Source of the DNA: a candidate division WOR-3 bacterium
GTDB lineage: Bacteria > Hydrothermota > Hydrothermia > LBFQ01
Direction: 5' to 3'
Assembly (NCBI GenBank): GCA_015492295.1
Contig: WGFI01000019.1
Location: forward strand, 1 to 61,457
DNA: 61,457 nucleotides
Shown here: positions 1 to 61,457 of the stretch, piece by piece
How the letters are laid out: the number at the start of each line of letters is the position of its first letter
Numbering within the stretch: the first letter of the stretch is position 1
The notes under the pieces: generated by a model
Database searches by the model: none
What the model saw: only the letters and a program-made list of their open reading frames with translations
Told to the model about the DNA's origin: nothing
Program-made: the position numbers and the translations under genes

Positions 1-3
1 ACT

Positions 4-1389
4 TTAAAGAAGGTATATAAAGGTTATAACTGTAAAGATTGGGAGCAGAATTGGAAAAGAATATTTAATCATATAGGTGAAGAAGTCGGGCATCTTGAAA
101 CCCCATTCCTCCGCTATGGCTTTCACGAGGAAGTTTGGAGCGTTTCCTATGTAAGTGTTCGCACCCATGAATACCGCTCCTAAGGATATAGCAACCAGCA
201 ATTTTTCAGGTACACCTATGTGGGCGAGTTCCTGGGGTATGTGATAAACTCCGGGCATCTGCTCAGCCACACCTTGGGCCAATGAGAAGAAGGTTAAATA
301 TGTGGGGGCATTGTCAAGGAACGAGGATAACATACCCGTCGCCCAGAAAAATTGCCAAGGCTGAGTTATACCGAGTTCGGGACCTTTGGCTCTCAAAATT
401 TCAAGAGCCGGAACCATGGTTATGAATATTCCGAGGAAGAGAAATGCCACCTCCTTTATAGGTTCAAATGTGAAGTTGTTCTCCCTTCTCGTTTCGGAAT
501 TCATAGGCGAGGTTATTAAGGAAAGTATTGAAAAGAATATCATCACATATTCCCTGAGGAACTTTAATGGACCATGCATAAGGTTCCATTCCTCAAGCCT
601 GTTCGGGGTTATGAATATAACGGCGGCTAATACACCAAATAGCCATAAAAAGTTTATCTTCCCTTTGAGTCTTAAAGGACGGTATGCAGCTGCTTCCATC
701 TTCTCCATATACTCCTTTTCTCTCTTGTAAGCCCATGAATCCCATATATAGAATATCGTTAGGATTATTCCTATGGCCGTTAGCCATTCAATTATCAGTC
801 TCAGCGTCCAAAAGAAAGGTACCCCTCGCAGGTATCCTAAGAATAGAGGAGGGTCACCTATGGGAAGTAAGCACCCTCCTATATTGCTAACTACGAATAT
901 AAAGAATACGGGAATGTGGGCCGTTATCGCCCTCTCGGAGTTCGTTCTTAACAGTGGTCTTATGAGTATCATGCTCGCTCCCGCCGTCCCAAAGAAATTG
1001 GCTATAACCGCTCCTATGGCCAAGAAAATCGTATTTACCAGGGGGGTTCCTTTCAGATCCCCTTCAAGATAGATTCCTCCGGATATTATAAACAGGGATG
1101 CTACGAGGGTTATGAAGGCGAAGTACTCTTCCATGCTATGTATCAAGGGTTTCCATTCGTTTATTGAAAAGAATATCATAAGGGTCGGTATTGACCAGAG
1201 TAGGGCTAATATCAGCTTGTTCGTGTTGTTCTCCCAAAAGTGCGCCAAGCGATGCTCCGGATAATTCGCCGCTATGAATGACATCACCCCTATGGTCAGA
1301 AGGAGTCCTACGAAAGGTAGAACTGTCCATATAGGCAATTCAAGGGCTTTATGGGCTTCTTCCGCCGCTAATAATATGTTCAGAAGCAT
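4..1389 (-). CDS. Polytopic ion transporter, ArsB/NhaD (CitMHS-like) permease superfamily
   Basis: 461-aa ORF with many hydrophobic segments. Motifs PIGDPPLFLGY, FLDNAPTY and GNAPNFLV resemble NhaD/ArsB-type permeases. CTTTATAAT box lies 7 nt upstream of the ATG. Confidence 0.55.
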   Translation of the reverse strand: MLLNILLAAEEAHKALELPIWTVLPFVGLLLTIGVMSFIAANYPEHRLAHFWENNTNKLILALLWSIPTLMIFFSINEWKPLIHSMEEYFAFITLVASLFIISGGIYLEGDLKGTPLVNTIFLAIGAVIANFFGTAGASMILIRPLLRTNSERAITAHIPVFFIFVVSNIGGCLLPIGDPPLFLGYLRGVPFFWTLRLIIEWLTAIGIILTIFYIWDSWAYKREKEYMEKMEAAAYRPLRLKGKINFLWLFGVLAAVIFITPNRLEEWNLMHGPLKFLREYVMIFFSILSLITSPMNSETRRENNFTFEPIKEVAFLFLGIFITMVPALEILRAKGPELGITQPWQFFWATGMLSSFLDNAPTYLTFFSLAQGVAEQMPGVYHIPQELAHIGVPEKLLVAISLGAVFMGANTYIGNAPNFLVKAIAEEWGFKMPDFFTYMIKYSFPILLPIFTVITFIYLL

Positions 1390-1396
1390 AGCGGAT

Positions 1397-1405
1397 ATTA
1401 TAAAG
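1397..1405 (-). promoter_or_regulatory. Putative -10 element (CTTTATAAT) for transporter gene
   Basis: Reverse complement reads CTTTATAAT, then a 7-nt spacer (ATCCGCT), then the ATG at 1389. No SD. Confidence 0.5.
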
Positions 1406-1410
1406 AGGGT

Positions 1411-2412
1411 TCATTTTAGGTTATTTATTATTTTATCCGTATGCTCCTTCCAAGTTGGAAAATTTTTGGAAGTTTCTTTTGCCAAGGATGATATTGATTC
1501 CCTAAGGGTCTCATCCGAAGCCAGTTCTATGCAATAATCCCTAAACTCCTTTATTTTAAAATTACTCGCTATAAATCCATTCTTGCCGTTCCTGATTATT
1601 TCATCCGTTGAATGCGCCTTGAAGCTGACCGTTGGAAGCCCATATGTTAAGCTCTCTATCATAACGGCGGTTTTATTCCCGTAAATGTATGGCATTATTA
1701 CGAAGTCTATGGCCGAGTATATCACATTCATCTTGTAATGGGGATATTGTTCTATTATGATAGATTTATTTTCTTCTGACCAGGGTTGGAGGGTGCTTTT
1801 CAATCCTGAACCTACGAGTATCAAAGTGTAGGGATCCCTCTTGTTGTATATCTTCGGTAAAAATTGCACCCCTTTAAATTTACTGTTCCTTCCTATAAAA
1901 GCACCTATGGTTTTATCCAAGGGTAGATTTAATATCCTTCTACTTGTGATCTTATTCAGTCTCTTATACTCGGGCTTGGGGTTGGGTAGCATTATATAAT
2001 TTACCTTGTACTTTTGGGCTAACCTATCTCCCAAGGATCCGTCGTCGGTTATAAGGTAGAGATCGGCGCCTCCTTTAAACGCCAAATCCAATTTCCTGTA
2101 TCTCCATAGATGAATGGGATATAGAATCTTGTTTATGATGCGTAAAGGGAATCTCTCAAATATCCCGTATATGCTAACCACAAATTTCCTAACTTTTATA
2201 TCTCTCATCAATTCCCTTGCGTAGGGGTAGGGTATTTCGGACTGACACCATAAGGTATGGTAATATCTATCGGAGGGTTTCTCGCCTACGGATATAACTT
2301 CATATTCCATGTATCTCCTTAATTCTCGCTTTAAATAAAATATCTCGGGATAGGAATAAACCTCATCCTTGAACCATTCCTCCTTCCAAGGTGTTATTAT
2401 AAGGACTTTCAA
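1411..2412 (-). CDS. Glycosyltransferase, GT-B fold (GT1/GT4-like)
   Basis: 333 aa. The C-terminal half (LILVGSGL ... ESLTYGLPTVSF ... EIIRNGKNGFIA) matches the glycos_transf_1 pattern. TTG start. Confidence 0.6.
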   Translation of the reverse strand: MKVLIITPWKEEWFKDEVYSYPEIFYLKRELRRYMEYEVISVGEKPSDRYYHTLWCQSEIPYPYARELMRDIKVRKFVVSIYGIFERFPLRIINKILYPIHLWRYRKLDLAFKGGADLYLITDDGSLGDRLAQKYKVNYIMLPNPKPEYKRLNKITSRRILNLPLDKTIGAFIGRNSKFKGVQFLPKIYNKRDPYTLILVGSGLKSTLQPWSEENKSIIIEQYPHYKMNVIYSAIDFVIMPYIYGNKTAVMIESLTYGLPTVSFKAHSTDEIIRNGKNGFIASNFKIKEFRDYCIELASDETLRESISSLAKETSKNFPTWKEHTDKIINNLK

Positions 2413-2423
2413 CTCAGGAAAGG

Positions 2424-2433
2424 ATTTTAAAGG
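2424..2433 (-). promoter_or_regulatory. Putative -10 element (CCTTTAAAAT) for GT1 gene
   Basis: Reverse complement reads CCTTTAAAAT, then an 11-nt spacer, then the TTG at 2412. Confidence 0.45.
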
Positions 2434-2476
2434 GGCCGATTTTGATTTTGGTTAACATAAGTTTCCTTATGTGCAG

Positions 2477-3157
2477 TCAAAATATCCTTCTGATTTTCGC
2501 TTTCTCGCTTATCTCCACGAATATGACGCTCATGGCGCAGTTTATTATTAAAGTTTTCCCAAGAACTTTATAACTCCCACCAAAATTGTGGCAATGACCC
2601 GATATTACCAGTCTTATGTTTTCCGAATATTTCTCAACATATTCCCTTAAAACCTCGCTTCCTATGTTTATACCTCTCGGAATCCTATCAAGTATCCCAT
2701 AAGGTGGCATATGGGAGACCAATATTATATTCCCATTTTGAGGAATATACTTTTCCAATAACCCTTCAATTTCCTTTTCATCTATTTTATTTATACCTGC
2801 TATGAACCCTGAAGAACCTGGAATTCCAATAAAAGTGAAATTCCTACATCTAAAAGCCCTCTTACTTAACCTTATAGCCCCAAAGATCCCTAAGTCCATA
2901 GGGGGATCATCGTTTCCTTCAACATATAAAAGGCCTATCTTAGGAAAATTGACTATTCTTATAAAATCCTCTTCGGAAGGTTTCCCATACCTTTTAAACC
3001 ACATCTTTGCGTACTCTCCGGCATCCGCAGGTATCAGGTTCAATATACCATCCCCAGCGAAGATCAGGACGTCGCTTTCCTTAATCCTCCGCAGAATCTT
3101 TATAAGGAACGATGAGTTTAAGGCATTTTGCCAGTCCGAAAAGCAAACGATTTTCAA
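2477..3157 (-). CDS. Calcineurin-like metallophosphoesterase
   Basis: 226 aa. Motifs VLIFAGDG, EGNDD and ISGHCHN match the metallophosphoesterase signature blocks. TTG start. Confidence 0.7.
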   Translation of the reverse strand: MKIVCFSDWQNALNSSFLIKILRRIKESDVLIFAGDGILNLIPADAGEYAKMWFKRYGKPSEEDFIRIVNFPKIGLLYVEGNDDPPMDLGIFGAIRLSKRAFRCRNFTFIGIPGSSGFIAGINKIDEKEIEGLLEKYIPQNGNIILVSHMPPYGILDRIPRGINIGSEVLREYVEKYSENIRLVISGHCHNFGGSYKVLGKTLIINCAMSVIFVEISEKAKIRRIF

Positions 3158-3165
3158 GATCGGAG

Positions 3166-3175
3166 ATTTTAAGGG
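3166..3175 (-). promoter_or_regulatory. Putative -10 element (CCCTTAAAAT) for phosphoesterase gene
   Basis: Reverse complement reads CCCTTAAAAT, then an 8-nt spacer, then the TTG at 3157. Confidence 0.45.
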
Positions 3176-3202
3176 TGTATAAGGGGAGTAGATTTATCTA
3201 TC

Positions 3203-3238
3203 ATAATAGAACAAAATAAATTCTATTATAATAGAATT
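3203..3238. promoter_or_regulatory. Perfect 20-bp palindrome plus an extra half-site in a divergent intergenic region
   Basis: AATTCTATTATAATAGAATT (3219-3238) is its own reverse complement. A further ATAATAGAA half-site lies at 3203-3211. The site lies between the divergent phosphoesterase and manC-like genes. Confidence 0.45.
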
Positions 3239-3277
3239 GTTGTTCGCGGACAAAGGACAAACAAACATTTTCATCGG

Positions 3278-3283
3278 TATAAT
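3278..3283 (+). promoter_or_regulatory. Putative -10 element (TATAAT) for manC-like gene
   Basis: CATCGGTATAAT, then a 9-nt spacer, then the ATG at 3293. No SD. Confidence 0.5.
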
Positions 3284-3292
3284 ACACAAACT

Positions 3293-4276
3293 ATGAAAAA
3301 GGTGGCCTTAATAATGGCTGGTGGAAAGGGTGAGAGGCTTTGGCCTTTATCCACCTACGAAAAACCCAAGCAACTTATACCCCTTATTGAGGGCAAAACC
3401 TTACTTGATATGGCCATAGAAAGGGTAAAAGATTTGGCGGATTTTATCGTACTTACCAATGAAACCGTAGCTAAGAAATTAAATTCAAACCTTCCCATGA
3501 TCGTAGAACCCATACCCAAGAATACGGCTCCCGCCCTGATATACGCAACCTATCGGATTCATAAAACTTATGGAAACACGCTTATAGCGGCCCTACCCTC
3601 GGATCACTATATAACTCCCCTCGATAAATTCCGAAAGGACCTGAGTATGGCGTTTGAATACGCTTATAGAACCAAGAATATCATAACCTTCGGAATAAAA
3701 CCCACTCATCCCCATACTGGATACGGGTACATAGAGAGAGGTGAAAGGATCGCCTATAGGATATATAAGGTCCTAAAATTTCACGAAAAGCCGAATATGG
3801 AAAAGGCAAAAGAATATCTCAAATCCGGAAGGTTCTATTGGAATTCGGGGATGTTCGTGTGGGAAAGTGAAAGCTTCTTGAAAGAGGTTGAAATATTGGC
3901 GAAGGACATATATGAAATTTTGAATTTGCCGAAGGAGGAATTCTTCAAGGAGGTGAAGAACATATCAATAGATTACGCTATAATGGAAAAAACCGAGAGG
4001 ATAATGGTCATAGAAGCAGGATTCAACTGGATAGATGTGGGATCCTACGGAAGTTTATATGAGATTCTTCCGAAGGATGAGGATGGAAACGCTTATATGA
4101 ATAATAGACCTTTAAGCATAAAATCACGAAACAACCTCTCAATTTCAAAAAATACGGTCGTTTTCATAGGTTTGGAAAATGTGGCGTTGGTTGAGAACGA
4201 AGGAATAATAATGGTTTTAAACCTGAACAATGATCAGGATGTCAAGGAAGCCGTAAGAAAGTTTTCAAATTTATAG
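3293..4276 (+). CDS. Mannose-1-phosphate guanylyltransferase-type sugar nucleotidyltransferase
   Basis: 327 aa. N-terminal IMAGGKGERLWPLS nucleotide-binding loop. YGYI and FHEKP blocks are typical of GDP-mannose pyrophosphorylases. Confidence 0.7.
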   Translation: MKKVALIMAGGKGERLWPLSTYEKPKQLIPLIEGKTLLDMAIERVKDLADFIVLTNETVAKKLNSNLPMIVEPIPKNTAPALIYATYRIHKTYGNTLIAALPSDHYITPLDKFRKDLSMAFEYAYRTKNIITFGIKPTHPHTGYGYIERGERIAYRIYKVLKFHEKPNMEKAKEYLKSGRFYWNSGMFVWESESFLKEVEILAKDIYEILNLPKEEFFKEVKNISIDYAIMEKTERIMVIEAGFNWIDVGSYGSLYEILPKDEDGNAYMNNRPLSIKSRNNLSISKNTVVFIGLENVALVENEGIIMVLNLNNDQDVKEAVRKFSNL

Positions 4277-4325
4277 ATGACCAACATACTCCTTTAAAAA
4301 TTTTTCCGGGTGATAATTCCTTGAT

Positions 4326-5465
4326 ATGAAAGTAGGAACCATATGCGTTCATGCCGGGTTGGAACCCGATGAAATAACGGGAGCGGTATCTCCCGCTATA
4401 TACCAAACATCAACCTATGTGCAGGATGAACCTGGAAGGCCGAGGAGAGGAATATACGATTATAGTAGAACTATAAACCCCACGAGGGAGAAGCTTGAAA
4501 GGGCGATAGCGGAACTTGAAAAGGTAAAATATGGCTTAGCATTCTCATCAGGCATGGGGGCGATTAACACAATACTACAATCGTTAAAAGCAGGATCTGT
4601 GGTACTGTGCGAGGAAGACGCTTACGGTGGAACCAAGAGACTTTTAAACTATTATAACAGAACAAATTACCTCAGGGTGATATATACGAACTTTAAGGAT
4701 TACGATAACTTAGCGAGGACGATAAAGGAAACCAAACCGGATATGATATGGTTTGAAACCCCGACCAACCCCCTTATGAAGGTTATAGACATATCCAAGG
4801 TGGTCAATATCAGGGATGAGCATAGTAAGGATAGTATAATAGTCGTGGATAATACATTCGCATCCCCCGTTATACAGAATCCCGCCCTATTGGGTGCGGA
4901 TATAGTTGTGCATAGTGGAACGAAGTACATAGCGGGACACAGCGATGTTGTGATAGGTTTGATAGCCACAAATAGGGAAGATATATATGAGAGATTGAAA
5001 TTTTTGCAGAACGCATCGGGAGCGGTACCCGCCCCCTTTGACTGTTTTCTAACCCTCAGAGGTATAAGGACTTTGCATTTGAGGATGAAGGTTCATAGTG
5101 AGAATGCTTCAAAGATAGCGGAATATCTGAGATCCAACGATAAGATTGAGGAGGTCTATTATCCAGCTTATGATTCGGAGCACAGGAATCAGATGAGATT
5201 GCCGGGAGGGATGCTTTCTTTCAGGTTGAAAAGGGGGCTATCACCCGTGAAGTTCTTAAAATCTCTAAAATTATTTATGATAGCCGAGAGTCTGGGAGGC
5301 GTTGAGAGTTTAATATCCATACCCGCGATCATGACGCATGCGTCCATACCTGAGGAGGAGAGGATAAGGAGGGGTATAGATGAGTATCTTATAAGGGTAT
5401 CGGTGGGTGTTGAGGATGTGGAGGATCTCTTGAATGACATTAAAGAAGCCCTTTCAACCTTATAA
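4326..5465 (+). CDS. PLP-dependent Cys/Met metabolism enzyme (cystathionine gamma-synthase / beta-lyase family)
   Basis: 379 aa. HSGTKYIAGHSDV contains the PLP-lysine block. The overall pattern is MetB/MetC-like. Confidence 0.8.
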   Translation: MKVGTICVHAGLEPDEITGAVSPAIYQTSTYVQDEPGRPRRGIYDYSRTINPTREKLERAIAELEKVKYGLAFSSGMGAINTILQSLKAGSVVLCEEDAYGGTKRLLNYYNRTNYLRVIYTNFKDYDNLARTIKETKPDMIWFETPTNPLMKVIDISKVVNIRDEHSKDSIIVVDNTFASPVIQNPALLGADIVVHSGTKYIAGHSDVVIGLIATNREDIYERLKFLQNASGAVPAPFDCFLTLRGIRTLHLRMKVHSENASKIAEYLRSNDKIEEVYYPAYDSEHRNQMRLPGGMLSFRLKRGLSPVKFLKSLKLFMIAESLGGVESLISIPAIMTHASIPEEERIRRGIDEYLIRVSVGVEDVEDLLNDIKEALSTL

Positions 5466-5466
5466 T
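5458..5466 (+). promoter_or_regulatory. Putative internal -10 element (TTTCAACCTTATAAT) overlapping the metB-like stop codon
   Basis: CCTTATAAT at 5458-5466 contains the TAA stop of the upstream gene. A 6-nt spacer separates it from the ATG at 5473. Confidence 0.45.
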
Positions 5467-5472
5467 CTTCGC

Positions 5473-6267
5473 ATGCTTGACATAGGAGAATTTAAGGATG
5501 TTATAGAGTTTTATGAGGAGATAACGGCCAAGGAGATAAGACCTTACCGACTGGAAATTGATAGTAATAAGGATCTCTTCATGTCCAAGCTAAATAAGCT
5601 CAGGGAGTTGGGGGCGATTGATAAGGATGTTAAAGATTTTCCCCTATACATAAAGCTGATAGCCGTGATGATCTTAGCGAGGGGAGACGCATCAATGGCC
5701 CAACATGCCATAAAGACCTTGCTGTTGGGTGATGATGTGGGTGTGATGAGATCCGAGAAGCTCGCGCAGTTCTTTGAATCGGAGAGGTACTACTTCAATG
5801 GGAAGTTTGGAAGATTTAAGGGAAAGTACGTTGAAACCCTGGGATTGAGAATGTGCGGTTGGGCCATCGGGGAGTTTCATCCCGAGGAGGACGCGGACGA
5901 GGGTATAGAAAATACCCTACTCTCTTATGATCTCGCTACGCTCATAGGAGTATCGGAGGAGGCTATATTGGAAGCCGAGCGTTATGCGAAAAATAGAAAG
6001 GCATTCGGAAAACCTATATACGAATTTGAGGAGATAAGGGGATTTATAGATAGAGGGAAATCGTTGGTTGAAGGCGTAAGGTGGGCCCTCTTAAATTTGG
6101 ATGATCCCAACATCCTCGTATATTCCGTCCTTGATACCGCCTACTATTGCACCGACAAGGCCCTTCAAATATTCGGAGGATACGGTTTTATAATTGATTA
6201 TCCCGCCCAGAAGTTCCTAAGGGACGCGAGGATGTTGAGGAGCCTGCTAATAAGAAAGATACAATGA
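5473..6267 (+). CDS. Truncated acyl-CoA dehydrogenase-like protein
   Basis: The start was moved from 5434 to Met14 (5473) on the promoter-motif evidence. The C-terminal region (AERYAKNRKAFGKPI ... QIFGGYGFIIDYPAQKFLRDARM) is ACAD-like. The protein has only 264 aa and ends before the usual IYEGT block. Confidence 0.5.
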   Translation: MLDIGEFKDVIEFYEEITAKEIRPYRLEIDSNKDLFMSKLNKLRELGAIDKDVKDFPLYIKLIAVMILARGDASMAQHAIKTLLLGDDVGVMRSEKLAQFFESERYYFNGKFGRFKGKYVETLGLRMCGWAIGEFHPEEDADEGIENTLLSYDLATLIGVSEEAILEAERYAKNRKAFGKPIYEFEEIRGFIDRGKSLVEGVRWALLNLDDPNILVYSVLDTAYYCTDKALQIFGGYGFIIDYPAQKFLRDARMLRSLLIRKIQ

Positions 6268-8027
6268 GGACCCAGATTGTTCTTACGATACTTACGGGAA
6301 TATTTTTCATTCTGTCCTTGAAGTACGAAATCGCATGGATAGGAGCGTACTTATTCGGAAGCATATATACCCTACGATCAACGATAGAATCCTTGAGGCA
6401 TAAGGATGTTGATGTTGATCTCCTTATGCTTTTGGGAGCCTTAGGAGCCGCCTATCTTGGAAAGTTCCATGAAGGCTCATTCTTACTTTTACTCTTCAAC
6501 ATAGGAAGCACGCTTGAAAGTTATGCGTTTAAGATAAGCAGAGAATCCTTAAAATCCCTATTATCTTTGAAACCCGAAAAGGCCAAGGTCCTTAAAGATG
6601 GAAACTTCGTTGAAGTTCCGGTTGAGGATGTAAGGGTGGGTGATAGGATTCTCGTTAAGGCCGGTGAGAGGGTTCCCGTTGATGGTAAGATCATAAAAGG
6701 AAAATCGTCCGTTGATCTGTCCGTAATAACCGGCGAGTATATACCCGAGATTAAAAAGGAAGGTGATACGGTGGTTGCAGGTGCCCTCCTCATAGACGGT
6801 TCCTTAGAGATAGAGGCGGAAACCACATCAAAGGAGAGCACCATTGAGAAGATAATAAACTTGGTGATGAAGGCCCAGGAGTACAAAAGCAAAACCCAGA
6901 CTTTGGCGGACTGGATAGGAAAAAGATATACGATAGCCGTACTTCTCTCAACACCTTTGGTTTATCTGATATTTCATGTTATTTATGGGAGTTTTGATGA
7001 GGCCTTTTATAGGACTTTGATACATCTCGTCGTATCATCCCCATGCGCCTTCGTGATCTCAACGCCCATATCCGTTATGTCCGCCATAGCATCCTCCGCG
7101 AAAAGAGGAATATTATTTAAAGGTGGCGCCGTGGTTGAGGAGATTCACAAAGTAAAATGGATAGCAATGGATAAGACGGGAACGATAACCATCGGAAAAC
7201 CGAGAGTTAAAGACATAGAAGTCGTATGCAACTGCCATGATAAATTGGACATACTCTCAATAGCGGCTTCGTTGGAGTATCATATAACCCATCCGATAGC
7301 TGAGGCGATAGTTAAAGAAGGTGAAAGAAAGAAAATAGAGATCCAACCTGTCAATGATGTTCAATATATACTGGGGTACGGCGTAAAGGGGAAGCTGAAC
7401 GGCAATCTATGGGAGATAAGCTCCGACAGATCAAGGGAGGGTATGGTTTTGAGCGTTAAGAAGGATGGTAAGGAGGAGGCGAAGATAATACTTGAAGATA
7501 AGCTGAGGGAAAACGCTAAGGAAGCTCTGGATAGATTAAAAAGTATGGGGTACAGAATCATAATAATCAGCGGGGATAAGGACGCGAATGTTAGAGAAAC
7601 AGCGGAAAAGGTGGGTATAAGGGATTACATTTCGGAGGCATCACCCGAAAGGAAGCTCGCGGAGATAAGGAAGCTCAGTGAGGAAGGTGGATGCTGTATG
7701 GTCGGCGATGGTATAAACGATGGTCCCGCATTGGCCGCGGCCACCTTCGGAATCGCCATGGGAACCTTAGCCTCCGATGTTGCGGTTGATGTTGCGGATG
7801 TCAATGTACTTTCGGACAATCTGAAAAATCTTCCGAAGGTATTTGAATACTCAAAGAAATCTTACAGTGTTATACTTCAAAATATAATCATATCCTTAGG
7901 ATCAATCGCCATAATGATAATCCTCAACCTGGTCGGGACTATAAACATAATGTGGGGTGTTCTGGGACACGAGGGGACCACCGTTATCGTGGCGTTGAAT
8001 GGCCTGAGACTGCTCTTTATGAGATGA
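6264..8027 (+). CDS. P1B-4-type heavy-metal translocating P-type ATPase (Co/Zn/Cd class), no N-terminal metal-binding domain
   Basis: 587 aa. It has DKTGTIT, GDGINDGPAL, an SPC motif in a transmembrane helix (VVSSPCAFV) and a C-terminal HEGTTVIVALNGLRL signature. ATGA overlap with the next gene. Confidence 0.85.
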   Translation: MRTQIVLTILTGIFFILSLKYEIAWIGAYLFGSIYTLRSTIESLRHKDVDVDLLMLLGALGAAYLGKFHEGSFLLLLFNIGSTLESYAFKISRESLKSLLSLKPEKAKVLKDGNFVEVPVEDVRVGDRILVKAGERVPVDGKIIKGKSSVDLSVITGEYIPEIKKEGDTVVAGALLIDGSLEIEAETTSKESTIEKIINLVMKAQEYKSKTQTLADWIGKRYTIAVLLSTPLVYLIFHVIYGSFDEAFYRTLIHLVVSSPCAFVISTPISVMSAIASSAKRGILFKGGAVVEEIHKVKWIAMDKTGTITIGKPRVKDIEVVCNCHDKLDILSIAASLEYHITHPIAEAIVKEGERKKIEIQPVNDVQYILGYGVKGKLNGNLWEISSDRSREGMVLSVKKDGKEEAKIILEDKLRENAKEALDRLKSMGYRIIIISGDKDANVRETAEKVGIRDYISEASPERKLAEIRKLSEEGGCCMVGDGINDGPALAAATFGIAMGTLASDVAVDVADVNVLSDNLKNLPKVFEYSKKSYSVILQNIIISLGSIAIMIILNLVGTINIMWGVLGHEGTTVIVALNGLRLLFMR

Positions 8028-8416
8028 AATTCCTCAAAGATTATATCAACAGAATAAAATCTCGCAGTGAAAAGTACCATTGGGTGGGAATCTATCTCTT
8101 AAAGGATGATAAGCTCCACCTCTATCCTTATTACATCGGAAGACCAACTCCACATGAGGTTATACCTATAAGCAGGGGAATATGCGGGGCGGCGGTTAGG
8201 GAAGGGATAACCATAAATGTCCCAAATGTCAATGAGGATCCGAGATATTTGGCATGCTCAATACACACGAAATCCGAAGTGGTCGTCCCTATAAGGAACA
8301 AAAGGGGGGAGATAGTTGGGGAGATTGATATAGACAGCGATATGGAAGATGCCTTTGATGAAGACGATATAAGGTTCCTTGAATCCATAGCGAAAGAGAT
8401 AGGGGAGAGATTATAA
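8024..8416 (+). CDS. GAF-domain protein (free methionine-R-sulfoxide reductase-like)
   Basis: The start was set at the ATG at 8024, which overlaps the ATPase stop (ATGA). Blocks GICGAAVREG and YLACSIHTKSEVVVP resemble the YebR/fRMsr-type GAF family. Confidence 0.6.
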   Translation: MKFLKDYINRIKSRSEKYHWVGIYLLKDDKLHLYPYYIGRPTPHEVIPISRGICGAAVREGITINVPNVNEDPRYLACSIHTKSEVVVPIRNKRGEIVGEIDIDSDMEDAFDEDDIRFLESIAKEIGERL

Positions 8417-10165
8417 CCTAAAAACCCTTCTCCATGTGGATATGACTAAAAGTTCAAACATATTGAGGTATGTAAATCCCCTACCCTTCACATTCTCGTT
8501 GATCAGATGCTCAACATAGAACTTGGGTAAAATACTGAGGATTAAATCATCCTCCAATACCCGATGAAGTCTATTTCTCAACTTCCCGGAGATCCAACCC
8601 TTCACGGGCGCCCCAAAACCCGCCTTTTTCCTTTTTAAAATGTCGGATGGCAGAACTTTCTTCAAGGCCTCTTTGAGTATTATCTTGCCTGTGAATGGGG
8701 AAACTTTGAGTTTTGAAGGTGTTGATAGTGAGAGTTTTAGAAGTTCATTTGAAAGCATCGGTACCCTTATCTCCAACCCGAAGGCCATTGAAGTTTTATC
8801 GGTGTATAGGAGATTGTGCTCGGGAAGGAAGTACTTTATATCAAACAGCATGCAGGAATTCAATCTGTCATCATCGTTAAAATCGTCTAAAAACCTTTGA
8901 AATGTATCCTTAAATCCATGATAATACGACATCCATAAGAGGTATCTTAAAGGATAATCCGCCTTCAAGCCGGATTTAAACTTATTTATGTCCCTCGCCA
9001 ACCTACCGAGTCTCCCCGATGAGAAGGGTATTTCGGGAATATAGCGAAGGAATGGGAATCTCTCCGATAGGAGCAGCGCTCTGTACCTCGGGTATCCACC
9101 CCAGAGTTCATCACCCCCGGTTCCAACCAATGCCACCTTTATACCCCTTCTCCTCGCCTCCCTTGATAATAGATAGTTTGAGATAGCTGCGCCATCACCC
9201 ACGGGTTCTTCAAGGTGATAGATAACCCTTTCAAAATCCTCATCCCTGAACTCAACTTCAACCGCCTCCAAACTATGCCCATAAATCTCCGCCACTTTTT
9301 TCGCGTACGAGAACTCGGAGGAAAATATATCCTTGCTTATATCCTCCCTCTTGAACATCAAGGAAAAAGCCCTTAAAGGTTTATCTGTGAGTGATGCTAT
9401 CGCCGAGGAATCCAACCCTCCACTTAAAAATATTCCAACCTCAACATCGGATATGAGATGCATCTTAACGCTTTTCCTCAAAGTTTCAAGAATATCCTCG
9501 GGTGTGGGGATCGTATTCTCCCTATCAAAGCTGACATAAGGGAAGGCCTCTATGTTTCCATCCTCATAAACCAGCGCGTACCCGGGTGGTAGTTTGTTTA
9601 TACCCTCAAATGCCGTGATGGGATACGGGCACCATAGGAAGGTCAAATGATACTTTAAACCTTCAAGGTTAGGGGATCTCCTTGCAAAGGGTAGGGATAT
9701 TAGAGCCTTTATCTCAGAGGAGAATGCGAATATGTTTCCGACCTTAGTCCAATATAAGGGCTTTATTCCAAACCTATCCCTGGCTATTATTATCCTCCTT
9801 CCATCCCAGAAGCCGAAGGAAAACATCCCATTGAATCTCTTTATACCATCAACGCCATAAACCTTCAAAACCTTAAAAACCACCTCCGTGTCGGACCTGC
9901 TCCTAAAAACCTCCCCCTTCCCTTCAAGTTCCCTCCTCAACTCCAAGAAATTATACACCTCACCGTTATAAATCAATACCTTTCCATCCTCAATCCAAGG
10001 TTGCTTACCTCCACTTATATCAATTATCGCCAAGCGGCAATGACCAAAAAAAACATCCCCACTTCTCCAATACCCCCTGTCATCGGGCCCTCTGTGGGAT
10101 ATAAGATTCACATATCTCTCCAAATCATCGGAACTATACCCAACGACCCCCAAAATACCGCACAT
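8411..10165 (-). CDS. asnB: Asparagine synthase (glutamine-hydrolysing) family amidotransferase
   Basis: 584 aa. It has the N-terminal MCGI nucleophile and an SGGLDSS PP-loop. Confidence 0.85.
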   Translation of the reverse strand: MCGILGVVGYSSDDLERYVNLISHRGPDDRGYWRSGDVFFGHCRLAIIDISGGKQPWIEDGKVLIYNGEVYNFLELRRELEGKGEVFRSRSDTEVVFKVLKVYGVDGIKRFNGMFSFGFWDGRRIIIARDRFGIKPLYWTKVGNIFAFSSEIKALISLPFARRSPNLEGLKYHLTFLWCPYPITAFEGINKLPPGYALVYEDGNIEAFPYVSFDRENTIPTPEDILETLRKSVKMHLISDVEVGIFLSGGLDSSAIASLTDKPLRAFSLMFKREDISKDIFSSEFSYAKKVAEIYGHSLEAVEVEFRDEDFERVIYHLEEPVGDGAAISNYLLSREARRRGIKVALVGTGGDELWGGYPRYRALLLSERFPFLRYIPEIPFSSGRLGRLARDINKFKSGLKADYPLRYLLWMSYYHGFKDTFQRFLDDFNDDDRLNSCMLFDIKYFLPEHNLLYTDKTSMAFGLEIRVPMLSNELLKLSLSTPSKLKVSPFTGKIILKEALKKVLPSDILKRKKAGFGAPVKGWISGKLRNRLHRVLEDDLILSILPKFYVEHLINENVKGRGFTYLNMFELLVISTWRRVFRL

Positions 10166-10845
10166 TATAACCTATCCCCGAAAAACTTGCCATCTATAAA
10201 CCATTTAACGCCTTTCAAGTTCGGCAGACTAACGAACCTTCCAACGAATATCCATTCATCGTACCAAGCTTGGTACTTATGCCAAAACCTACCCGTATAT
10301 TCTGTCTTAAACGGTGCTATTTCAACGGGAATGAGGGTATCAATCTCCTCGGAGTTCATCATTATCAGTTTTGGATAATTTCTAAGGGCTGGATAGGCTT
10401 TAACCTTAACATAAACATAATAACGCCCATCCTTATATACCTTTTCAATGCCGGTTATATCGTAATGTGGATTTATCGGTTTAAGATTTCCGTAAATTTT
10501 GCCGACTTTAAAACTCCCTTTATAAACCTCTATAACGAAATCCTTTTCCCCATCGTAGTTGAACCTTTCGCTCACCAAGAACGCCCTATTTATACTCCTC
10601 TGCTTATCCAAGGTCAAAGATAGTATATCGGCGTATATAGGAAACTCCTTATTGCCGACTTTGATGCTCAATCTCGTTGGGAGCATGAGGGCGGAGATAT
10701 AGGCGTGCTCCCTTAGATATTCACCATCCACAAATCCCACGACCCTATAACCATCATCGTCCTTAACCACGTACATATCCACATTCAAAGGTTCCTTAAC
10801 CTTATAACAGGATAGAATGAGAAGTCCGATGAGGAGAACCCTCAT
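10165..10845 (-). CDS. Hypothetical lipoprotein
   Basis: 226 aa with a signal peptide and lipobox (LLILSC). No recognisable family. It is coupled to both flanking genes. Confidence 0.5.
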   Translation of the reverse strand: MRVLLIGLLILSCYKVKEPLNVDMYVVKDDDGYRVVGFVDGEYLREHAYISALMLPTRLSIKVGNKEFPIYADILSLTLDKQRSINRAFLVSERFNYDGEKDFVIEVYKGSFKVGKIYGNLKPINPHYDITGIEKVYKDGRYYVYVKVKAYPALRNYPKLIMMNSEEIDTLIPVEIAPFKTEYTGRFWHKYQAWYDEWIFVGRFVSLPNLKGVKWFIDGKFFGDRL

Positions 10846-11645
10846 CTTAGGGATGCGAGGAACGATAGGGTTAAGGCGAGCAATGTGATCGCATAATGAA
10901 GCGATACCATGGTGGGGCTTAGAAGACTATAAACTGAAAGCATTCCGAATATAATCGTCAGAATCACAAGAATGGTTATCCAGAGGCATACCTTCCTATC
11001 GGTTTTACTGAACGTACCTGCGATGGATAGGAGGAGTATAAGAAAACCGAATATCCTATGGGAAAGTTGAAGCAGGACATCCGCGCTTAAATTACTACCC
11101 AAACATAGAAAGATGTCCTGACCGCATGCGAAACCCGCGTTTGCCTTTCTAACAGCCGTTCCCAAAAGTACTTGTACGAATATAAGTGAGAATATCAGGA
11201 AAGGGAAGCTTTTAAACCTAATGGATATATTCGGTGTTCCTAAACCTCTTATTATGTAAAGGGCGAGGACATAGGTTGATATGCCGAAGAATGCATGGGA
11301 CATGGATACCCAAAATGGCATCTTCAATATAACCGTTATACCACCTATTATTATCTGGGCTAAGACGAATAATGTAAGTAGGATACCCGCCTTGGATATA
11401 AGGGTCCCTTTAAAATCCTTAACGGTTATAAATGTTGTACCGAATATTGAGAATGCCGTGAGAGCTGCCAAAACCCTATGCGTGTATTCAAGTTGGGCTC
11501 CGAGTTGCTCCGGAGGTAAAAAACTACCAAAACACAAAGGCCAATCGGGACACCCCAAACAAGCCCCGTAGGCGGCAACCGAACTCCCAAAAACCAGAAG
11601 AAGATAAGTCAAAATCACAGTCAAAAACACCACATACTTCTTCAT
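10842..11645 (-). CDS. ctaA: Heme A synthase (COX15/CtaA family)
   Basis: 267-aa polytopic protein with CLGCPDWPLC and conserved His in transmembrane helices (YTHR, LSHR). Confidence 0.7.
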   Translation of the reverse strand: MKKYVVFLTVILTYLLLVFGSSVAAYGACLGCPDWPLCFGSFLPPEQLGAQLEYTHRVLAALTAFSIFGTTFITVKDFKGTLISKAGILLTLFVLAQIIIGGITVILKMPFWVSMSHAFFGISTYVLALYIIRGLGTPNISIRFKSFPFLIFSLIFVQVLLGTAVRKANAGFACGQDIFLCLGSNLSADVLLQLSHRIFGFLILLLSIAGTFSKTDRKVCLWITILVILTIIFGMLSVYSLLSPTMVSLHYAITLLALTLSFLASLR

Positions 11646-11654
11646 AAAACGGGG

Positions 11655-11663
11655 ATTTTAAAG
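11655..11663 (-). promoter_or_regulatory. Putative -10 element (TTCAACTTTAAAAT) for ctaA operon
   Basis: Reverse complement reads CTTTAAAAT, then a 9-nt spacer, then the ATG at 11645. Confidence 0.5.
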
Positions 11664-11670
11664 TTGAAGA

Positions 11671-13239
11671 TTATCTCACTATGATACTCCTGTACAGGGG
11701 AAAACCTCTGACCTTCAATACATAGGAACCCTTTGGTAGTTTCAGCGTATATTCTCCTTTGTGGGTTTTCACCGATCTGACCTTTCTACCTGCTACGGAA
11801 TATATATCAACATAAGCCTCCCTACCCGTGATTATCCTGAAACTTCCCTTAAAGTGTTCAACTTTTAAGTATAAACCGGATCTTTTATGCTCTTCATCGG
11901 TACCAACGGGATCGTCATAACCGAGAACACCGCAGTCGCTTATAGGCACGGAAGAATCAAATATGTAGAAGGCTGTACTTGCAAAATCGCAGTTTGATAT
12001 AACCTCCATACATCCATCGTTATCCGCGTCCGCTATTGAAAGACCCTCAAAGTAATCTGCGTCGTATGTCCATTCAACCGTACCATCAACGCCTCTCAAA
12101 ACCACGAGATGGGGACTGCTCCCGTATCTCGCTCCCGAGACTATTATCTCCAAGTCCCCATCGTTATCTATATCCCCTATTTTCCTGCCGAGAGCCTGAT
12201 AACCGCTTTTTGTTCCCATATAGGACCATAGGACGGAACCATCGGTTCCCCTAAGGACATAGAGATAACCCGAACTCGGCATGCAACCGAAAAGGACCTC
12301 AACCATTCCATCACCATTCACATCGGCGGCGGTTGGAGAGTTCAAGCTACCCCAATAGGATCCACATCCTGACATCCAGCTCCAATAAAGCGTTCCGTCG
12401 TTCCTCAAAGCATAGACATTTCCATTGCCAGCTGCTACGACTATCTCCGCGAAACCATCGTTGTCCAAGTCCGCTATCACGGGATTTCCCTGGGTTCCTA
12501 TGGAATATGACCAAAGCAAGGTCCCATTCGTAGCCCTCAAAGCCAGAACACTTCCACCCGCGACGGTTATGAGTTCGTATTGACTATCGTTGTTTATATC
12601 ATAAATGGCTGAATTGGCGTAATTGCTTCCCGCAGGATACGTCCATATCGTACTACCGTTCGTGCCTCTAAGCGCGTATATATTGCCGCTACCGACGATG
12701 AAAACCTCACCGTACCCATCGCCATCCACATCAAATATCGTCGCGGGAGAATAGGACACACCTACGGAGGCGGACCACATTATACTTCCATCGGTACCTC
12801 TCAAAGCCCACAATGTGCCGCCTGAATATCCAACTACTATTTCAAGCCCAGGAACGGCCGGATCAAGCTCCCCCACGGACGGGGTACCCCATCCGGTTGA
12901 TGTGGATGCGAGGGAGGTTTGCCATAGTAGGGTGCAATCCGTACCTCTAAAAGCGTAAAGTTTCGGGGATGAATAGGTTAAGATGAGTATCTCATTCAAG
13001 CCATCCCCATTTACATCCGCAACCGCCGGATCCCCTTCGCTTCCTCCTGTTATGGATCCCGAGCATCTCAAATTCGGACCCGTAACGGCGCCTTTGAGTA
13101 ATTGCAATCCCGACATGGATGTCGCACCATGATGATTCATCCAAGTGGCCACCGCGGCATCCAAAGGAGGAAAGGACTGGGAATAAAGGGGGAACACAAA
13201 TGCCAACCAAAAGAGTATAAAAATAATGACCCTTCTCAT
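11671..13239 (-). CDS. Secreted seven-repeat FG-GAP/beta-propeller protein with T9SS-type C-terminal sorting domain
   Basis: The start was set at MRRVIIFILFWLAFVFPLYSQ (signal peptide). It has about 7 repeats of xYALRGTDGSxxW and DxDxDG loops (DVNGDGLNE, DVDGDGYGE, DLDNDGFAE, others). C-terminus reads IYSVAGRKV...GSYVLKV...IIVR. Confidence 0.7.
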   Translation of the reverse strand: MRRVIIFILFWLAFVFPLYSQSFPPLDAAVATWMNHHGATSMSGLQLLKGAVTGPNLRCSGSITGGSEGDPAVADVNGDGLNEILILTYSSPKLYAFRGTDCTLLWQTSLASTSTGWGTPSVGELDPAVPGLEIVVGYSGGTLWALRGTDGSIMWSASVGVSYSPATIFDVDGDGYGEVFIVGSGNIYALRGTNGSTIWTYPAGSNYANSAIYDINNDSQYELITVAGGSVLALRATNGTLLWSYSIGTQGNPVIADLDNDGFAEIVVAAGNGNVYALRNDGTLYWSWMSGCGSYWGSLNSPTAADVNGDGMVEVLFGCMPSSGYLYVLRGTDGSVLWSYMGTKSGYQALGRKIGDIDNDGDLEIIVSGARYGSSPHLVVLRGVDGTVEWTYDADYFEGLSIADADNDGCMEVISNCDFASTAFYIFDSSVPISDCGVLGYDDPVGTDEEHKRSGLYLKVEHFKGSFRIITGREAYVDIYSVAGRKVRSVKTHKGEYTLKLPKGSYVLKVRGFPLYRSIIVR

Positions 13240-13249
13240 AGCAGAAAGT

Positions 13250-13258
13250 ATTTTAAGG
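13250..13258 (-). promoter_or_regulatory. Putative -10 element (CCTTAAAAT) for FG-GAP gene
   Basis: Reverse complement reads CCTTAAAAT, then a 10-nt spacer, then the ATG at 13239. Confidence 0.5.
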
Positions 13259-13356
13259 TAGAAAAACGGTGGAATGAATTCCCCACCACGGACGGTCAAA
13301 CTTTCCCAAGATTTTTCCTGCTCTGTCTCATTAACCCCCACAAACAAAAAAATCAC

Positions 13357-13365
13357 CCTTATAAT
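13357..13365 (+). promoter_or_regulatory. Putative -10 element (CCTTATAAT) for tRNA-Trp / rpmG-secE-nusG transcription unit
   Basis: TCACCCTTATAAT lies 13 nt upstream of the tRNA-Trp 5' end. Confidence 0.5.
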
Positions 13366-13378
13366 ACCAAGTCGTAAT

Positions 13379-13452
<74 letters not shown>

Positions 13453-13455
13453 CTT

Positions 13456-13623
13456 ATGGCTAAGAAGGCGCAGGGAAGGCATACGGTAGGTTTGAAGTGT
13501 AGCGAGTGTAATAGGTTTAACTATGCTATAAGTAAGAATAGGGCCAAGAGGAAGAAGCTTGAACTCCGCAAGTACTGCAAATGGTGTAGGAAACACACAT
13601 TGCATACGGAGGGAAGAATATGA
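13456..13623 (+). CDS. rpmG: 50S ribosomal protein L33
   Basis: 55 aa (MAKKAQGRHTVGLKCSECNRFNY...KYCKWCRKHTLH) with two CxxC pairs. The ATG lies 3 nt after the tRNA-Trp discriminator base. Confidence 0.9.
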   Translation: MAKKAQGRHTVGLKCSECNRFNYAISKNRAKRKKLELRKYCKWCRKHTLHTEGRI

Positions 13624-13856
13624 ATGTATTGAACGAGCTCAAGAACACCTTCAAGAAGTTTTTCAATATGCTCGTCAATCTTCCCGAGTTTCTTGAGGGG
13701 ATGAAGGATGAACTCAACCGTATAACATGGCCGGATTGGAACAGTATAGTTGTTGGAACGATAGGGGTTATAGCGGTATCGTTATTCACCACGGCATTTG
13801 TTTGGCTATCGGACTTGATAATTTCAAATATATTGTTGCTTATAGTGGGAGGTTAA
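13620..13856 (+). CDS. secE: Preprotein translocase subunit SecE
   Basis: 78 aa with a single C-terminal transmembrane helix and an ELNRITWP block. Conserved position between rpmG and nusG. ATGA overlap with rpmG. Confidence 0.85.
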   Translation: MNVLNELKNTFKKFFNMLVNLPEFLEGMKDELNRITWPDWNSIVVGTIGVIAVSLFTTAFVWLSDLIISNILLLIVGG

Positions 13857-13857
13857 T

Positions 13858-14781
13858 ATGGAAGCGGTTAGACAAAAAGTTTGGCTTATGTTTTGGACCA
13901 GGGGTGGGGATGAGTTAAAAACTAAGGAGAAGATAGAGAAGCTCGTCAAAGATTTGGGTCTTGAAGATAAAGTTGAAAAGGTTTTTGTGCCTACAATAAG
14001 AACCACGAAGTATGTCAAGAAGAGAAGGAAACCGAGGTTTTACGATATTACAATAGAATCTTGGCCGAAGGATATACCTTTGGAGTTTTTAAAACTCATA
14101 AGCGGATATGGTATAGGATTCAGAGGGAAACTCACGGGCGGAATACCTTATGAGTATGAACCCGTAGATGGGAATAAGAAGGCGTATAAGCTGAAAAAGA
14201 TTGATAGGAACAGGATGGGTGAAATTTTCAACGATTTGATTAATAAGGGTGTAAAGCCGGCTATAATAGGGGTGCATCAAAGGGAGGTTGATGAATTGGT
14301 TGAGCGACTCCAAAACCTGGGCTTCTCGGTTAAAACGCTTCTGAGCGCCCATAAACCCAAGGATGTGGAGATAGAAACCGAGTTGAAGGTCGTTGAGAAA
14401 CCCATGTTCAAAGGTTATATATTCATACTCATGGAGGAGGATCAGGATGTTATAGATCAGATAACCAGGAGAATATCCAATACGAGGCCCATAAGGGCCA
14501 TTGATCCCACGACGGGACAACCCACATACCTTCGCGCATCCCAAGAGGACATAAGAAAGATACAGGAGCTCATAGAAAAACAGGAGAAAGAAAAGAGCAG
14601 GGAGGCTCCCTTTATGAAAGGGGATCGCATCAGAATAATAGAAGGGTTGCTTAAAGATAAGGAGGGTGTGGTTGAGGAGGTGGATATGGAAAACGCGGTT
14701 TTAAAGGTCAGGATGGATCTGCTCGGTAAAACGCAAATATTGGATCTCAAATTTACGCAGGTTGAAAGGATAGAAATTTAA
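13858..14781 (+). CDS. nusG: Transcription termination/antitermination factor NusG with a large internal insertion
   Basis: 307 aa. NGN start ([11 protein letters not shown]), [10 protein letters not shown]-terminal KOW ([24 protein letters not shown]). About 120 extra residues lie between VFVPT... and ...PMFKGY. Confidence 0.9.
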
Positions 14782-14794
14782 ACGGAGGAAAAAT

Positions 14795-15235
14795 ATGGCA
14801 AAAAAACCGAAAAAGGAGGTACTCGCTAAGGTAAAATTACAGCTGCCCGGGGGGCAGGCATCCCCTGCTCCACCCGTAGGACCTACTTTGAGCCCTTACG
14901 GTATAAATCTTATGCAGTTTGTGAAGGCCTTTAACGATGCTACCCGTGATAAAATGGGCCTGATTATACCCGTGGTTATAACCATATACAAGGATAAGAC
15001 ATTTGACTTGGAATTCAAAACCCCACCCGCTTCCGTACTCCTCAAGAAGGCAGCAGGCATAGATACGGCGGCGCATTCCCCGGGTAAGGAGGTCGTCGCT
15101 AAGGTTCCGAGATCCAAGGTCATAGAGATCGCCAAGATGAAGATGAAAGACCTTAATACCACGGATCTTGAAGCGGCGGTTAGAATGATAGAGGGAACAG
15201 CCCGCAGCTGCGGTATAGAGATAGTGGAGGGTTGA
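14795..15235 (+). CDS. rplK: 50S ribosomal protein L11
   Basis: 146 aa with [22 protein letters not shown] upstream. Confidence 0.95.
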
Positions 15236-15236
15236 A

Positions 15237-15959
15237 ATGGCGAAGGTCGGGAAGAGATACAGAAAACTTTTGGAGATGTACGATCTCAGTAAGGAATATA
15301 CGCTAAAAGAATCCTGTGAGATGGTTAAGAACTTTCAAAGTGTGAAATTCACCGAGAGCGTAGAGCTTCATATAAATCTGAACATAGATACGACAAAACC
15401 CGAGCAGAATGTAAGATTACCCATAGTCTTGCCGCATGGAACAGGTAAAACCCTTAAAGTGCTCGTGCTTACAAGCGATCCTGAAAAAGAGAAGGAGGCT
15501 CAGGAGGCGGGTGCGGATTATGTGGGATTTAAGGAATACATAGAAAAGATACAGAAAGGTTGGCTTGAATTTGATGCGGTTGTTGCGACACCCGAAGCCA
15601 TGAGAGAGGTGGGGAAGCTCGGAAGGATACTCGGTCCCAGAGGGTTGATGCCGAGTCCCAAGACGGGAACGGTTACGAAGGAGGTCTCCCAGATAGTCTC
15701 AGAGTTAAAGAAGGGAAGGATAGAGATGAGGAACGATAGAACGGGAAATATACATATACCCATAGGAAAAACCGACTTCCCTTCGGAACATCTGTACGAA
15801 AATGCCTTGGCGGTGTTTGAGGAACTCATGAAAAACAAACCTAAGGGAGTTAAAGGACAGTTTATAAGAAAGGCTTATATGACCACTACTATGGGCCCTT
15901 CCATAAAGCTTAACATCGCGGATATATTGGAAACTTTGAGAAGGAGGGGGGTGTCATGA
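15237..15959 (+). CDS. rplA: 50S ribosomal protein L1
   Basis: 240 aa with an L1 pattern (FTESVELHINLNID, LPHGTGK, GPRGLMPSPKTGTVT). Confidence 0.95.
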   Translation: MAKVGKRYRKLLEMYDLSKEYTLKESCEMVKNFQSVKFTESVELHINLNIDTTKPEQNVRLPIVLPHGTGKTLKVLVLTSDPEKEKEAQEAGADYVGFKEYIEKIQKGWLEFDAVVATPEAMREVGKLGRILGPRGLMPSPKTGTVTKEVSQIVSELKKGRIEMRNDRTGNIHIPIGKTDFPSEHLYENALAVFEELMKNKPKGVKGQFIRKAYMTTTMGPSIKLNIADILETLRRRGVS

Positions 15960-16480
15960 AAACCAGAAAGGAGAAGGAGAGAATGCTTGAAGAGTTGAAG
16001 GATATATCAAGCAGGGCCAAGATGATAGCGCTATTTGACTTTAAGGGCTTAACCGTGGAGGAGATGAACACCTTGCGTAAAAAGATGAAGGAGAAGGGTT
16101 ATGGTGTGAAGGTGGTGAAGAACAACCTTCTCCGCATAGCCATGGAGAACAAGGTGCCCGAAATAAAGGAGATCTTGGTTGGGAATACGGCCATAATCTT
16201 CTCATTCGGGGATGAGGTTGAACCTATAAAGATATTCGCCGACTTTTCGGATGAGGTGGGAAAGGGCGAGTTCAAAGGTGGTGTTATGCATGGTAGGTTC
16301 CTAAGTAAAGAGCAGATTTTGAAGCTATCAAAGCTCCCATCCGCGCAGGAATTGAAGGCCAAGGTTGTGGGATCCTTATCCTCACCTATTAACGCTTTGG
16401 TGTGGGGTTTGAATGGTTTGTTGAGGGGTTTGGTTTTGGCTTTAAACGCTATTAAGGAAAAGAAAGAAAAGGAGGTATAA
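15956..16480 (+). CDS. rplJ: 50S ribosomal protein L10
   Basis: 174 aa. Conserved position and pattern ([18 protein letters not shown]). Confidence 0.9.
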
Positions 16481-16482
16481 AA

Positions 16483-16866
16483 ATGACCGAGAAGAAGTTA
16501 AGCGTTGAAGATATAGTATCTGCAATAGAAAAACTTACGGTTTTGGAGCTTGCCGAGCTTGTTAAGGCCCTTGAAGATAAATTCGGGGTTAGCGCAGCCG
16601 CGCCGGTTGTTGCTGCACCCGTAGCAGGTGCGGCGCCCGCGCAGGAGGTTGAAGAGAAAACCTCCTTTGATGTGGTTTTAACGGAGGTTTCCAACAAAAT
16701 ACAGGCACTTAAAGTTGTACGTGAGATAACAGGTTTGGGTCTTAAAGAGGCCAAGGAAATAATTGACAATCTTCCAAAGACGGTTAAGGAAGGAGTTTCC
16801 AAAGAGGAGGCCGAAGAGATCAAGAAGAAGTTTGAATCTGCGGGTGCCAAAGTTGAGATCAAATAA
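16483..16866 (+). CDS. rplL: 50S ribosomal protein L7/L12
   Basis: 127 aa with an Ala/Pro hinge and [16 protein letters not shown]. Confidence 0.95.
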
Positions 16867-16908
16867 AGGACCGCGCAGGCGGGTTATAGTTGGGTAAGGA
16901 GAGGGTTT

Positions 16909-19900
16909 ATGAAACCTGTAAGAATAGGAAAGGTTGAAGAAAGGTTTTTACCTAACCTTTTGGAGTTGCAAATTTCATCCTATGACGATTTCTTGGGTAA
17001 AAGGTTCAACATATTCTGGTCTTATGTCGGTAGGGTCATACCTCTGATAAACTTTATAAGGGGTCTGTCCGAAAAGTATTCATTGGGAATCAAGGTGTTC
17101 AGAGGGGCGACGCATGAGAGGGCGCAAAACGCCAAGGAGATATTGCAGGTTGTAAGGGATGAAATAAATCCCGATACGGTGATAGAGGAGATACCTAGGC
17201 CAAACGCTTACTATATCATAATACCTCCGGGGAAGTACTCCCAGAAAAACATACAAACCCTGTTTGACTTGGCGAACGATTACAGCGCATCCGTGGGTAT
17301 CATAGGAATATCAACGAAGACCAAGGACGAGATTGCGGATATATCCTCGCAGAACGGCTTCGTATTCAATGTTGAAAATTCCTTCTTCGATTCATCCGAG
17401 CCGAGATCAAGTATGAGTCTCCATCAGATATTCAAGGATATATTCCCATTGCAGAGCACCGATGGAAGCATTGAGATAGAGTACCTGAACTATAGGGTTG
17501 GGGATCCTCAAATATCCCCGGAGGATGCAAAGAAAAGGGATCTGACATACTCCGTACCTATACATATAAGGGTGTTTGAGAGGGTGTTTGATGAGGATGG
17601 AAGGTTGGAGGAAGAGAGACTGGATGTTGTGTATTTCACGGATATGCCCTATATGACATCAAGGGGTACATTCATAATCAAGGGTGTTGAAAGGGTGGTG
17701 ATAAACCAGATACATAGAGCGCCAGGTATATACTTCATAATTGAGGAGGAAGGTCTCAATAAGATATTCAAAGGGTTGATAATACCTTACAGAGGTCCTT
17801 GGATGGAGGTCAGGATAGAGGGTGAGAAGGGTATATATTTCGTTTTAAGGAAGAGAAAGTTCTATTTAACCAGATTCCTCAGATTCTTGGGGTTTGAGAA
17901 TCCTAGGGATATAGTCAAAGTCGCCTTGGGGCATACCATAATTGAGAAGCCGATAAGTGAATGTAAGGGATATTACTTGGCGGAGGACATCGTAAATGAT
18001 GATGGAGAGATAGTCATACCTATGATCAAAGAGAGCAAGGATAAGAGGGGTGAGCCCGTTGAGATAACCGACGATATAGTGAAAAAGCTCAAAAAGATGC
18101 GTATAACCAAGGTGAAGGTACTTGAACCGAGGGATCCAGCTGTGAATATAATCTTTAAGACAATAAGAGAGGATAAAATGAGGAGAAGGGAAGACTCCAT
18201 CAGATATATATACAGGGCGATAAGGTTCGCCTCAGCCACTATAGAAAACGCGGAGGAATTCCTGTACGCTTACTTCTTCTCGCCCGACAGGACATATCTC
18301 GGAAAGGTCGGTAGATATAAGATAAATGCGAGATTGAAGTTTGAAGATTATCTTAAAGATCTTGAAGGTTTCGGTAAGCCGAAGGAGGATGTGGAGCATT
18401 TGACGGAGAGCGATTTCATCGTTGCCTTGAGGACATTGATAGATCTTTACAGGGGTGAGGGCGAGGAAGACGATATAGACGATCTCGCGCATAGGAGGAT
18501 CAAGAGGGTGGGCGAGCAGCTGTTTGAATGGTGCAGGAATGAGTTCAATAGAACGGCAAAGGGTATAAGGGAGAAGCTCATAAACGAAAAGGAACCACTT
18601 AGGAAGATCGTACATCCGAAGATAGTTTCAAGATCCGTTATAACATTCTTCACCCAAAACAGCCTCTCGCAGCTCCTGGATCAGACGAATCCTCTATCGG
18701 AGCTGACGAACAAGAGGAGGATCTCCGCTATGGGTAAAGGTGGTCTTACGAAGGAAACCGCCACGCTTGAAGTTAGGGATGTACATCCATCGCATTATGG
18801 TAGAATATGTCCCATTGAAACTCCCGAAGGGCAGAACATAGGTCTTATATTATCTCCGACCGTTTATGCCAAGGTGAATGAGTTGGGTTTCATAGAAACC
18901 CCATTGGTTAGAGTTGAGAACGGTAAGATAACGGACGATGTGAGATACTTCGCACCCCATGAGGATTACGACAAGAAGATAGCGCCGGCGGACATAGAGA
19001 TAGATCCGAAAACCAAACGAATAAAGAAGGCTACGAATATCATAGTCAGACATAGAAGGAGCTATGAATTCGCGGACAGGGAAAACATACAGTACATTGA
19101 TTTATCGCCGAGACAAATCATATCACCCTCAACCTCGCTAATACCGTTCCTTGAATACGACGATGCCAACAGGGCGCTTATGGGTTCGAACATGCAGAGG
19201 CAGGCCGTACCTTTGTTGGATCCCGAATCCCCGAATGTTGGTACGGGTATGGAGGAGAAGATAGCGAACGATAGCGGTTCCGTCATACGCGCCGAGGAGG
19301 ACGGGGAGATCGTATATGTTGATTACAGTAAAATCATAGTAAGGCCTGAGGGAAGCATATTTAACTTGAAGACTTATGAACTCAGGGTATTTGAAAGATC
19401 GGGGCAGAACACCATAATACACTACATACCCAAGGTGAAGAAAGGTCAGAAGGTTAAGAAAGGGGATATACTCGCCGAAAACTTGGCATCCGTTGGAGGT
19501 GAAATCTCCCTTGGTAGAAATCTAACGGTGGCATTTATACCTTGGTACGGATACAACTTTGAAGATGCGATAGTTATATCGGATAGACTCGTAAAAGAGG
19601 ACAGATTGACCTCTCTCCATATATTGGAATTCACATGCGAGGTCTTGGATACGCGCTTGGGTCCCGAGAGGGTTACGAGGGAACCTTATAAGGAGAGCGA
19701 AAGGAACCTTATGCATCTTGACCAATACGGAATAGCCCGCGTGGGTGTGAGGGTTGGACCGGGTGATATACTCGTGGGGAAGAATACGCCGAGGGAGGAA
19801 AAGAAGATGGCCGATCTATCACCCGAGGAGAAGCTCCTTATGTCAATATTCGGCGAAAAGTCAAAACCTTGGAAGAACACATCTTTGAGGGTACCTCCTT

Positions 19901-21339
19901 CCGTTTATGGTATAGTCGTGGGTGTTGAGATACTTACCAGAAACCTCCATGATGATCCTTTGGCATGGGGAGTTGGAGAAGCGGGAGGAAGCGGATTCAT
20001 ACCGGGTGAGTTGTACATTGATGATAGGGTAAGACCCGATGCCCCCATAGACCCTTCCGCGACTGTAGGAAAAAGACAGAAGAGGCTTCTTGAAGATATA
20101 AACTTGAAGATACAGAAGCTCAGGGACACCCTCCGAGAAACCTTGCAGAATATGATATCAGGCAAGGTTGTTAAGAAACCTTTGAAGATCAGGGATAAGG
20201 ATGGAGTTAAAGAGGTACTTCCCGCAGGAAAGAAGATAACATTGGATTTCCTCAAGGATATTGATCCTTTAAAGCTTATCATAGAGGAAGGAACTTTCGG
20301 TGATAAGACCCTTGAAGGTGAGATTGAAAGGATCATAAGGGATGGACTTGAAAAATATGAGGAGCTGATGGAGGAGTACGATGAGGGTATAGAGAATATA
20401 AGGAGGGGAGACGAGTTGCCCGCCGGTGTAAGGCAGGTTATAAAGGTTTATGTTGCCCAGAAGAGAAAGATAGAAGTTGGAGATAAGTTGGCGGGAAGGC
20501 ATGGGAACAAAGGGGTAATATCAATTATAGCCCCCGAGGCCGATATGCCGTTTATGGAAGATGGAACACCGGTTGATGTGGTTCTAAACCCCTTGGGTGT
20601 TCCGTCCCGTATGAACATAGGACAGATATTGGAAACCCTCCTCGGATATGCCGCCGTAAAGAATACCGAGAAGCTGAGGGATATGTTGAGAAGAAAGGAA
20701 TCCCCGACTAAGATAAAGGAGTTTCTTATGGAACTCTACAAGCCCCATAAAGATGAATCCTTGAAGGAGTGGCTTAAAGACGCCTCTTATGACGATATAA
20801 TGTATTTCGCCAAGCAGTTGGCTGAGAAGGGTATAAAGTACGCCTGCCCTGCGTTTCAGAGCCTTAAAGTTGAAGAGGTCAAACAACAACTGAAACTCGC
20901 CGGCTTACCGGAGGATGGAAAGATGAGATTGAGGGATGGTAGGACAGGCGAGTACTTTGATTATCCCGTGACCGTTGGGAACATGTACATTATGAAGCTG
21001 ATACATATGGTCAAGGATAAGATTCACGCGAGAAGCACGGGACCCTACTCTCTTATAACCCAGCAACCCGTAGGAGGAAGATCACACATGGGTGGTCAAA
21101 GGTTTGGTGAGATGGAGGTCTGGGCGCTTGAAGCGCATGGCGCCGCTTACGCCTTATGGGAGATGCTGACGGTCAAATCCGACGATGTGAGGGGTAGATT
21201 GCAAACTTACAAAGCTTTGAGAGAAGGCAAAGAACCACCTCTGCCTTCAACACCCGCCACATTCCAGGTTCTCACGAAATTCTTGAAGGCGCTCGGGGTA
21301 AATCTTTTTATTGAAAGGGAAGATAGCAAAAGGGGGTAA
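16909..21339 (+). CDS. rpoB: DNA-directed RNA polymerase subunit beta, with an N-terminal lineage-specific insertion of about 135-140 aa
   Basis: 1476 aa with conserved blocks (RISAMGKGGLT, GRHGNKGVIS, FGEMEVWALE). Extra sequence lies between LLELQISSYDDFL and SLHQIFKDIFPLQS. Confidence 0.95.
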   Translation: MKPVRIGKVEERFLPNLLELQISSYDDFLGKRFNIFWSYVGRVIPLINFIRGLSEKYSLGIKVFRGATHERAQNAKEILQVVRDEINPDTVIEEIPRPNAYYIIIPPGKYSQKNIQTLFDLANDYSASVGIIGISTKTKDEIADISSQNGFVFNVENSFFDSSEPRSSMSLHQIFKDIFPLQSTDGSIEIEYLNYRVGDPQISPEDAKKRDLTYSVPIHIRVFERVFDEDGRLEEERLDVVYFTDMPYMTSRGTFIIKGVERVVINQIHRAPGIYFIIEEEGLNKIFKGLIIPYRGPWMEVRIEGEKGIYFVLRKRKFYLTRFLRFLGFENPRDIVKVALGHTIIEKPISECKGYYLAEDIVNDDGEIVIPMIKESKDKRGEPVEITDDIVKKLKKMRITKVKVLEPRDPAVNIIFKTIREDKMRRREDSIRYIYRAIRFASATIENAEEFLYAYFFSPDRTYLGKVGRYKINARLKFEDYLKDLEGFGKPKEDVEHLTESDFIVALRTLIDLYRGEGEEDDIDDLAHRRIKRVGEQLFEWCRNEFNRTAKGIREKLINEKEPLRKIVHPKIVSRSVITFFTQNSLSQLLDQTNPLSELTNKRRISAMGKGGLTKETATLEVRDVHPSHYGRICPIETPEGQNIGLILSPTVYAKVNELGFIETPLVRVENGKITDDVRYFAPHEDYDKKIAPADIEIDPKTKRIKKATNIIVRHRRSYEFADRENIQYIDLSPRQIISPSTSLIPFLEYDDANRALMGSNMQRQAVPLLDPESPNVGTGMEEKIANDSGSVIRAEEDGEIVYVDYSKIIVRPEGSIFNLKTYELRVFERSGQNTIIHYIPKVKKGQKVKKGDILAENLASVGGEISLGRNLTVAFIPWYGYNFEDAIVISDRLVKEDRLTSLHILEFTCEVLDTRLGPERVTREPYKESERNLMHLDQYGIARVGVRVGPGDILVGKNTPREEKKMADLSPEEKLLMSIFGEKSKPWKNTSLRVPPSVYGIVVGVEILTRNLHDDPLAWGVGEAGGSGFIPGELYIDDRVRPDAPIDPSATVGKRQKRLLEDINLKIQKLRDTLRETLQNMISGKVVKKPLKIRDKDGVKEVLPAGKKITLDFLKDIDPLKLIIEEGTFGDKTLEGEIERIIRDGLEKYEELMEEYDEGIENIRRGDELPAGVRQVIKVYVAQKRKIEVGDKLAGRHGNKGVISIIAPEADMPFMEDGTPVDVVLNPLGVPSRMNIGQILETLLGYAAVKNTEKLRDMLRRKESPTKIKEFLMELYKPHKDESLKEWLKDASYDDIMYFAKQLAEKGIKYACPAFQSLKVEEVKQQLKLAGLPEDGKMRLRDGRTGEYFDYPVTVGNMYIMKLIHMVKDKIHARSTGPYSLITQQPVGGRSHMGGQRFGEMEVWALEAHGAAYALWEMLTVKSDDVRGRLQTYKALREGKEPPLPSTPATFQVLTKFLKALGVNLFIEREDSKRG

Positions 21340-21345
21340 GGACCC

Positions 21346-24300
21346 ATGGCAAATTGGAGAACTATTAGAAAAGTTATAGCATCTTTGGCCTCCCCAGAGG
21401 AGATAAAGCTCTGGTCGGAGGCCGAAAGGAAAGGAAGGGAGAGGAATGAGTATGGGCTTGGGGAGGTAAAGAGTCCCGAAACCATTAACTATAAAACCCT
21501 GAAACCCGAGCCGGGAGGATTGTATTGTCAGAGGATTTTCGGGCCTGTGAAGGATTTCACCTGCGCATGTGGAAAGTTTTCTCATAAAAGATACGAAGGT
21601 GTTATATGTGATGTGTGCGGTGTTGAGGTGACGAGATCGGATGTTAGAAGGGAGAGAATGGGTTATATCGTGTTAAACACACCCGTTGTGCATCCTTGGT
21701 TCTATAAGATGCCTCCTTACATAATACCTACACTTTTGGGTATTCCTAAGATCAAGCTTGAAGCAGTTATAAACTATGAGGCCTATGTAATCCTTGATCC
21801 TAAGAATGCCCCGGATGTTATAGAATTGGAAACGGGTGAGCAGGTAAGAAGAATAAATATAAGGAAGGGTGAGGTTATAGCGGTTGAGGAGTACAGGAAG
21901 ATAGTCTCCGAGTTGGGGCCCGATTCGATAATCGTTGGGTGGGGTGCGGAGGCTATAAAGAAGCTGCTTGAAGATCTGAGTGAAGAGGTGGAGGATCCTC
22001 AAACCAAGAGAAGGATAAAGAAACTTGAAGCCCTTTACAGGGAAACGAAACTTAGGCTGCAAAATACTACGAATCCATCTGAAAGGACGAGATTGTTGAA
22101 TAGGTTGAAGATCATAGAAGCGTTCATACTTTCGGGTCAGGAACCGTCATGGATGGTCCTTGAAGTCATACCGGTTCTTCCTCCCGATCTCAGACCTCTA
22201 CTACCGCTTGGGGGTGGAAAGTTCGCCAATACGGATCTAACTGACCTTTACAGGGATGTAATAAGGAGGAACAACAGACTGAAAGAGATATACGATAAGG
22301 GTGGCTTTGAGCTAATGATCATAAACGAGAAGAGGCAGATAAAGCACGCCGTTGAGGCCCTTATTGATAACTCACGGTTGAGGAGACCATCCGTAAACAG
22401 AAGCGGACAGAGAAGGAAATCCCTAACGGATTATTTGAGGGGGAAGAAAGGGCTTCTGAGAAGGAACCTGTTGGGTAAGAGGGTTGATTACTCGGGGAGG
22501 TCCGTTATAGTGGTCGGTCCCGAACTGAAGCTGCATCAGGTGGGAATACCCAAGGAGATGGCCTTGGAACTCTTCAAACCCATGGTTGAGAAGAAGCTGG
22601 AAGAGTCCGGAATAGCTTACACGAGAGCAGAAAAGCATGAGTTCATAAAGTATAGGAAACAAGAAGCCATTGAGGTTTTGCTTGATGTAACCAAGCATCA
22701 TCCTGTGCTTTTGAACAGGGCTCCAACATTGCACAGGGTATCAATACAGGCGTTTGAACCCGTTATAAATGAAACTTATGCTATACAGATACATCCTCTG
22801 GTATGCGCGGCTTACAACGCGGATTTTGATGGGGATCAAATGGCCGTCTTCGTACCTATACATCCTGAGGCGATAGCGGAGACATATACTTTACTTCTGG
22901 CCCCCCACAACGTACTGTCTCCGGCTCATGGGAACCCGCTCGCGACAGCATCGCAGGATATGGTGATAGGTATAAACTACATAACCAAAGAGAAATCCGG
23001 AAAACCTAGGTATTCATTCTCAGGGCCTTTTGAGGCCATTATGGCTCTCGAGAACGGTATATTAGGGGTAAATGATCCGATTGAAGTTCTTATACCTGAA
23101 ACCGGTAATCCATTTGATACGACCAATTCTAAAACCAAGATAACGAAAACCACGGTTGGAAGGATACTTTTCGCATCAATATTGCCATCCGAGATCTGGG
23201 AGAACGGTTTCACCTTCTCCAAGATAAACAGGGAATATAAGAAGAAGGATATAGCGAGGTTGGTCAAGGAGATCCATAGAAAACTGGGGACTTGGAAGAC
23301 GGCGGAGTTCCTTGATAATATGAAAGACCTAGGTTTCAAGTGGGCAACGCGCGCCGGGATAACCTTCGGTATAGATGACATCATAATTCCAGAAGAGAAG
23401 CCGCAAATAATAGAAAAAGCCTTCAAGGAGATAGGAAAGGTTGAGAGGATGTTTGAGCATGGAAGGATAACGGGAGCGGAAAGGAGACAGAGGATACTGG
23501 ATATATGGACGAAGGTCACGGAGGACATCACGAACCTCATGATAGAGAAGATGGAGAAGGATAAGGATGGTTTCAACCCGATATATATGATGGTGTTCTC
23601 GGGAGCGAGAGGGAATGTTGATCAGACCAGACAGATAGGCGCCATGAGGGGTCTTATGACAAAACCGGCGAAGAAAGGTCAGGCAGGTGAGATAGTTGAT
23701 ACCCCTGTACTATCCTCATTGAAGGAGGGACTCTCGTCCATAGAGTTCTTCATATCCTCACACGGTGCAAGAAAGGGCCTTTCGGATGTGGCTATGAAGA
23801 CTGCTGATGCGGGTTATCTAACCAGAAGATTGGTTGATGCCGCCCAGGAGGTGGTGGTCACTATGGAAGACTGTGGGGCCATAAAGGGTAGGACCGTTAG
23901 GGCTCTGAAAGAAGGTGAAGATATAATGAAACCTCTTAAAGACAGGATAGTAGGGAGATACGCCCTTGACGATATATACGACGAAAATGGCGAGGTTATT
24001 GTGAGTGCAGGGGAAGAGATAACGGAGGAGAAGGCGGAGGAGATAGAGAAAAACGGTATAGAGGAGGTTGAGATCAGATCCGTCCTATACTGTGAGGCCC
24101 CTTATGGGGTATGTCAGAAGTGCTATGGGAGGAACCTCGCAACGGGTAAATTGGTTGATATAGGCGAAGCCGTAGGTATAATAGCTGCGCAATCCATAGG
24201 GGAACCCGGTACGCAGCTGACGCTTAGAACCAAGCACACGGGTGGAGCCGCGGAGAGGATAGCCAGAGAGTCAAGGCATATAGCAAAGTTCAGCGGAATA

Positions 24301-25572
24301 ATAAAATGGAAAGATGTGAAAGCCATTGACAATCAGGATGGTACATGGACGGTAATATCAAGAAAATCATCCGTATTGCTCATAAGTAAAGATGGGAAGG
24401 AAAAGGAGTACAAGCTTGAATACGGTTATACGCTCCATGTAGATGATGGAGATAGGGTGAAGGAAGGGGATGTTATCGCGGAATGGGATGCCTATGACCT
24501 CCCGATACTCACCACAAAGGATGGAAAATTGGAGTTTGAAGGTCTGGTTGAGGGAGTATCTTTGAAGGAGGAAGTGGTGGGGAACAGGCTTGAATATGTC
24601 GTTGAGGTCGTAAGGCATAGAAGATTGTATCCGAAGGCCATAATAAGGGATCCTAAGAGCGATGAGATCCGCGAAGTTATACCTCTTGCGAACGGTTCAA
24701 GATTGACGGAAAGGGCTTACAAGATATTTAGGAAGACCACGGATCCCGTAATAAAAGCGGGTGAAATAATCGCCAAGTTGCCCAGAACTATATACAAGAC
24801 CAGGGATATAACGGGAGGATTGCCAAAGGTTGAGGAACTCTTTGAGGCGAGGGTACCGAAGGATGCTGCCATAATCGTTGAAAAGGATGGCGTCGTTGAG
24901 GACATAATCCTTGATAACAGAAGGGGTATGATCATCATAAGAATTAAACACGACGACGGTACCATAAAGGATTACGATGTTAAATACGGAGAGTACCTCT
25001 TAGTTTCAAAGGGTGATAGGGTTCAGGCCATGGATAAACTCGTTGAGGGTGATATATCGCCCAAGGACATACTTAAAGTCAAAGGTCCAAACTTCGCCGC
25101 AGAGTATCTACTTGAACAGATTCAGAAGGTGTATAAAGTCTCCGGCGTTGAGATTGATGATAAACACATAGAGATCATACTCAGGCAGATGCTGAGAAGG
25201 GTTAAGGTGCGTGATGGTGGCACAACGAGATTCTTGCCCGAACAGATAGTTGATCGCATAACCTTAGAGAAGGAAAATGAGGAGGTTATAAGGAAGGGTG
25301 GAAAACCCGCGAGATGGGAGCCTATACTCATAGGTATAAGTAAGGTGGCATCAACCACCGATAGCTTCTTGGCCGCAGCTTCGTTTGAGGAGGCCCCGAG
25401 GATACTCGCGGAGGCGGCGATCAGAAAGCAAGAGGATGAGCTCAGGGGATTGAAGGAGAGGGTGATAATAGGTGATCTCATACCCGCTGGAACAGGCTTC
25501 TACGATTGGAGAATGGACAGAATAGCATTGAGAGTTGAGGAGGAAGGAGAGGAAACCTTAGTAGAGAAATAA
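21346..25572 (+). CDS. rpoC: DNA-directed RNA polymerase subunit beta'
   Basis: 1408 aa with a zinc-binding CxC..C..C near the N-terminus and NADFDGD. An insertion of about 190 aa lies between QLTLRTKHTGG and DITGGLPKVEELFEAR, the trigger-loop (SI3-type) position. Confidence 0.95.
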   Translation: MANWRTIRKVIASLASPEEIKLWSEAERKGRERNEYGLGEVKSPETINYKTLKPEPGGLYCQRIFGPVKDFTCACGKFSHKRYEGVICDVCGVEVTRSDVRRERMGYIVLNTPVVHPWFYKMPPYIIPTLLGIPKIKLEAVINYEAYVILDPKNAPDVIELETGEQVRRINIRKGEVIAVEEYRKIVSELGPDSIIVGWGAEAIKKLLEDLSEEVEDPQTKRRIKKLEALYRETKLRLQNTTNPSERTRLLNRLKIIEAFILSGQEPSWMVLEVIPVLPPDLRPLLPLGGGKFANTDLTDLYRDVIRRNNRLKEIYDKGGFELMIINEKRQIKHAVEALIDNSRLRRPSVNRSGQRRKSLTDYLRGKKGLLRRNLLGKRVDYSGRSVIVVGPELKLHQVGIPKEMALELFKPMVEKKLEESGIAYTRAEKHEFIKYRKQEAIEVLLDVTKHHPVLLNRAPTLHRVSIQAFEPVINETYAIQIHPLVCAAYNADFDGDQMAVFVPIHPEAIAETYTLLLAPHNVLSPAHGNPLATASQDMVIGINYITKEKSGKPRYSFSGPFEAIMALENGILGVNDPIEVLIPETGNPFDTTNSKTKITKTTVGRILFASILPSEIWENGFTFSKINREYKKKDIARLVKEIHRKLGTWKTAEFLDNMKDLGFKWATRAGITFGIDDIIIPEEKPQIIEKAFKEIGKVERMFEHGRITGAERRQRILDIWTKVTEDITNLMIEKMEKDKDGFNPIYMMVFSGARGNVDQTRQIGAMRGLMTKPAKKGQAGEIVDTPVLSSLKEGLSSIEFFISSHGARKGLSDVAMKTADAGYLTRRLVDAAQEVVVTMEDCGAIKGRTVRALKEGEDIMKPLKDRIVGRYALDDIYDENGEVIVSAGEEITEEKAEEIEKNGIEEVEIRSVLYCEAPYGVCQKCYGRNLATGKLVDIGEAVGIIAAQSIGEPGTQLTLRTKHTGGAAERIARESRHIAKFSGIIKWKDVKAIDNQDGTWTVISRKSSVLLISKDGKEKEYKLEYGYTLHVDDGDRVKEGDVIAEWDAYDLPILTTKDGKLEFEGLVEGVSLKEEVVGNRLEYVVEVVRHRRLYPKAIIRDPKSDEIREVIPLANGSRLTERAYKIFRKTTDPVIKAGEIIAKLPRTIYKTRDITGGLPKVEELFEARVPKDAAIIVEKDGVVEDIILDNRRGMIIIRIKHDDGTIKDYDVKYGEYLLVSKGDRVQAMDKLVEGDISPKDILKVKGPNFAAEYLLEQIQKVYKVSGVEIDDKHIEIILRQMLRRVKVRDGGTTRFLPEQIVDRITLEKENEEVIRKGGKPARWEPILIGISKVASTTDSFLAAASFEEAPRILAEAAIRKQEDELRGLKERVIIGDLIPAGTGFYDWRMDRIALRVEEEGEETLVEK

Positions 25573-25577
25573 AACGG

Positions 25578-25586
25578 CCTTAAAAT
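25578..25586 (+). promoter_or_regulatory. Putative -10 element (CCTTAAAAT) for beta-helix protein gene
   Basis: CGGCCTTAAAAT lies 6 nt after the rpoC stop. A 9-nt spacer separates it from the ATG at 25596. Confidence 0.45.
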
Positions 25587-25595
25587 ACCGATCGC

Positions 25596-27323
25596 ATGCT
25601 CTTAATACTTGTAAATGAGGTTTATTATGTTGATAACGGCTCGGGAAACAGCGCGCCCGGAACGTTTATATGGGCTATAAATCAAGCGAATTCCAACCCC
25701 GGTTTTGATACGATATACTTCAACATACCTACGACCGATCCATCTTATATATGCATTGCGGGCAACTGCTGGTGGAGTATAACGTTAATGCTGAATCCTC
25801 CGGCTATAACCGATGGGGTTCTCATAGACGGCTTCTCTCAGACATCCTATCGTGGAAATACCAACCAATGTAATACATCATTTCGGGCTTCTCCCGATTC
25901 AACGGGATGGACATCGGTTCAAAACGGCATACCCAGAGTCGCCGGTGTTCGTAGGGCCAATGTTCCCTTTTACCCCTGCCCGGAGATAGAGATAAACCTC
26001 AACGATAGATCCTCCTCATCGGGTCTGATAAGTGTGAATTCGGAAAACGTTGTCATAAGAGGTATAGCGCTTTACAACGGTGGAGGGGGGAGTGGCAGTC
26101 AAGTTATAAGGATACTTCCGGGTTCTTACAATGTGGTTTTGGAAAATATAATCCTGGGGTTGAGAGCGGATGGTTCCGTACCTGGTATAGGGGATTCCAC
26201 CGCATCGGATGGTATATTTGCGGATAGTTCAACATCGGGGATAATAAGAAAGGTATATGTCGGACTTCTCGGAAACCATTGCGTTAAGTTTGGGAATTCA
26301 TCGGGGGGACCTACGGGTGGATGGATCGTGGATTCTTCTGAGATATTCGGATGCGGTTGGAATTGGGATAGGGCGGACAATGTGAATATATATTCAAGGA
26401 ATATAACATTTGTGCATAACCTCATACATTCTTCGGATGGAAGTCCCACAGCGGGGAATCCCAGAATCTTCGCAGCGGGTATAGAGGTAAGGTACGACGG
26501 AGATTCCGCAACTATAAGCGAGAATACGATATATAACAACGCGACGAAGGGTATATTCGTTGATGGTTCGTCAAAATATGTTGTGATCTCTGGGAATTTG
26601 ATTTTCGGGAACGGTTGGAGACTTCCGGGTCCCGGCGTAGGTGTCGGTGAAGCCGACGGAAACTCAAAGTACGTTCTGATCACCAAGAATTCCTTCGCGA
26701 ATAACGGTGGCCTGGCCATTGACCTTGATTCAAGTGGTATCACGGCTTCGGCTGGAGACGGTATAACCTGCAACGATGATTTAAGACAGATTGGAAATCC
26801 AAATGAACTTATAGATTATCCGTATATAGATTCCGCGAGGGTGTTAATATCATCCACGGATACGCTTCTCTACATTTGGGGCAGAGCTTATACGGGTGCG
26901 GATAGCGTTGAGATATATCTGGTCTCAACCCCCGATATTCAGAACTGCCCCTTTGAAGTGAATGGACATGGTGAAGGTGGCGTTTTCTTGGGAAGTTTAA
27001 AGGTTATACTCAACGATTTCTCAGGGATTATAAATCTCAACGGTCTCGGTATAGATTGGTTCTCACCTCAAATGCTAACAGCCATAAGCAAGGATAACCT
27101 ATGGAACACCTCCGAATTCTCACACAACTATCCATTACCCACGCCTTTGTACGGGGATGACGAGTTAAGCGTTCAGGAGTACGATTTGAATTCCGAGGAA
27201 TATGTTAAAATATACTCCGTTGATGGAAAACTCATCTTCAAAGGGAAATTTGGAGATTTCAGGCCTTCAAAAGGTGTATATTTCATAAAAGGAAAGAGGG
27301 TTATGAAGAGGATTCTACGATGA
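25596..27323 (+). CDS. Right-handed beta-helix (PbH1/pectate-lyase-fold) repeat protein with T9SS-type C-terminal sorting domain
   Basis: 575 aa. Repeats resemble NATKGIFVDGSSKYVVISGNLIFGNG and ITKNSFANNGGLAIDLD. C-terminus reads KIYSVDGKLIFKG...KGVYFIKG...RILR. No canonical N-terminal signal peptide was seen. Confidence 0.6.
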   Translation: MLLILVNEVYYVDNGSGNSAPGTFIWAINQANSNPGFDTIYFNIPTTDPSYICIAGNCWWSITLMLNPPAITDGVLIDGFSQTSYRGNTNQCNTSFRASPDSTGWTSVQNGIPRVAGVRRANVPFYPCPEIEINLNDRSSSSGLISVNSENVVIRGIALYNGGGGSGSQVIRILPGSYNVVLENIILGLRADGSVPGIGDSTASDGIFADSSTSGIIRKVYVGLLGNHCVKFGNSSGGPTGGWIVDSSEIFGCGWNWDRADNVNIYSRNITFVHNLIHSSDGSPTAGNPRIFAAGIEVRYDGDSATISENTIYNNATKGIFVDGSSKYVVISGNLIFGNGWRLPGPGVGVGEADGNSKYVLITKNSFANNGGLAIDLDSSGITASAGDGITCNDDLRQIGNPNELIDYPYIDSARVLISSTDTLLYIWGRAYTGADSVEIYLVSTPDIQNCPFEVNGHGEGGVFLGSLKVILNDFSGIINLNGLGIDWFSPQMLTAISKDNLWNTSEFSHNYPLPTPLYGDDELSVQEYDLNSEEYVKIYSVDGKLIFKGKFGDFRPSKGVYFIKGKRVMKRILR

Positions 27324-28221
27324 TTCTCCTCAGATTTCTCTTTATACCCTTTAACTTCGCCCTCATTATGGGTGTTCCTGAGAAGCGCTCCCTGAACTCC
27401 CTCTCGCTCATGCTCACCAAATCCTTAATGCTTATCCTTTTAAAAATATCAAGCTCCGGAAAGAGTCTGTTGGATTCCGTTGGGGATCTTTCGTTCCAGG
27501 GGCATACCTCCTGACATATATCACATCCGAAAATCCAGCCATGAGTATCCACAGGTATATCATCTCCCTTGTACTCTATGGTCCAGTAAGATATGCACCT
27601 TCTACTATCAACCACCCTACCCTCCACTATGGCACCCGTAGGGCATGAATCAACGCACCTGGTACATTTCCCGCAGAAGTCATACTCAAAGGGTTGATCG
27701 GGTACCAGTTCAAGATCGGTTAAAAAACCTCCCAAAACGAAGAAGGATCCGTACTTCGGACTTATGAGCATTGAATTCTTACCTATCCAACCTATACCCG
27801 CCACCCTCCCCAAACTCCTTTCAAGTATGGGTAGAGAATCGGAAAATACCCTATAACTTCCACCGTACCTCTCCTTACATTCCCTTACGAACCTATTGAG
27901 AATCTTTTTGTATATCCTATGATAATCCCTACGCGTAGAGTACCTTGCAAACTTCAAAACCCCCACCCTACCCTTACCGTAGTTTAAAACGCACAGGACG
28001 GCGTACTTGCATCCTGGGAGTAGTTTCTCCACATTCAGTCTGATTTCGGCCGTATCCTCCATATATGACATATCGGCATGATAGCCTTTTCTCAACCATC
28101 GCAGAAAGACCTGTGCATCATCCTTAGGCGGAAAGCCCTTTAATGATGCGATACGAACATCATCAAAACCCATAAACTTCAATCGCTTTTTTATCCAGAC
28201 GGTTATATCCCACGCGTTCAT
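27301..28221 (-). CDS. queG: Epoxyqueuosine reductase
   Basis: 306 aa. 4Fe-4S motifs CGKCTRCVDSCPTGA and CDICQEVCPWN, and CISYWTIE. Confidence 0.85.
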   Translation of the reverse strand: MNAWDITVWIKKRLKFMGFDDVRIASLKGFPPKDDAQVFLRWLRKGYHADMSYMEDTAEIRLNVEKLLPGCKYAVLCVLNYGKGRVGVLKFARYSTRRDYHRIYKKILNRFVRECKERYGGSYRVFSDSLPILERSLGRVAGIGWIGKNSMLISPKYGSFFVLGGFLTDLELVPDQPFEYDFCGKCTRCVDSCPTGAIVEGRVVDSRRCISYWTIEYKGDDIPVDTHGWIFGCDICQEVCPWNERSPTESNRLFPELDIFKRISIKDLVSMSEREFRERFSGTPIMRAKLKGIKRNLRRIIVESSS

Positions 28222-30224
28222 TTTATCATAAGTGCCCTTATGAACTGTCCCTTTGGTTTATACCTCTTTATCATAGATGAGCATTTCAATGCCTTATCCA
28301 AATCCCCGGATTCGTCGTATATGATTTCAAGTATATATAGAGCCTCAAAACCGCCAACCCTTAAAGCGTATTTCGCCAATCTCTCAGAATTTTTCATATC
28401 CCCATTTCTAAGATAATATGCAGCTGCTATTATAAAACTTTTATCATCAAGCTTACACCTTCTTCTCAAATTCTCAAAATAGGTTAAAAAACTGTCGGGC
28501 TTTTCATAATAGAGATAGAGGAGCCTTTGGTTGAAAAACCTACGATCGCAGGGCATCAATTCCAAAAGCCTTTCCAGAATGTATAAACCCTTTTCCTTAT
28601 CATAACTCAACATTCCTAACAATTCACTGTAAGGGTTGTCTCTCCTCACCTCAAAGTTCGCCTTTACATCCCTCTTTAAGTAGAAGTAGGATACAGGTAT
28701 CAACATCAGGAAAAATAGGACCCATAATGGTATCTCGTAAAACTTCTCCCTTGAAGCGAGATAACCCGCCATTATACCGAGCAGGGCGCACCAAATCACA
28801 ACATAAATGTTCATCCTTAACACAAGGGGAATTATTATGAAGACCGAAGTTGTAAATATTCCCGATAGGATTCTCCCAAGCTTCATACCGAAAACAGTGT
28901 AGTTCGTCCTTATACCGAACATCTTATCCCCCTTGTAATCTTCAACATCCTTAACCATGAATCCGAAACCCACTCCTATAAGGGTTATCAGTACAACATC
29001 GTAGGGATATATAAGTAATGTTTTATCCTTCATCCATAATGATGCCCCCAGAAATTGACATAGTACCGCTATCATACCGAGGGTTAGAGTTGATAATAGA
29101 TAAAACCTTTTCGTTCTTAAAGGTTCAACGGAGTACGCGAAGGCCAATCCCAAAGTCGCCAAGCCCAGTATAAAAGTGTCAAAGTTTAAACATAGATAGA
29201 AAGCCGATGCCAAGACGAGCATGATTCCTGCGGATACCTTAGCCTCATATATGCTCAGCTTGCCCGTTGATACGCTCGTTTCCTTGTTATTCACCCTGTC
29301 AATCTCATAATCGTTTATATCGTTTATCAGAACTCCGAAATGATGGGATAATGTGAGTGCGATCATCAGACCCAGAATAGCCATATAATCAAACGGATTT
29401 TTAAAGGGATGAGGCCAAAGGTGTCCCGCTATCTTGTATCCCAAGAAAAATCCCACTAAGCCCATTGAAAGGTAGAACGGCAATTTTTGAATCCGTAAGG
29501 TAAATAATACGAGAGATTTTCTTCTATCGTATAGGCTGGAAATCACCATTAGTGAGAGGAATATAACGAGTAGGTTGAGCATTGAATATCTTTGGGTGTC
29601 CTCGTACATAAACGAATAGCTCCTGAAAGCGACATCATAAGAAACTTTAAATATCCATAAAAAAATGTAAGGGATGGAACCTAAGAAGAGGAGTATGAAG
29701 AAGGTTGCAAGACCTGAGATCAAGGACCTTAAAATATTCTTTGTGTGTATGAATGTGTAAAGCATTATGCCCATTATCGCCAATGTGATCTCCAACCTCA
29801 TGCCGTAGGTTATGCCTATTTTGGAGAGATCGTAAAAAGGATTGAAAAAATTCACGATTACGGTATATACCTCATTCCCGGAGAATATATACTTCAACTT
29901 ATATCCTCCACCGCTGAAAAAATCTATTATCGGAGGTAGGATTATTATGAAGGAGAATGTCGCTATGAAGCTGTAAGTTTTAAACACTTCCTTCCTTGAT
30001 ATTAAGGAAACTATTATGGAAAGTAAAAGAAATGCTGCAAAATAAAAGGAAAACTGATGGAGGAAGAAGAAAAGGAACGCCTTGTATAACGATAATTGGA
30101 AGTGCAGATTTCTCATTACCTCAAATGAACCTTCAAGCATCCCCCTCAGGATCACGGAAAGAATTATAACATAAGTCGCTTTTAAAGGATTCTGCTTATC
30201 AATGTATTCAACTATCCTGAGCAT
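28218..30224 (-). CDS. UbiA-superfamily prenyltransferase fused to an N-terminal polytopic domain and a C-terminal TPR-like soluble domain
   Basis: 668 aa. Asp-rich motifs NDINDYEIDRVN and KDVEDYKGD lie in the central membrane domain. The C-terminal ~130 aa are helical-repeat-like (YYLRNGDMKNSERLAKYAL...). Confidence 0.6.
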   Translation of the reverse strand: MLRIVEYIDKQNPLKATYVIILSVILRGMLEGSFEVMRNLHFQLSLYKAFLFFFLHQFSFYFAAFLLLSIIVSLISRKEVFKTYSFIATFSFIIILPPIIDFFSGGGYKLKYIFSGNEVYTVIVNFFNPFYDLSKIGITYGMRLEITLAIMGIMLYTFIHTKNILRSLISGLATFFILLFLGSIPYIFLWIFKVSYDVAFRSYSFMYEDTQRYSMLNLLVIFLSLMVISSLYDRRKSLVLFTLRIQKLPFYLSMGLVGFFLGYKIAGHLWPHPFKNPFDYMAILGLMIALTLSHHFGVLINDINDYEIDRVNNKETSVSTGKLSIYEAKVSAGIMLVLASAFYLCLNFDTFILGLATLGLAFAYSVEPLRTKRFYLLSTLTLGMIAVLCQFLGASLWMKDKTLLIYPYDVVLITLIGVGFGFMVKDVEDYKGDKMFGIRTNYTVFGMKLGRILSGIFTTSVFIIIPLVLRMNIYVVIWCALLGIMAGYLASREKFYEIPLWVLFFLMLIPVSYFYLKRDVKANFEVRRDNPYSELLGMLSYDKEKGLYILERLLELMPCDRRFFNQRLLYLYYEKPDSFLTYFENLRRRCKLDDKSFIIAAAYYLRNGDMKNSERLAKYALRVGGFEALYILEIIYDESGDLDKALKCSSMIKRYKPKGQFIRALMIK

Positions 30225-30537
30225 AAATCTCTATCCTGTTGGCATCGGAATACAGATCCTCAAGCGCGTAAAATTCCCTAGCCTCCGGAGTGAATATATG
30301 TACTATTACGCTTCCAAGATCCACCAAAACCCACACGCAACCCTTATCACCTTCGTACCTTCCACCGAGTTCCTCCCTCAGTTTATCGGCTAAGGATGTT
30401 ATGTGATCCGATGTATATCCCGAGGATATAACCATAAAATCGCACAATGAAGGGTTTACCTCCCTGAGATCCAATACGATCGTATCCTCAGCCTTCCCTT
30501 CATTTAAAATCCTGAGGATTTCCTTTAATAAGTTCAT
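30208..30537 (-). CDS. rsfS: Ribosomal silencing factor RsfS (iojap family)
   Basis: 109 aa (DTIVLDLREV..CDFMVISSG.. WVLVDLGSVIVHIFTPEAREFYALEDLY). Confidence 0.85.
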   Translation of the reverse strand: MNLLKEILRILNEGKAEDTIVLDLREVNPSLCDFMVISSGYTSDHITSLADKLREELGGRYEGDKGCVWVLVDLGSVIVHIFTPEAREFYALEDLYSDANRIEIYAQDS

Positions 30538-31826
30538 TACATGATTCTCAGTTCCTGGGAGTATTCGGTGGGCGGGTTGAGACTCATGTTTATATCCTTA
30601 TACTCATCGGGCAGAGATGAAAAGTCCTTGAAAAATCTATCCCTGGATTCATTTATATCGTAGTTATACACGAATTCCCCATCCTTAACCAATTGAACGA
30701 GCAAAGGTTCCCCATCTAACTTCACGCTTTCATGCGTTATAACATCCTTACGAATCTTCCCTTCCGAATTATAAAACCTATAAACCTGCTTTGATCCTCC
30801 TATAACTATCTTCCCCTTTGAAAATTTATGTTTGAACCCACCGCTATCCTCCACGAGTTTGTATATAGCTCCTATACAAGGCCTATCGGAAGGTAAAGCC
30901 ACCTCCGTTCCTATGCCGAAAGCATCGGCTACCCCATTCTTAACAACATAATCTATCTTCCACTCATCAAGATCCCCAGAAAGCACTATCTTTACATCGT
31001 TTAGGCCATTTTCATCAAACTTCCTACGGGCGTACCTTGACATCTCCACCAGATCTCCCGAATCTATCCTTATACCTGCGAGTTTCAGATTTCCTTTCAA
31101 GAGTTTTATAACTTCCACGGCCGCTTCTATGCCCGATATCGTATCATAAGTATCAACCAGGAGGATAGCGTTGTCAGGATACGCCTTTGCAAAGGAAAGA
31201 AAGGCTTCAAACTCCGAAGAATAGGTTTGAACGAACGCGTGAGCCATCGTTCCATAAACGGGTATTCCGTAGAGTTTTCCCGCTAATAGGTTTGATGTTC
31301 CGTTGAATCCGGCTATGTAGGTCGCTCTGCTCACCAGATTCGCGGCATCTTTGCCTGCGGCTCTCCTCGCTCCGAATTCCATCAAAAGCTTCCCTCCCGC
31401 GACCGAATATATCCTCGCGGCTTTGGATGCCGAATTGATTTGAAAGGCCAATCTGTTAAGTATCATGGTTTCAAGTATCTGTCCGTCTATTCTATTCGTC
31501 TTAACGACGAATACGGGTTCCCCGGCGAAGAATATCCTACCATCGGGTATCCCCCATATATCACCCTTAAATCTAAAATTTTTCAGGTAGTTGAGGAAAT
31601 CCTCTGAAAATTTCGCCAAACTCCTCAGATAGTTCAGATCCTCATCCTTGAATCTCAGCTCCGTTATAAGCCTTGCCAATTCTATCGTCCCCACCGATAC
31701 ATAATAATTCCTCTCCTTTTTATGTCTTATGCTCATCTCAAAGACGGCAAAATCGTTATACCCATCCCTGAGATAAACCTCCCCCATGGTCAGCTCATAG
31801 AGATCAGTCAGCAGGGACTCTAACAT
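30537..31826 (-). CDS. pncB: Nicotinate phosphoribosyltransferase
   Basis: 429 aa. N-terminal LLTDLYELTM, GTMAHAFV and IRIDSGD blocks. Confidence 0.8.
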   Translation of the reverse strand: MLESLLTDLYELTMGEVYLRDGYNDFAVFEMSIRHKKERNYYVSVGTIELARLITELRFKDEDLNYLRSLAKFSEDFLNYLKNFRFKGDIWGIPDGRIFFAGEPVFVVKTNRIDGQILETMILNRLAFQINSASKAARIYSVAGGKLLMEFGARRAAGKDAANLVSRATYIAGFNGTSNLLAGKLYGIPVYGTMAHAFVQTYSSEFEAFLSFAKAYPDNAILLVDTYDTISGIEAAVEVIKLLKGNLKLAGIRIDSGDLVEMSRYARRKFDENGLNDVKIVLSGDLDEWKIDYVVKNGVADAFGIGTEVALPSDRPCIGAIYKLVEDSGGFKHKFSKGKIVIGGSKQVYRFYNSEGKIRKDVITHESVKLDGEPLLVQLVKDGEFVYNYDINESRDRFFKDFSSLPDEYKDINMSLNPPTEYSQELRIM

Positions 31827-32811
31827 CGCTCAAAGATTCTTCCAGCTTTTCCAAAAGCGATTCTTCCTTTAATCTTTTCGCAACGAGTACCGCGTTGTAT
31901 ATCGCCCTTGAAGAGGATCTTCCATGTGCGACTATAACTATACCATTTACACCGATCAGAGGGGCTCCTCCGTACTCCTCAAAATCCGCCTTCGCCTTTA
32001 TGCTCTTAAACACGCGCTTCATCAGCAATGCTCCCAACAACGTTCTAGGGTCCTTCTTAACCTCCCTTTTCATAAATTCCATCACGACGCCGAGCACACT
32101 CTCTCCGAACTTCAAAAGGATGTTTCCTACGAAACCATCCATAACTATAACATCCGCTTTTGTGCTGAGGATCTCATGACCTTCAACATAACCTATGAAG
32201 TTGAAATCCCCGTTTATACCGTTCAGTATCTTTCTGGCCTTTACCACGGGTTCTCCACCTTTTACTTCCTCCTCACCTATGGAAAGTAAGGCCACCTTAG
32301 GTTTCCTTCTAAACATGACCTTGTAAAACGCCGAACCCATAAGTGCAAACTCCACCAAATGTCTATGGGATACGAATATGTTAGCTCCCATATCAAGAAC
32401 GAGATTTCTTCCCTCTTCTATATTTGGAAACAATGCACCTATGGCCGGCCTGCTTACACCCTTTACCCTACCGAGAGTGAATAACGAAAAGGCCATAACC
32501 GCCCCGGTGTTCCCCGCCGAGATGAACGCATCGCCTTCCCCTTCCTTTACCAACCTTAAACCCACCGATATACTTGAATCCTTTTTTCTCCTTATAACCT
32601 CGGAAGGTTTATCTTCATGATGAACAACCTCCGAGGCATGAACTATATGAAGTCTCCGATGACTCTTATATAGCTGACCTTTTATGACCTTCTCATCCCC
32701 TACGAGTACTATTTCTATATCTTTGTGCTCTTCAAGGACTTGGAGGGAGCCTTTTATCTCGGGTTTTGGAGCGTTATCAGTTCCAAAAGCATCTACTACT
32801 ATACGCATCAT
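31804..32811 (-). CDS. plsX: Phosphate acyltransferase PlsX
   Basis: 335 aa (RIVVDAFGTDNAP, GNTGA, VIVAHGRSS). Located downstream of rpmF, as in many bacteria. Confidence 0.9.
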   Translation of the reverse strand: MMRIVVDAFGTDNAPKPEIKGSLQVLEEHKDIEIVLVGDEKVIKGQLYKSHRRLHIVHASEVVHHEDKPSEVIRRKKDSSISVGLRLVKEGEGDAFISAGNTGAVMAFSLFTLGRVKGVSRPAIGALFPNIEEGRNLVLDMGANIFVSHRHLVEFALMGSAFYKVMFRRKPKVALLSIGEEEVKGGEPVVKARKILNGINGDFNFIGYVEGHEILSTKADVIVMDGFVGNILLKFGESVLGVVMEFMKREVKKDPRTLLGALLMKRVFKSIKAKADFEEYGGAPLIGVNGIVIVAHGRSSSRAIYNAVLVAKRLKEESLLEKLEESLSDVRVPAD

Positions 32812-32984
32812 TTAACCTGAATCGCGACCCTCCCTTTGTAGAATCCACAGTGTGGGCATGCAAAGTGGGGGAGCTTGGGTTTTCCACATGATGGACACAA
32901 CGAGAGCGTTGGGGGTATCACCTTCCAATGTGTCCTTCTCTTTCTTCCTCTTGTGGCCGATTGTCTCCTCTTTGGTGCCGTCAT
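32808..32984 (-). CDS. rpmF: 50S ribosomal protein L32 (not in the supplied ORF track, under 60 aa)
   Basis: Manual translation gives MTAPKRRQSATRGRKRRTHWKVIPPTLSLCPSCGKPKLPHFACPHCGFYKGRVAIQVK (58 aa). AAGGGGTGAG SD upstream. The stop overlaps the plsX ATG by 4 nt. Confidence 0.85.
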   Translation of the reverse strand: MTAPKRRQSATRGRKRRTHWKVIPPTLSLCPSCGKPKLPHFACPHCGFYKGRVAIQVK

Positions 32985-32987
32985 ATC

Positions 32988-33659
32988 TCACCCCTTGGTT
33001 AATGCCGCAGCCTCTAACACCTTTTCCGCGAAGAACGGTTCGGGATACGCTCCCTCAAACTCAACGACATCGTTTATCACTATCTTTGGAACGGCATGCA
33101 CGAAGTACCTATCCGCCCACTGAGGAAACTCCATAGCCTCAACCATATAACCTCTTATCTTATCGCTCGCTATCGCGAACTTGTGGGAGGTTAGTACCGC
33201 CCTGGGACAGTATGGACAGGTCGGGGTTACGAATACGAGTATAGTTATGTCTTTATCAAGATTTTTGAGTTTGTCTTCTATATCGGAAGGCAATCCGGCT
33301 TTTCCCTGCGACACCAAGGTTATACTCTCTATTAAAGCCGAGAACTCATAACCTGCGGGAATTCCGTAGAATCTCACACCGAAATCCTTCACCTTCCCAT
33401 TCTCCCTGCGCAGTATGGCCAATGCGGGAGCATCCACTATACTGTAATTCTCCGCTTCGGATTTATCAAGGACTATGTTCTTTATGGTTAGATGTATCTT
33501 ATCCGAGGTTTCCGCCAGTTCTCTAAGCAGGTTCTCCTCATCTTCGCAGTATTCGCAGTCCAAGCTCTTTTTAAAGAAGAGCAGTTCAACATCCTTGTCA
33601 AACTCGGAGGCAAACTTCTGCCTAAGAAACTCCTTATCCTTTTCCTTCAAAAATGCCAT
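32988..33659 (-). CDS. Glutaredoxin-like protein disulfide oxidoreductase (two thioredoxin-fold units)
   Basis: 223 aa. It has an N-terminal unit CEYC and a C-terminal unit TPTCPYCP, the architecture of thermophile PDO-type proteins. Confidence 0.7.
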   Translation of the reverse strand: MAFLKEKDKEFLRQKFASEFDKDVELLFFKKSLDCEYCEDEENLLRELAETSDKIHLTIKNIVLDKSEAENYSIVDAPALAILRRENGKVKDFGVRFYGIPAGYEFSALIESITLVSQGKAGLPSDIEDKLKNLDKDITILVFVTPTCPYCPRAVLTSHKFAIASDKIRGYMVEAMEFPQWADRYFVHAVPKIVINDVVEFEGAYPEPFFAEKVLEAAALTKG

Positions 33660-33669
33660 AGCAGTGGGT

Positions 33670-33678
33670 ATTATAAGG
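33670..33678 (-). promoter_or_regulatory. Putative -10 element (TTTCAGCCTTATAAT) for PDO-rpmF-plsX-pncB-rsfS-ubiA-queG unit
   Basis: Reverse complement reads CCTTATAAT, then a 10-nt spacer, then the ATG at 33659. It overlaps the stop codon of the upstream gene. Confidence 0.5.
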
Positions 33679-35437
33679 CTGAAAGGTTGGTTATAAAACC
33701 TACGGATACGAGGTTCTCGGTGTAATCTTTAAAAATGTTTATTGCGCTGTAAGGCGAGTTCGTGGATCTCCTCGCATGCGTATAAAGTAGGTAAGGTTTG
33801 AGATTTCCCTTTACGATTCTAACCCCAACTGAGATTTTAACCTCCTCATCCTTTCTTTGATATCGTTTATCTAAGGGATTATTTGTGGTATAGGTTCTTA
33901 AAGCGCCGGTTAAGGAAACGAAAGGTCTCAGCATACCTCCCCTGAATTCGGAATTTAAATTCAACGCTATGAGATTATGAGACCAATCAACATCATCCGT
34001 TATACTCGCATCCCTTACAATGCCATAAGAAACCCCACCTCCAATGTGAGCGATTTTGTCTTTCAGCTTCATATTTATGCCGATCCTGTGAAATGTTGAA
34101 GTATAAGCCTCAAAGGGGGGTTTAAAATCGTAATGACCAAACGAGTAAATAACTTTAATGTTCGCACGCTTAAAATTATACGAGGTTGAGATATTCAACC
34201 TATCGTATCTAAAAGATAACATCCTGTATTCTTTCGGATTTCCGGTGTATGTTGGCCTGATATTTCTAAGGGGAATGTAAAGGTAATAAATCTCCGATAT
34301 GAACTTTCGGTATCCACCTTTGAATCCCGCTTTGATTATGAACCTGTTCAATCCCGAATTTTGCATGTATATCTTCGCTTTACCGTCAAGATAAGCCCCC
34401 AAGTAAGCTCTCCTTCTGAAACGGTATTTATAATACAACGATGCCCCTACGGATGTTATACCATCCCCTATGCTTCTAACATTAGGATACCTATAAGTCT
34501 TCAATTGTAATGCATAGGTATCTATCTGAGGTTTGCTGTAATGATAAACATTGTCCGAGAACGAGCCTTCCAAATTCAGGCGTATTCGCAGGTTGTGTCT
34601 TTTAATTTTCCTCGTCCTCTTTACATTGGATATACGGTCGGGCAGCATATTCAAAGACGCAACATCGGTATAATGGTAATTGCTACCCAATCCCCTCCTC
34701 CTTGACTTCTTATCTATGTAGAATTTTATCGCCCCCTTTGCACCCGATACGACTATCCTATATCTATGCAGCCCCTTAGGCACATCAATGAACACCTTTA
34801 AAGGCACAGAGGCGACTATGGTATCACCTTTTGACATGAAACGGGATTTTCGTGATGCTTTCAACCGTTTTATTGATGTCTTTATGAGTCTTTTGCCTTC
34901 ATATATCTTCACCTTAGCCTTGGGATGCTCAGTCTTGTTTATAAAAGCCCTGAAAAATATATATAATCTTGTGGGTCCCTTCAATTTCACATATATACTC
35001 TTATTAACCTCGTAGTAGGTATATTTCCTATCGCCTGTCATTAGGATTATAGGGTATCCTCCTCCCTCAGGTTGAATAGGCTTCCATTTCCTGCGAACAT
35101 ATTTCATAATCTTAGCCATGACTTCAACCGTTGAGTAAAACTCGTATGAACCCCTGTATAGATGCATCCTTATATCGTTCTTTCCTTTATCAAAACGAAA
35201 TTCTGCTCTATGACCCGTCTTAGAATTTACATACCACAATTTACCACCGGAATCCGATTCTATGATCCAACGGATATTCATACCCTTTTTAACATTGATC
35301 CTAACGGGTGTATTTGGGGACAGCTGTACGTACTCCTTACTTCCCACATAAGCCTTAGGCCCTTCTATATCGGAGGTTATATTTATCCAAGCCCCAAAAA
35401 CAAACTGAGGTATAACAAATATAAGTATCCTTTTCAT
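33671..35437 (-). CDS. Very basic secreted protein, putative outer-membrane beta-barrel, last gene of the poly-gamma-glutamate operon
   Basis: 588 aa. Signal peptide MKRILIFVIPQFVFGAW. Lys/Arg/Tyr-rich stretches (KKSRRRG, KRTRKIKRHNLRIRLN, YKYRFRRRAY). The C-terminal half shows an alternating beta-strand pattern. 4-nt overlap with the upstream gene. Confidence 0.45.
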   Translation of the reverse strand: MKRILIFVIPQFVFGAWINITSDIEGPKAYVGSKEYVQLSPNTPVRINVKKGMNIRWIIESDSGGKLWYVNSKTGHRAEFRFDKGKNDIRMHLYRGSYEFYSTVEVMAKIMKYVRRKWKPIQPEGGGYPIILMTGDRKYTYYEVNKSIYVKLKGPTRLYIFFRAFINKTEHPKAKVKIYEGKRLIKTSIKRLKASRKSRFMSKGDTIVASVPLKVFIDVPKGLHRYRIVVSGAKGAIKFYIDKKSRRRGLGSNYHYTDVASLNMLPDRISNVKRTRKIKRHNLRIRLNLEGSFSDNVYHYSKPQIDTYALQLKTYRYPNVRSIGDGITSVGASLYYKYRFRRRAYLGAYLDGKAKIYMQNSGLNRFIIKAGFKGGYRKFISEIYYLYIPLRNIRPTYTGNPKEYRMLSFRYDRLNISTSYNFKRANIKVIYSFGHYDFKPPFEAYTSTFHRIGINMKLKDKIAHIGGGVSYGIVRDASITDDVDWSHNLIALNLNSEFRGGMLRPFVSLTGALRTYTTNNPLDKRYQRKDEEVKISVGVRIVKGNLKPYLLYTHARRSTNSPYSAINIFKDYTENLVSVGFITNLSAL

Positions 35438-36564
35438 ACCACTTCCTCCTCCTTTCTCGGATTCCCAAAAAATCTACCAAGGTATCCATTTATGACCAAG
35501 AATATCACGAAAGTATATGATAGAAGTAATAACCCCTGTGCCCAGACTATGTACTTATCTCTGAAAAATAGTTTCCCTTCCCCAATTTCCGGTATGGCCG
35601 CTACCACCAAAGGTAGATCGTATCTCTTAGCCAGATTCCTGAGGTGTAGAAGGTTGATCACAGGAACACCATTTTTTAGAAATTTGGCTACGAGGCCTTC
35701 CACAGGGTACTCGTTCATTGATAACTCCGAATAGACCTTGGGCCAATTCAGTCCCGCTCCAAGTGCTTCCCCTATCTCATGTGAGCCTAAGCTCGCTATA
35801 CTCCTACCTATGTTTATAAAGGCCTTTATCTTCCCTCCGCCGCGCTTCCACAAGGTGTCATACTTTATATTTATGGATTTTTGCAAGGGTAGAACTTCCA
35901 AGAGGGTGTATCCGTTTCTCTTTATTGAACTTCTAAGGATATTCCTACCTTCTTCGGGTAATCCAGCGCCTATGTCGTTATTTCCGCCGAGAGAAATGAG
36001 TAAGGATTTACTGTGTATCAGACCTTTATCGTAAAGTAATCTCTCAATATCCGGCCATGTAAAGTTAGGTATATTTGCACCCCAACTTGAAGAACCAGCG
36101 GATGAGACGAATATAGGCTTTGCTCCATAAGTTTCAACCGCTATTATCGCTGCTATGTTCAGGGCGGGAAACGAACCTGTCATGTGCAAGGCCACATAAT
36201 CCCCTTTCTTAACACCTGCATCTTTTAGAAGTTGTACTATCAATGCCGCCCAGTTTGGATTTATGCTCATCTGCTTGGCCAGGAGATCACCCGTCGTGGT
36301 TGTTATAGGGGAATCTTTAAGACCTATCAATCCGCTGAGAGATGGATCATTTACGGAATCTATCGCTATTCCTCTTTTCAACCTTTCCTCTTTTATTACG
36401 CGATAAGCTTTCAAAGTCCGTCGTGAAGCTTCAATTTTTAAATCGTAGAGGGGATCCCTTTGGGTCTTGCGCAACGAGTAAGATACACCGATCGCAACGA
36501 TTCCTATGACTCCTAAGAACGCTATCTCCGATGTATTGAGCCTGTGCTTGAAAAATATTTTCAT
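35434..36564 (-). CDS. Poly-gamma-glutamate system accessory protein (non-PgsA type), membrane anchored at both ends
   Basis: 376 aa with N- and C-terminal transmembrane helices. It is coupled between the pgsC and barrel genes. Its resemblance to the family annotated as 'poly-gamma-glutamate system protein' is from memory and was not searched. Confidence 0.5.
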   Translation of the reverse strand: MKIFFKHRLNTSEIAFLGVIGIVAIGVSYSLRKTQRDPLYDLKIEASRRTLKAYRVIKEERLKRGIAIDSVNDPSLSGLIGLKDSPITTTTGDLLAKQMSINPNWAALIVQLLKDAGVKKGDYVALHMTGSFPALNIAAIIAVETYGAKPIFVSSAGSSSWGANIPNFTWPDIERLLYDKGLIHSKSLLISLGGNNDIGAGLPEEGRNILRSSIKRNGYTLLEVLPLQKSINIKYDTLWKRGGGKIKAFINIGRSIASLGSHEIGEALGAGLNWPKVYSELSMNEYPVEGLVAKFLKNGVPVINLLHLRNLAKRYDLPLVVAAIPEIGEGKLFFRDKYIVWAQGLLLLSYTFVIFLVINGYLGRFFGNPRKEEEVV

Positions 36565-37013
36565 ACAACGACCTCTCCCCCATGAACGAGTATCAGAATC
36601 AACCTCACTATGGCGACATTCACCATAAGCATGGATAAGGTAGGAATGACACCTTGTTTATCCATCCAATAAGCCAAAAGTCCCGGGATCACGAATCCGA
36701 ACGCTTGGAGATCAAAGAGTATCTTTGATGGATATATTAAGACCAGCTGCCTACTTATATGGGAGAATATGAACCCTAAGAGAACCGCGATGAGAAGCCT
36801 CCTTCGTCCGTACAGGAGCATCTGAGTGGAAAGTAGGCGTAAGAGAAAGTACGCTATGAAAGCTACCCCTACGGTTGATATGAAGGTGAGAGGTTTTGAG
36901 GATATTACCACGAAATATCCTGGCACCACCAAACCCCCGGCTATAAAGCCGAGGACCTCCGATGAATAAAGCGAAAAAACTAAACCCAAAGCCACAGCCT
37001 CCGCGAGTATCAT
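36561..37013 (-). CDS. pgsC: Poly-gamma-glutamate biosynthesis protein PgsC/CapC
   Basis: 150-aa four-TM protein (GFIAGGLVVPGYF ... VIPGLLAYW). Located immediately downstream of pgsB. Confidence 0.75.
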   Translation of the reverse strand: MILAEAVALGLVFSLYSSEVLGFIAGGLVVPGYFVVISSKPLTFISTVGVAFIAYFLLRLLSTQMLLYGRRRLLIAVLLGFIFSHISRQLVLIYPSKILFDLQAFGFVIPGLLAYWMDKQGVIPTLSMLMVNVAIVRLILILVHGGEVVV

Positions 37014-38206
37014 GATTTTCCTTCAAGTATCTCAATTATCTTACCTCCTATGCCTACTATATTCCCTATCGCCACGAGCACGTTCTCATCATCGGCCTCC
37101 CTCCATATACTCTCAACGACATGTTTCGCAACCTTTCTCGCCTCATCATCCGGAACGGGGTTAGTATGCTCCATTATGGTCATACTCTCCTCGGATATTC
37201 CGAGGTTCCTCAGGGATTTAACCACATACGATGTGTATGTTCCTACTATGAAATAGTGATCCGCCTTGATCCTCTTGCCTAACACCTTTGCAAAGCTTTC
37301 CGTCCTTTGAGGCCTATCCTTCCGCAGCGTTAAAACGAGCAACTTCTTACCCTTTCTCCTATTGATGGCCATGTTCCATATTATTTCGGTGGAATCCGGA
37401 TCGTTGGCCGCAAAGGCGTTAAATAGGTAAATCTTTTTACCTTGGAATTCAATTATCCTTTCAACGAGAACGCCGGGATCAGGTTTAACCTTATACATAC
37501 CGTTTAAAGCAACGCTTCTATCTATCCCAAAGTATCGTGCAACCGCCAATGCCAAGGATACATTTTCCTTATGCTCTATATAAGGGAATCTTAGAAGTTC
37601 CTCATCTTTGATTTCATCAGGCGAAACTTTATATATAACCGAGTTTTTTCTTTTCGCCTCCTCCTCAAATACCCAGAACCATTTATCCTCAGCGGTAAAA
37701 ACTACCCCATTCTTAGGTATTGATAAGGCCAGATTCTTAGCCACATCGTACAATGTTGGACCCATAATATCAAGGTGATCCTCGCGAACGTTGGTTATGA
37801 CACCTACGGTGCTTTGAATTATTCTATCTTCAAGTATGCGTATATAGTCGGGTGTTATAGCCATGCACTCCACAACCAACACATTGGCCCCGGCCTTAAC
37901 GGCGCGCTTAACGATTCTGAGTTGCTCTATTATATTCGGTTTCCCCGCACGGAATACGGGTACCTCCTTACCATCAGGATATATGAATCTCGGTACGGTT
38001 CCCGTGGTTTTCACTGCCACCTCATATCCTCCCTCCCTTAAAGCCGCCCCTATCAACCTCGTAACCGATGATTTACCGCGAGATCCATTCACATGGATTC
38101 TATTTGGTATCTTCCTTAAATTCCTAAGGTGGTTCTTATATCTTAAAAGCTCAATTATACCAAAACCCACCAACGCACCACCTACGCTCATAGTAAATGG
38201 ATCCAT
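37010..38206 (-). CDS. pgsB: Poly-gamma-glutamate synthase PgsB/CapB (Mur-ligase fold)
   Basis: 398 aa with an N-terminal transmembrane segment and P-loop HVNGSRGKSSVTRLI. Size and context match PgsB. Confidence 0.8.
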   Translation of the reverse strand: MDPFTMSVGGALVGFGIIELLRYKNHLRNLRKIPNRIHVNGSRGKSSVTRLIGAALREGGYEVAVKTTGTVPRFIYPDGKEVPVFRAGKPNIIEQLRIVKRAVKAGANVLVVECMAITPDYIRILEDRIIQSTVGVITNVREDHLDIMGPTLYDVAKNLALSIPKNGVVFTAEDKWFWVFEEEAKRKNSVIYKVSPDEIKDEELLRFPYIEHKENVSLALAVARYFGIDRSVALNGMYKVKPDPGVLVERIIEFQGKKIYLFNAFAANDPDSTEIIWNMAINRRKGKKLLVLTLRKDRPQRTESFAKVLGKRIKADHYFIVGTYTSYVVKSLRNLGISEESMTIMEHTNPVPDDEARKVAKHVVESIWREADDENVLVAIGNIVGIGGKIIEILEGKS

Positions 38207-38215
38207 AAACTAATT

Positions 38216-38223
38216 ATTTTATA
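38216..38223 (-). promoter_or_regulatory. Putative -10 element (TTCAACTATAAAAT) for pgs operon
   Basis: Reverse complement reads TATAAAAT, then a 9-nt spacer, then the ATG at 38206. Confidence 0.5.
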
Positions 38224-38254
38224 GTTGAATAAAATTTCTCTACGACATCTCACA

Positions 38255-38500
38255 ATGTCAAATAAGGCTTATGAGGAGGGAGAGGTTAGAGAAAAGGCGA
38301 ACCAAGAAGACAAGCTTCATGCTTCTTTTCATAAAGTTTGCCCTGAGGCTTCCTACATTACAGGTTCAAAACTATGAACATAGATTTACCCGATGACTTT
38401 GTAATAGTTAAGGGCAAGAAAAGTATGGATAAAGCTTCATATAGCCCTTGACCTGAAAGAGATTGAGTATGGTAAAAGATGGCTTACGGAGAGCTTCTTT
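38255..38500 (+). mobile_element. Degenerate DDE-transposase (IS) remnant, multiple frameshifts
   Basis: Fragments in different frames read ..FMLLFIKFALRLP.., NIDLPDDFVIVKG.. and WIKLHIALDLKEIEYGK. These resemble conserved blocks of IS4/IS5-like transposases. There is no intact ORF. Confidence 0.35.
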
Positions 38501-38552
38501 TCAGTTGCAGAAAGAATCTAAAACTGTTTTTGGAAAAAGCAGTATTCCACGA

Positions 38553-38561
38553 CCTTAAAAT
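38553..38561 (+). promoter_or_regulatory. Putative -10 element (CCTTAAAAT) for T9SS-tailed protein gene
   Basis: CGACCTTAAAAT, then a 10-nt spacer, then the ATG at 38572. Confidence 0.45.
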
Positions 38562-38571
38562 ACTTGTTATC

Positions 38572-40344
38572 ATGCTGTTTGTTATGTTGAAAGGTTTTGT
38601 TCCTTATGATAGGTTGGATAGCATAAACGCCCTTGTGTTAAAGGGTCATAATATGCGACTTTCAGATGTTCAAACGAATGAAGGCGCATCTTTTATGATA
38701 TTTTATAAGAAAGTTCTTATGGGCGAATGGGATAGGGATATGATGCCTACCGATACGCTGATCATCGGAGATACACCCGCCGAAACTTTAAGAATAACGG
38801 GGATATGGTCCCATGATGGTCCAATCTTCGTGATGAACGATGGTGTTTTGATTGTTGATAACGCTTATATAACTATAAACGGGAACTTGTACATTCTGAA
38901 TAGCGGAAAGGTTCTGATTGATAGCTCGTATGTCCTTTATCCTCAGGTTTATTTTTATCAATATGGAATAATAGTTGCTCAGAACGGTGAGTATGTTATT
39001 CAAAACAGCACCACGGATTTTGGAGGTTTCACATTTGGAACGGCGGTTATGGATTCGGCGAGGTACATAGAAAGAAGTGTTATAAACCGCAACTTCACGA
39101 CATTAGTAGCCTTAGGAGATAATCCATACATAGAAATATCAAATACGGACAATGTCGGTGAGATAGTGGTGTCTCAAAGAGGAAGGTATATAATTAAGAA
39201 TTCAGATACGATTCTCGTATGGTTTAGGATGCCTCGCGGATGCACGGTTTCCGTATCTTTACCTTATGCTGACACTGTTTGGCATTTTTCATTTGATTCA
39301 ACCTTATCGGGAGTAAGTGGGATAGAATATTCCGTAATCATAGATACCACTACATCGGTTATGTGGGGAATGATAGTGGAAGACTCATCCTATGTGATGC
39401 TTACAAATTCCTATATCAGATCCATAGGCTTGCTCTTTATGGGTAGAGATACCGTAAATGTGTCCGGAATAGTGGGGGATAATACCTATTCATCCTATAC
39501 CCTACCCGTTTCTGATCGTTATATCTACCTTGATAATACCTATGTTAGAACTTTCAGTTTATATCCAACGGATACGAGTGTCGTTTATGTTAGGGGTTCA
39601 ATCTTGGGGGAGATTCTAACTATGGGGAATTCTTATGCTGAGATTACGAGTAGTTATGTTGATGGTTCCGGGGGTTATCTCGGCAGTTCGGAAAATTCGG
39701 TCAGTTTATCCGCATTTGTATCCATTACCGCGAATATAAAGTCATTTGATAATTCTATATTGTTCTTCATATACTCATCTCAGGCCGGATTGTTTGGCCA
39801 AAATGTGGCATCGGGCAAATCCATATTGGTTATAGGTCAAAGCTCACTTCTGGACTATCCCACCGTTTATGATAGTGCATTCGCATGGGTTAGCAATATA
39901 AAGTCTCCTGCGACGGCACCGATAAATTCTCTGGTTGATATAGAGGGGGACGCTTACGGAGAATCCGGGCCACTCGGAAGCTTCCTTAGGTTTGTGCATT
40001 ATAGTTTGCGTTATCAAAAACTCGGCGATTCAACATGGTATCCTATAATAGAAGGTGTTTCCACACCAGCGAAGGATGGCGTTTTGGCCACTTGGAATAC
40101 CACAGGTCTGGAACCAGGGGCATACCTGCTAAGCCTAACAACCAAGGTATCAACGGGGGATAGTATAACGGTTTTGAAGGTTATAAATCTGACGGCGGTT
40201 AATGTGCAGGAGAAATTGGTAAAACTGAAAGAAGGGGAAACGATATACGATGTTGCGGGCAGATCTATATCTCATATACTCAAACCTGGCATATACTTTA
40301 TAAAAAGAGGAAAGGAATTCAAGAAAGTAATCATACGATGGTGA
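38572..40344 (+). CDS. Hypothetical secreted repeat protein with T9SS-type C-terminal sorting domain
   Basis: The start was moved from 38479 to Met32 (38572) on the promoter-motif evidence, because the upstream 31 codons read through the IS remnant. C-terminus reads TIYDVAGRSI..PGIYFIKRGKEFKKVIIRW. The body is Ser/Thr/Val/Tyr-rich and beta-helix-like. Confidence 0.55.
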   Translation: MLFVMLKGFVPYDRLDSINALVLKGHNMRLSDVQTNEGASFMIFYKKVLMGEWDRDMMPTDTLIIGDTPAETLRITGIWSHDGPIFVMNDGVLIVDNAYITINGNLYILNSGKVLIDSSYVLYPQVYFYQYGIIVAQNGEYVIQNSTTDFGGFTFGTAVMDSARYIERSVINRNFTTLVALGDNPYIEISNTDNVGEIVVSQRGRYIIKNSDTILVWFRMPRGCTVSVSLPYADTVWHFSFDSTLSGVSGIEYSVIIDTTTSVMWGMIVEDSSYVMLTNSYIRSIGLLFMGRDTVNVSGIVGDNTYSSYTLPVSDRYIYLDNTYVRTFSLYPTDTSVVYVRGSILGEILTMGNSYAEITSSYVDGSGGYLGSSENSVSLSAFVSITANIKSFDNSILFFIYSSQAGLFGQNVASGKSILVIGQSSLLDYPTVYDSAFAWVSNIKSPATAPINSLVDIEGDAYGESGPLGSFLRFVHYSLRYQKLGDSTWYPIIEGVSTPAKDGVLATWNTTGLEPGAYLLSLTTKVSTGDSITVLKVINLTAVNVQEKLVKLKEGETIYDVAGRSISHILKPGIYFIKRGKEFKKVIIRW

Positions 40345-40441
40345 AAAGTGATATACCTGAGGATAAGCATGGATGAGATCTTTATCTTGCACACAGACTC
40401 CGGATATATTTCGGATTCCCACAAATGCGGTTCTTAAACCA

Positions 40442-40450
40442 CCTTATAAT
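40442..40450 (+). promoter_or_regulatory. Putative -10 element (CCTTATAAT) for lipoprotein-tadA unit
   Basis: CACCTTATAATACCAAGT is followed directly by the ATG at 40458 (7-nt spacer). The 14-mer CCTTATAATACCAAGT is identical to that of the tRNA-Trp promoter. Confidence 0.5.
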
Positions 40451-40457
40451 ACCAAGT

Positions 40458-41453
40458 ATGGGAAGGAAGATTTGGAGTATAGTATTAGGGAGCTATCTTC
40501 TGTTGAACTGCGCCCCTCAGGGTCCAAGCGATTTCATGAATATACCTGAGCCCTCCGAATATATGCGAGGCTTCTTTCCCTTAAAGGTGGTTTTTGATTC
40601 CAAGAAACCCAATGAGATGATCGTTCTAATGGCCAGGGGAGGGAGATTCAACGAGATGCGACTCCTGGCTCTATCCATGCCCGTAGGTCAAAAACTATGG
40701 GAGTTTAGCATAACCAACAAGGTCGTTAAAGATATATATCCCGATCCCGATGGTGGTGTATGGGTATTCGTTGAAGATACGAAGGTTAGAGGAAGAAGGA
40801 GGGTTAGAGATTTTAGGCTTTTGAAAATAGTAGATGGAAATAACACAACATCCGTTGATATTCCAGATACTATATACACCGATTGGTACACCTTCATAGC
40901 CACCAAGGATATGTTCATAGGAAAACCCGTATCCCCTCCTCTCTATTTTGGGGTGTGCTCTAAGACTGGTGATCTCATCAAGGGGGAACCCAAGTTTAGG
41001 AATCTGAGGGAATACTACGAGGAATTTAAAAAATATGCCTCAAAATACAACTTTAAAAAGTTTGTGGCTTATGCCAACGGCAAAATCTATTCGGTTTCGG
41101 AGGCTTTGGACACAATGGAGATATACGATCTTTCCAGTGGAAACATAGTATCCAAGGTGCATCTTGGTCCCCCTCAAATTATACCGAAAGGTCCTGGCAA
41201 GGCTGTGATTATGAACAGGGTTATGGCGGTAGGTACCAAGGGAGACACCTTATGGATTCTAACCCTTAAAGATATAAGATACTACTTGGATGGCAAACTT
41301 ATATACCTTATAGACTTCGGAGATAAGAGATTTCTAACGGGAACGGTTAAGAAGGATACTTTTTATTGGATAACTTATGATAAATCCGTTAGGTTGGCTG
41401 CTGTAAGCAGATACAAAATGGTAAAAGCCGAAGAACTCAATGAGACAAGATGA
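40458..41453 (+). CDS. Hypothetical lipoprotein (beta-rich)
   Basis: The start was set at MGRKIWSIVLGSYLLLNC (signal peptide plus Cys) on the promoter-motif evidence. No family was recognised. Confidence 0.5.
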   Translation: MGRKIWSIVLGSYLLLNCAPQGPSDFMNIPEPSEYMRGFFPLKVVFDSKKPNEMIVLMARGGRFNEMRLLALSMPVGQKLWEFSITNKVVKDIYPDPDGGVWVFVEDTKVRGRRRVRDFRLLKIVDGNNTTSVDIPDTIYTDWYTFIATKDMFIGKPVSPPLYFGVCSKTGDLIKGEPKFRNLREYYEEFKKYASKYNFKKFVAYANGKIYSVSEALDTMEIYDLSSGNIVSKVHLGPPQIIPKGPGKAVIMNRVMAVGTKGDTLWILTLKDIRYYLDGKLIYLIDFGDKRFLTGTVKKDTFYWITYDKSVRLAAVSRYKMVKAEELNETR

Positions 41454-41880
41454 ATACTGGATGCTTCTGGCCATATGTGAGGCCAAAAAGGGATTGAGAA
41501 AAGGTGAGATACCGGTTGGTGTCGTTATAGTTAAGGATGATAGGATAATAGCGAAGGAGCATAATCAAACATCAAAAAACCCCGTATTCCACGCGGAAAT
41601 GCTCGCCATACTCAAATCTAAACCTGAGGATCTCGTAGGATCAAGCGTGTATATAACTATGGAACCTTGTATAATGTGCAGTGGGGCTTTGGTTTTAAGC
41701 AGGGTTAAGGAGATAATATTCTCGGTTGAGAATGAAAAGTTTGGTGGCGCATATTCCCTGTATCAGATACCTCTGGATAGTAGGTTGAATCACACCATAA
41801 TCATAAGGAAAGGCCCCTATGAGGATGAGATTAGGAGTCTTCTAAGTAGATATTTTCTTGGAAAGAGAAGGAGAGGTTGA
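41440..41880 (+). CDS. tadA: tRNA-specific adenosine deaminase
   Basis: 146 aa with HAEM and PCIMCSGAL zinc-binding motifs. Confidence 0.85.
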   Translation: MRQDEYWMLLAICEAKKGLRKGEIPVGVVIVKDDRIIAKEHNQTSKNPVFHAEMLAILKSKPEDLVGSSVYITMEPCIMCSGALVLSRVKEIIFSVENEKFGGAYSLYQIPLDSRLNHTIIIRKGPYEDEIRSLLSRYFLGKRRRG

Positions 41881-43101
41881 GAGGTTGATCAGTCTCCTTC
41901 TGTATATTGATACCCATCTCGCCTTGGTCTTTATCCTTTTCTTTTCCAAGATGGGAAATGTCGCATCGGTTGATTCCGCATGCCTCCTGTACTTATACAG
42001 CACCCTATGTATCCTTCCAACTTTGTACCTTTCAACTATTCTCAATACGAGATCGTAATCCTCTCCAAAATATGGGTAGTTATACTCATCAAATCCACCT
42101 ACCCTCTCCAGAACCTCCCTTTTATAGGACCTAACCGCTCCCGCACCTTCAACCCTTAATATGTTGTTTATGGAAAATTCCAGATGCTTAACCGTCTCAA
42201 TATCGTCAATCTTCCTTCCGGCATCATCAATCACATCGTAATAGGATATTGCCAGACCCACATCGTGTTCTCTATGATATTCGTATATCGTTCGCAACGC
42301 ATCGGGTGTGTAAAGGTCATCGGAATCCAGCTGGGAAACTATCCACCCCCTTGAATGTCTCAAACCTATGTTCAAACACTCAGTCAAACTCTTTCCCGAA
42401 ACCTCAACAAGATTTATCCTTCTATCCTCATTTGAGAACCTCCTGACTATATCCCGGGTACCATCCTTTGAACCATTATCCACGACTATGCATTCCCAGT
42501 GATCAAAATCATTATCAAGAAGGGACTCCAAGGTCTTTCCTATGTACCTTTCACGATCCTTAACTGGGATAATCACGGAAATATACGGCTTATGAGGTTT
42601 TTCGTACAATGGAAGATTTAAAGGCCTTCTGATGTATCCGTTCAATCTTTTGAGAAAATCTATAAAAATCTTTTCTATCAATATCTCATCCTCGTTCGTA
42701 TATTGCAAATACTGAAATGCCTCGGTGTGAAGTTTTCCATGGGACCTCTTAAACGCTTTCTTACTCAAAACATCCTTTAAAACCAAATGATTTTTCCCAG
42801 AAGCGTAAAGATTCAATCTCGCATAATATTCCCAGAATTTCCCATATTTAAACGCCTCAATTCTTTCAAGGAAGTCCCAATCGTATATCCTTACAGGACC
42901 GATCTCGGCCCTTTCGGTTATATCGGGAAAATCGGCCACCTTGCAAACCCTATCTCCAAGTGCATAGTACCCCACCACCAAGGGGTATTTCGGTACGGAT
43001 CTCAAATCTCCAACTATGGATGTGCCCGGATCATAAACCAAGAGCATATCCCCCACCCTATCGGGTATAGGTTTTCCTGATTCTAATAGCTGGAAATTCA
43101 T
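41842..43101 (-). CDS. Family 2 glycosyltransferase with an N-terminal extension of about 170 aa
   Basis: 419 aa (ISVIIPVKDRERYIGKTLESLL...VVDNGSKDGT ... QLDSDD). Confidence 0.75.
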   Translation of the reverse strand: MNFQLLESGKPIPDRVGDMLLVYDPGTSIVGDLRSVPKYPLVVGYYALGDRVCKVADFPDITERAEIGPVRIYDWDFLERIEAFKYGKFWEYYARLNLYASGKNHLVLKDVLSKKAFKRSHGKLHTEAFQYLQYTNEDEILIEKIFIDFLKRLNGYIRRPLNLPLYEKPHKPYISVIIPVKDRERYIGKTLESLLDNDFDHWECIVVDNGSKDGTRDIVRRFSNEDRRINLVEVSGKSLTECLNIGLRHSRGWIVSQLDSDDLYTPDALRTIYEYHREHDVGLAISYYDVIDDAGRKIDDIETVKHLEFSINNILRVEGAGAVRSYKREVLERVGGFDEYNYPYFGEDYDLVLRIVERYKVGRIHRVLYKYRRHAESTDATFPILEKKRIKTKARWVSIYRRRLINLSTSPSLSKKIST

Positions 43102-44024
43102 TGACCCGTCAGAGATTGCACATAACGATTTCTCATATCCGTTGCAACGGTTCTTATGGCATTGGATAAATTCAGACCCATCTGAATGTTGTTTAAGGTT
43201 TGGGTTAAGGGTGTTCCATTCACCTTGTAAGGTTCTCCCGTCTTCGCATCGTATATCGTTATCGTAAAACTTACGAGATCGCTTTTATAGGAAACGCTGC
43301 CAAATACATAAATATCCGTGCCGAGGGTTTGGGCCATGTTATAAACATCCTTCTCGGTTATGGTTCTCTTCGTAAGACCCCTGGAAGATATTAACATCTT
43401 CGCAGCATTTTTATCATAAACCCTGAACCTCGTACTCTGATTAAAGACATCAAATATGTAGTTCATAAGGGTATCACCTAAGGCGTAGGAAAATGCTTGA
43501 TCATCCTCTTCCCTAAATGGGAAAACTATAACCTTCTTTTGGAGAAATTCAACCCCTTTGTATGCTTTGTTCAGTTCATCCAGTACCAAAGGGGTTATAT
43601 CATGCTTGGGATCGTACCATACAGCGTTGGATACATCAAGAACGATCTCATAACCCATGTTCCTCGCTATTTTCTCCACAGTTTCCCTCAACTTCTTAAT
43701 ATACGGTGACATTATCTCTCTACTCTTTGCCTCAACTTTCCTTATTATATCGGCGGAAATACTGTCAAGTTGTTTTTCATAATTCTCTATCTCCCTTTGC
43801 CTTAAAATCCTTTCGGCATCCGTAAGCATAGGCCACTGTTTTTCAAATTCTTTCCTCAGAGAATCTATCTTTCTCTTCAAGGAATCCCTTTTCAATTCAA
43901 GTGTCGCTTTGTATCTCATAACCTGCTCTTTTGCATCTTTGAGATCAATGTACTCCTTATAAACCCTATCCATATTTATAAAAGCGACCTTTGGTGTTTG
44001 GGAGAATATCAATACAAAAGCCAT
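43098..44024 (-). CDS. OmpH/Skp-like periplasmic chaperone fused to a C-terminal domain of about 150 aa
   Basis: 308 aa. Residues ~13-155 are coiled-coil OmpH-like (KVAFINMDRVYKEY...). The C-terminal part (KVIVFPFREEDD...DIYVFGSVSY...ITIYDAKTGE) resembles LpoB/TolB-N-like lipoprotein domains. The N-terminal signal is unclear. Confidence 0.45.
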   Translation of the reverse strand: MAFVLIFSQTPKVAFINMDRVYKEYIDLKDAKEQVMRYKATLELKRDSLKRKIDSLRKEFEKQWPMLTDAERILRQREIENYEKQLDSISADIIRKVEAKSREIMSPYIKKLRETVEKIARNMGYEIVLDVSNAVWYDPKHDITPLVLDELNKAYKGVEFLQKKVIVFPFREEDDQAFSYALGDTLMNYIFDVFNQSTRFRVYDKNAAKMLISSRGLTKRTITEKDVYNMAQTLGTDIYVFGSVSYKSDLVSFTITIYDAKTGEPYKVNGTPLTQTLNNIQMGLNLSNAIRTVATDMRNRYVQSLTGQ

Positions 44025-44743
44025 TTCAGCCTGCTGATTCTATGATACCATACGCTCATATAAACTTTTATGGAATCCCTCGTATAATCCCCGAAGAGTA
44101 TTGAATCAACGGTGATTTTTCCAAGTATATCAACCTTATCAAACTCGTTCTCTATTCCTAAATCAATCCATAAGGCTACGGTATCACCTATGTTTATGCT
44201 CATACTTCGGGTATAACCGTTGGGAGGTACAGGAAAGCTTCCCGTAAAGGGTTTAAACTGGGTTATCCTTTGACCGAATTTATCGCTATTCTCGGAAGGT
44301 GATATTAACTTTAAACTATCAAGAACAAAAAGCAACTTGGGTTGTTCATCCCCATCCTCAGGATTGCAAAGATATAAGGAATCCGCGAAGCATACCCCCG
44401 AAAAATTGCCCGAACCGTAGGAAAAAACCTCGAGATCGGAGGAATAAGGTTCTATATTTATAGTATCGCTTGCCCTTGAATCGGAAGGCGCATAAGCATA
44501 AACCAGATAATTCTTATAAGGTCGTCTTATAAGAACGGATGTATCCGATGTTGAAGTTATCCTATGTAAAACCGATGAGTCTATGCCAAAAACCACGAAG
44601 CTGTCCGCACCTTCAATGCTGTACCAATGTACATATATACCGTTGGCATCCTCAGAACCATACACCTCCGTTATCTTAGGATTTGAAGGTAGCATACCAC
44701 CCCCACACGAAACTAAAACCAACAGATAAATTAACCTTCTCAT
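44009..44743 (-). CDS. Hypothetical lipoprotein
   Basis: 244 aa with the lipobox signal MRRLIYLLVLVSC. The N-terminal region looks Fn3-like. No family was recognised. Confidence 0.5.
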   Translation of the reverse strand: MRRLIYLLVLVSCGGGMLPSNPKITEVYGSEDANGIYVHWYSIEGADSFVVFGIDSSVLHRITSTSDTSVLIRRPYKNYLVYAYAPSDSRASDTINIEPYSSDLEVFSYGSGNFSGVCFADSLYLCNPEDGDEQPKLLFVLDSLKLISPSENSDKFGQRITQFKPFTGSFPVPPNGYTRSMSINIGDTVALWIDLGIENEFDKVDILGKITVDSILFGDYTRDSIKVYMSVWYHRISRLKWLLY

Positions 44744-45063
44744 ACCTTTATCCTTATAGCATACCCAAGGGCATCTCTTGCGAGACTCTCTATTTCTCTT
44801 ATGATATTCTCATCGCTCGTTCCTTCCAAACCGACTTCAACGAATACCGGCGAGGTACTTTCAAATATGAAGTTTTTGGTGTACGGAGAGAAAGTCCTAA
44901 CGAGTTTCTCATCAATGATAACCAGGGCGTACTCACCGCTTCCAGCAAGACTTCTAACATGCTTTTCGGCTAAGGAAGAGTCATCCGTTTCAAAGACATC
45001 GCATCCCGCTATGAGAAAACCCGGCGCAAACTGGGGTCTGACTATGGCCAAAACCTTGTTCAT
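44740..45063 (-). CDS. V-type ATPase subunit F-like small protein (orphan)
   Basis: 107 aa. The pattern KVLAIV....APGFLIAGCDVFE.....AEKHV..L...GEYALVIIDEKL ... ARDALGY resembles the ATP-synt_F family. No other V-ATPase genes are in the window. Confidence 0.4.
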   Translation of the reverse strand: MNKVLAIVRPQFAPGFLIAGCDVFETDDSSLAEKHVRSLAGSGEYALVIIDEKLVRTFSPYTKNFIFESTSPVFVEVGLEGTSDENIIREIESLARDALGYAIRIKV

Positions 45064-45072
45064 AAGTCGGGA

Positions 45073-45081
45073 ATTTTAAAG
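45073..45081 (-). promoter_or_regulatory. Putative -10 element (CAACTTTAAAAT) for VatF-like operon
   Basis: Reverse complement reads CTTTAAAAT, then a 9-nt spacer, then the ATG at 45063. Confidence 0.5.
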
Positions 45082-45096
45082 TTGTTTGAATATCCA

Positions 45097-45105
45097 CATT
45101 AAAAT
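45097..45105 (+). promoter_or_regulatory. Putative -10 element (CATTAAAAT) for GT-C gene
   Basis: CCACATTAAAAT, then an 8-nt spacer, then the TTG at 45114. Confidence 0.4.
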
Positions 45106-45113
45106 AACCTGTT

Positions 45114-46490
45114 TTGAGTATATTCCTTATACTTCTGGGACCAGCTGTTGCCTTATACTATCTGCTTAGGGATGGAGTCGGAATATCAACGGGGGATTCC
45201 GTCGCATATTTGCAGATGGCCGAAATAATGAGGAATTATGGATGCGTGTGTATATACGGGGTAAAAGGGAGGCTCATACCCATCGGCCATTGGCCCCCAG
45301 GCTATCCTTTGTTCTTAGTGTTCTTTAATCCCTTAGCGTTAAACCTCCTACTGTTTTCAATTATGAATTTGCTGATATACCGCCTGCTTAAAGATAGTGG
45401 TGCCAAACACTTTGAAGCTTTGTTTTGGGTACTCCTTATATCCCTATCACCAACGACTATATCGGTTTTCACGCATGTGTGGAGTGAAACTCTCTTTATA
45501 CCGTTTATGCTACTCGCTTTGCATTTTTTAGTCAGAGGGGATAAAATATTAACCGCACCTCTGCTCGGATTTCTACCGATGATAAGATATTCATCAGTTT
45601 TCATGCTTCCCTTGATATTCATAACCGAAAGACTCACACTTAGATTGAAGATACTTATAGGTTTTCTTTCCGCTCTACCCTTCTTAGTATGGAGAATACG
45701 CAATGTTATAACCGATTCCTTGGTTTGGAGGGATGTAGTTATTCATTTTCCTATGCAATATCACATTGACATACTGTCAAACACCGTATATTCATATCTC
45801 GGCATAAACTGGTTATGGACACCCCATTCTACGAAGATACGAATTGTGATCTTCACCCTTTCTGTGATAATTTTTATCCTTATCTCACGCAGGTGCAATT
45901 TAACCAAATATCTATCGGCGAGCTTGGGATTATATGGGATTCTGCTAACCCTGAGTGTATCTTTCTATGATCACTCAACCATACCCGATATCCGCATAAT
46001 GACACCCGTTTATATATCTTTCGTATTACTTTATGCGTTATCCGCTATAAGATCGCGCTGGATTTACATTTTGATTCCGCTTACATCGTATGGATACATC
46101 CGGGAACTGAAACATTACAGGGTCTTGGGATACAACCTGCCCGAATGGAAGAATCTGGATATACTCAAAGTCATCCCAAAATATTCCCAAAGACCTATAT
46201 ATTCCAACGCGCACGACCTTATATGGTGGGCAACGGGGATACCTTCGGGTATGATACCGAGAAAATACGAACCGCACAATGCCCGACCCAATCCGAACTT
46301 TCATAAAGAAATGAACCGATTCCATTATGAACTTAGAAAAGACTGCGGACTTTTGGTCTGGGTTGATAAGATAAAGCGGAATTTCTATCCGGATAAGAAG
46401 GAGCTGATTGGGGATTTAAATCTCGTACCTTTGATCAAAACCGAGGATGGTTCAATATGGACTGTAAAAGATTGTCAGGGATTAAAATGA
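45114..46490 (+). CDS. Polytopic GT-C-fold glycosyltransferase-like membrane protein
   Basis: 458 aa with more than 10 transmembrane segments. It has an early GDSVAYLQMAE loop and an HWPPGYPL block, as in the PMT/ArnT-like (GT39/GT83) families. TTG start. Confidence 0.45.
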   Translation: MSIFLILLGPAVALYYLLRDGVGISTGDSVAYLQMAEIMRNYGCVCIYGVKGRLIPIGHWPPGYPLFLVFFNPLALNLLLFSIMNLLIYRLLKDSGAKHFEALFWVLLISLSPTTISVFTHVWSETLFIPFMLLALHFLVRGDKILTAPLLGFLPMIRYSSVFMLPLIFITERLTLRLKILIGFLSALPFLVWRIRNVITDSLVWRDVVIHFPMQYHIDILSNTVYSYLGINWLWTPHSTKIRIVIFTLSVIIFILISRRCNLTKYLSASLGLYGILLTLSVSFYDHSTIPDIRIMTPVYISFVLLYALSAIRSRWIYILIPLTSYGYIRELKHYRVLGYNLPEWKNLDILKVIPKYSQRPIYSNAHDLIWWATGIPSGMIPRKYEPHNARPNPNFHKEMNRFHYELRKDCGLLVWVDKIKRNFYPDKKELIGDLNLVPLIKTEDGSIWTVKDCQGLK

Positions 46491-47837
46491 GCATTTGTAA
46501 AGGGCAAATCTTCTTGGATTTTGGGGATGTATCAGAATACATCCCTTATGAACCTTTTCGCACCTCTTTACATCAACCAATGTGTATTCTTTCCATCCAA
46601 AAACGAAGGCCCATTTTAAATATCTTTGGGCTATGGCCACGGTTTCCCATTGAGAGTATAAGTCATCCGGACATATTCCTACGGTTCTATGCTTTCTTTC
46701 CATATGGGGTGGATTTATCACGAAATCGTAATAGAAAGGATTATTTGAAAAGACTTTACCTTTGAATAGGAAAGTTAGGAGAAGAGTCATTCCCATAAGG
46801 ATGCCGATGAGGGCGACTTTGAATGAGCATTTCAGTCTATTAAACATACTTTCAACATAGTTCAAACCCATTATTTCCGAAAAGAAAAGAGCATAAAAAG
46901 GCAAGGAGGGAACTATATAAAATCTGCTCTGCTTTGCACTTATTACGAAAGGGAAGCTTGAAAATATACCTAAGGTAAGGTATAAAACCGAAGCTCTGGT
47001 TATAGATATATCGTTTCTAAGAAAGGAATACACCAAAAGCATAATGAGAAAGGATGATAATTCTTCCAGTGTCGCGATTACTATATAACTCCTCGTAGGG
47101 GCTTTATCCAATTTCCCTGATATACCTGCTATTATCTGGTGATTTATATAGGCTTTGAATAATTCCTGAAACTCGTTGAATCTCCAAAGAATCATAAATG
47201 GTAGAATGAAACCTATAAAAAGTCCCAAATACGATGATGCGGTTTTTCGTATTTGTTCCCTGTAAAGCAAACTGTAAATGAGAGGATAAATAATTGGGAA
47301 GAGACCAACGGGTCCCTTTGTCATGAAACCACAAAATATAAAAAACCCAGCAAATATAGAAAATATCCACCTTCTGAATCCAAGTGTAAAGAACAATAAG
47401 GACAATGCATTCCAAAGCATTATAAAGTTTTCAAGCAGATTATTCGGCATCGCCCAGAGAAAATTTGTAAAGATCAGCAGAATCACCCATATCCAACTGA
47501 CCTTACCTGTAAGAAGCCTTATCCAGATGAACATGCTAACCAACGAAACGATCACAACACCGATACTTACCAGTTTCTCCACATAATAATGATCCCCCAA
47601 AACTTTAAAAAATACGGATTCAATCCAAAAGCCCATAGGTAGATGTCCATAAGAAGGATTCCCAAAGGACAATGTATAAGCGGGTTTAAAAGCCGTACCC
47701 AATCCTTCCGATAGATTCCTTGAAATGCTCGCGTATGTCAAACCATCAAAGAAGGTGCCATGGGAAAATATCTTTGGAGATATGACCACCAAAAGTGTAA
47801 GCAGGGATACTATGTACCCGCTTAACTTTTTACACAT
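46482..47837 (-). CDS. Polytopic GT-C-fold glycosyltransferase (ArnT/PMT-like, GT39/83 family)
   Basis: 451 aa. It has an N-terminal loop FFDGLTYASISRNLSEG and many transmembrane segments. It converges on and overlaps the previous gene by 9 nt. Confidence 0.5.
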   Translation of the reverse strand: MCKKLSGYIVSLLTLLVVISPKIFSHGTFFDGLTYASISRNLSEGLGTAFKPAYTLSFGNPSYGHLPMGFWIESVFFKVLGDHYYVEKLVSIGVVIVSLVSMFIWIRLLTGKVSWIWVILLIFTNFLWAMPNNLLENFIMLWNALSLLFFTLGFRRWIFSIFAGFFIFCGFMTKGPVGLFPIIYPLIYSLLYREQIRKTASSYLGLFIGFILPFMILWRFNEFQELFKAYINHQIIAGISGKLDKAPTRSYIVIATLEELSSFLIMLLVYSFLRNDISITRASVLYLTLGIFSSFPFVISAKQSRFYIVPSLPFYALFFSEIMGLNYVESMFNRLKCSFKVALIGILMGMTLLLTFLFKGKVFSNNPFYYDFVINPPHMERKHRTVGICPDDLYSQWETVAIAQRYLKWAFVFGWKEYTLVDVKRCEKVHKGCILIHPQNPRRFALYKCSF

Positions 47838-49501
47838 ATAACCGAAAACACACCGAGTATCTCCACCGTTGCAACAACCTTGAAATTCTCATATATTTCG
47901 CGCCCGATTATATACGGGGTTATTTGGTTTTCATCCTCAGCCAAAAGAACGCAGATCTCTCCACTTTCATCTTTGAATGTTTTAAGCCCTCTACTCTCCT
48001 CTTCAAGATAGTTTTCAACGGATGAGTATGTTAAGGATATGATCTTAGCGAGTTTCTTATCGTTGGCTGCCAGACGAAACGAGTCTTCCAGAGAATAGAA
48101 TATCCTGCGTATGATCTTTCTCGGGACATTATCAAGCGTAGCATAAAGTTTATCAAGCTTCATAACGCTGAGTCTTCTTAAACTCTCGTCAAAGTCCCTT
48201 AAAGACGGAACAAACTCGCGGATAATATCCTTTATGGTGCGATAAACTTCCTCCTGATTGTTGAACATTAACATATTAGGAGAGGTCTGAAAGATGAGAA
48301 TATTTACCTTTTTATCCCTGTTCTTCTTTGTCGTTATCTTGGGCGATTGGAAGGTGAATCCTTTATTCGTGAATTTCTCCGTAAGCTTCATAGTTATATC
48401 TTCGGAAAACTCCCCTACCAGTATAACCCTGAGTATTGGCCTTTGGGGATCGTTTTCCTCAGGAAATATCAAGAGTTGGTTTATGCCGGTGTTTGTATAT
48501 TCGTCTATGAGTCTTGGAACTATAACCCTCCCTATGATTTCAAGCCCGAACTTTATATCTACGAATCTCCTCTGCTTGGGTTTATTTAAAGTATCTTCAA
48601 GATACCTCGCTATCCTTGACAGTTTTCCTATTGGAACTTCAAGCGTCTCAACCCTAACGACGGATATACCCTCAGGATAAATGAATTCCTTCTCATACAC
48701 TTTGTTTATCCCCTCCTCGGAGAGCACGGAAAGAACGCTGTCAAGAGAAACGTACCTGTCAAGACCCACAACGGTTATACCTGACATCCTTAAACCCTTC
48801 GTAGTTATAAAGTTATGTATAAAGGTTTTCACTTTGGAAGGATCTTCTTTAACCTCCCTGTACAGTCTATTTTGCCAAACTATTATCTCGGCTAAGGTTT
48901 TAGCATCCCTTTCTTCAAGATATGCTTCCGTCCTTGATCTTACGAACTTTATAACTTCCCCCTCCTCACCGAGAAGATATTTCCATTCATTTTTTGGAAC
49001 GGATTCCATTATCTCATCAAGTATCTCCTTGTATTTACGGATTTTCACCCCGCTTATGGATATGAGGGATTTCAATCCAACACCACCCTTAGCGGCCGTC
49101 CTTAAAAGCTCTATCATAGTCTGTCTGTCTTTGAGTATATCTTTCCCCCGTTTAACATCATAAATTGACAGCAATATAAAAGCATAAGATGTTGGTTCCA
49201 GTGTAGTGGCAAAAATTCTATTTATATTATACCCTTTATCGTGTATCACGCTTGAAACGGCATCAAGCAAACCCGCCCAATCCTCCGCAACTATCACGAA
49301 AAAAACCTCCTTATTATCCACGAATACATCGGTTTGAGGTTCCTTCGTCTTTTCAAGCTTATCCAAAAGGGAGTAGGTGAGTTTTTTCAATTTATCCGAA
49401 AGATTTATCCATTTATCTTCAAGTAACCTCTCCCAATTCACAATGCTGAAAATTATAAAACTGAAAAAGTTTTGGCGGGAGATCGGTTGCAAGAATTTCA
49501 T
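47822..49501 (-). CDS. Hypothetical protein with ACT-like repeats
   Basis: 559 aa. The segment FFVIVAEDWAGLLDAVSSVIHDKGYNINRIFATT and two later similar segments look ACT-like. The start is uncertain; an alternative GTG 20 codons downstream is preceded by TTTTATAAT plus 10 nt. Confidence 0.3.
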   Translation of the reverse strand: MKFLQPISRQNFFSFIIFSIVNWERLLEDKWINLSDKLKKLTYSLLDKLEKTKEPQTDVFVDNKEVFFVIVAEDWAGLLDAVSSVIHDKGYNINRIFATTLEPTSYAFILLSIYDVKRGKDILKDRQTMIELLRTAAKGGVGLKSLISISGVKIRKYKEILDEIMESVPKNEWKYLLGEEGEVIKFVRSRTEAYLEERDAKTLAEIIVWQNRLYREVKEDPSKVKTFIHNFITTKGLRMSGITVVGLDRYVSLDSVLSVLSEEGINKVYEKEFIYPEGISVVRVETLEVPIGKLSRIARYLEDTLNKPKQRRFVDIKFGLEIIGRVIVPRLIDEYTNTGINQLLIFPEENDPQRPILRVILVGEFSEDITMKLTEKFTNKGFTFQSPKITTKKNRDKKVNILIFQTSPNMLMFNNQEEVYRTIKDIIREFVPSLRDFDESLRRLSVMKLDKLYATLDNVPRKIIRRIFYSLEDSFRLAANDKKLAKIISLTYSSVENYLEEESRGLKTFKDESGEICVLLAEDENQITPYIIGREIYENFKVVATVEILGVFSVICVKS

Positions 49502-49549
49502 CCTTATAATACCTGACTAAGTTGGTCAAAATAAAAAAGGAGGTGAAAC

Positions 49550-50182
49550 ATGGCATTCAGGAAATACGAAGGCGTAGATTGGGAAAAAGCAAACCCAAGC
49601 ATATTTAAGCTTGATGGTATATCTGAAAGGAGCGTGAGGGAGCATATAAAACTTTATAACGGCTATGTCTCCAAGTATAACGAGGTTCAGGAAACCATAG
49701 AGAAACTCAGCAAAGAGGATTTATCCAAGGCGAATCCTACATACAGCCTCATCCGAGCCCTTAAAGTTGATCTGACCCGAGCCATAGGCGGTATAAAGAA
49801 TCACGAGATATACTTCTTCAACCTCGGAGGTAAGGGTGGAAAGCCTTCCGGAGACTTGCTGAAACAGATAGAAAGGGATTTTGGCTCTTATGAGAGATTT
49901 GAGGATGAGCTTAGGGCAACCGCAACCGCCGCAAGAGGTTGGGCTTGGGTGGCATACGATTTTAATTTTGATAGGTTGTTCATAGCGATAGGGGATGAGC
50001 AGAATACATATCCTTTCTGGAACGCCTATGTGATACTCGCCCTTGATGTTTTTGAGCACGCCTTCTTCATGGATTACGGTGCGGCTAAGGGTAAGTACAT
50101 AGACGCATTTTTCAGGAATCTTAACTGGGATGATGTTGCCCAAAGATTTGAAAAGGCGATGAAAATCAAGGAATCCCTGTGA
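49550..50182 (+). CDS. Fe/Mn-family superoxide dismutase
   Basis: 210 aa. Candidate metal ligands are present (REH..., KNHEIYF, DVFEHAFF). Strong SD AAGGAGGTGA. Confidence 0.7.
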   Translation: MAFRKYEGVDWEKANPSIFKLDGISERSVREHIKLYNGYVSKYNEVQETIEKLSKEDLSKANPTYSLIRALKVDLTRAIGGIKNHEIYFFNLGGKGGKPSGDLLKQIERDFGSYERFEDELRATATAARGWAWVAYDFNFDRLFIAIGDEQNTYPFWNAYVILALDVFEHAFFMDYGAAKGKYIDAFFRNLNWDDVAQRFEKAMKIKESL

Positions 50183-50568
50183 TAAGTTGCACGGCCATAA
50201 TTGATACGATTGAAAGTGTAAAACTTCTGGGGGAGTGGGAGATAGTTGAGATCCTACAAAAGGAAGGTTTATTACACTATCCCAAACCTTTGTGCGAAGG
50301 AGGAAGAATTGTGCGAATAAGAAGAACAAAGTACAAATGTCTTCCCTGCGGTAAAGAATTTTCGCCGAAGAAGAACTCCAAACTTGAATCCGTAAGGCTA
50401 CCCTATTGGAAGATACTCGCCGCATACAGACTTTATCTTAATGGTACCCCCACAGACTTTATTTCCCAGGTCCTCAACATATCAAAACCCACGGTGATGA
50501 AGCTTGAAGCTATCTTTAAAAATTTGAACGAAAGATTTTACCCGGAAGCTCCTGTATATAACCCTTGA
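50179..50568 (+). CDS. Stand-alone zinc-ribbon/HTH protein resembling the N-terminal domain of IS1595-type transposases (no DDE domain)
   Basis: 129 aa (...YKCLPCGKEFSPKKNSKLESVRLPYWKILAAYRLYL....ISQVLNISKPTVMKL). GTG start overlapping the sod stop. Confidence 0.4.
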   Translation: MISCTAIIDTIESVKLLGEWEIVEILQKEGLLHYPKPLCEGGRIVRIRRTKYKCLPCGKEFSPKKNSKLESVRLPYWKILAAYRLYLNGTPTDFISQVLNISKPTVMKLEAIFKNLNERFYPEAPVYNP

Positions 50569-51544
50569 TCTGCAAATTGACGAGCAAGGAATAAGCATCA
50601 TCCCCCACCAACTCAACTATCTCGTCCAAATGTTTCTCCTCTTTTAGAATCTCAAGGATATAACTCTCCTTCTCATTTAAATCTGTGGGATGAGATGCGG
50701 TGAAATGCGTGTTATTATCCGAAATATCCTTTAAGAATTCCGATATATCATAGAGTGGTCTCGCCCCTTCATATATAAGCTTGTTAGATCCATAGTTCCT
50801 TGAATCGTAAGGATCTCCAGGGATTACCCATATATCTTTACCTTGATCCAAAGCCCACCTCGCTGTTATCAGAGCCCCAGACTTTGAAGGAGACTGGGAT
50901 ATTACTACCACATCACTGAGAGCACTGATAACCCTATTCCTCGCAGGAAAGTTACCGGGATTCGGTAATGTACCGAGAGGGAATTCAGAAAGTATCAATC
51001 CACCCTTATTCAAAATCTCCCTGAATAAACCCCTGTTTTCCTTTGGATAGGTTTTATCTAAACCGCATCCCATAACTACCACCGTTCTACCGTTAGCCCC
51101 TTTATGCGCAGCAGTATCTATACCTATTGCGCCTCCCGATACAACAACCATCCCATTCTGGGAAAGAGCTTGGGATAATCTGTAAGTGAAATTTGATGCG
51201 GAAACGGATGGATACCTTGTACCAACTATACCCACGGTTTTATTGTTCAGGATGTTAAGATTCCCTTTGTAATAAATGACTTTTGGAAGATAGCTGAAAG
51301 TTTTTAATCTTTCGGGAAATTCTGGATTGAGAAAGGTAATTATGTTGATACCCAGTTTTTTAACCTTGCCAACATACTTTTCAACATGGTCAAGCGAGGG
51401 CATATTTGGATTTATGTGATGGAGATTCTCATAAGCGGATTTAAAAGATCCGAACTCCTTCAAAATCTTCTCTATCCTTACAGGCCCTATTCTATGCGTT
51501 AAATGAAATGATAACAAATAGATCTCCTCTTCCAACAGATGCAT
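50516..51544 (-). CDS. dprA: DNA-processing protein DprA (Smf)
   Basis: 342 aa (GIVGTRYPS, VVSGGAIGIDTAAHKGA, Rossmann-like core). Confidence 0.85.
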   Translation of the reverse strand: MHLLEEEIYLLSFHLTHRIGPVRIEKILKEFGSFKSAYENLHHINPNMPSLDHVEKYVGKVKKLGINIITFLNPEFPERLKTFSYLPKVIYYKGNLNILNNKTVGIVGTRYPSVSASNFTYRLSQALSQNGMVVVSGGAIGIDTAAHKGANGRTVVVMGCGLDKTYPKENRGLFREILNKGGLILSEFPLGTLPNPGNFPARNRVISALSDVVVISQSPSKSGALITARWALDQGKDIWVIPGDPYDSRNYGSNKLIYEGARPLYDISEFLKDISDNNTHFTASHPTDLNEKESYILEILKEEKHLDEIVELVGDDAYSLLVNLQIKGYIQELPGKIFRSNF

Positions 51545-51552
51545 AACAGAAA

Positions 51553-51561
51553 ATTATAACC
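51553..51561 (-). promoter_or_regulatory. Putative -10 element (TTTTCAAGGTTATAAT) for dprA
   Basis: Reverse complement reads GGTTATAAT, then an 8-nt spacer, then the ATG at 51544. Confidence 0.5.
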
Positions 51562-51639
51562 TTGAAAAGGATTTTAATTAAGGTGGGTCGCAGTAAATTA
51601 TTAAGCGATAATACAAATTAGCGGGTTTTTAATGGTTAT

Positions 51640-51830
51640 AATGAAGGGCCTATAAGCAGGGACTGGAGTAGATACAACAGGGAACTTATAAGAAGGGCAA
51701 AATACTCATAAGTCTTGCGGATTTCGGACTGAAGTAAGCCTTTCTCCAACTCATCCCTTTCTTCTCCTTTTGGACAAGGCACTCTGTATCCGTAGAACCC
51801 ACTTATGTAAAAAGTCCCTCCTATCAGCAC
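51640..51830 (+). pseudogene. IS transposase N-terminal fragment (degenerate)
   Basis: Plus-strand frame reads NEGPISRDWSRYNRELIRRAKYS*. The DWSxYNxxLxxRG-type block is typical of the N-termini of IS4/IS5-like transposases. It is followed by stops and frameshifts. Confidence 0.3.
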
Positions 51831-51845
51831 GATACATTCAATTTA
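51822..51845 (+). repeat. 24-nt direct repeat, copy 1 (TATCAGCACGATACATTCAATTTA)
   Basis: Matches 52254-52277 at 22 of 24 positions. Confidence 0.8.
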
Positions 51846-51930
51846 TGGTATTTCGTTGATTAAATGAGACAAAGGACGGGATTAGAATAGAAGCGAGCAA
51901 CAAGATAAGGCTAAAAGTAAGGGGAACGAG

Positions 51931-52185
51931 GTGGTGTGGGTCCTGTACCTATGCAAAGAGTGTGGGAGGCAGATGGTGGAGAGGCCGAAGTATAAGATGA
52001 GTTATTCAGCGATAGCGAGGGTATATATTGGCTTTGATGAGGGTTTAAGCAGGCTTAAAAAGGTTTTCAAGCGGCGAAGACGAAATGGAGAGAGTTTGCA
52101 AAACATAATTGACCTTCTACCTGAAGCGGAGGAATTCCATACGGACGGGTGGAAGGGATATGAAAGAAGACCTCGTCAATCTTAA
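51931..52185 (+). pseudogene. Internally deleted IS1-like transposase remnant
   Basis: 84-aa ORF retaining a CKECG zinc-finger-like start and a ...FHTDGWKGYE end, which resemble the two ends of IS1-type transposases. The middle is missing. Confidence 0.3.
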
Positions 52186-52253
52186 TTAGGGTTTTCACAA
52201 CAGATTGCGGTAGAGAAAAAACTGGCTCTTGGATCATAAGAACCCTATCATTC

Positions 52254-52277
52254 TATCAACACGATACCTTCAATTTA
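52254..52277 (+). repeat. 24-nt direct repeat, copy 2 (TATCAACACGATACCTTCAATTTA)
   Basis: Matches 51822-51845 at 22 of 24 positions. It overlaps the CDGSH gene stop codon. Confidence 0.8.
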
Positions 52278-52481
52278 CTCAGCTTCTACTTCAACCTCCT
52301 CCGCTTGAAATCCCACCTTCGCGTGGGAGCCATCGCAGAAGGGTTTATTATTTGAATGACCACACCTACACAGCGCAAGAACCTTCGCATCCATTTCCTC
52401 TTCTTTGCCACCCTTTATCACTTTTATCTTTCCCTTTATCTCTACTATATATGGACCGTTTTTCAATGCTTTGACTTTCAT
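52275..52481 (-). CDS. CDGSH-type iron-sulfur domain protein
   Basis: The start was set at MKVKALKNGPY (68 aa) on the promoter-motif evidence. It carries the exact signature CRCGHSNNKPFCDGSH. Confidence 0.75.
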   Translation of the reverse strand: MKVKALKNGPYIVEIKGKIKVIKGGKEEEMDAKVLALCRCGHSNNKPFCDGSHAKVGFQAEEVEVEAE

Positions 52482-52490
52482 GGTACGAGT

Positions 52491-52499
52491 ATAATAACC
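52491..52499 (-). promoter_or_regulatory. Putative -10 element (TTTCAAGGTTATTAT) for CDGSH gene
   Basis: Reverse complement reads GGTTATTAT, then a 9-nt spacer, then the ATG at 52481. Confidence 0.45.
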
Positions 52500-52531
52500 T
52501 TGAAAATTATCCGAGGGAAAAATATATGCCA

Positions 52532-53077
52532 CTAAAAGATTTCTTTCAGATCAACTTCAAGACCTTTCAGAATCTTACTCTTAACTTTACCCTCACCACT
52601 CGCTATACTGTAAAGTTCATACTTGCCTTCCTTTAATACCCACACCTCCACTGCTTTTTCACCCGGATACACAAGCCAATACTCTTTAATCCCAGCTTTC
52701 TCGTATATCTTGAACTTCTCATACCTATCTCTGTAATAGCTCGTCGGTGAGACTATCTCAACAACCAAGTCAGGAGGACCGAATAACCTACCTCCCCTTA
52801 TATTCTTTAAGTTCTCCTTGGATATGAACACTATATCAGGCTGAACAACGGTTTCTTCACTCAATATCACATCAAAGGGGGATAGTATGACCTCACCTGA
52901 CCTAAGATTGATTTCTAACAGTGATATTAAAATGTATGTTAGTTTTTTTAATATCTTTTGATGCTCAAAGTGAGGTGCAGGCATTTCATATAACCTCCCT
53001 TTTATAACCTCATACCTTTTATCGTCGTTAAGCTCCAAGTAGTCCCTATAAGTCCAAATCTTCTCCTTAACCTTCAT
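52532..53077 (-). CDS. Uma2 (ex-DUF820) PD-(D/E)xK-fold putative endonuclease, copy 1 (subfamily A)
   Basis: 181 aa (KEKIWTYRDY, LNDDKRYEVIKGRLYEMPAP, QPDIVFISK, PDLVVEIVSP, KAGIKEYWLVYP). SD AAAGGAGG lies 6 nt upstream of the ATG, inside copy 2. Confidence 0.7.
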   Translation of the reverse strand: MKVKEKIWTYRDYLELNDDKRYEVIKGRLYEMPAPHFEHQKILKKLTYILISLLEINLRSGEVILSPFDVILSEETVVQPDIVFISKENLKNIRGGRLFGPPDLVVEIVSPTSYYRDRYEKFKIYEKAGIKEYWLVYPGEKAVEVWVLKEGKYELYSIASGEGKVKSKILKGLEVDLKEIF

Positions 53078-53618
53078 CAAAAACCTCCTTTAAATCAACT
53101 TCAAAGCCTTTCAGAACTTTACTCTTAACCTTACCTTCACTACTCGCTATACTGTAAAGCTCATACTTGTCTTCCTTCAAAACCCACACCTCTATCGCTT
53201 TCTCGCCTGGATACACAAGCCAATACTCTTTAATTCCTGCTTCCTCGTATATCCTAAACTTCTCATATCTGTCCCTATAATAACTCGCAGGTGATACTAC
53301 CTCTACAACTAAATCAGGAGGGCCATAGATACGGTCCTTAATTATCTCCTTCCTATCCTTGGATATAAACACCAGATCAGGTTGAACAATGGAGATTTCG
53401 GATAGGATTATATCCACAGGTGATATAATAACTTCTCCCCAGAAAGGATTAACAAAGTTGTCAAATTTTTTATATAATCTACCTACAATTCTTTGATGAA
53501 ACACAAAAGGCGCGGGCATTTCATATAACCTCCCGTTTATGACCTCATACCTTTTGTCATCGTTGAGTTTTAAGTAATCCTCATAAGTCCAAAGCTTCTC
53601 TTTAGCCGGCGCTTTCAT
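53067..53618 (-). CDS. Uma2-family putative endonuclease, copy 2 (subfamily A)
   Basis: 183 aa from the ATG at 53618 (GGAGG, 6 nt, ATG). The C-terminal 82 aa are about 88% identical to copy 1 by manual count. The central segment is divergent. Confidence 0.7.
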   Translation of the reverse strand: MKAPAKEKLWTYEDYLKLNDDKRYEVINGRLYEMPAPFVFHQRIVGRLYKKFDNFVNPFWGEVIISPVDIILSEISIVQPDLVFISKDRKEIIKDRIYGPPDLVVEVVSPASYYRDRYEKFRIYEEAGIKEYWLVYPGEKAIEVWVLKEDKYELYSIASSEGKVKSKVLKGFEVDLKEVFDEG

Positions 53619-54159
53619 AACCAACCTCCTTCAATAGATCTCTTAACCTGAACTTAACCCCCTCTAAAAGCTCAACCTCCTCATCCTTGCTGAAAAGTTT
53701 AACCCCTTTATCGTCTATAACGATAATCTCTTTGGTCTTCGGATAAATCCAAACCTGCTTGAAAACTCCCCAGGTTTTATAATCCTTAATCTTACCTTGA
53801 ACATATTCGGCGCTGTCAGAAGGTGAAACTATTTCAATAATAAGCTCAGGAGGTATATCAATTGAACCTTCTGGTATATCTCTCATCCTCCCCTTTGATA
53901 TAACCACTATATCTGCACCCCTTAAAATCAAAGGGTCTCGTGAAATGAGCAAGCCTACTTCACCTACGAATATATAAAATTTATCCTTTAACTTACTATA
54001 AAGAAGCCTATAAACTGCTCCCTCCAAAAACCCATGGAATCCACCTACTGGCATTCTTCTGACCTCCTTACCGTTTATGATCTCTGAAACATCGGGAGGT
54101 ATCTTACCAGATATGTAATCCTCATAAGTCCATAGTTTTTCTTTAACCGTTGCTTTCAT
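53602..54159 (-). CDS. Uma2-family putative endonuclease, copy 3 (subfamily B)
   Basis: 185 aa (KEKLWTYEDYISGKIPPDVSEIINGKEV, RGADIVVISK, PPELIIEIVSP). Confidence 0.65.
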   Translation of the reverse strand: MKATVKEKLWTYEDYISGKIPPDVSEIINGKEVRRMPVGGFHGFLEGAVYRLLYSKLKDKFYIFVGEVGLLISRDPLILRGADIVVISKGRMRDIPEGSIDIPPELIIEIVSPSDSAEYVQGKIKDYKTWGVFKQVWIYPKTKEIIVIDDKGVKLFSKDEEVELLEGVKFRLRDLLKEVGYESAG

Positions 54160-54700
54160 AATCTACCTCCTTCAACAAATCCCTTAACCTAAGCTTAACC
54201 CCCTCCAAAAGCTCAACATCCTCATCTTTACTGTACAATTCCATACCTTTGCTGCTTATGACGATAACGACACCATCCTCCGGAAACATCCAAACCTGTC
54301 TATTCACACCCCATCTCCTGTAATCTTCCATCTTCTCCAGAACATATACGACACTTTCTCCCGGAGATACGATTTCAATAACGAGTTCTGGCGGTATGTT
54401 TAAAGCACCCTTGGGTATATCCTTTAACCTTTCCTTGGAAATGACCACTATATCAGCCCCACGAAGATGTAAGGGTTCTTTGGATAAAATCAAAGCCACT
54501 TCCCCTAAGCTGATCCAATATCTATCCCTTAGGTAATTATACAAAATCACAAATATTTTACCTTCAATATTTCCATGAAAAAATCCCGCGGGCATTTTTT
54601 TAACCTCCTTACCGTTTATGATCTCTGAAACATCGGGAGGTATCCTACCAAAGATATAATCTTCATAAGTCCAAATCTTCTCCTTAACTGTTGCCTTCAT
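54143..54700 (-). CDS. Uma2-family putative endonuclease, copy 4 (subfamily B)
   Basis: 185 aa from the ATG at 54700. It has the same blocks as copy 3, and the same GGAGG-bearing junction. Confidence 0.65.
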   Translation of the reverse strand: MKATVKEKIWTYEDYIFGRIPPDVSEIINGKEVKKMPAGFFHGNIEGKIFVILYNYLRDRYWISLGEVALILSKEPLHLRGADIVVISKERLKDIPKGALNIPPELVIEIVSPGESVVYVLEKMEDYRRWGVNRQVWMFPEDGVVIVISSKGMELYSKDEDVELLEGVKLRLRDLLKEVDYESNG

Positions 54701-55235
54701 AACCAACCTCCTTCAGTAGATCACTTAACCTAAACTTAACCCCCTCCAAAAGCTCAACCTCATCATATTCACTAAAAATCTCCGTTTTTTCTGATGTTAA
54801 TATTATTATTTTTTTCGATTTAAGAAATACCCATACCTGACGATTTGTACCCCAACGGCGATAATCTTCCATCTTTTCAAGTATATATACGGCATCTTCG
54901 TCAGTTGAAATTATCTCAACTATTAAATTCGGAGGTTCGTTTATTATCTCATTTTTAAGATTCCATCTGTCCCTGGATATAACAACTATATCCGCTCCTC
55001 GTAAGGTAAATGGATACTTTGAGATCATCAAGGATACTTCTCCAACAAAAATTAGATATTTTCTTCTATCAAGGTGTTTTCTAAGAAGATAAGATATTTC
55101 CATTTCCAACCAAGCAAGCAAATCTCTTGCAGGCATTTTTTTGACCTCCTTACCGTTGATAATATCCGAAACGTCGTGAGGTATTCTACCAGATATGTAA
55201 TCTTCATAGGTCCAGATTTTCTCTTTAACCGTCAT
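54684..55235 (-). CDS. Uma2-family putative endonuclease, copy 5 (subfamily B), first gene of the array
   Basis: 183 aa from MTVKEKIW (ATG 55235), preceded by a GGAGGT SD and a GTTTATAAT box. Confidence 0.65.
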   Translation of the reverse strand: MTVKEKIWTYEDYISGRIPHDVSDIINGKEVKKMPARDLLAWLEMEISYLLRKHLDRRKYLIFVGEVSLMISKYPFTLRGADIVVISRDRWNLKNEIINEPPNLIVEIISTDEDAVYILEKMEDYRRWGTNRQVWVFLKSKKIIILTSEKTEIFSEYDEVELLEGVKFRLSDLLKEVGYEGNS

Positions 55236-55255
55236 AAGGAACCTCCAATACAAAT

Positions 55256-55264
55256 ATTATAAAC
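55256..55264 (-). promoter_or_regulatory. Putative -10 element (TTTCAAGTTTATAAT) for the Uma2 array
   Basis: Reverse complement reads GTTTATAAT. The 20-nt leader contains GGAGGT before the ATG at 55235. Confidence 0.5.
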
Positions 55265-55286
55265 TTGAAAGGTTCGTCATACACGG

Positions 55287-55985
55287 TCATTTTTCTATAT
55301 TTCCTGAAATCCCCAAATTTCCAAGTATAGCTGGTGTGCTTGCTCTGTTAAGACCAGTATCATAAAATCTTTCAATATTTAAAAATCCGTATATTCTTAA
55401 ATCTTCTCCAATATAACCTCTCAGGGTGAATCCTCCGAAAGGATGCAATCCGTACTTTGATATATCTACTTTTATATACGCTACAAAGTATCGCGTGGAT
55501 AAGTTTCCTCCTACCGAAGCTATTAAATTCTTCAAAGAAAATCTATCAATATCGGGATATGCTTTGTCATATCTTATCGGATAGAAATCAACATATATGC
55601 TTATATCATTTAATAGAGTGTAAATCCTTGGCCCTGAGAGAATCAACGTTCTATTTAAAGCATCCACATCGTGCTTACACCTATGGATATATCCTATGCC
55701 GAACTTCTTAAAGTAATAAACTAAACCTTCTGAGAAATATATCCCTCTAGGTCTGAAAAATATGGGACTATACGGATCCGCTATAAATTCCATATGAGCC
55801 ATAAAGCTTAATCCCTTAACGATATTTATCTCACCCCCAAACCTCGCTTGCCACATATGATCCCGATCTCTTAGCAAATAAACCGCAAAGGACATATAAA
55901 ACTTCGCCTTTTTCAATAGACCCGAGTTACCTTGTAAGGGAATCTGATCCCTATCTGGGAATGAAAAGGAGATCACAAAAATCAT
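55287..55985 (-). CDS. Hypothetical beta-strand-rich protein
   Basis: The start was moved to Met13 (ATG 55985) on the promoter-motif evidence. 232 aa, aromatic/Gly-rich with an alternating pattern. No clear signal peptide and no family recognised. Confidence 0.35.
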   Translation of the reverse strand: MIFVISFSFPDRDQIPLQGNSGLLKKAKFYMSFAVYLLRDRDHMWQARFGGEINIVKGLSFMAHMEFIADPYSPIFFRPRGIYFSEGLVYYFKKFGIGYIHRCKHDVDALNRTLILSGPRIYTLLNDISIYVDFYPIRYDKAYPDIDRFSLKNLIASVGGNLSTRYFVAYIKVDISKYGLHPFGGFTLRGYIGEDLRIYGFLNIERFYDTGLNRASTPAILGNLGISGNIEK

Positions 55986-55992
55986 ATCATGT

Positions 55993-56001
55993 ATTTTAAG
56001 G
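55993..56001 (-). promoter_or_regulatory. Putative -10 element (TCAACCTTAAAAT) for hypothetical gene
   Basis: Reverse complement reads CCTTAAAAT, then a 7-nt spacer, then the ATG at 55985. It lies back-to-back with the tRNA-Leu promoter. Confidence 0.45.
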
Positions 56002-56020
56002 TTGATGGTAAAAGTTTCCA

Positions 56021-56029
56021 CTTTAAAAT
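56021..56029 (+). promoter_or_regulatory. Putative -10 element (CTTTAAAAT) for tRNA-Leu
   Basis: CCACTTTAAAAT lies 9 nt upstream of the tRNA-Leu 5' end. Confidence 0.5.
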
Positions 56030-56038
56030 ATCTTCTTC

Positions 56039-56123
56039 GCCGGGGTGGCGGAATTGGCAGACGCAGGGGACTTAAAATCCTCTGGGGTAAATCCCCGTGC
56101 GGGTTCGAGTCCCGCCCCCGGCA
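56039..56123 (+). tRNA. tRNA-Leu (anticodon TAA), class II with long variable arm
   Basis: Folded manually. Acceptor GCCGGGG/CCCCGGC, anticodon stem GGGGA/TCCTC with loop CTTAAAA, variable arm TGGGGTAAATCCCCGT, T arm GCGGG-TTCGAGT-CCCGC. No encoded CCA. Confidence 0.9.
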
Positions 56124-56142
56124 TTTGTTTCACAAACCTCTG

Positions 56143-56385
56143 GTGTTTTATATATTTCTGTTTATACTTGGTTTCATAGCAGGGGAAATGCTAAGTGCCC
56201 TCCTACCCATGGTCCTACCCCGCAGTGGCGCATTGGATGTTATCACATATAAGGTTAGCGTAGGATTGGAAAACATCAGGTTGGATCTGCTGTTTTTGGT
56301 GTTAGGTTTCACCATAAAGTTTAAAATATCCCTACTTGGAATAATCACATCGCTTATATTTGTGGTGATAGGAAGGATGTTATGA
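56143..56385 (+). CDS. Small two-TM membrane protein (DUF4321-like)
   Basis: The ORF-track start at 56002 runs through the tRNA and is rejected. In-frame candidate starts are TTG 56125, GTG 56143 and ATG 56188. The pattern FLFILGFIAGEMLSALLP...ISLLGIITSLIFVVIG resembles the DUF4321 family. Confidence 0.35.
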   Translation: MFYIFLFILGFIAGEMLSALLPMVLPRSGALDVITYKVSVGLENIRLDLLFLVLGFTIKFKISLLGIITSLIFVVIGRML

Positions 56386-57038
56386 TAGCATTCATAGGTG
56401 GGGATAGGTTCATTCTCGTTAATTCTGAAAAGGAGATAAGTTTGAATCGTGAAAATATAAGCGGTTGGATAGTCTTACATCCGAAAGAGTTAATTTACAT
56501 AAATTATATGGGTAAGAGGGTTCCGTTCTGTGGAAACGCTGCGAGAGTTATAGGGTATTTAAATGCTTCAAAACGCGGTTTAAAAGAGTACATAATAGAT
56601 GCCAAGGGACCAAAGAAGGTTATAATAAATGGTAAATCCGTGGGAATAGAGATACCCGTGATTTATAAAAATTTCGGTGAATTTTCATTGGTGGAAATGG
56701 AAGGGGTGAAACATATAGTTTTCAGAAAAAGAACGAAAGATTTACCTTTAAAACCCTTAGCAGAATCCATTCAGAAGGTTTGGAATGATATTCATTTCAA
56801 TGTGTATGAGTATATCGGTGGAAAAATTTTTGTTCGCACTTGGGAATATGGATATATTTATGAACCTGGCGGGTGCGCCACGGGAACGCTCGCTTGCGGT
56901 GTTGATTATATACTAAGAACAAGCAGAAGCGAAATTAAAACCTCCACTCTATCCGGAGATGAGGGAAGGGTCTATGTTAGAGGTGATTCGTTCGTTTTAG
57001 AGAATACCATAAAACTCTACGATGAAAGTATTTCGTGA
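56382..57038 (+). CDS. Short diaminopimelate-epimerase-fold protein (DapF-like)
   Basis: 218 aa. FCGNAARVIGY and VRTWEYGYIYEPGGCATGTLACGV resemble the two catalytic-Cys blocks of DapF, but the protein is shorter than typical DapF. Confidence 0.5.
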   Translation: MIAFIGGDRFILVNSEKEISLNRENISGWIVLHPKELIYINYMGKRVPFCGNAARVIGYLNASKRGLKEYIIDAKGPKKVIINGKSVGIEIPVIYKNFGEFSLVEMEGVKHIVFRKRTKDLPLKPLAESIQKVWNDIHFNVYEYIGGKIFVRTWEYGYIYEPGGCATGTLACGVDYILRTSRSEIKTSTLSGDEGRVYVRGDSFVLENTIKLYDESIS

Positions 57039-57706
57039 AGTCTCTTATAAACCTCCGTTATATCTCTCTGCGTATTTCTAAAAACATCCTTATCTAAGCT
57101 CTCCCCCTCGCTCGTCCATACTCTAAAAGTATCCGGACTTATCTCATCCGCTATCACCAACCTCCCATCCTCGGTGTATCCAAATTCATACTTTATATCC
57201 ACGAGTTTTAAAGATTTTTTGGAAAAGAAATCGGTTAAGATGTATGTCGCTTCCAGCGCCAAACTCTCAACCCTGTCTATCTCTTCCTCTCTCATCCAGC
57301 CAAATCTAATAATATGACTTTTACACACCAAGGGATCTCCGAGTTCATCGGACTTATAAAAATATTCAACAAGAGGAGGATTAAACTCGTAACCTTTGTT
57401 TATTCCAAGTCTTTTAACTATGCTCCCGGTAGCTATATTCCTTACAACGACCTCCACCGGTATAATCCTTACCATATAAGCCTTGAAACCGTTCGTATCC
57501 TCTTCTATGAAGTGTGTGGGTATCCCATTATCTTTGAGCAGTTTGAACAACAAACTTGAAATCTTGAAGCAATAATAACCCTTTCCCTTAAATTCAGCCT
57601 TGAACTGGGCATTAAAAGCCGTAACCTCATCTTTAAACTCTAGAAAGACCTTCCCATCACCGATGTCATAAACCTTCTTTGATTTTCCCTCATAAATGAG
57701 CTTCAT
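57017..57706 (-). CDS. purC: Phosphoribosylaminoimidazole-succinocarboxamide synthase
   Basis: 229 aa (MKLIYEGKSKKVY, LVDIKYEFG, DEISPDTFRVW). Confidence 0.9.
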   Translation of the reverse strand: MKLIYEGKSKKVYDIGDGKVFLEFKDEVTAFNAQFKAEFKGKGYYCFKISSLLFKLLKDNGIPTHFIEEDTNGFKAYMVRIIPVEVVVRNIATGSIVKRLGINKGYEFNPPLVEYFYKSDELGDPLVCKSHIIRFGWMREEEIDRVESLALEATYILTDFFSKKSLKLVDIKYEFGYTEDGRLVIADEISPDTFRVWTSEGESLDKDVFRNTQRDITEVYKRLHEILSS

Positions 57707-57714
57707 AGCTGGGA

Positions 57715-57722
57715 ATTATACG
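57715..57722 (-). promoter_or_regulatory. Putative -10 element (CGTATAAT) for purC
   Basis: Reverse complement reads CGTATAAT, then an 8-nt spacer, then the ATG at 57706. It overlaps the 3' end of the upstream nitroreductase gene. Confidence 0.45.
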
Positions 57723-58312
57723 ATCGTAAATTTTCTATCGTCTATCTCCTTTGGAACGGGAGTTTCATCCGCATATCCTAAGTTCAAAGCGAAAGCTATA
57801 TTTAAATCCTGTTCTCCAAGAAATTCCTTCATCTCCTTCTCCACGGTGATATTATGGAAAGTAAAGCTCCCCGTATCCAAGCCGTTCTTCTTGGCTTCAA
57901 GCATTATGACCTCTGCTATCATCCAAGCGACTTTCCAATTGTATAAGGTTTCCTCATCCCATTTATCCTTATCCCAGCTGTCAAGTTTGGTTAAACCTAT
58001 AAGGGTTATAGGTGCCCCTCCCAAATCTTTTAGGAACTCCCTCATAAGGTTATTTAAATGTTCCTTGAATTCCTCTGGAACGATTCTCCCTAAGATGGCT
58101 ATGTCTTTTACGATGCTATAATTGAGTCTCATGATGCTCAACGACTCTTCCCTCGCCTTTCCCATAAGTATATACAGTTTGAACGGTATTGGAAAGGGTT
58201 TTAAAACTTCTTCAACCGACCTCAATATACTTTGTATTACCTCATCGGAAGGTGTATCGGGTTTATACTTTCTTATAGTTCGGCGATTCTTTATGAACTT
58301 CAAAACCTCCAT
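57716..58312 (-). CDS. Nitroreductase-family protein
   Basis: 198 aa with the N-terminal NRRTIRKYKPD block. AAGGAGGTGA SD. Confidence 0.65.
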   Translation of the reverse strand: MEVLKFIKNRRTIRKYKPDTPSDEVIQSILRSVEEVLKPFPIPFKLYILMGKAREESLSIMRLNYSIVKDIAILGRIVPEEFKEHLNNLMREFLKDLGGAPITLIGLTKLDSWDKDKWDEETLYNWKVAWMIAEVIMLEAKKNGLDTGSFTFHNITVEKEMKEFLGEQDLNIAFALNLGYADETPVPKEIDDRKFTIV

Positions 58313-58315
58313 ATC

Positions 58316-58777
58316 TCACCTCCTTATTACATAATCAAGTTTTCCACCGAGATCCAGCGGATTTCCTTCTGGATAGCCAACGAGTATCACGAAAGGTAAA
58401 TCGTAATTGGTTTCCGATAATCCAGAAATAGAAAAGCATAAATACTTCACTTCATCGGATACATTTGGCTCAATATAAACACCGAGATCCATACTTTCAG
58501 CCTGATAAGCTATATTCACCGCTATCGCGGAGGCGCTTCCTATGTTTGCCAAATGGTTGGGAAGCATGATACCCTTGACCACAAAGGGCAGAATCACCAC
58601 CGGTGCATATATACCGAGCTTATCGGTTATTTCCTTTCTTCTATCCGAAACTACCGCCACTATATGCCAGGGCTGAGGTGGATTGTATCCGTAGGGCGCG
58701 TAAAAACCCGCTCTTATTAAAACATCTACCGCATCCTTATCAACATCCTTCGCTTTAAACTTATTATATATCCTCAT
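58316..58777 (-). CDS. Short nitroreductase-like protein
   Basis: 153 aa (DKDAVDVLIRAGFYAPYGYNPPQPWHIVAV). Confidence 0.5.
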   Translation of the reverse strand: MRIYNKFKAKDVDKDAVDVLIRAGFYAPYGYNPPQPWHIVAVVSDRRKEITDKLGIYAPVVILPFVVKGIMLPNHLANIGSASAIAVNIAYQAESMDLGVYIEPNVSDEVKYLCFSISGLSETNYDLPFVILVGYPEGNPLDLGGKLDYVIRR

Positions 58778-58785
58778 AATGTGAT

Positions 58786-58794
58786 ATTATAAGG
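58786..58794 (-). promoter_or_regulatory. Putative -10 element (TTTCAACCTTATAAT) for nitroreductase pair
   Basis: Reverse complement reads CCTTATAAT, then an 8-nt spacer, then the ATG at 58777. Confidence 0.5.
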
Positions 58795-58802
58795 TTGAAA
58801 GA

Positions 58803-59660
58803 TCACCATTTAAATCTCACCACGGGTAGCGTCGTATCCCTTGACCAAACCGCAAAACTTCCATCAAATACCTTCAACTTCTTCTTATCGTAGCCCATAA
58901 GCCTGAAAATGAAATAACCCAACGATGCTTCCCTGCCTGTATTGCAATAAAATATATATTTTGAGTTCGGATTAACTAAGAACTTCAATATACTGTCTAT
59001 CTTCTCGGCGCTTTTTATCACATAATAACCATCTTTTGTTCTCTCAAAGAAGAATTCATAAGGTAACGGAATGGATTCTGGTATATGTCCGTACCTTGAA
59101 TAGAAAGGTTGGCCTTTTACACCAAAGTAATATCCGATCGGTCTTACATCAAATATCTGATATTCCGGATTCCCTAAGACCTTTAATACGAACTCCTTGG
59201 TCGCTATTATAGAACTGTCGGGTTTAACTTTCAGCCTCCTTCTGGGTCTCAGACCCTTCTTTTTACTCGTAGGAAGTTTATATCTTTTCCAAGCCTCAAA
59301 CCCCCCGTTAAGTATATAAACATTTTTAAATCCTAAGAATTCAAGAACGAAAAAAAGCCTCGCAGGGTTAGCGTAAAATACAGGCATGGCGGCCGATGAA
59401 TAAATGAGTATGGGATCATTCTGCCTTATTCCCAATGAGGATAATACCTTAACCAAGGTGTCAAGATCCTTCATCTGAAAAGGAATGTTATCCTTCGCCA
59501 TTAGGAACCTTTCAATAGGCAAATTGACCGCTCCAACTATATGTCCTTTCTTGTATTCAGATGGGGGTCTTAAATCTATGATGGTTTGCACTCTTAACCT
59601 TTTAACATCCTTTGGCTCAACGAGTATATTTACAGGATACGCGCATAGGATCATGACCAT
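58803..59660 (-). CDS. Tandem-rhodanese sulfurtransferase
   Basis: Two rhodanese domains with the active-site loop YCNTGREAS. The start was moved from GTG 59696 to ATG 59660 because CCTTAGAAT plus 8 nt precedes that ATG. Confidence 0.7.
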   Translation of the reverse strand: MVMILCAYPVNILVEPKDVKRLRVQTIIDLRPPSEYKKGHIVGAVNLPIERFLMAKDNIPFQMKDLDTLVKVLSSLGIRQNDPILIYSSAAMPVFYANPARLFFVLEFLGFKNVYILNGGFEAWKRYKLPTSKKKGLRPRRRLKVKPDSSIIATKEFVLKVLGNPEYQIFDVRPIGYYFGVKGQPFYSRYGHIPESIPLPYEFFFERTKDGYYVIKSAEKIDSILKFLVNPNSKYIFYCNTGREASLGYFIFRLMGYDKKKLKVFDGSFAVWSRDTTLPVVRFKW

Positions 59661-59668
59661 AAGCCTAT

Positions 59669-59677
59669 ATTCTAAGG
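59669..59677 (-). promoter_or_regulatory. Putative -10 element (CCTTAGAAT) for rhodanese gene
   Basis: Reverse complement reads CCTTAGAAT, then an 8-nt spacer (ATAGGCTT), then the ATG at 59660. Confidence 0.35.
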
Positions 59678-59695
59678 TCGTAATTTCATAAACCA

Positions 59696-59704
59696 CCTTA
59701 TAAT
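59696..59704 (+). promoter_or_regulatory. Putative -10 element (CCTTATAAT) for small OMP-ribE unit
   Basis: CACCTTATAAT, then a 9-nt spacer, then the ATG at 59714. Confidence 0.5.
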
Positions 59705-59713
59705 ACTTAGATT

Positions 59714-60166
59714 ATGTTAGGTCTTATATTGCTGAGTAGTTCGGCTCTTACAACCGTTCCTTCATCCGGTATAAGTATAGGGATAGTCATAGGTGATCCT
59801 ACCGGCTTATCTCTGAAATTCTGGGGTGTTGGACAAAACTCAGCCTTACAGCTGCATGTCGGCGGAGGTGGGTTTGTCGCACCTGCGGATCTATCCGTCA
59901 GTGGCTCCCTACTCTTCCATGCTTTGCTCACGAGGGAAACTCCTGTAAATGGTTACCTTGGAGTTGGCGCATTCCTCGGTATGGAGACGGGGAAGAATGA
60001 CCAAGCGGTTATTGGGATAATAATTCCTCTGGGTCTTGAATTTATATTTACCGAGGTCCCATTGGACCTGTTCATAGAGGTTCCTCCTGCCATAGGATTC
60101 ACAACGAACGGCGAGGTCAGGGCAGGATTGACCTTCGGTATAGGTTTAAGGTTCATCCTGAAATAG
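59714..60166 (+). CDS. Small putative outer-membrane beta-barrel protein
   Basis: 150 aa with a signal-like N-terminus, Gly-rich alternating strands, and a C-terminus reading GLTFGIGLRFILK. Confidence 0.4.
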   Translation: MLGLILLSSSALTTVPSSGISIGIVIGDPTGLSLKFWGVGQNSALQLHVGGGGFVAPADLSVSGSLLFHALLTRETPVNGYLGVGAFLGMETGKNDQAVIGIIIPLGLEFIFTEVPLDLFIEVPPAIGFTTNGEVRAGLTFGIGLRFILK

Positions 60167-60768
60167 TGTTTTCGGGTATAGTTGAAGGTAGATGTAGGGT
60201 TAAAAAGATTGATAAACATTTGAGGGGTTGGAAAGTATCCTTCCAGTTTGAAGATGATGTGAAGCTGAATGTCGGACAGTCGGTTAGCATAGATGGTGTG
60301 TGTCTTACGGTTGAGGAGTATAAGGATAAAGTTGCGAAATTTTTCCTTTCCGATGAGACCTTGAATAGAACCAAGTTTGGTAAGGTCTTACACGAAGGGT
60401 ATGTATGCAATTATGAAAGGGGACTCAAAGTGGGAAGTAGAATTGACGGGCATTTTGTTTTGGGGCATGTTGATGGTGTTGGTGAGATAGTTGAAATTGA
60501 AGATTACGGCGAGGATGGATGGGAGGTTTGGGTTAGGGTGCCCGAGAGGTTGGAGGCGTATCTATCTCCCAAGGGATCAATAGCATTGGATGGTGTGAGT
60601 TTGACCATAAACGAGGTGCAGAGAAACATCATAAGTATAAGATTGATTCCTCATACTCTGCGGATAACATCCTTGGGACTTAGAAAGAAAGGGGATCTAC
60701 TCAATGTTGAGGTTGATGTCATAGCGAGATATATCGTTTCCTATCTTGAAAAATATGGTAAAGGTTGA
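60166..60768 (+). CDS. ribE: Riboflavin synthase alpha subunit
   Basis: 200 aa with N-terminal MFSGIVEG and duplicated lumazine-binding repeats (DGVCLTV / DGVSLTI). GTG start overlapping the upstream stop. Confidence 0.9.
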   Translation: MFSGIVEGRCRVKKIDKHLRGWKVSFQFEDDVKLNVGQSVSIDGVCLTVEEYKDKVAKFFLSDETLNRTKFGKVLHEGYVCNYERGLKVGSRIDGHFVLGHVDGVGEIVEIEDYGEDGWEVWVRVPERLEAYLSPKGSIALDGVSLTINEVQRNIISIRLIPHTLRITSLGLRKKGDLLNVEVDVIARYIVSYLEKYGKG

Positions 60769-61084
60769 GTTTCTTTTTTGGAGGGAATGTCCATCTCATG
60801 AGATGTGTTTGCAGAGGCTTAAAAGGGTTTTGGATTCTATGAAGGTGGAATATAATCTTAAAATCATAGAGGTTAAAACCGAAGAAGATGCTAAGAAGTT
60901 CAAGTTCCCGGGTTCCCCCACGATCAGAATAAACGGAATTGATATACAACCCGAAAGTTCAAAGGGACCATACGGTTTGAGTTGTAGGGCGTATATCATA
61001 GAGGGAAGAGTCCTACCTGTGCCTACGGAAAAGTATATTGAGGAAAGTATAAGGAGGATTTTAAAAATTAGTGATATAAAGTAA
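60746..61084 (+). CDS. Thioredoxin-fold small protein (unassigned family)
   Basis: 112 aa. It has an early Cys pair (CPSHEMC) and an FPGSPTIRINGIDI block typical of small Trx-like proteins. The exact start (Met1 or Met4) is uncertain. Confidence 0.35.
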   Translation: MKNMVKVEFLFWRECPSHEMCLQRLKRVLDSMKVEYNLKIIEVKTEEDAKKFKFPGSPTIRINGIDIQPESSKGPYGLSCRAYIIEGRVLPVPTEKYIEESIRRILKISDIK

Positions 61085-61165
61085 GATGAAGTAGGGATTG
61101 GCGTTGAAGATGAGGACGGAAGTAAGGTTATCAGCATATCAGTATAATACCCCAAAGGCTTGCTA

Positions 61166-61187
61166 AAACACCCTCGTTGGAGTGTTT
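61166..61187 (-). terminator. Possible intrinsic terminator hairpin downstream of the truncated minus-strand gene
   Basis: Minus-strand AAACAC-TCCAACGAGG-GTGTTTT. The stem has 6 bp, extendable to 8 bp with one bulge, and runs into a short T tract. It lies 3 nt after the stop at 61190. Confidence 0.35.
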
Positions 61188-61189
61188 GA

Positions 61190-61457
61190 CTACCTAACTA
61201 TAACCTTAAAGACCTTATCCTTAAACTTAACGAAATAAACACCTCTTGGAAGAACAACTCTGCCCTTGCCCCTAAAAACCAACCTTCCATCAATAGAATA
61301 AACCTCACCAACATCTTTGAGCTCAATTAAACCTTTACTAACATTCAAAACTCCATCAACTTCACCTCTAACAACCTCCTTAACCCCAGTTATCTTACTG
61401 ATTATCCCCCTGAAAAACCAAGCATTGCCTCCTAATCCCTATATGCTATCAAACTAC
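61190..61457 (-). CDS. 3' end of a gene encoding a T9SS-type C-terminal sorting domain (5' part outside the window)
   Basis: Manual minus-strand translation ends ...DVGEVYSIDGRLVFRGKGRVVLPRGVYFVKFKDKVFKVIVR*. This is the same tail pattern as the three other T9SS-tailed proteins. Confidence 0.6.

Follow-up and report, generated by a model that had tools for sequence, protein, structure and literature searches.

A five-gene array of overlapping Uma2 nuclease-fold genes with a discrete variable alpha1 cassette in a candidate division WOR-3 bacterium

Five Uma2 paralogues are encoded head to tail on the minus strand of the window, the whole 61,457-nt stretch of contig WGFI01000019.1 that we analyzed from a candidate division WOR-3 bacterium, and their divergence is concentrated in a discrete cassette of helix alpha1. 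The frames around this cassette form a recombination mosaic, and each cassette type is strongly conserved. We propose that the array specifies a co-expressed set of nuclease-fold proteins in which alpha1 would set target or partner specificity and whose role would be of the conflict type; we give this explanation as a whole a probability of about 0.5.

The array consists of five complete open reading frames at 52532-55235, in agreement with an earlier sequence-only reading that described five head-to-tail minus-strand genes of 181-185 aa. The genes and their junctions are as follows.

54684..55235, minus strand: Uma2 copy c5, first in the array, subfamily B, 183 aa (ORF and sequence; PF05685 E 6e-11)
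54143..54700, minus strand: Uma2 copy c4, subfamily B, 185 aa (ORF; PF05685 E 1.6e-15)
53602..54159, minus strand: Uma2 copy c3, subfamily B, 185 aa, patch type X (ORF; PF05685 E 8.6e-13)
53067..53618, minus strand: Uma2 copy c2, subfamily A, 183 aa (PF05685 E 4.4e-35; PADLOC PDC-S03 E 7.9e-47)
52532..53077, minus strand: Uma2 copy c1, last in the array, subfamily A, 181 aa (PF05685 E 5.5e-37; AF2 model)
54684..54711, minus strand: junction c5/c4, GGAGG 54711-54707, ATG 54700-54698, c5 stop 54686-54684, overlap 17 nt (unit DNA alignment)
54143..54170, minus strand: junction c4/c3, GGAGG 54170-54166, ATG 54159-54157, stop 54145-54143, overlap 17 nt
53602..53629, minus strand: junction c3/c2, the B/A boundary, GGAGG 53629-53625, ATG 53618-53616, stop 53604-53602, overlap 17 nt
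53067..53088, minus strand: junction c2/c1, GGAGG 53088-53084, ATG 53077-53075, stop 53069-53067, overlap 11 nt

These overlaps match the 11-17 nt reported earlier, and at all junctions, including the A/B boundary, the tail codons of the gene ahead also carry GGAGG, followed 6 nt later by the next ATG; the duplication unit, estimated earlier at ~555 bp, has a measured repeat period of 535-544 nt. Because the genes overlap, co-transcription and translational coupling of all five would be the natural reading of this layout. Another assembly reproduces the array in a public MAG contig with one mismatch in 8353 nt (99.99% identity), and independent gene calling there gives the same genes.

All five products are Uma2 (DUF820, COG4636) nuclease-fold paralogues. 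The PF05685 match is significant for each of them, with bit scores for c1 to c5 of 127.3, 121.1, 48.6, 57.4 and 42.6 against a Pfam gathering score of 27 bits, and the PADLOC PDC-S03 models match all five proteins as well (E 1e-44 to 1e-47 for the A copies, 1e-8 to 1e-12 for the B copies). Alignment confirms the KEK(I/L)WTY(E/R)DY motif in every copy; of the D ... E(I/V)VSP ... K core that had been attributed to all copies, the D, E and K stand in five of five, but c5 reads EIIST and not EIVSP. Among the five copies D80, E106 and K120 are invariant, and in an alignment of 107 sequences E107 and K121 are invariant, with D81 and H39 kept in no fewer than 90%. The PD-EXX-K arrangement, in which Asp opens strand 2, Glu lies in strand 3 and Lys has moved to the next helix, fits the secondary structure of the c1 model (E104-108, then H111-128). 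This AF2 model (pLDDT 93.9; alpha1 at residues 37-57) superposes on 6OKH at a TM score of 0.93, on 3OT2 at 0.79 and on 1WDJ at 0.76, with 9Y1L also matched; Foldseek returned nothing significant for it beyond Uma2 entries, and the PDB sequence hits of c1 are 9Y1L and 6OKH. Family, fold and catalytic residues all support the earlier proposal of one set of nuclease-fold Uma2 paralogues, and nuclease activity is predicted for them; we found no report of such activity for any Uma2 protein in the searchable literature.

The first core helix of the PD-(D/E)XK fold is commonly part of the active site (PMC3424549), and the conserved His of Uma2 proteins corresponds to H43 of all3650, at the start of this helix (PMC551604). 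It is kept in c1-c4 and replaced by Leu in c5, which we counted against the nuclease-array explanation. A frameshifted c5 paralogue (L072:1272-1460) combines the c5 patch type with an intact His, and family members lacking the His were reported by Feder and Bujnicki (PMC551604).

The copies fall into the two subfamilies already recognized, A (c1 and c2, 72% identical) and B (c3-c5), and a manual recount agrees with the 10 differences given earlier for the C-terminal 82 aa of the two A copies. The variable segment occupies ~20-22 residues in each protein, comprising the remainder of helix alpha1 directly after the active-site His and the next loop.

55044..55112, minus strand: alpha1 cassette of c5, residues ~42-64, WLEMEISYLLRKHLDRRKYLIFV (alignments; patch type shared with the truncated copy L072:1272-1460)
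54506..54572, minus strand: alpha1 cassette of c4, NIEGKIFVILYNYLRDRYWISL (coordinates transferred from the c3 alignment, the genes being equal in length up to the patch)
53965..54031, minus strand: alpha1 cassette of c3, FLEGAVYRLLYSKLKDKFYIFV, type X (DNA alignments, gene positions 129-195)
53439..53492, minus strand: alpha1 cassette of c2, RIVGRLYKKFDNFVNPFW (alignment; entropy profile)
52898..52957, minus strand: alpha1 cassette of c1, residues 41-60, KILKKLTYILISLLEINLRS (entropy; model helix 37-57 and the following loop)

Across 85 A-type relatives, residues 41-60 have an entropy of 2.5-2.7 bits versus 0.5-1.2 elsewhere (2.3-2.7 versus 0.4-1.2 when taken over the cassette), and among 22 B-type relatives variability likewise peaks in this segment, so that the discrete patch and non-uniform divergence first described for the five copies become more pronounced in this wider sample. 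Mean identity is 0.29 in the cassette versus 0.67-0.74 in the rest of the protein, with a correlation of 0.10 between them. Within alpha1, positions 42, 46, 50, 53 and 54 are conserved and core-facing; positions 43, 47, 48, 49 and 51 are variable and mostly hydrophobic or aromatic, a character that suits a buried interface between proteins no less than a surface that reads DNA.

The segment had been called hypervariable, a term that suits the differences between paralogues but not those within a patch type: one cassette type compared across different genomes gives a dN of 0.02 and a dS of 0.87, a dN/dS of ~0.02 that is calculated over 10-14 synonymous sites, with dS saturated in most paralogue pairs. 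The frames are likewise under purifying selection (dN/dS 0.05-0.23). When the DNA of c3 is aligned with P0128/L048_8, a type Y gene from another array in the MAG to which the window array belongs, the 3′ flank is ~95% and the 5′ flank ~89% identical, and a sharply bounded 67-column block between them is ~42% identical. For c3 and L048_8 the frame has a dN of 0.027 and a dS of 0.19, the cassette has an identity of 0.28 with saturated synonymous sites, and its boundaries are sharp in the nucleotide alignments, which also contain a 3-nt indel; c4 and L048_9 are 88% identical in the frame and only 42% in the patch. A four-taxon alignment groups the frames as (c3, L048_8) and (P0138, P0147), which conflicts with the grouping of the cassettes as (c3, P0138) and (L048_8, P0147), all comparison sequences being MAG or metagenome contigs in which repeats can be mis-assembled or mis-binned. 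Conflicting patch and frame trees and a bounded block between near-identical flanks point to gene conversion of the frames, and these alignments indicate that frames have been converted around old, selectively kept cassettes. On the same alignments, the cassette changes by replacement or gene conversion and not by rapid point substitution. No extra cassette repeat was found within 51400-56200.

Array surroundings include the following features.

55242..55264, minus strand: GTTTATAAT, a -10-like box (55264-55256), and GGAGG (55246-55242), upstream of c5 (sequence; not called as a promoter by the consensus scan)
55324..55351, minus strand: another promoter-like site, TTAACA and TATACT spaced by 16 nt, within the 3′-terminal part of the upstream ORF (consensus scan, 10/12 matches)
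56039-56123, plus strand: tRNA-Leu, 0.8 kb upstream of the array, with another ORF between
52275..52481, minus strand: CDGSH iron-sulfur protein gene, 68 aa, 50 nt downstream of the array (Pfam PF09360 E 5e-17; gene call in L001)
52214..52244, minus strand: terminator-like hairpin and T run, the first downstream of the array on this strand (scan)

The single promoter box proposed earlier is present as a sequence, but the consensus scan, in which the number of sites was not above shuffled expectation, finds no matching -35 box. The CDGSH gene, which is absent beside other Uma2 arrays, is probably part of the same transcription unit as the array. The locus had been pictured as an IS-littered defence islet beside a tRNA gene. 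The tRNA gene does lie nearby, but behind another ORF; the insertion sequences reduce to a single ORF, whose IS1 match is weak and below threshold, and one degraded segment flanked by a 23-nt direct repeat; and the neighbors are housekeeping genes, both in the window (SOD, DprA, the CDGSH protein, SAICAR synthetase, nitroreductases and rhodanese) and around sister arrays, which are co-directional among asd-tatC/alaS-prfA-uvrA, asnS and RNase R/mscS. Neither a defence gene nor a methyltransferase, an antitoxin-like partner or a mobile element goes with this array or with five sister arrays. We counted the housekeeping neighbors and the missing defence partner against a conflict-type role. Only two other loci have defence-related genes in their vicinity: the L070 array has three HEPN-MNT pairs at a distance of 4 kb, and L062 has an XcyI-type RM system at the corresponding side of the orthologue of the upstream ORF.

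Uma2 arrays recur in WOR-3 MAGs, with 2-6 copies, overlaps of 4-20 nt and several arrays per genome. Their number, order and sites differ between close relatives and their distribution is patchy, which sets the locus apart from the conserved core locus in all relatives that the sequence-only reading had named as its alternative. The two B arrays carry their frames in circularly permuted order, one array ends in a frameshifted copy, one four-gene array recurs without change on many contigs (20 contigs, 13 similar places), and B-type genes also occur solo. A collection of 5.8 billion proteins contains no more than 34 members of the B subfamily, and viral contigs yielded only distant, single Uma2 copies.

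Could the variable segment simply be non-functional, through relaxed constraint, DGR-type hypermutation or an artefact of metagenome assembly? The patch is short, dS is saturated in most paralogue pairs and the data all come from MAGs and metagenomes. Against this stand the near-invariance of the protein within a type while synonymous sites have diverged, which excludes relaxed constraint and ongoing hypermutation; differences that extend to every type of base, include a 3-nt indel and are not adenine-specific; the occurrence of types X and Y in three separate lineages and several independent assemblies; and the recovery of the window array in another assembly. This explanation is largely refuted and we consider it scarcely credible. 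A diversity-generating retroelement target was rejected on the same differences and on the stability of the types across genomes. A role as ordinary housekeeping nucleases of DNA repair or recombination, expanded as an adaptation to high temperature, would suit the co-directional arrays among core genes (dprA adjoins here and uvrA is near in L071), the expansion of the family in Thermus (PMC1274311) and a fold related to Holliday-junction resolvases. Such a role is nevertheless improbable given the patchy distribution, the variable copy number, locations that shift between close relatives and the rarity of subfamily B; selectively maintained cassette diversity would be unexpected for a single conserved repair function.

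Two further explanations are unlikely, but less remote. The arrays might be purely selfish, self-proliferating nuclease genes, as Feder and Bujnicki hypothesized, that cut or nick the host genome, stimulate recombination and so duplicate into arrays and new sites, with alpha1 diversity tracking different genomic target sites or even reflecting a homing-like spread of the cassette itself, and with no benefit to the host; we take this as a serious minority possibility. It would account for the erratic proliferation of the family without conserved neighbors (PMC551604), for arrays at unrelated housekeeping sites whose number and order change from one close relative to another, for the permuted frames and the terminal frameshifted copy, which fit frequent unequal recombination, and for cassette replacement in near-identical frames, which resembles conversion after a break. 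It sits less easily with cassette types held under strong purifying selection over a dS of ~0.9, with frames also under purifying selection, from which it follows that the proteins have been kept functional over long periods, with the four-gene array that is unchanged in so many places, and with viral contigs that carry distant, single copies only. Slightly more doubtful is that alpha1 acts as an oligomerization code among paralogues that share one kind of substrate (e.g. branched or damaged DNA, like Hjc/Hje), the helix blocking mixed dimers or specifying heterodimers. Translational coupling is typical of proteins produced in fixed proportion. The variable yet mainly hydrophobic or aromatic second face of alpha1, the high conservation of every other protein surface among the paralogues and the large A-B interface of 1WDJ (153 residue pairs; PMC7582526) also favor such a code, but it would not explain why many paralogues are retained whose sole difference is an interface, array sizes of 2-6 and solo B-type genes argue against a fixed hetero-oligomer, and alpha1 begins at the active-site His/Glu, which places the helix near the substrate.

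The explanation that we prefer, a co-expressed set of specificity-diverse nucleases, runs as follows. The five paralogues are small, probably dimeric, putative Mg-dependent nucleases of the PD-(D/E)XK fold, with a PD-EXX-K site and the alpha1 His, in a thermophilic WOR-3 host that carries several Uma2 arrays. They share a highly conserved frame and differ almost only in the alpha1 cassette; old cassette types are retained by purifying selection, and frames are repeatedly homogenized or exchanged through recombination between copies and between arrays. Alpha1 is the candidate specificity determinant, conferring on each copy a different nucleic-acid target, protein partner or trigger, and if each copy recognizes something different the array would supply several specificities at once. 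The role would most likely be that of a conflict-type nuclease, either defence-like or a selfish "solo toxin". Makarova et al. 2009 described the Uma2 family as a "likely solo toxin" (PMC2701414), COG4636 figures in a list of restriction nucleases that Tn7 elements carry as cargo, and a Uma2 gene occurs inside type III CRISPR clusters of Microcystis.

Type II restriction-modification was considered and rejected, there being no methyltransferase in the window neighborhood or beside sister arrays; an adjacent methyltransferase is lacking for the Uma2 family as a whole (PMC551604). Type II toxin-antitoxin was rejected as well, since the operon has no small antitoxin gene and contains Uma2 genes only, the CDGSH gene being absent beside the other arrays.

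The sequence-only reading regarded the array as its best candidate for an undescribed system, but tandem Uma2 cassettes were described in cyanobacteria and Thermus in 2005 by Feder and Bujnicki (PMC551604) and in 2009 by Makarova, Wolf and Koonin (PMC2701414), and PADLOC already has the family as its defence candidate PDC-S03. The earlier cassettes share with ours the family, the fold, the PD-EXX-K and His site, lineage-specific proliferation, tandem paralogues, the lack of a conserved partner gene and insertion among unrelated genes. Unlike them, those of the thermophilic WOR-3 phylum form arrays as the rule and not the exception (2-6 genes, several arrays per genome), overlap systematically with a Shine-Dalgarno sequence conserved in the tail of the preceding gene, and include a lineage-restricted B subfamily. 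To our knowledge, the discrete alpha1 cassette and its recombination mosaic are new, no prior report of them having been found in the literature searched. PDC-S03 is one of 145 PDC systems, stated by their authors to be untested and chosen for lying within BREX, DISARM or type I RM loci (Payne et al., bioRxiv 10.1101/2024.01.29.577857). All five WOR-3 proteins match its models, but they form multi-copy arrays versus a single gene and are not embedded in defence loci, with no defence gene near the window array or the arrays in L048, L049, L069 and L071. Archaeal Hjc/Hje, the fold relatives on which COG4636 was modeled (PMC551604), are likewise small dimeric PD-(D/E)XK nucleases with the first helix in the active site; in Uma2, by contrast, the Lys sits on the second helix, to which it has migrated, and an N-terminal subdomain and a C-terminal hairpin are present, and the resolvases do not form multi-paralogue arrays.

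A different parallel may lie in domain swapping. In HsdS of type I RM systems, recognition cassettes that diverged long ago can be exchanged between conserved frames on either side, and recombination between paralogues reassorts specificity. By analogy, the WOR-3 array, with its conserved frames and exchangeable old cassettes, may work alike, although protein, fold and size differ, the cassette lies inside the catalytic domain, its specificity role is predicted, and the array comes without a methyltransferase, invertase, recombinase or inverted repeats. Tentatively, and as a possibility that we still judge unlikely, alpha1 could be an exchangeable target-recognition module within the catalytic domain, and the arrays multi-specificity batteries of an innate-immune or homing type in which balancing selection would keep old cassettes and gene conversion would reassort them. 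If true, this would be a functional counterpart of recognition-domain shuffling in HsdS, achieved in one small protein without a methyltransferase. Whichever reading is right, alpha1 behaves as an old, exchangeable module and so offers a concrete route to what Uma2 proteins recognize.

All five minus-strand genes between positions 55235 and 52532, named, from first to last transcribed, c5, c4, c3, c2 and c1, are complete ORFs of 183, 185, 185, 183 and 181 aa, respectively, and all five score above the Pfam gathering threshold for Uma2 (PF05685), the family (DUF820) to which the sequence-only reading had assigned them. Its division of the copies into two subfamilies is also confirmed by alignment identities, with c1 and c2 (subfamily A) 72% identical to each other and only ~30-38% identical to c3-c5 (subfamily B). 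From c5 to c1, successive genes overlap by 17, 17, 17 and 11 nt, and at each junction a GGAGG lies within the tail codons of the preceding gene (..LKEVGYE.., ..LKEVFDEG), with the next ATG 6 nt on. The proposed coupling junctions are thus found throughout the array, both in the sequence and in the unit alignment, but the measured repeat period (535-544 nt) is slightly shorter than the ~555-bp duplication unit suggested initially. The same region is present in the public MAG contig JALUSD010000327.1 (GCA_027016755.1) with 1 mismatch in 8353 nt, and the independent gene calls of that contig are exactly the five Uma2 genes. A scan of the region found no terminator-like site on the coding strand within the array. 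The features at its two ends are the following.

55351-55324: alternative promoter-like site proposed by the promoter scan
55264-55256: box GTTTATAAT, for which the promoter scan found no acceptable -35 partner
52275-52481: gene for a CDGSH iron-sulfur protein of 68 aa, starting 50 nt after c1 and before the first terminator-like hairpin
52244-52224, minus strand: first terminator-like site downstream of the array, followed by a T run, after the CDGSH gene

Co-transcription and coupled translation of the five Uma2 genes would be the natural reading of these overlaps. The single promoter box described earlier is indeed present, but it can be regarded as putative only, given that no acceptable -35 element accompanies it and that shuffled sequence is expected to yield at least as many promoter-like sites as the region contains. 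The CDGSH gene is probably co-transcribed with the array in the window; no such gene was found beside the other Uma2 arrays compared.

The residues that define the unusual PD-EXX-K site of Uma2 were set out by Feder and Bujnicki (2005, PMC551604). All five copies share the Asp (QPDIV/GADIV), Glu (VEIVS) and Lys (EKF/GKI/EKM) without exception, and among 107 relatives E107 and K121 are invariant while D81 is at least 90% conserved. An additional conserved His is kept in c1-c4 and is a Leu in c5. An AlphaFold model of the subfamily A copy c1, the copy chosen for modelling, was built from the 107-sequence alignment (pLDDT 93.9) and superposes on the Uma2 crystal structures 6OKH (TM 0.93), 9Y1L, 3OT2, 1WDJ and 3IJM, all of which are uncharacterised. 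Searching the PDB by sequence again gave 6OKH and 9Y1L as nearest, and no significant structural match of the c1 model was found outside Uma2 entries. The HMM matches, the conserved site residues and the superposition of the c1 model therefore dispose of two objections to the original assignment, namely that the copies fall outside Uma2 and that their catalytic residues do not align structurally.

Two further observations concern these residues. The MAG of the window has, at L072:1272-1460, a 62-codon ORF that is a frameshifted c5-type copy, comparable to window positions 55044-55235, and that is joined to the final gene of a second B array through a coupling overlap of 17 nt. It shares the alpha1 type of c5 (AWLEMKISYLLRK), retains the conserved His lost in c5 and ends in an alternative frame (..LIEENI-stop), an ending also found in a short ORF of the window at 55052-55207. 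In the A-type alignment, at c1 residues 36-38 and 67-69, the three residues that precede the His (xFE, TPW or xVx) co-vary with the P(F/I/V)D residue and also go with VVVQPD or YVLQPD, which suggests that subfamily A falls into three sub-classes whose alpha1-strand 1 contacts co-vary.

Sequence divergence among the copies is concentrated in one discrete segment. Column entropy of A-type proteins, calculated from 43 copies from the loci and again from 85 database proteins, is 2.3-2.7 bits at c1 residues 41-60 versus 0.4-1.2 elsewhere, and the maximum of subfamily B lies at the same place. In the c1 model, this segment directly follows the invariant His39-Gln40 and corresponds to the rest of helix alpha1 (residues 37-57) and the loop to strand 1; the first core helix of PD-(D/E)XK enzymes commonly contributes an active-site residue (PMC3424549). 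Positions 42, 46, 50, 53 and 54 of alpha1 are conserved hydrophobic residues that presumably pack on the sheet, positions 43, 47, 48, 49 and 51 are variable and mostly hydrophobic or aromatic, and positions 41, 44, 45, 52, 55 and 57-59 are variable and polar. Mean identity between copies is 0.29 in this patch of ~20-22 residues versus 0.67-0.74 in the rest of the protein, hereafter the frame, and the two identities are hardly correlated (r = 0.10). No patch type was found repeated within one array (maximum identity of 0.52 in 56 pairs), a result indistinguishable from chance given that ~1.4 such pairs are expected.

The same patch type recurs across genomes, with a protein sequence that is nearly invariant while synonymous sites have diverged. 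For instance, the patches of the gene pairs L006_5/L007_2 and L003_1/L007_2 from other WOR-3 loci have a dN of 0.02 and a dS of 0.87. Because the protein barely changes despite diverged synonymous sites, the patch appears to be under strong purifying selection within a type, with a dN/dS of ~0.02 based on few sites. The hypervariable central segment reported initially is therefore real as the most divergent, discrete region of the protein, but within a type it is nearly invariant and is better described as a set of old exchangeable cassettes.

How cassettes and frames have been combined is best seen by comparing c3, which carries patch type X, with its Y-type paralogue L048_8/P0128, P0128 being located in the same MAG as the window. 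The frames of c3 and L048_8 are 0.94 identical (dN 0.027, dS 0.19) and their patches 0.28 identical with saturated synonymous sites; likewise, c4 and L048_9 share 0.88 identity in the frame and 0.42 in the patch. Counted by eye from the printed DNA alignment, identity between c3 and L048_8/P0128 is ~89% in the first 127 nt and ~95% in the last 358 nt, and between these flanks a sharply bounded block of 67 columns, from just past the His-Gly codons to the Gly-Glu-Val codons, has ~42% identity and contains a 3-nt indel. Judging from these alignments, point substitution cannot produce near-identical frames around an unrelated patch. When two further sequences, P0138 and P0147, are added to the DNA alignment, the frames group as (c3, L048_8) and (P0138, P0147), and the patches, including the indel, group as (c3, P0138) and (L048_8, P0147), a pattern that indicates conflicting histories of patch and frame. 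Most simply, the X and Y copies can be explained as ancient paralogues that either had their frames homogenised by gene conversion between the two arrays or exchanged cassettes, with selection maintaining the difference between cassettes. Other pairs and arrays of the lineage bear what look like further signs of frequent recombination, as low-dS segments are found in diverged pairs (C-terminal dS of 0.09 versus patch dS of 1.28 for L008_1/2; patch and middle dS of 0-0.13 versus C-terminal dS of 1.19 for L010_1/L011_6) and the frame order of two B arrays is circularly permuted (c5-type, F1, F2 versus F1, F2, F3, truncated c5-type).

The nearest relatives all come from hot-spring or hydrothermal MAGs labelled candidate division WOR-3, and all comparison sequences are MAG or metagenome contigs. 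Scanning WOR-3 loci with an HMM built from the five window copies revealed that this lineage as a rule carries its Uma2 genes in tandem arrays, with 2-6 copies each and several arrays per genome, and that nearly all junctions consist of a 4-nt ATGA overlap or a 17-20-nt overlap with GGAGG ahead. The MAG of the window contains at least two further arrays, L072 (B) and L049 (A), the latter with four full copies and a cut fifth ORF at the contig start, and a longer scaffold of essentially the same organism (L048) carries a six-copy A array and a three-copy B array 3.4 kb apart. A-type proteins have 671 close homologues, and only 34 B-type proteins are present in a collection of 5.8 billion proteins. 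In two assemblies (L065:620-5657 and L066), a solo B-type gene is flanked on both sides by large DUF7948 genes (729 and 741 aa) that share its strand. Viral contigs and BFVD contained only distant single-copy Uma2 homologues and gave no significant structural match. Another family in a repeated-cassette arrangement is found in a WOR-3 MAG at L070:14977-17162, where three tandem HEPN and nucleotidyltransferase (MNT) pairs lie ~4 kb from a five-copy Uma2 array.

The array is flanked in the window by a 232-aa lineage-specific ORF, tRNA-Leu and DUF4321 on one side, and on the other by the genes for the CDGSH protein and DprA, an ORF whose weak similarity to IS1 stays below threshold, and the superoxide dismutase gene, with SAICAR synthetase, nitroreductases, rhodanese and riboflavin synthase farther out. 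Its G+C content is 0.35-0.40 versus 0.39-0.43 for the surroundings, and PADLOC returned no match for the flanking ORFs (CDGSH, the upstream ORF, and the small ORFs 50182-50568 and 51931-52185). Other arrays share the orientation of their neighbours and are located between asd-tatC and alaS-spoU-prfA-uvrA, following asnS, or between RNase R and mscS, and one of them was found unchanged on many contigs. With housekeeping neighbours, no PADLOC match among the tested flanks and a single weak IS1-like ORF, the IS-littered defence islet inferred from the sequence is unsupported, in agreement with the insertion of COG4636 genes “virtually at random” (Feder and Bujnicki 2005, PMC551604). A tRNA gene (tRNA-Leu) is indeed nearby, as had been pointed out, but another ORF intervenes and the array is on the 5′ side of the tRNA gene, an arrangement that does not support a tRNA-integrated island. 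Used as a synteny anchor, the upstream ORF gave three homologues only, whose neighbourhoods are not conserved at this distance (56-57% identity); tblastx of the window against WOR-3 loci was dominated by low-complexity matches.

At L062:4494-7435, on a related metagenome scaffold, genes for an XcyI-type restriction enzyme and an N6/N4 methyltransferase take the place of the Uma2 genes after an orthologue of the upstream ORF (57% identity), the only hint, and a weak one, of a variable, defence-prone site. The 129-aa ORF at 50179-50568, encoded opposite to dprA and overlapping the end of that gene, was likewise predicted as a gene in the public MAG contig and weakly matches the N-terminal region of IS1 transposase (E 1e-4, 22 bits versus a cut-off of 100). 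A 23-nt direct repeat (AATTGAAKGTATCGTGYTGATAG) at 51821-51843 and 52253-52275, none being expected by chance, brackets ~430 bp containing a degraded ORF (51931-52185, motif HTDGWKGY) without family match; lying between dprA and the CDGSH gene, this segment is possibly what is left of a small mobile element.

Several explanations of the array and its cassettes can be set aside. An assembly artefact is untenable given that the window array is reproduced in another assembly and that X and Y types occur in several independent assemblies. The five window copies are all old, their dS of at least ~0.7-1 in every segment ruling out recent duplication. Relaxed constraint on the patch is ruled out by the within-type dN/dS, and hypermutation by a diversity-generating retroelement by the indel, the change of all base types and the stability of patch types. 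The best-supported mechanism that we infer is a co-expressed set of small nuclease-fold proteins in which helix alpha1 would carry the specificity that distinguishes the copies, whether for DNA (its sequence or structure), for a foreign protein or for a partner subunit. We consider it rather unlikely that alpha1 is instead an interface code for oligomerisation: the hydrophobic nature of several variable positions would suit such a code, but solo genes and arrays of any size are difficult to reconcile with a fixed hetero-complex, and array sizes of 2-6 together with the solo B genes rule out an obligate hetero-oligomer of fixed composition. For a set of nuclease-fold proteins differing in alpha1 specificity, a conflict-type role, either defensive or selfish, is favoured because of the associations of the family elsewhere and the maintained diversity of cassettes; the local gene neighbourhood gives no support to this role.

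Feder and Bujnicki (2005, PMC551604) defined the family, predicted its nuclease activity, proposed its selfish spread and described massive lineage-specific proliferation with some tandem duplications, including one four-gene run, and Omelchenko et al. (2005, PMC1274311) reported 15 paralogues in Thermus. Makarova et al. (2009, PMC2701414) termed the family a “likely solo toxin”. PADLOC v2 lists the family as PDC-S03, one of 145 candidate (untested) systems, such candidates having been recognised inside BREX, DISARM or type I RM loci. COG4636 has also been counted among the restriction nucleases in Tn7 cargo, and a Uma2 gene occurs within type III CRISPR clusters of Microcystis. The locus is thus a Uma2 paralogue cassette with unusually regular translational coupling, a known type of locus that is new to this phylum, rather than the best candidate for an undescribed system as initially proposed. 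The literature searched contained no biochemical or genetic test of Uma2 function, and no report of the alpha1 cassette, or of Uma2 with gene conversion or in WOR-3.

Uma2/COG4636 is a large and widely proliferated prokaryotic family, representing up to 2% of genes in some cyanobacteria, that has remained of unassigned function since its description in 2005. In this respect, the WOR-3 lineage provides a natural experiment, with pairs of proteins whose frames, ~94% identical at the protein level, bear unrelated alpha1 helices and the same helix types found in diverged frames. This mosaic points to alpha1 as the element most likely to carry specificity and makes the question directly testable. 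If alpha1 does not set specificity, the locus is simply another Uma2 cassette. If it does set target specificity, these proteins would be nucleases of very small size whose recognition module is compact and swappable, and they would illustrate how a bacterial gene family can evolve in concert and still keep its diversity.
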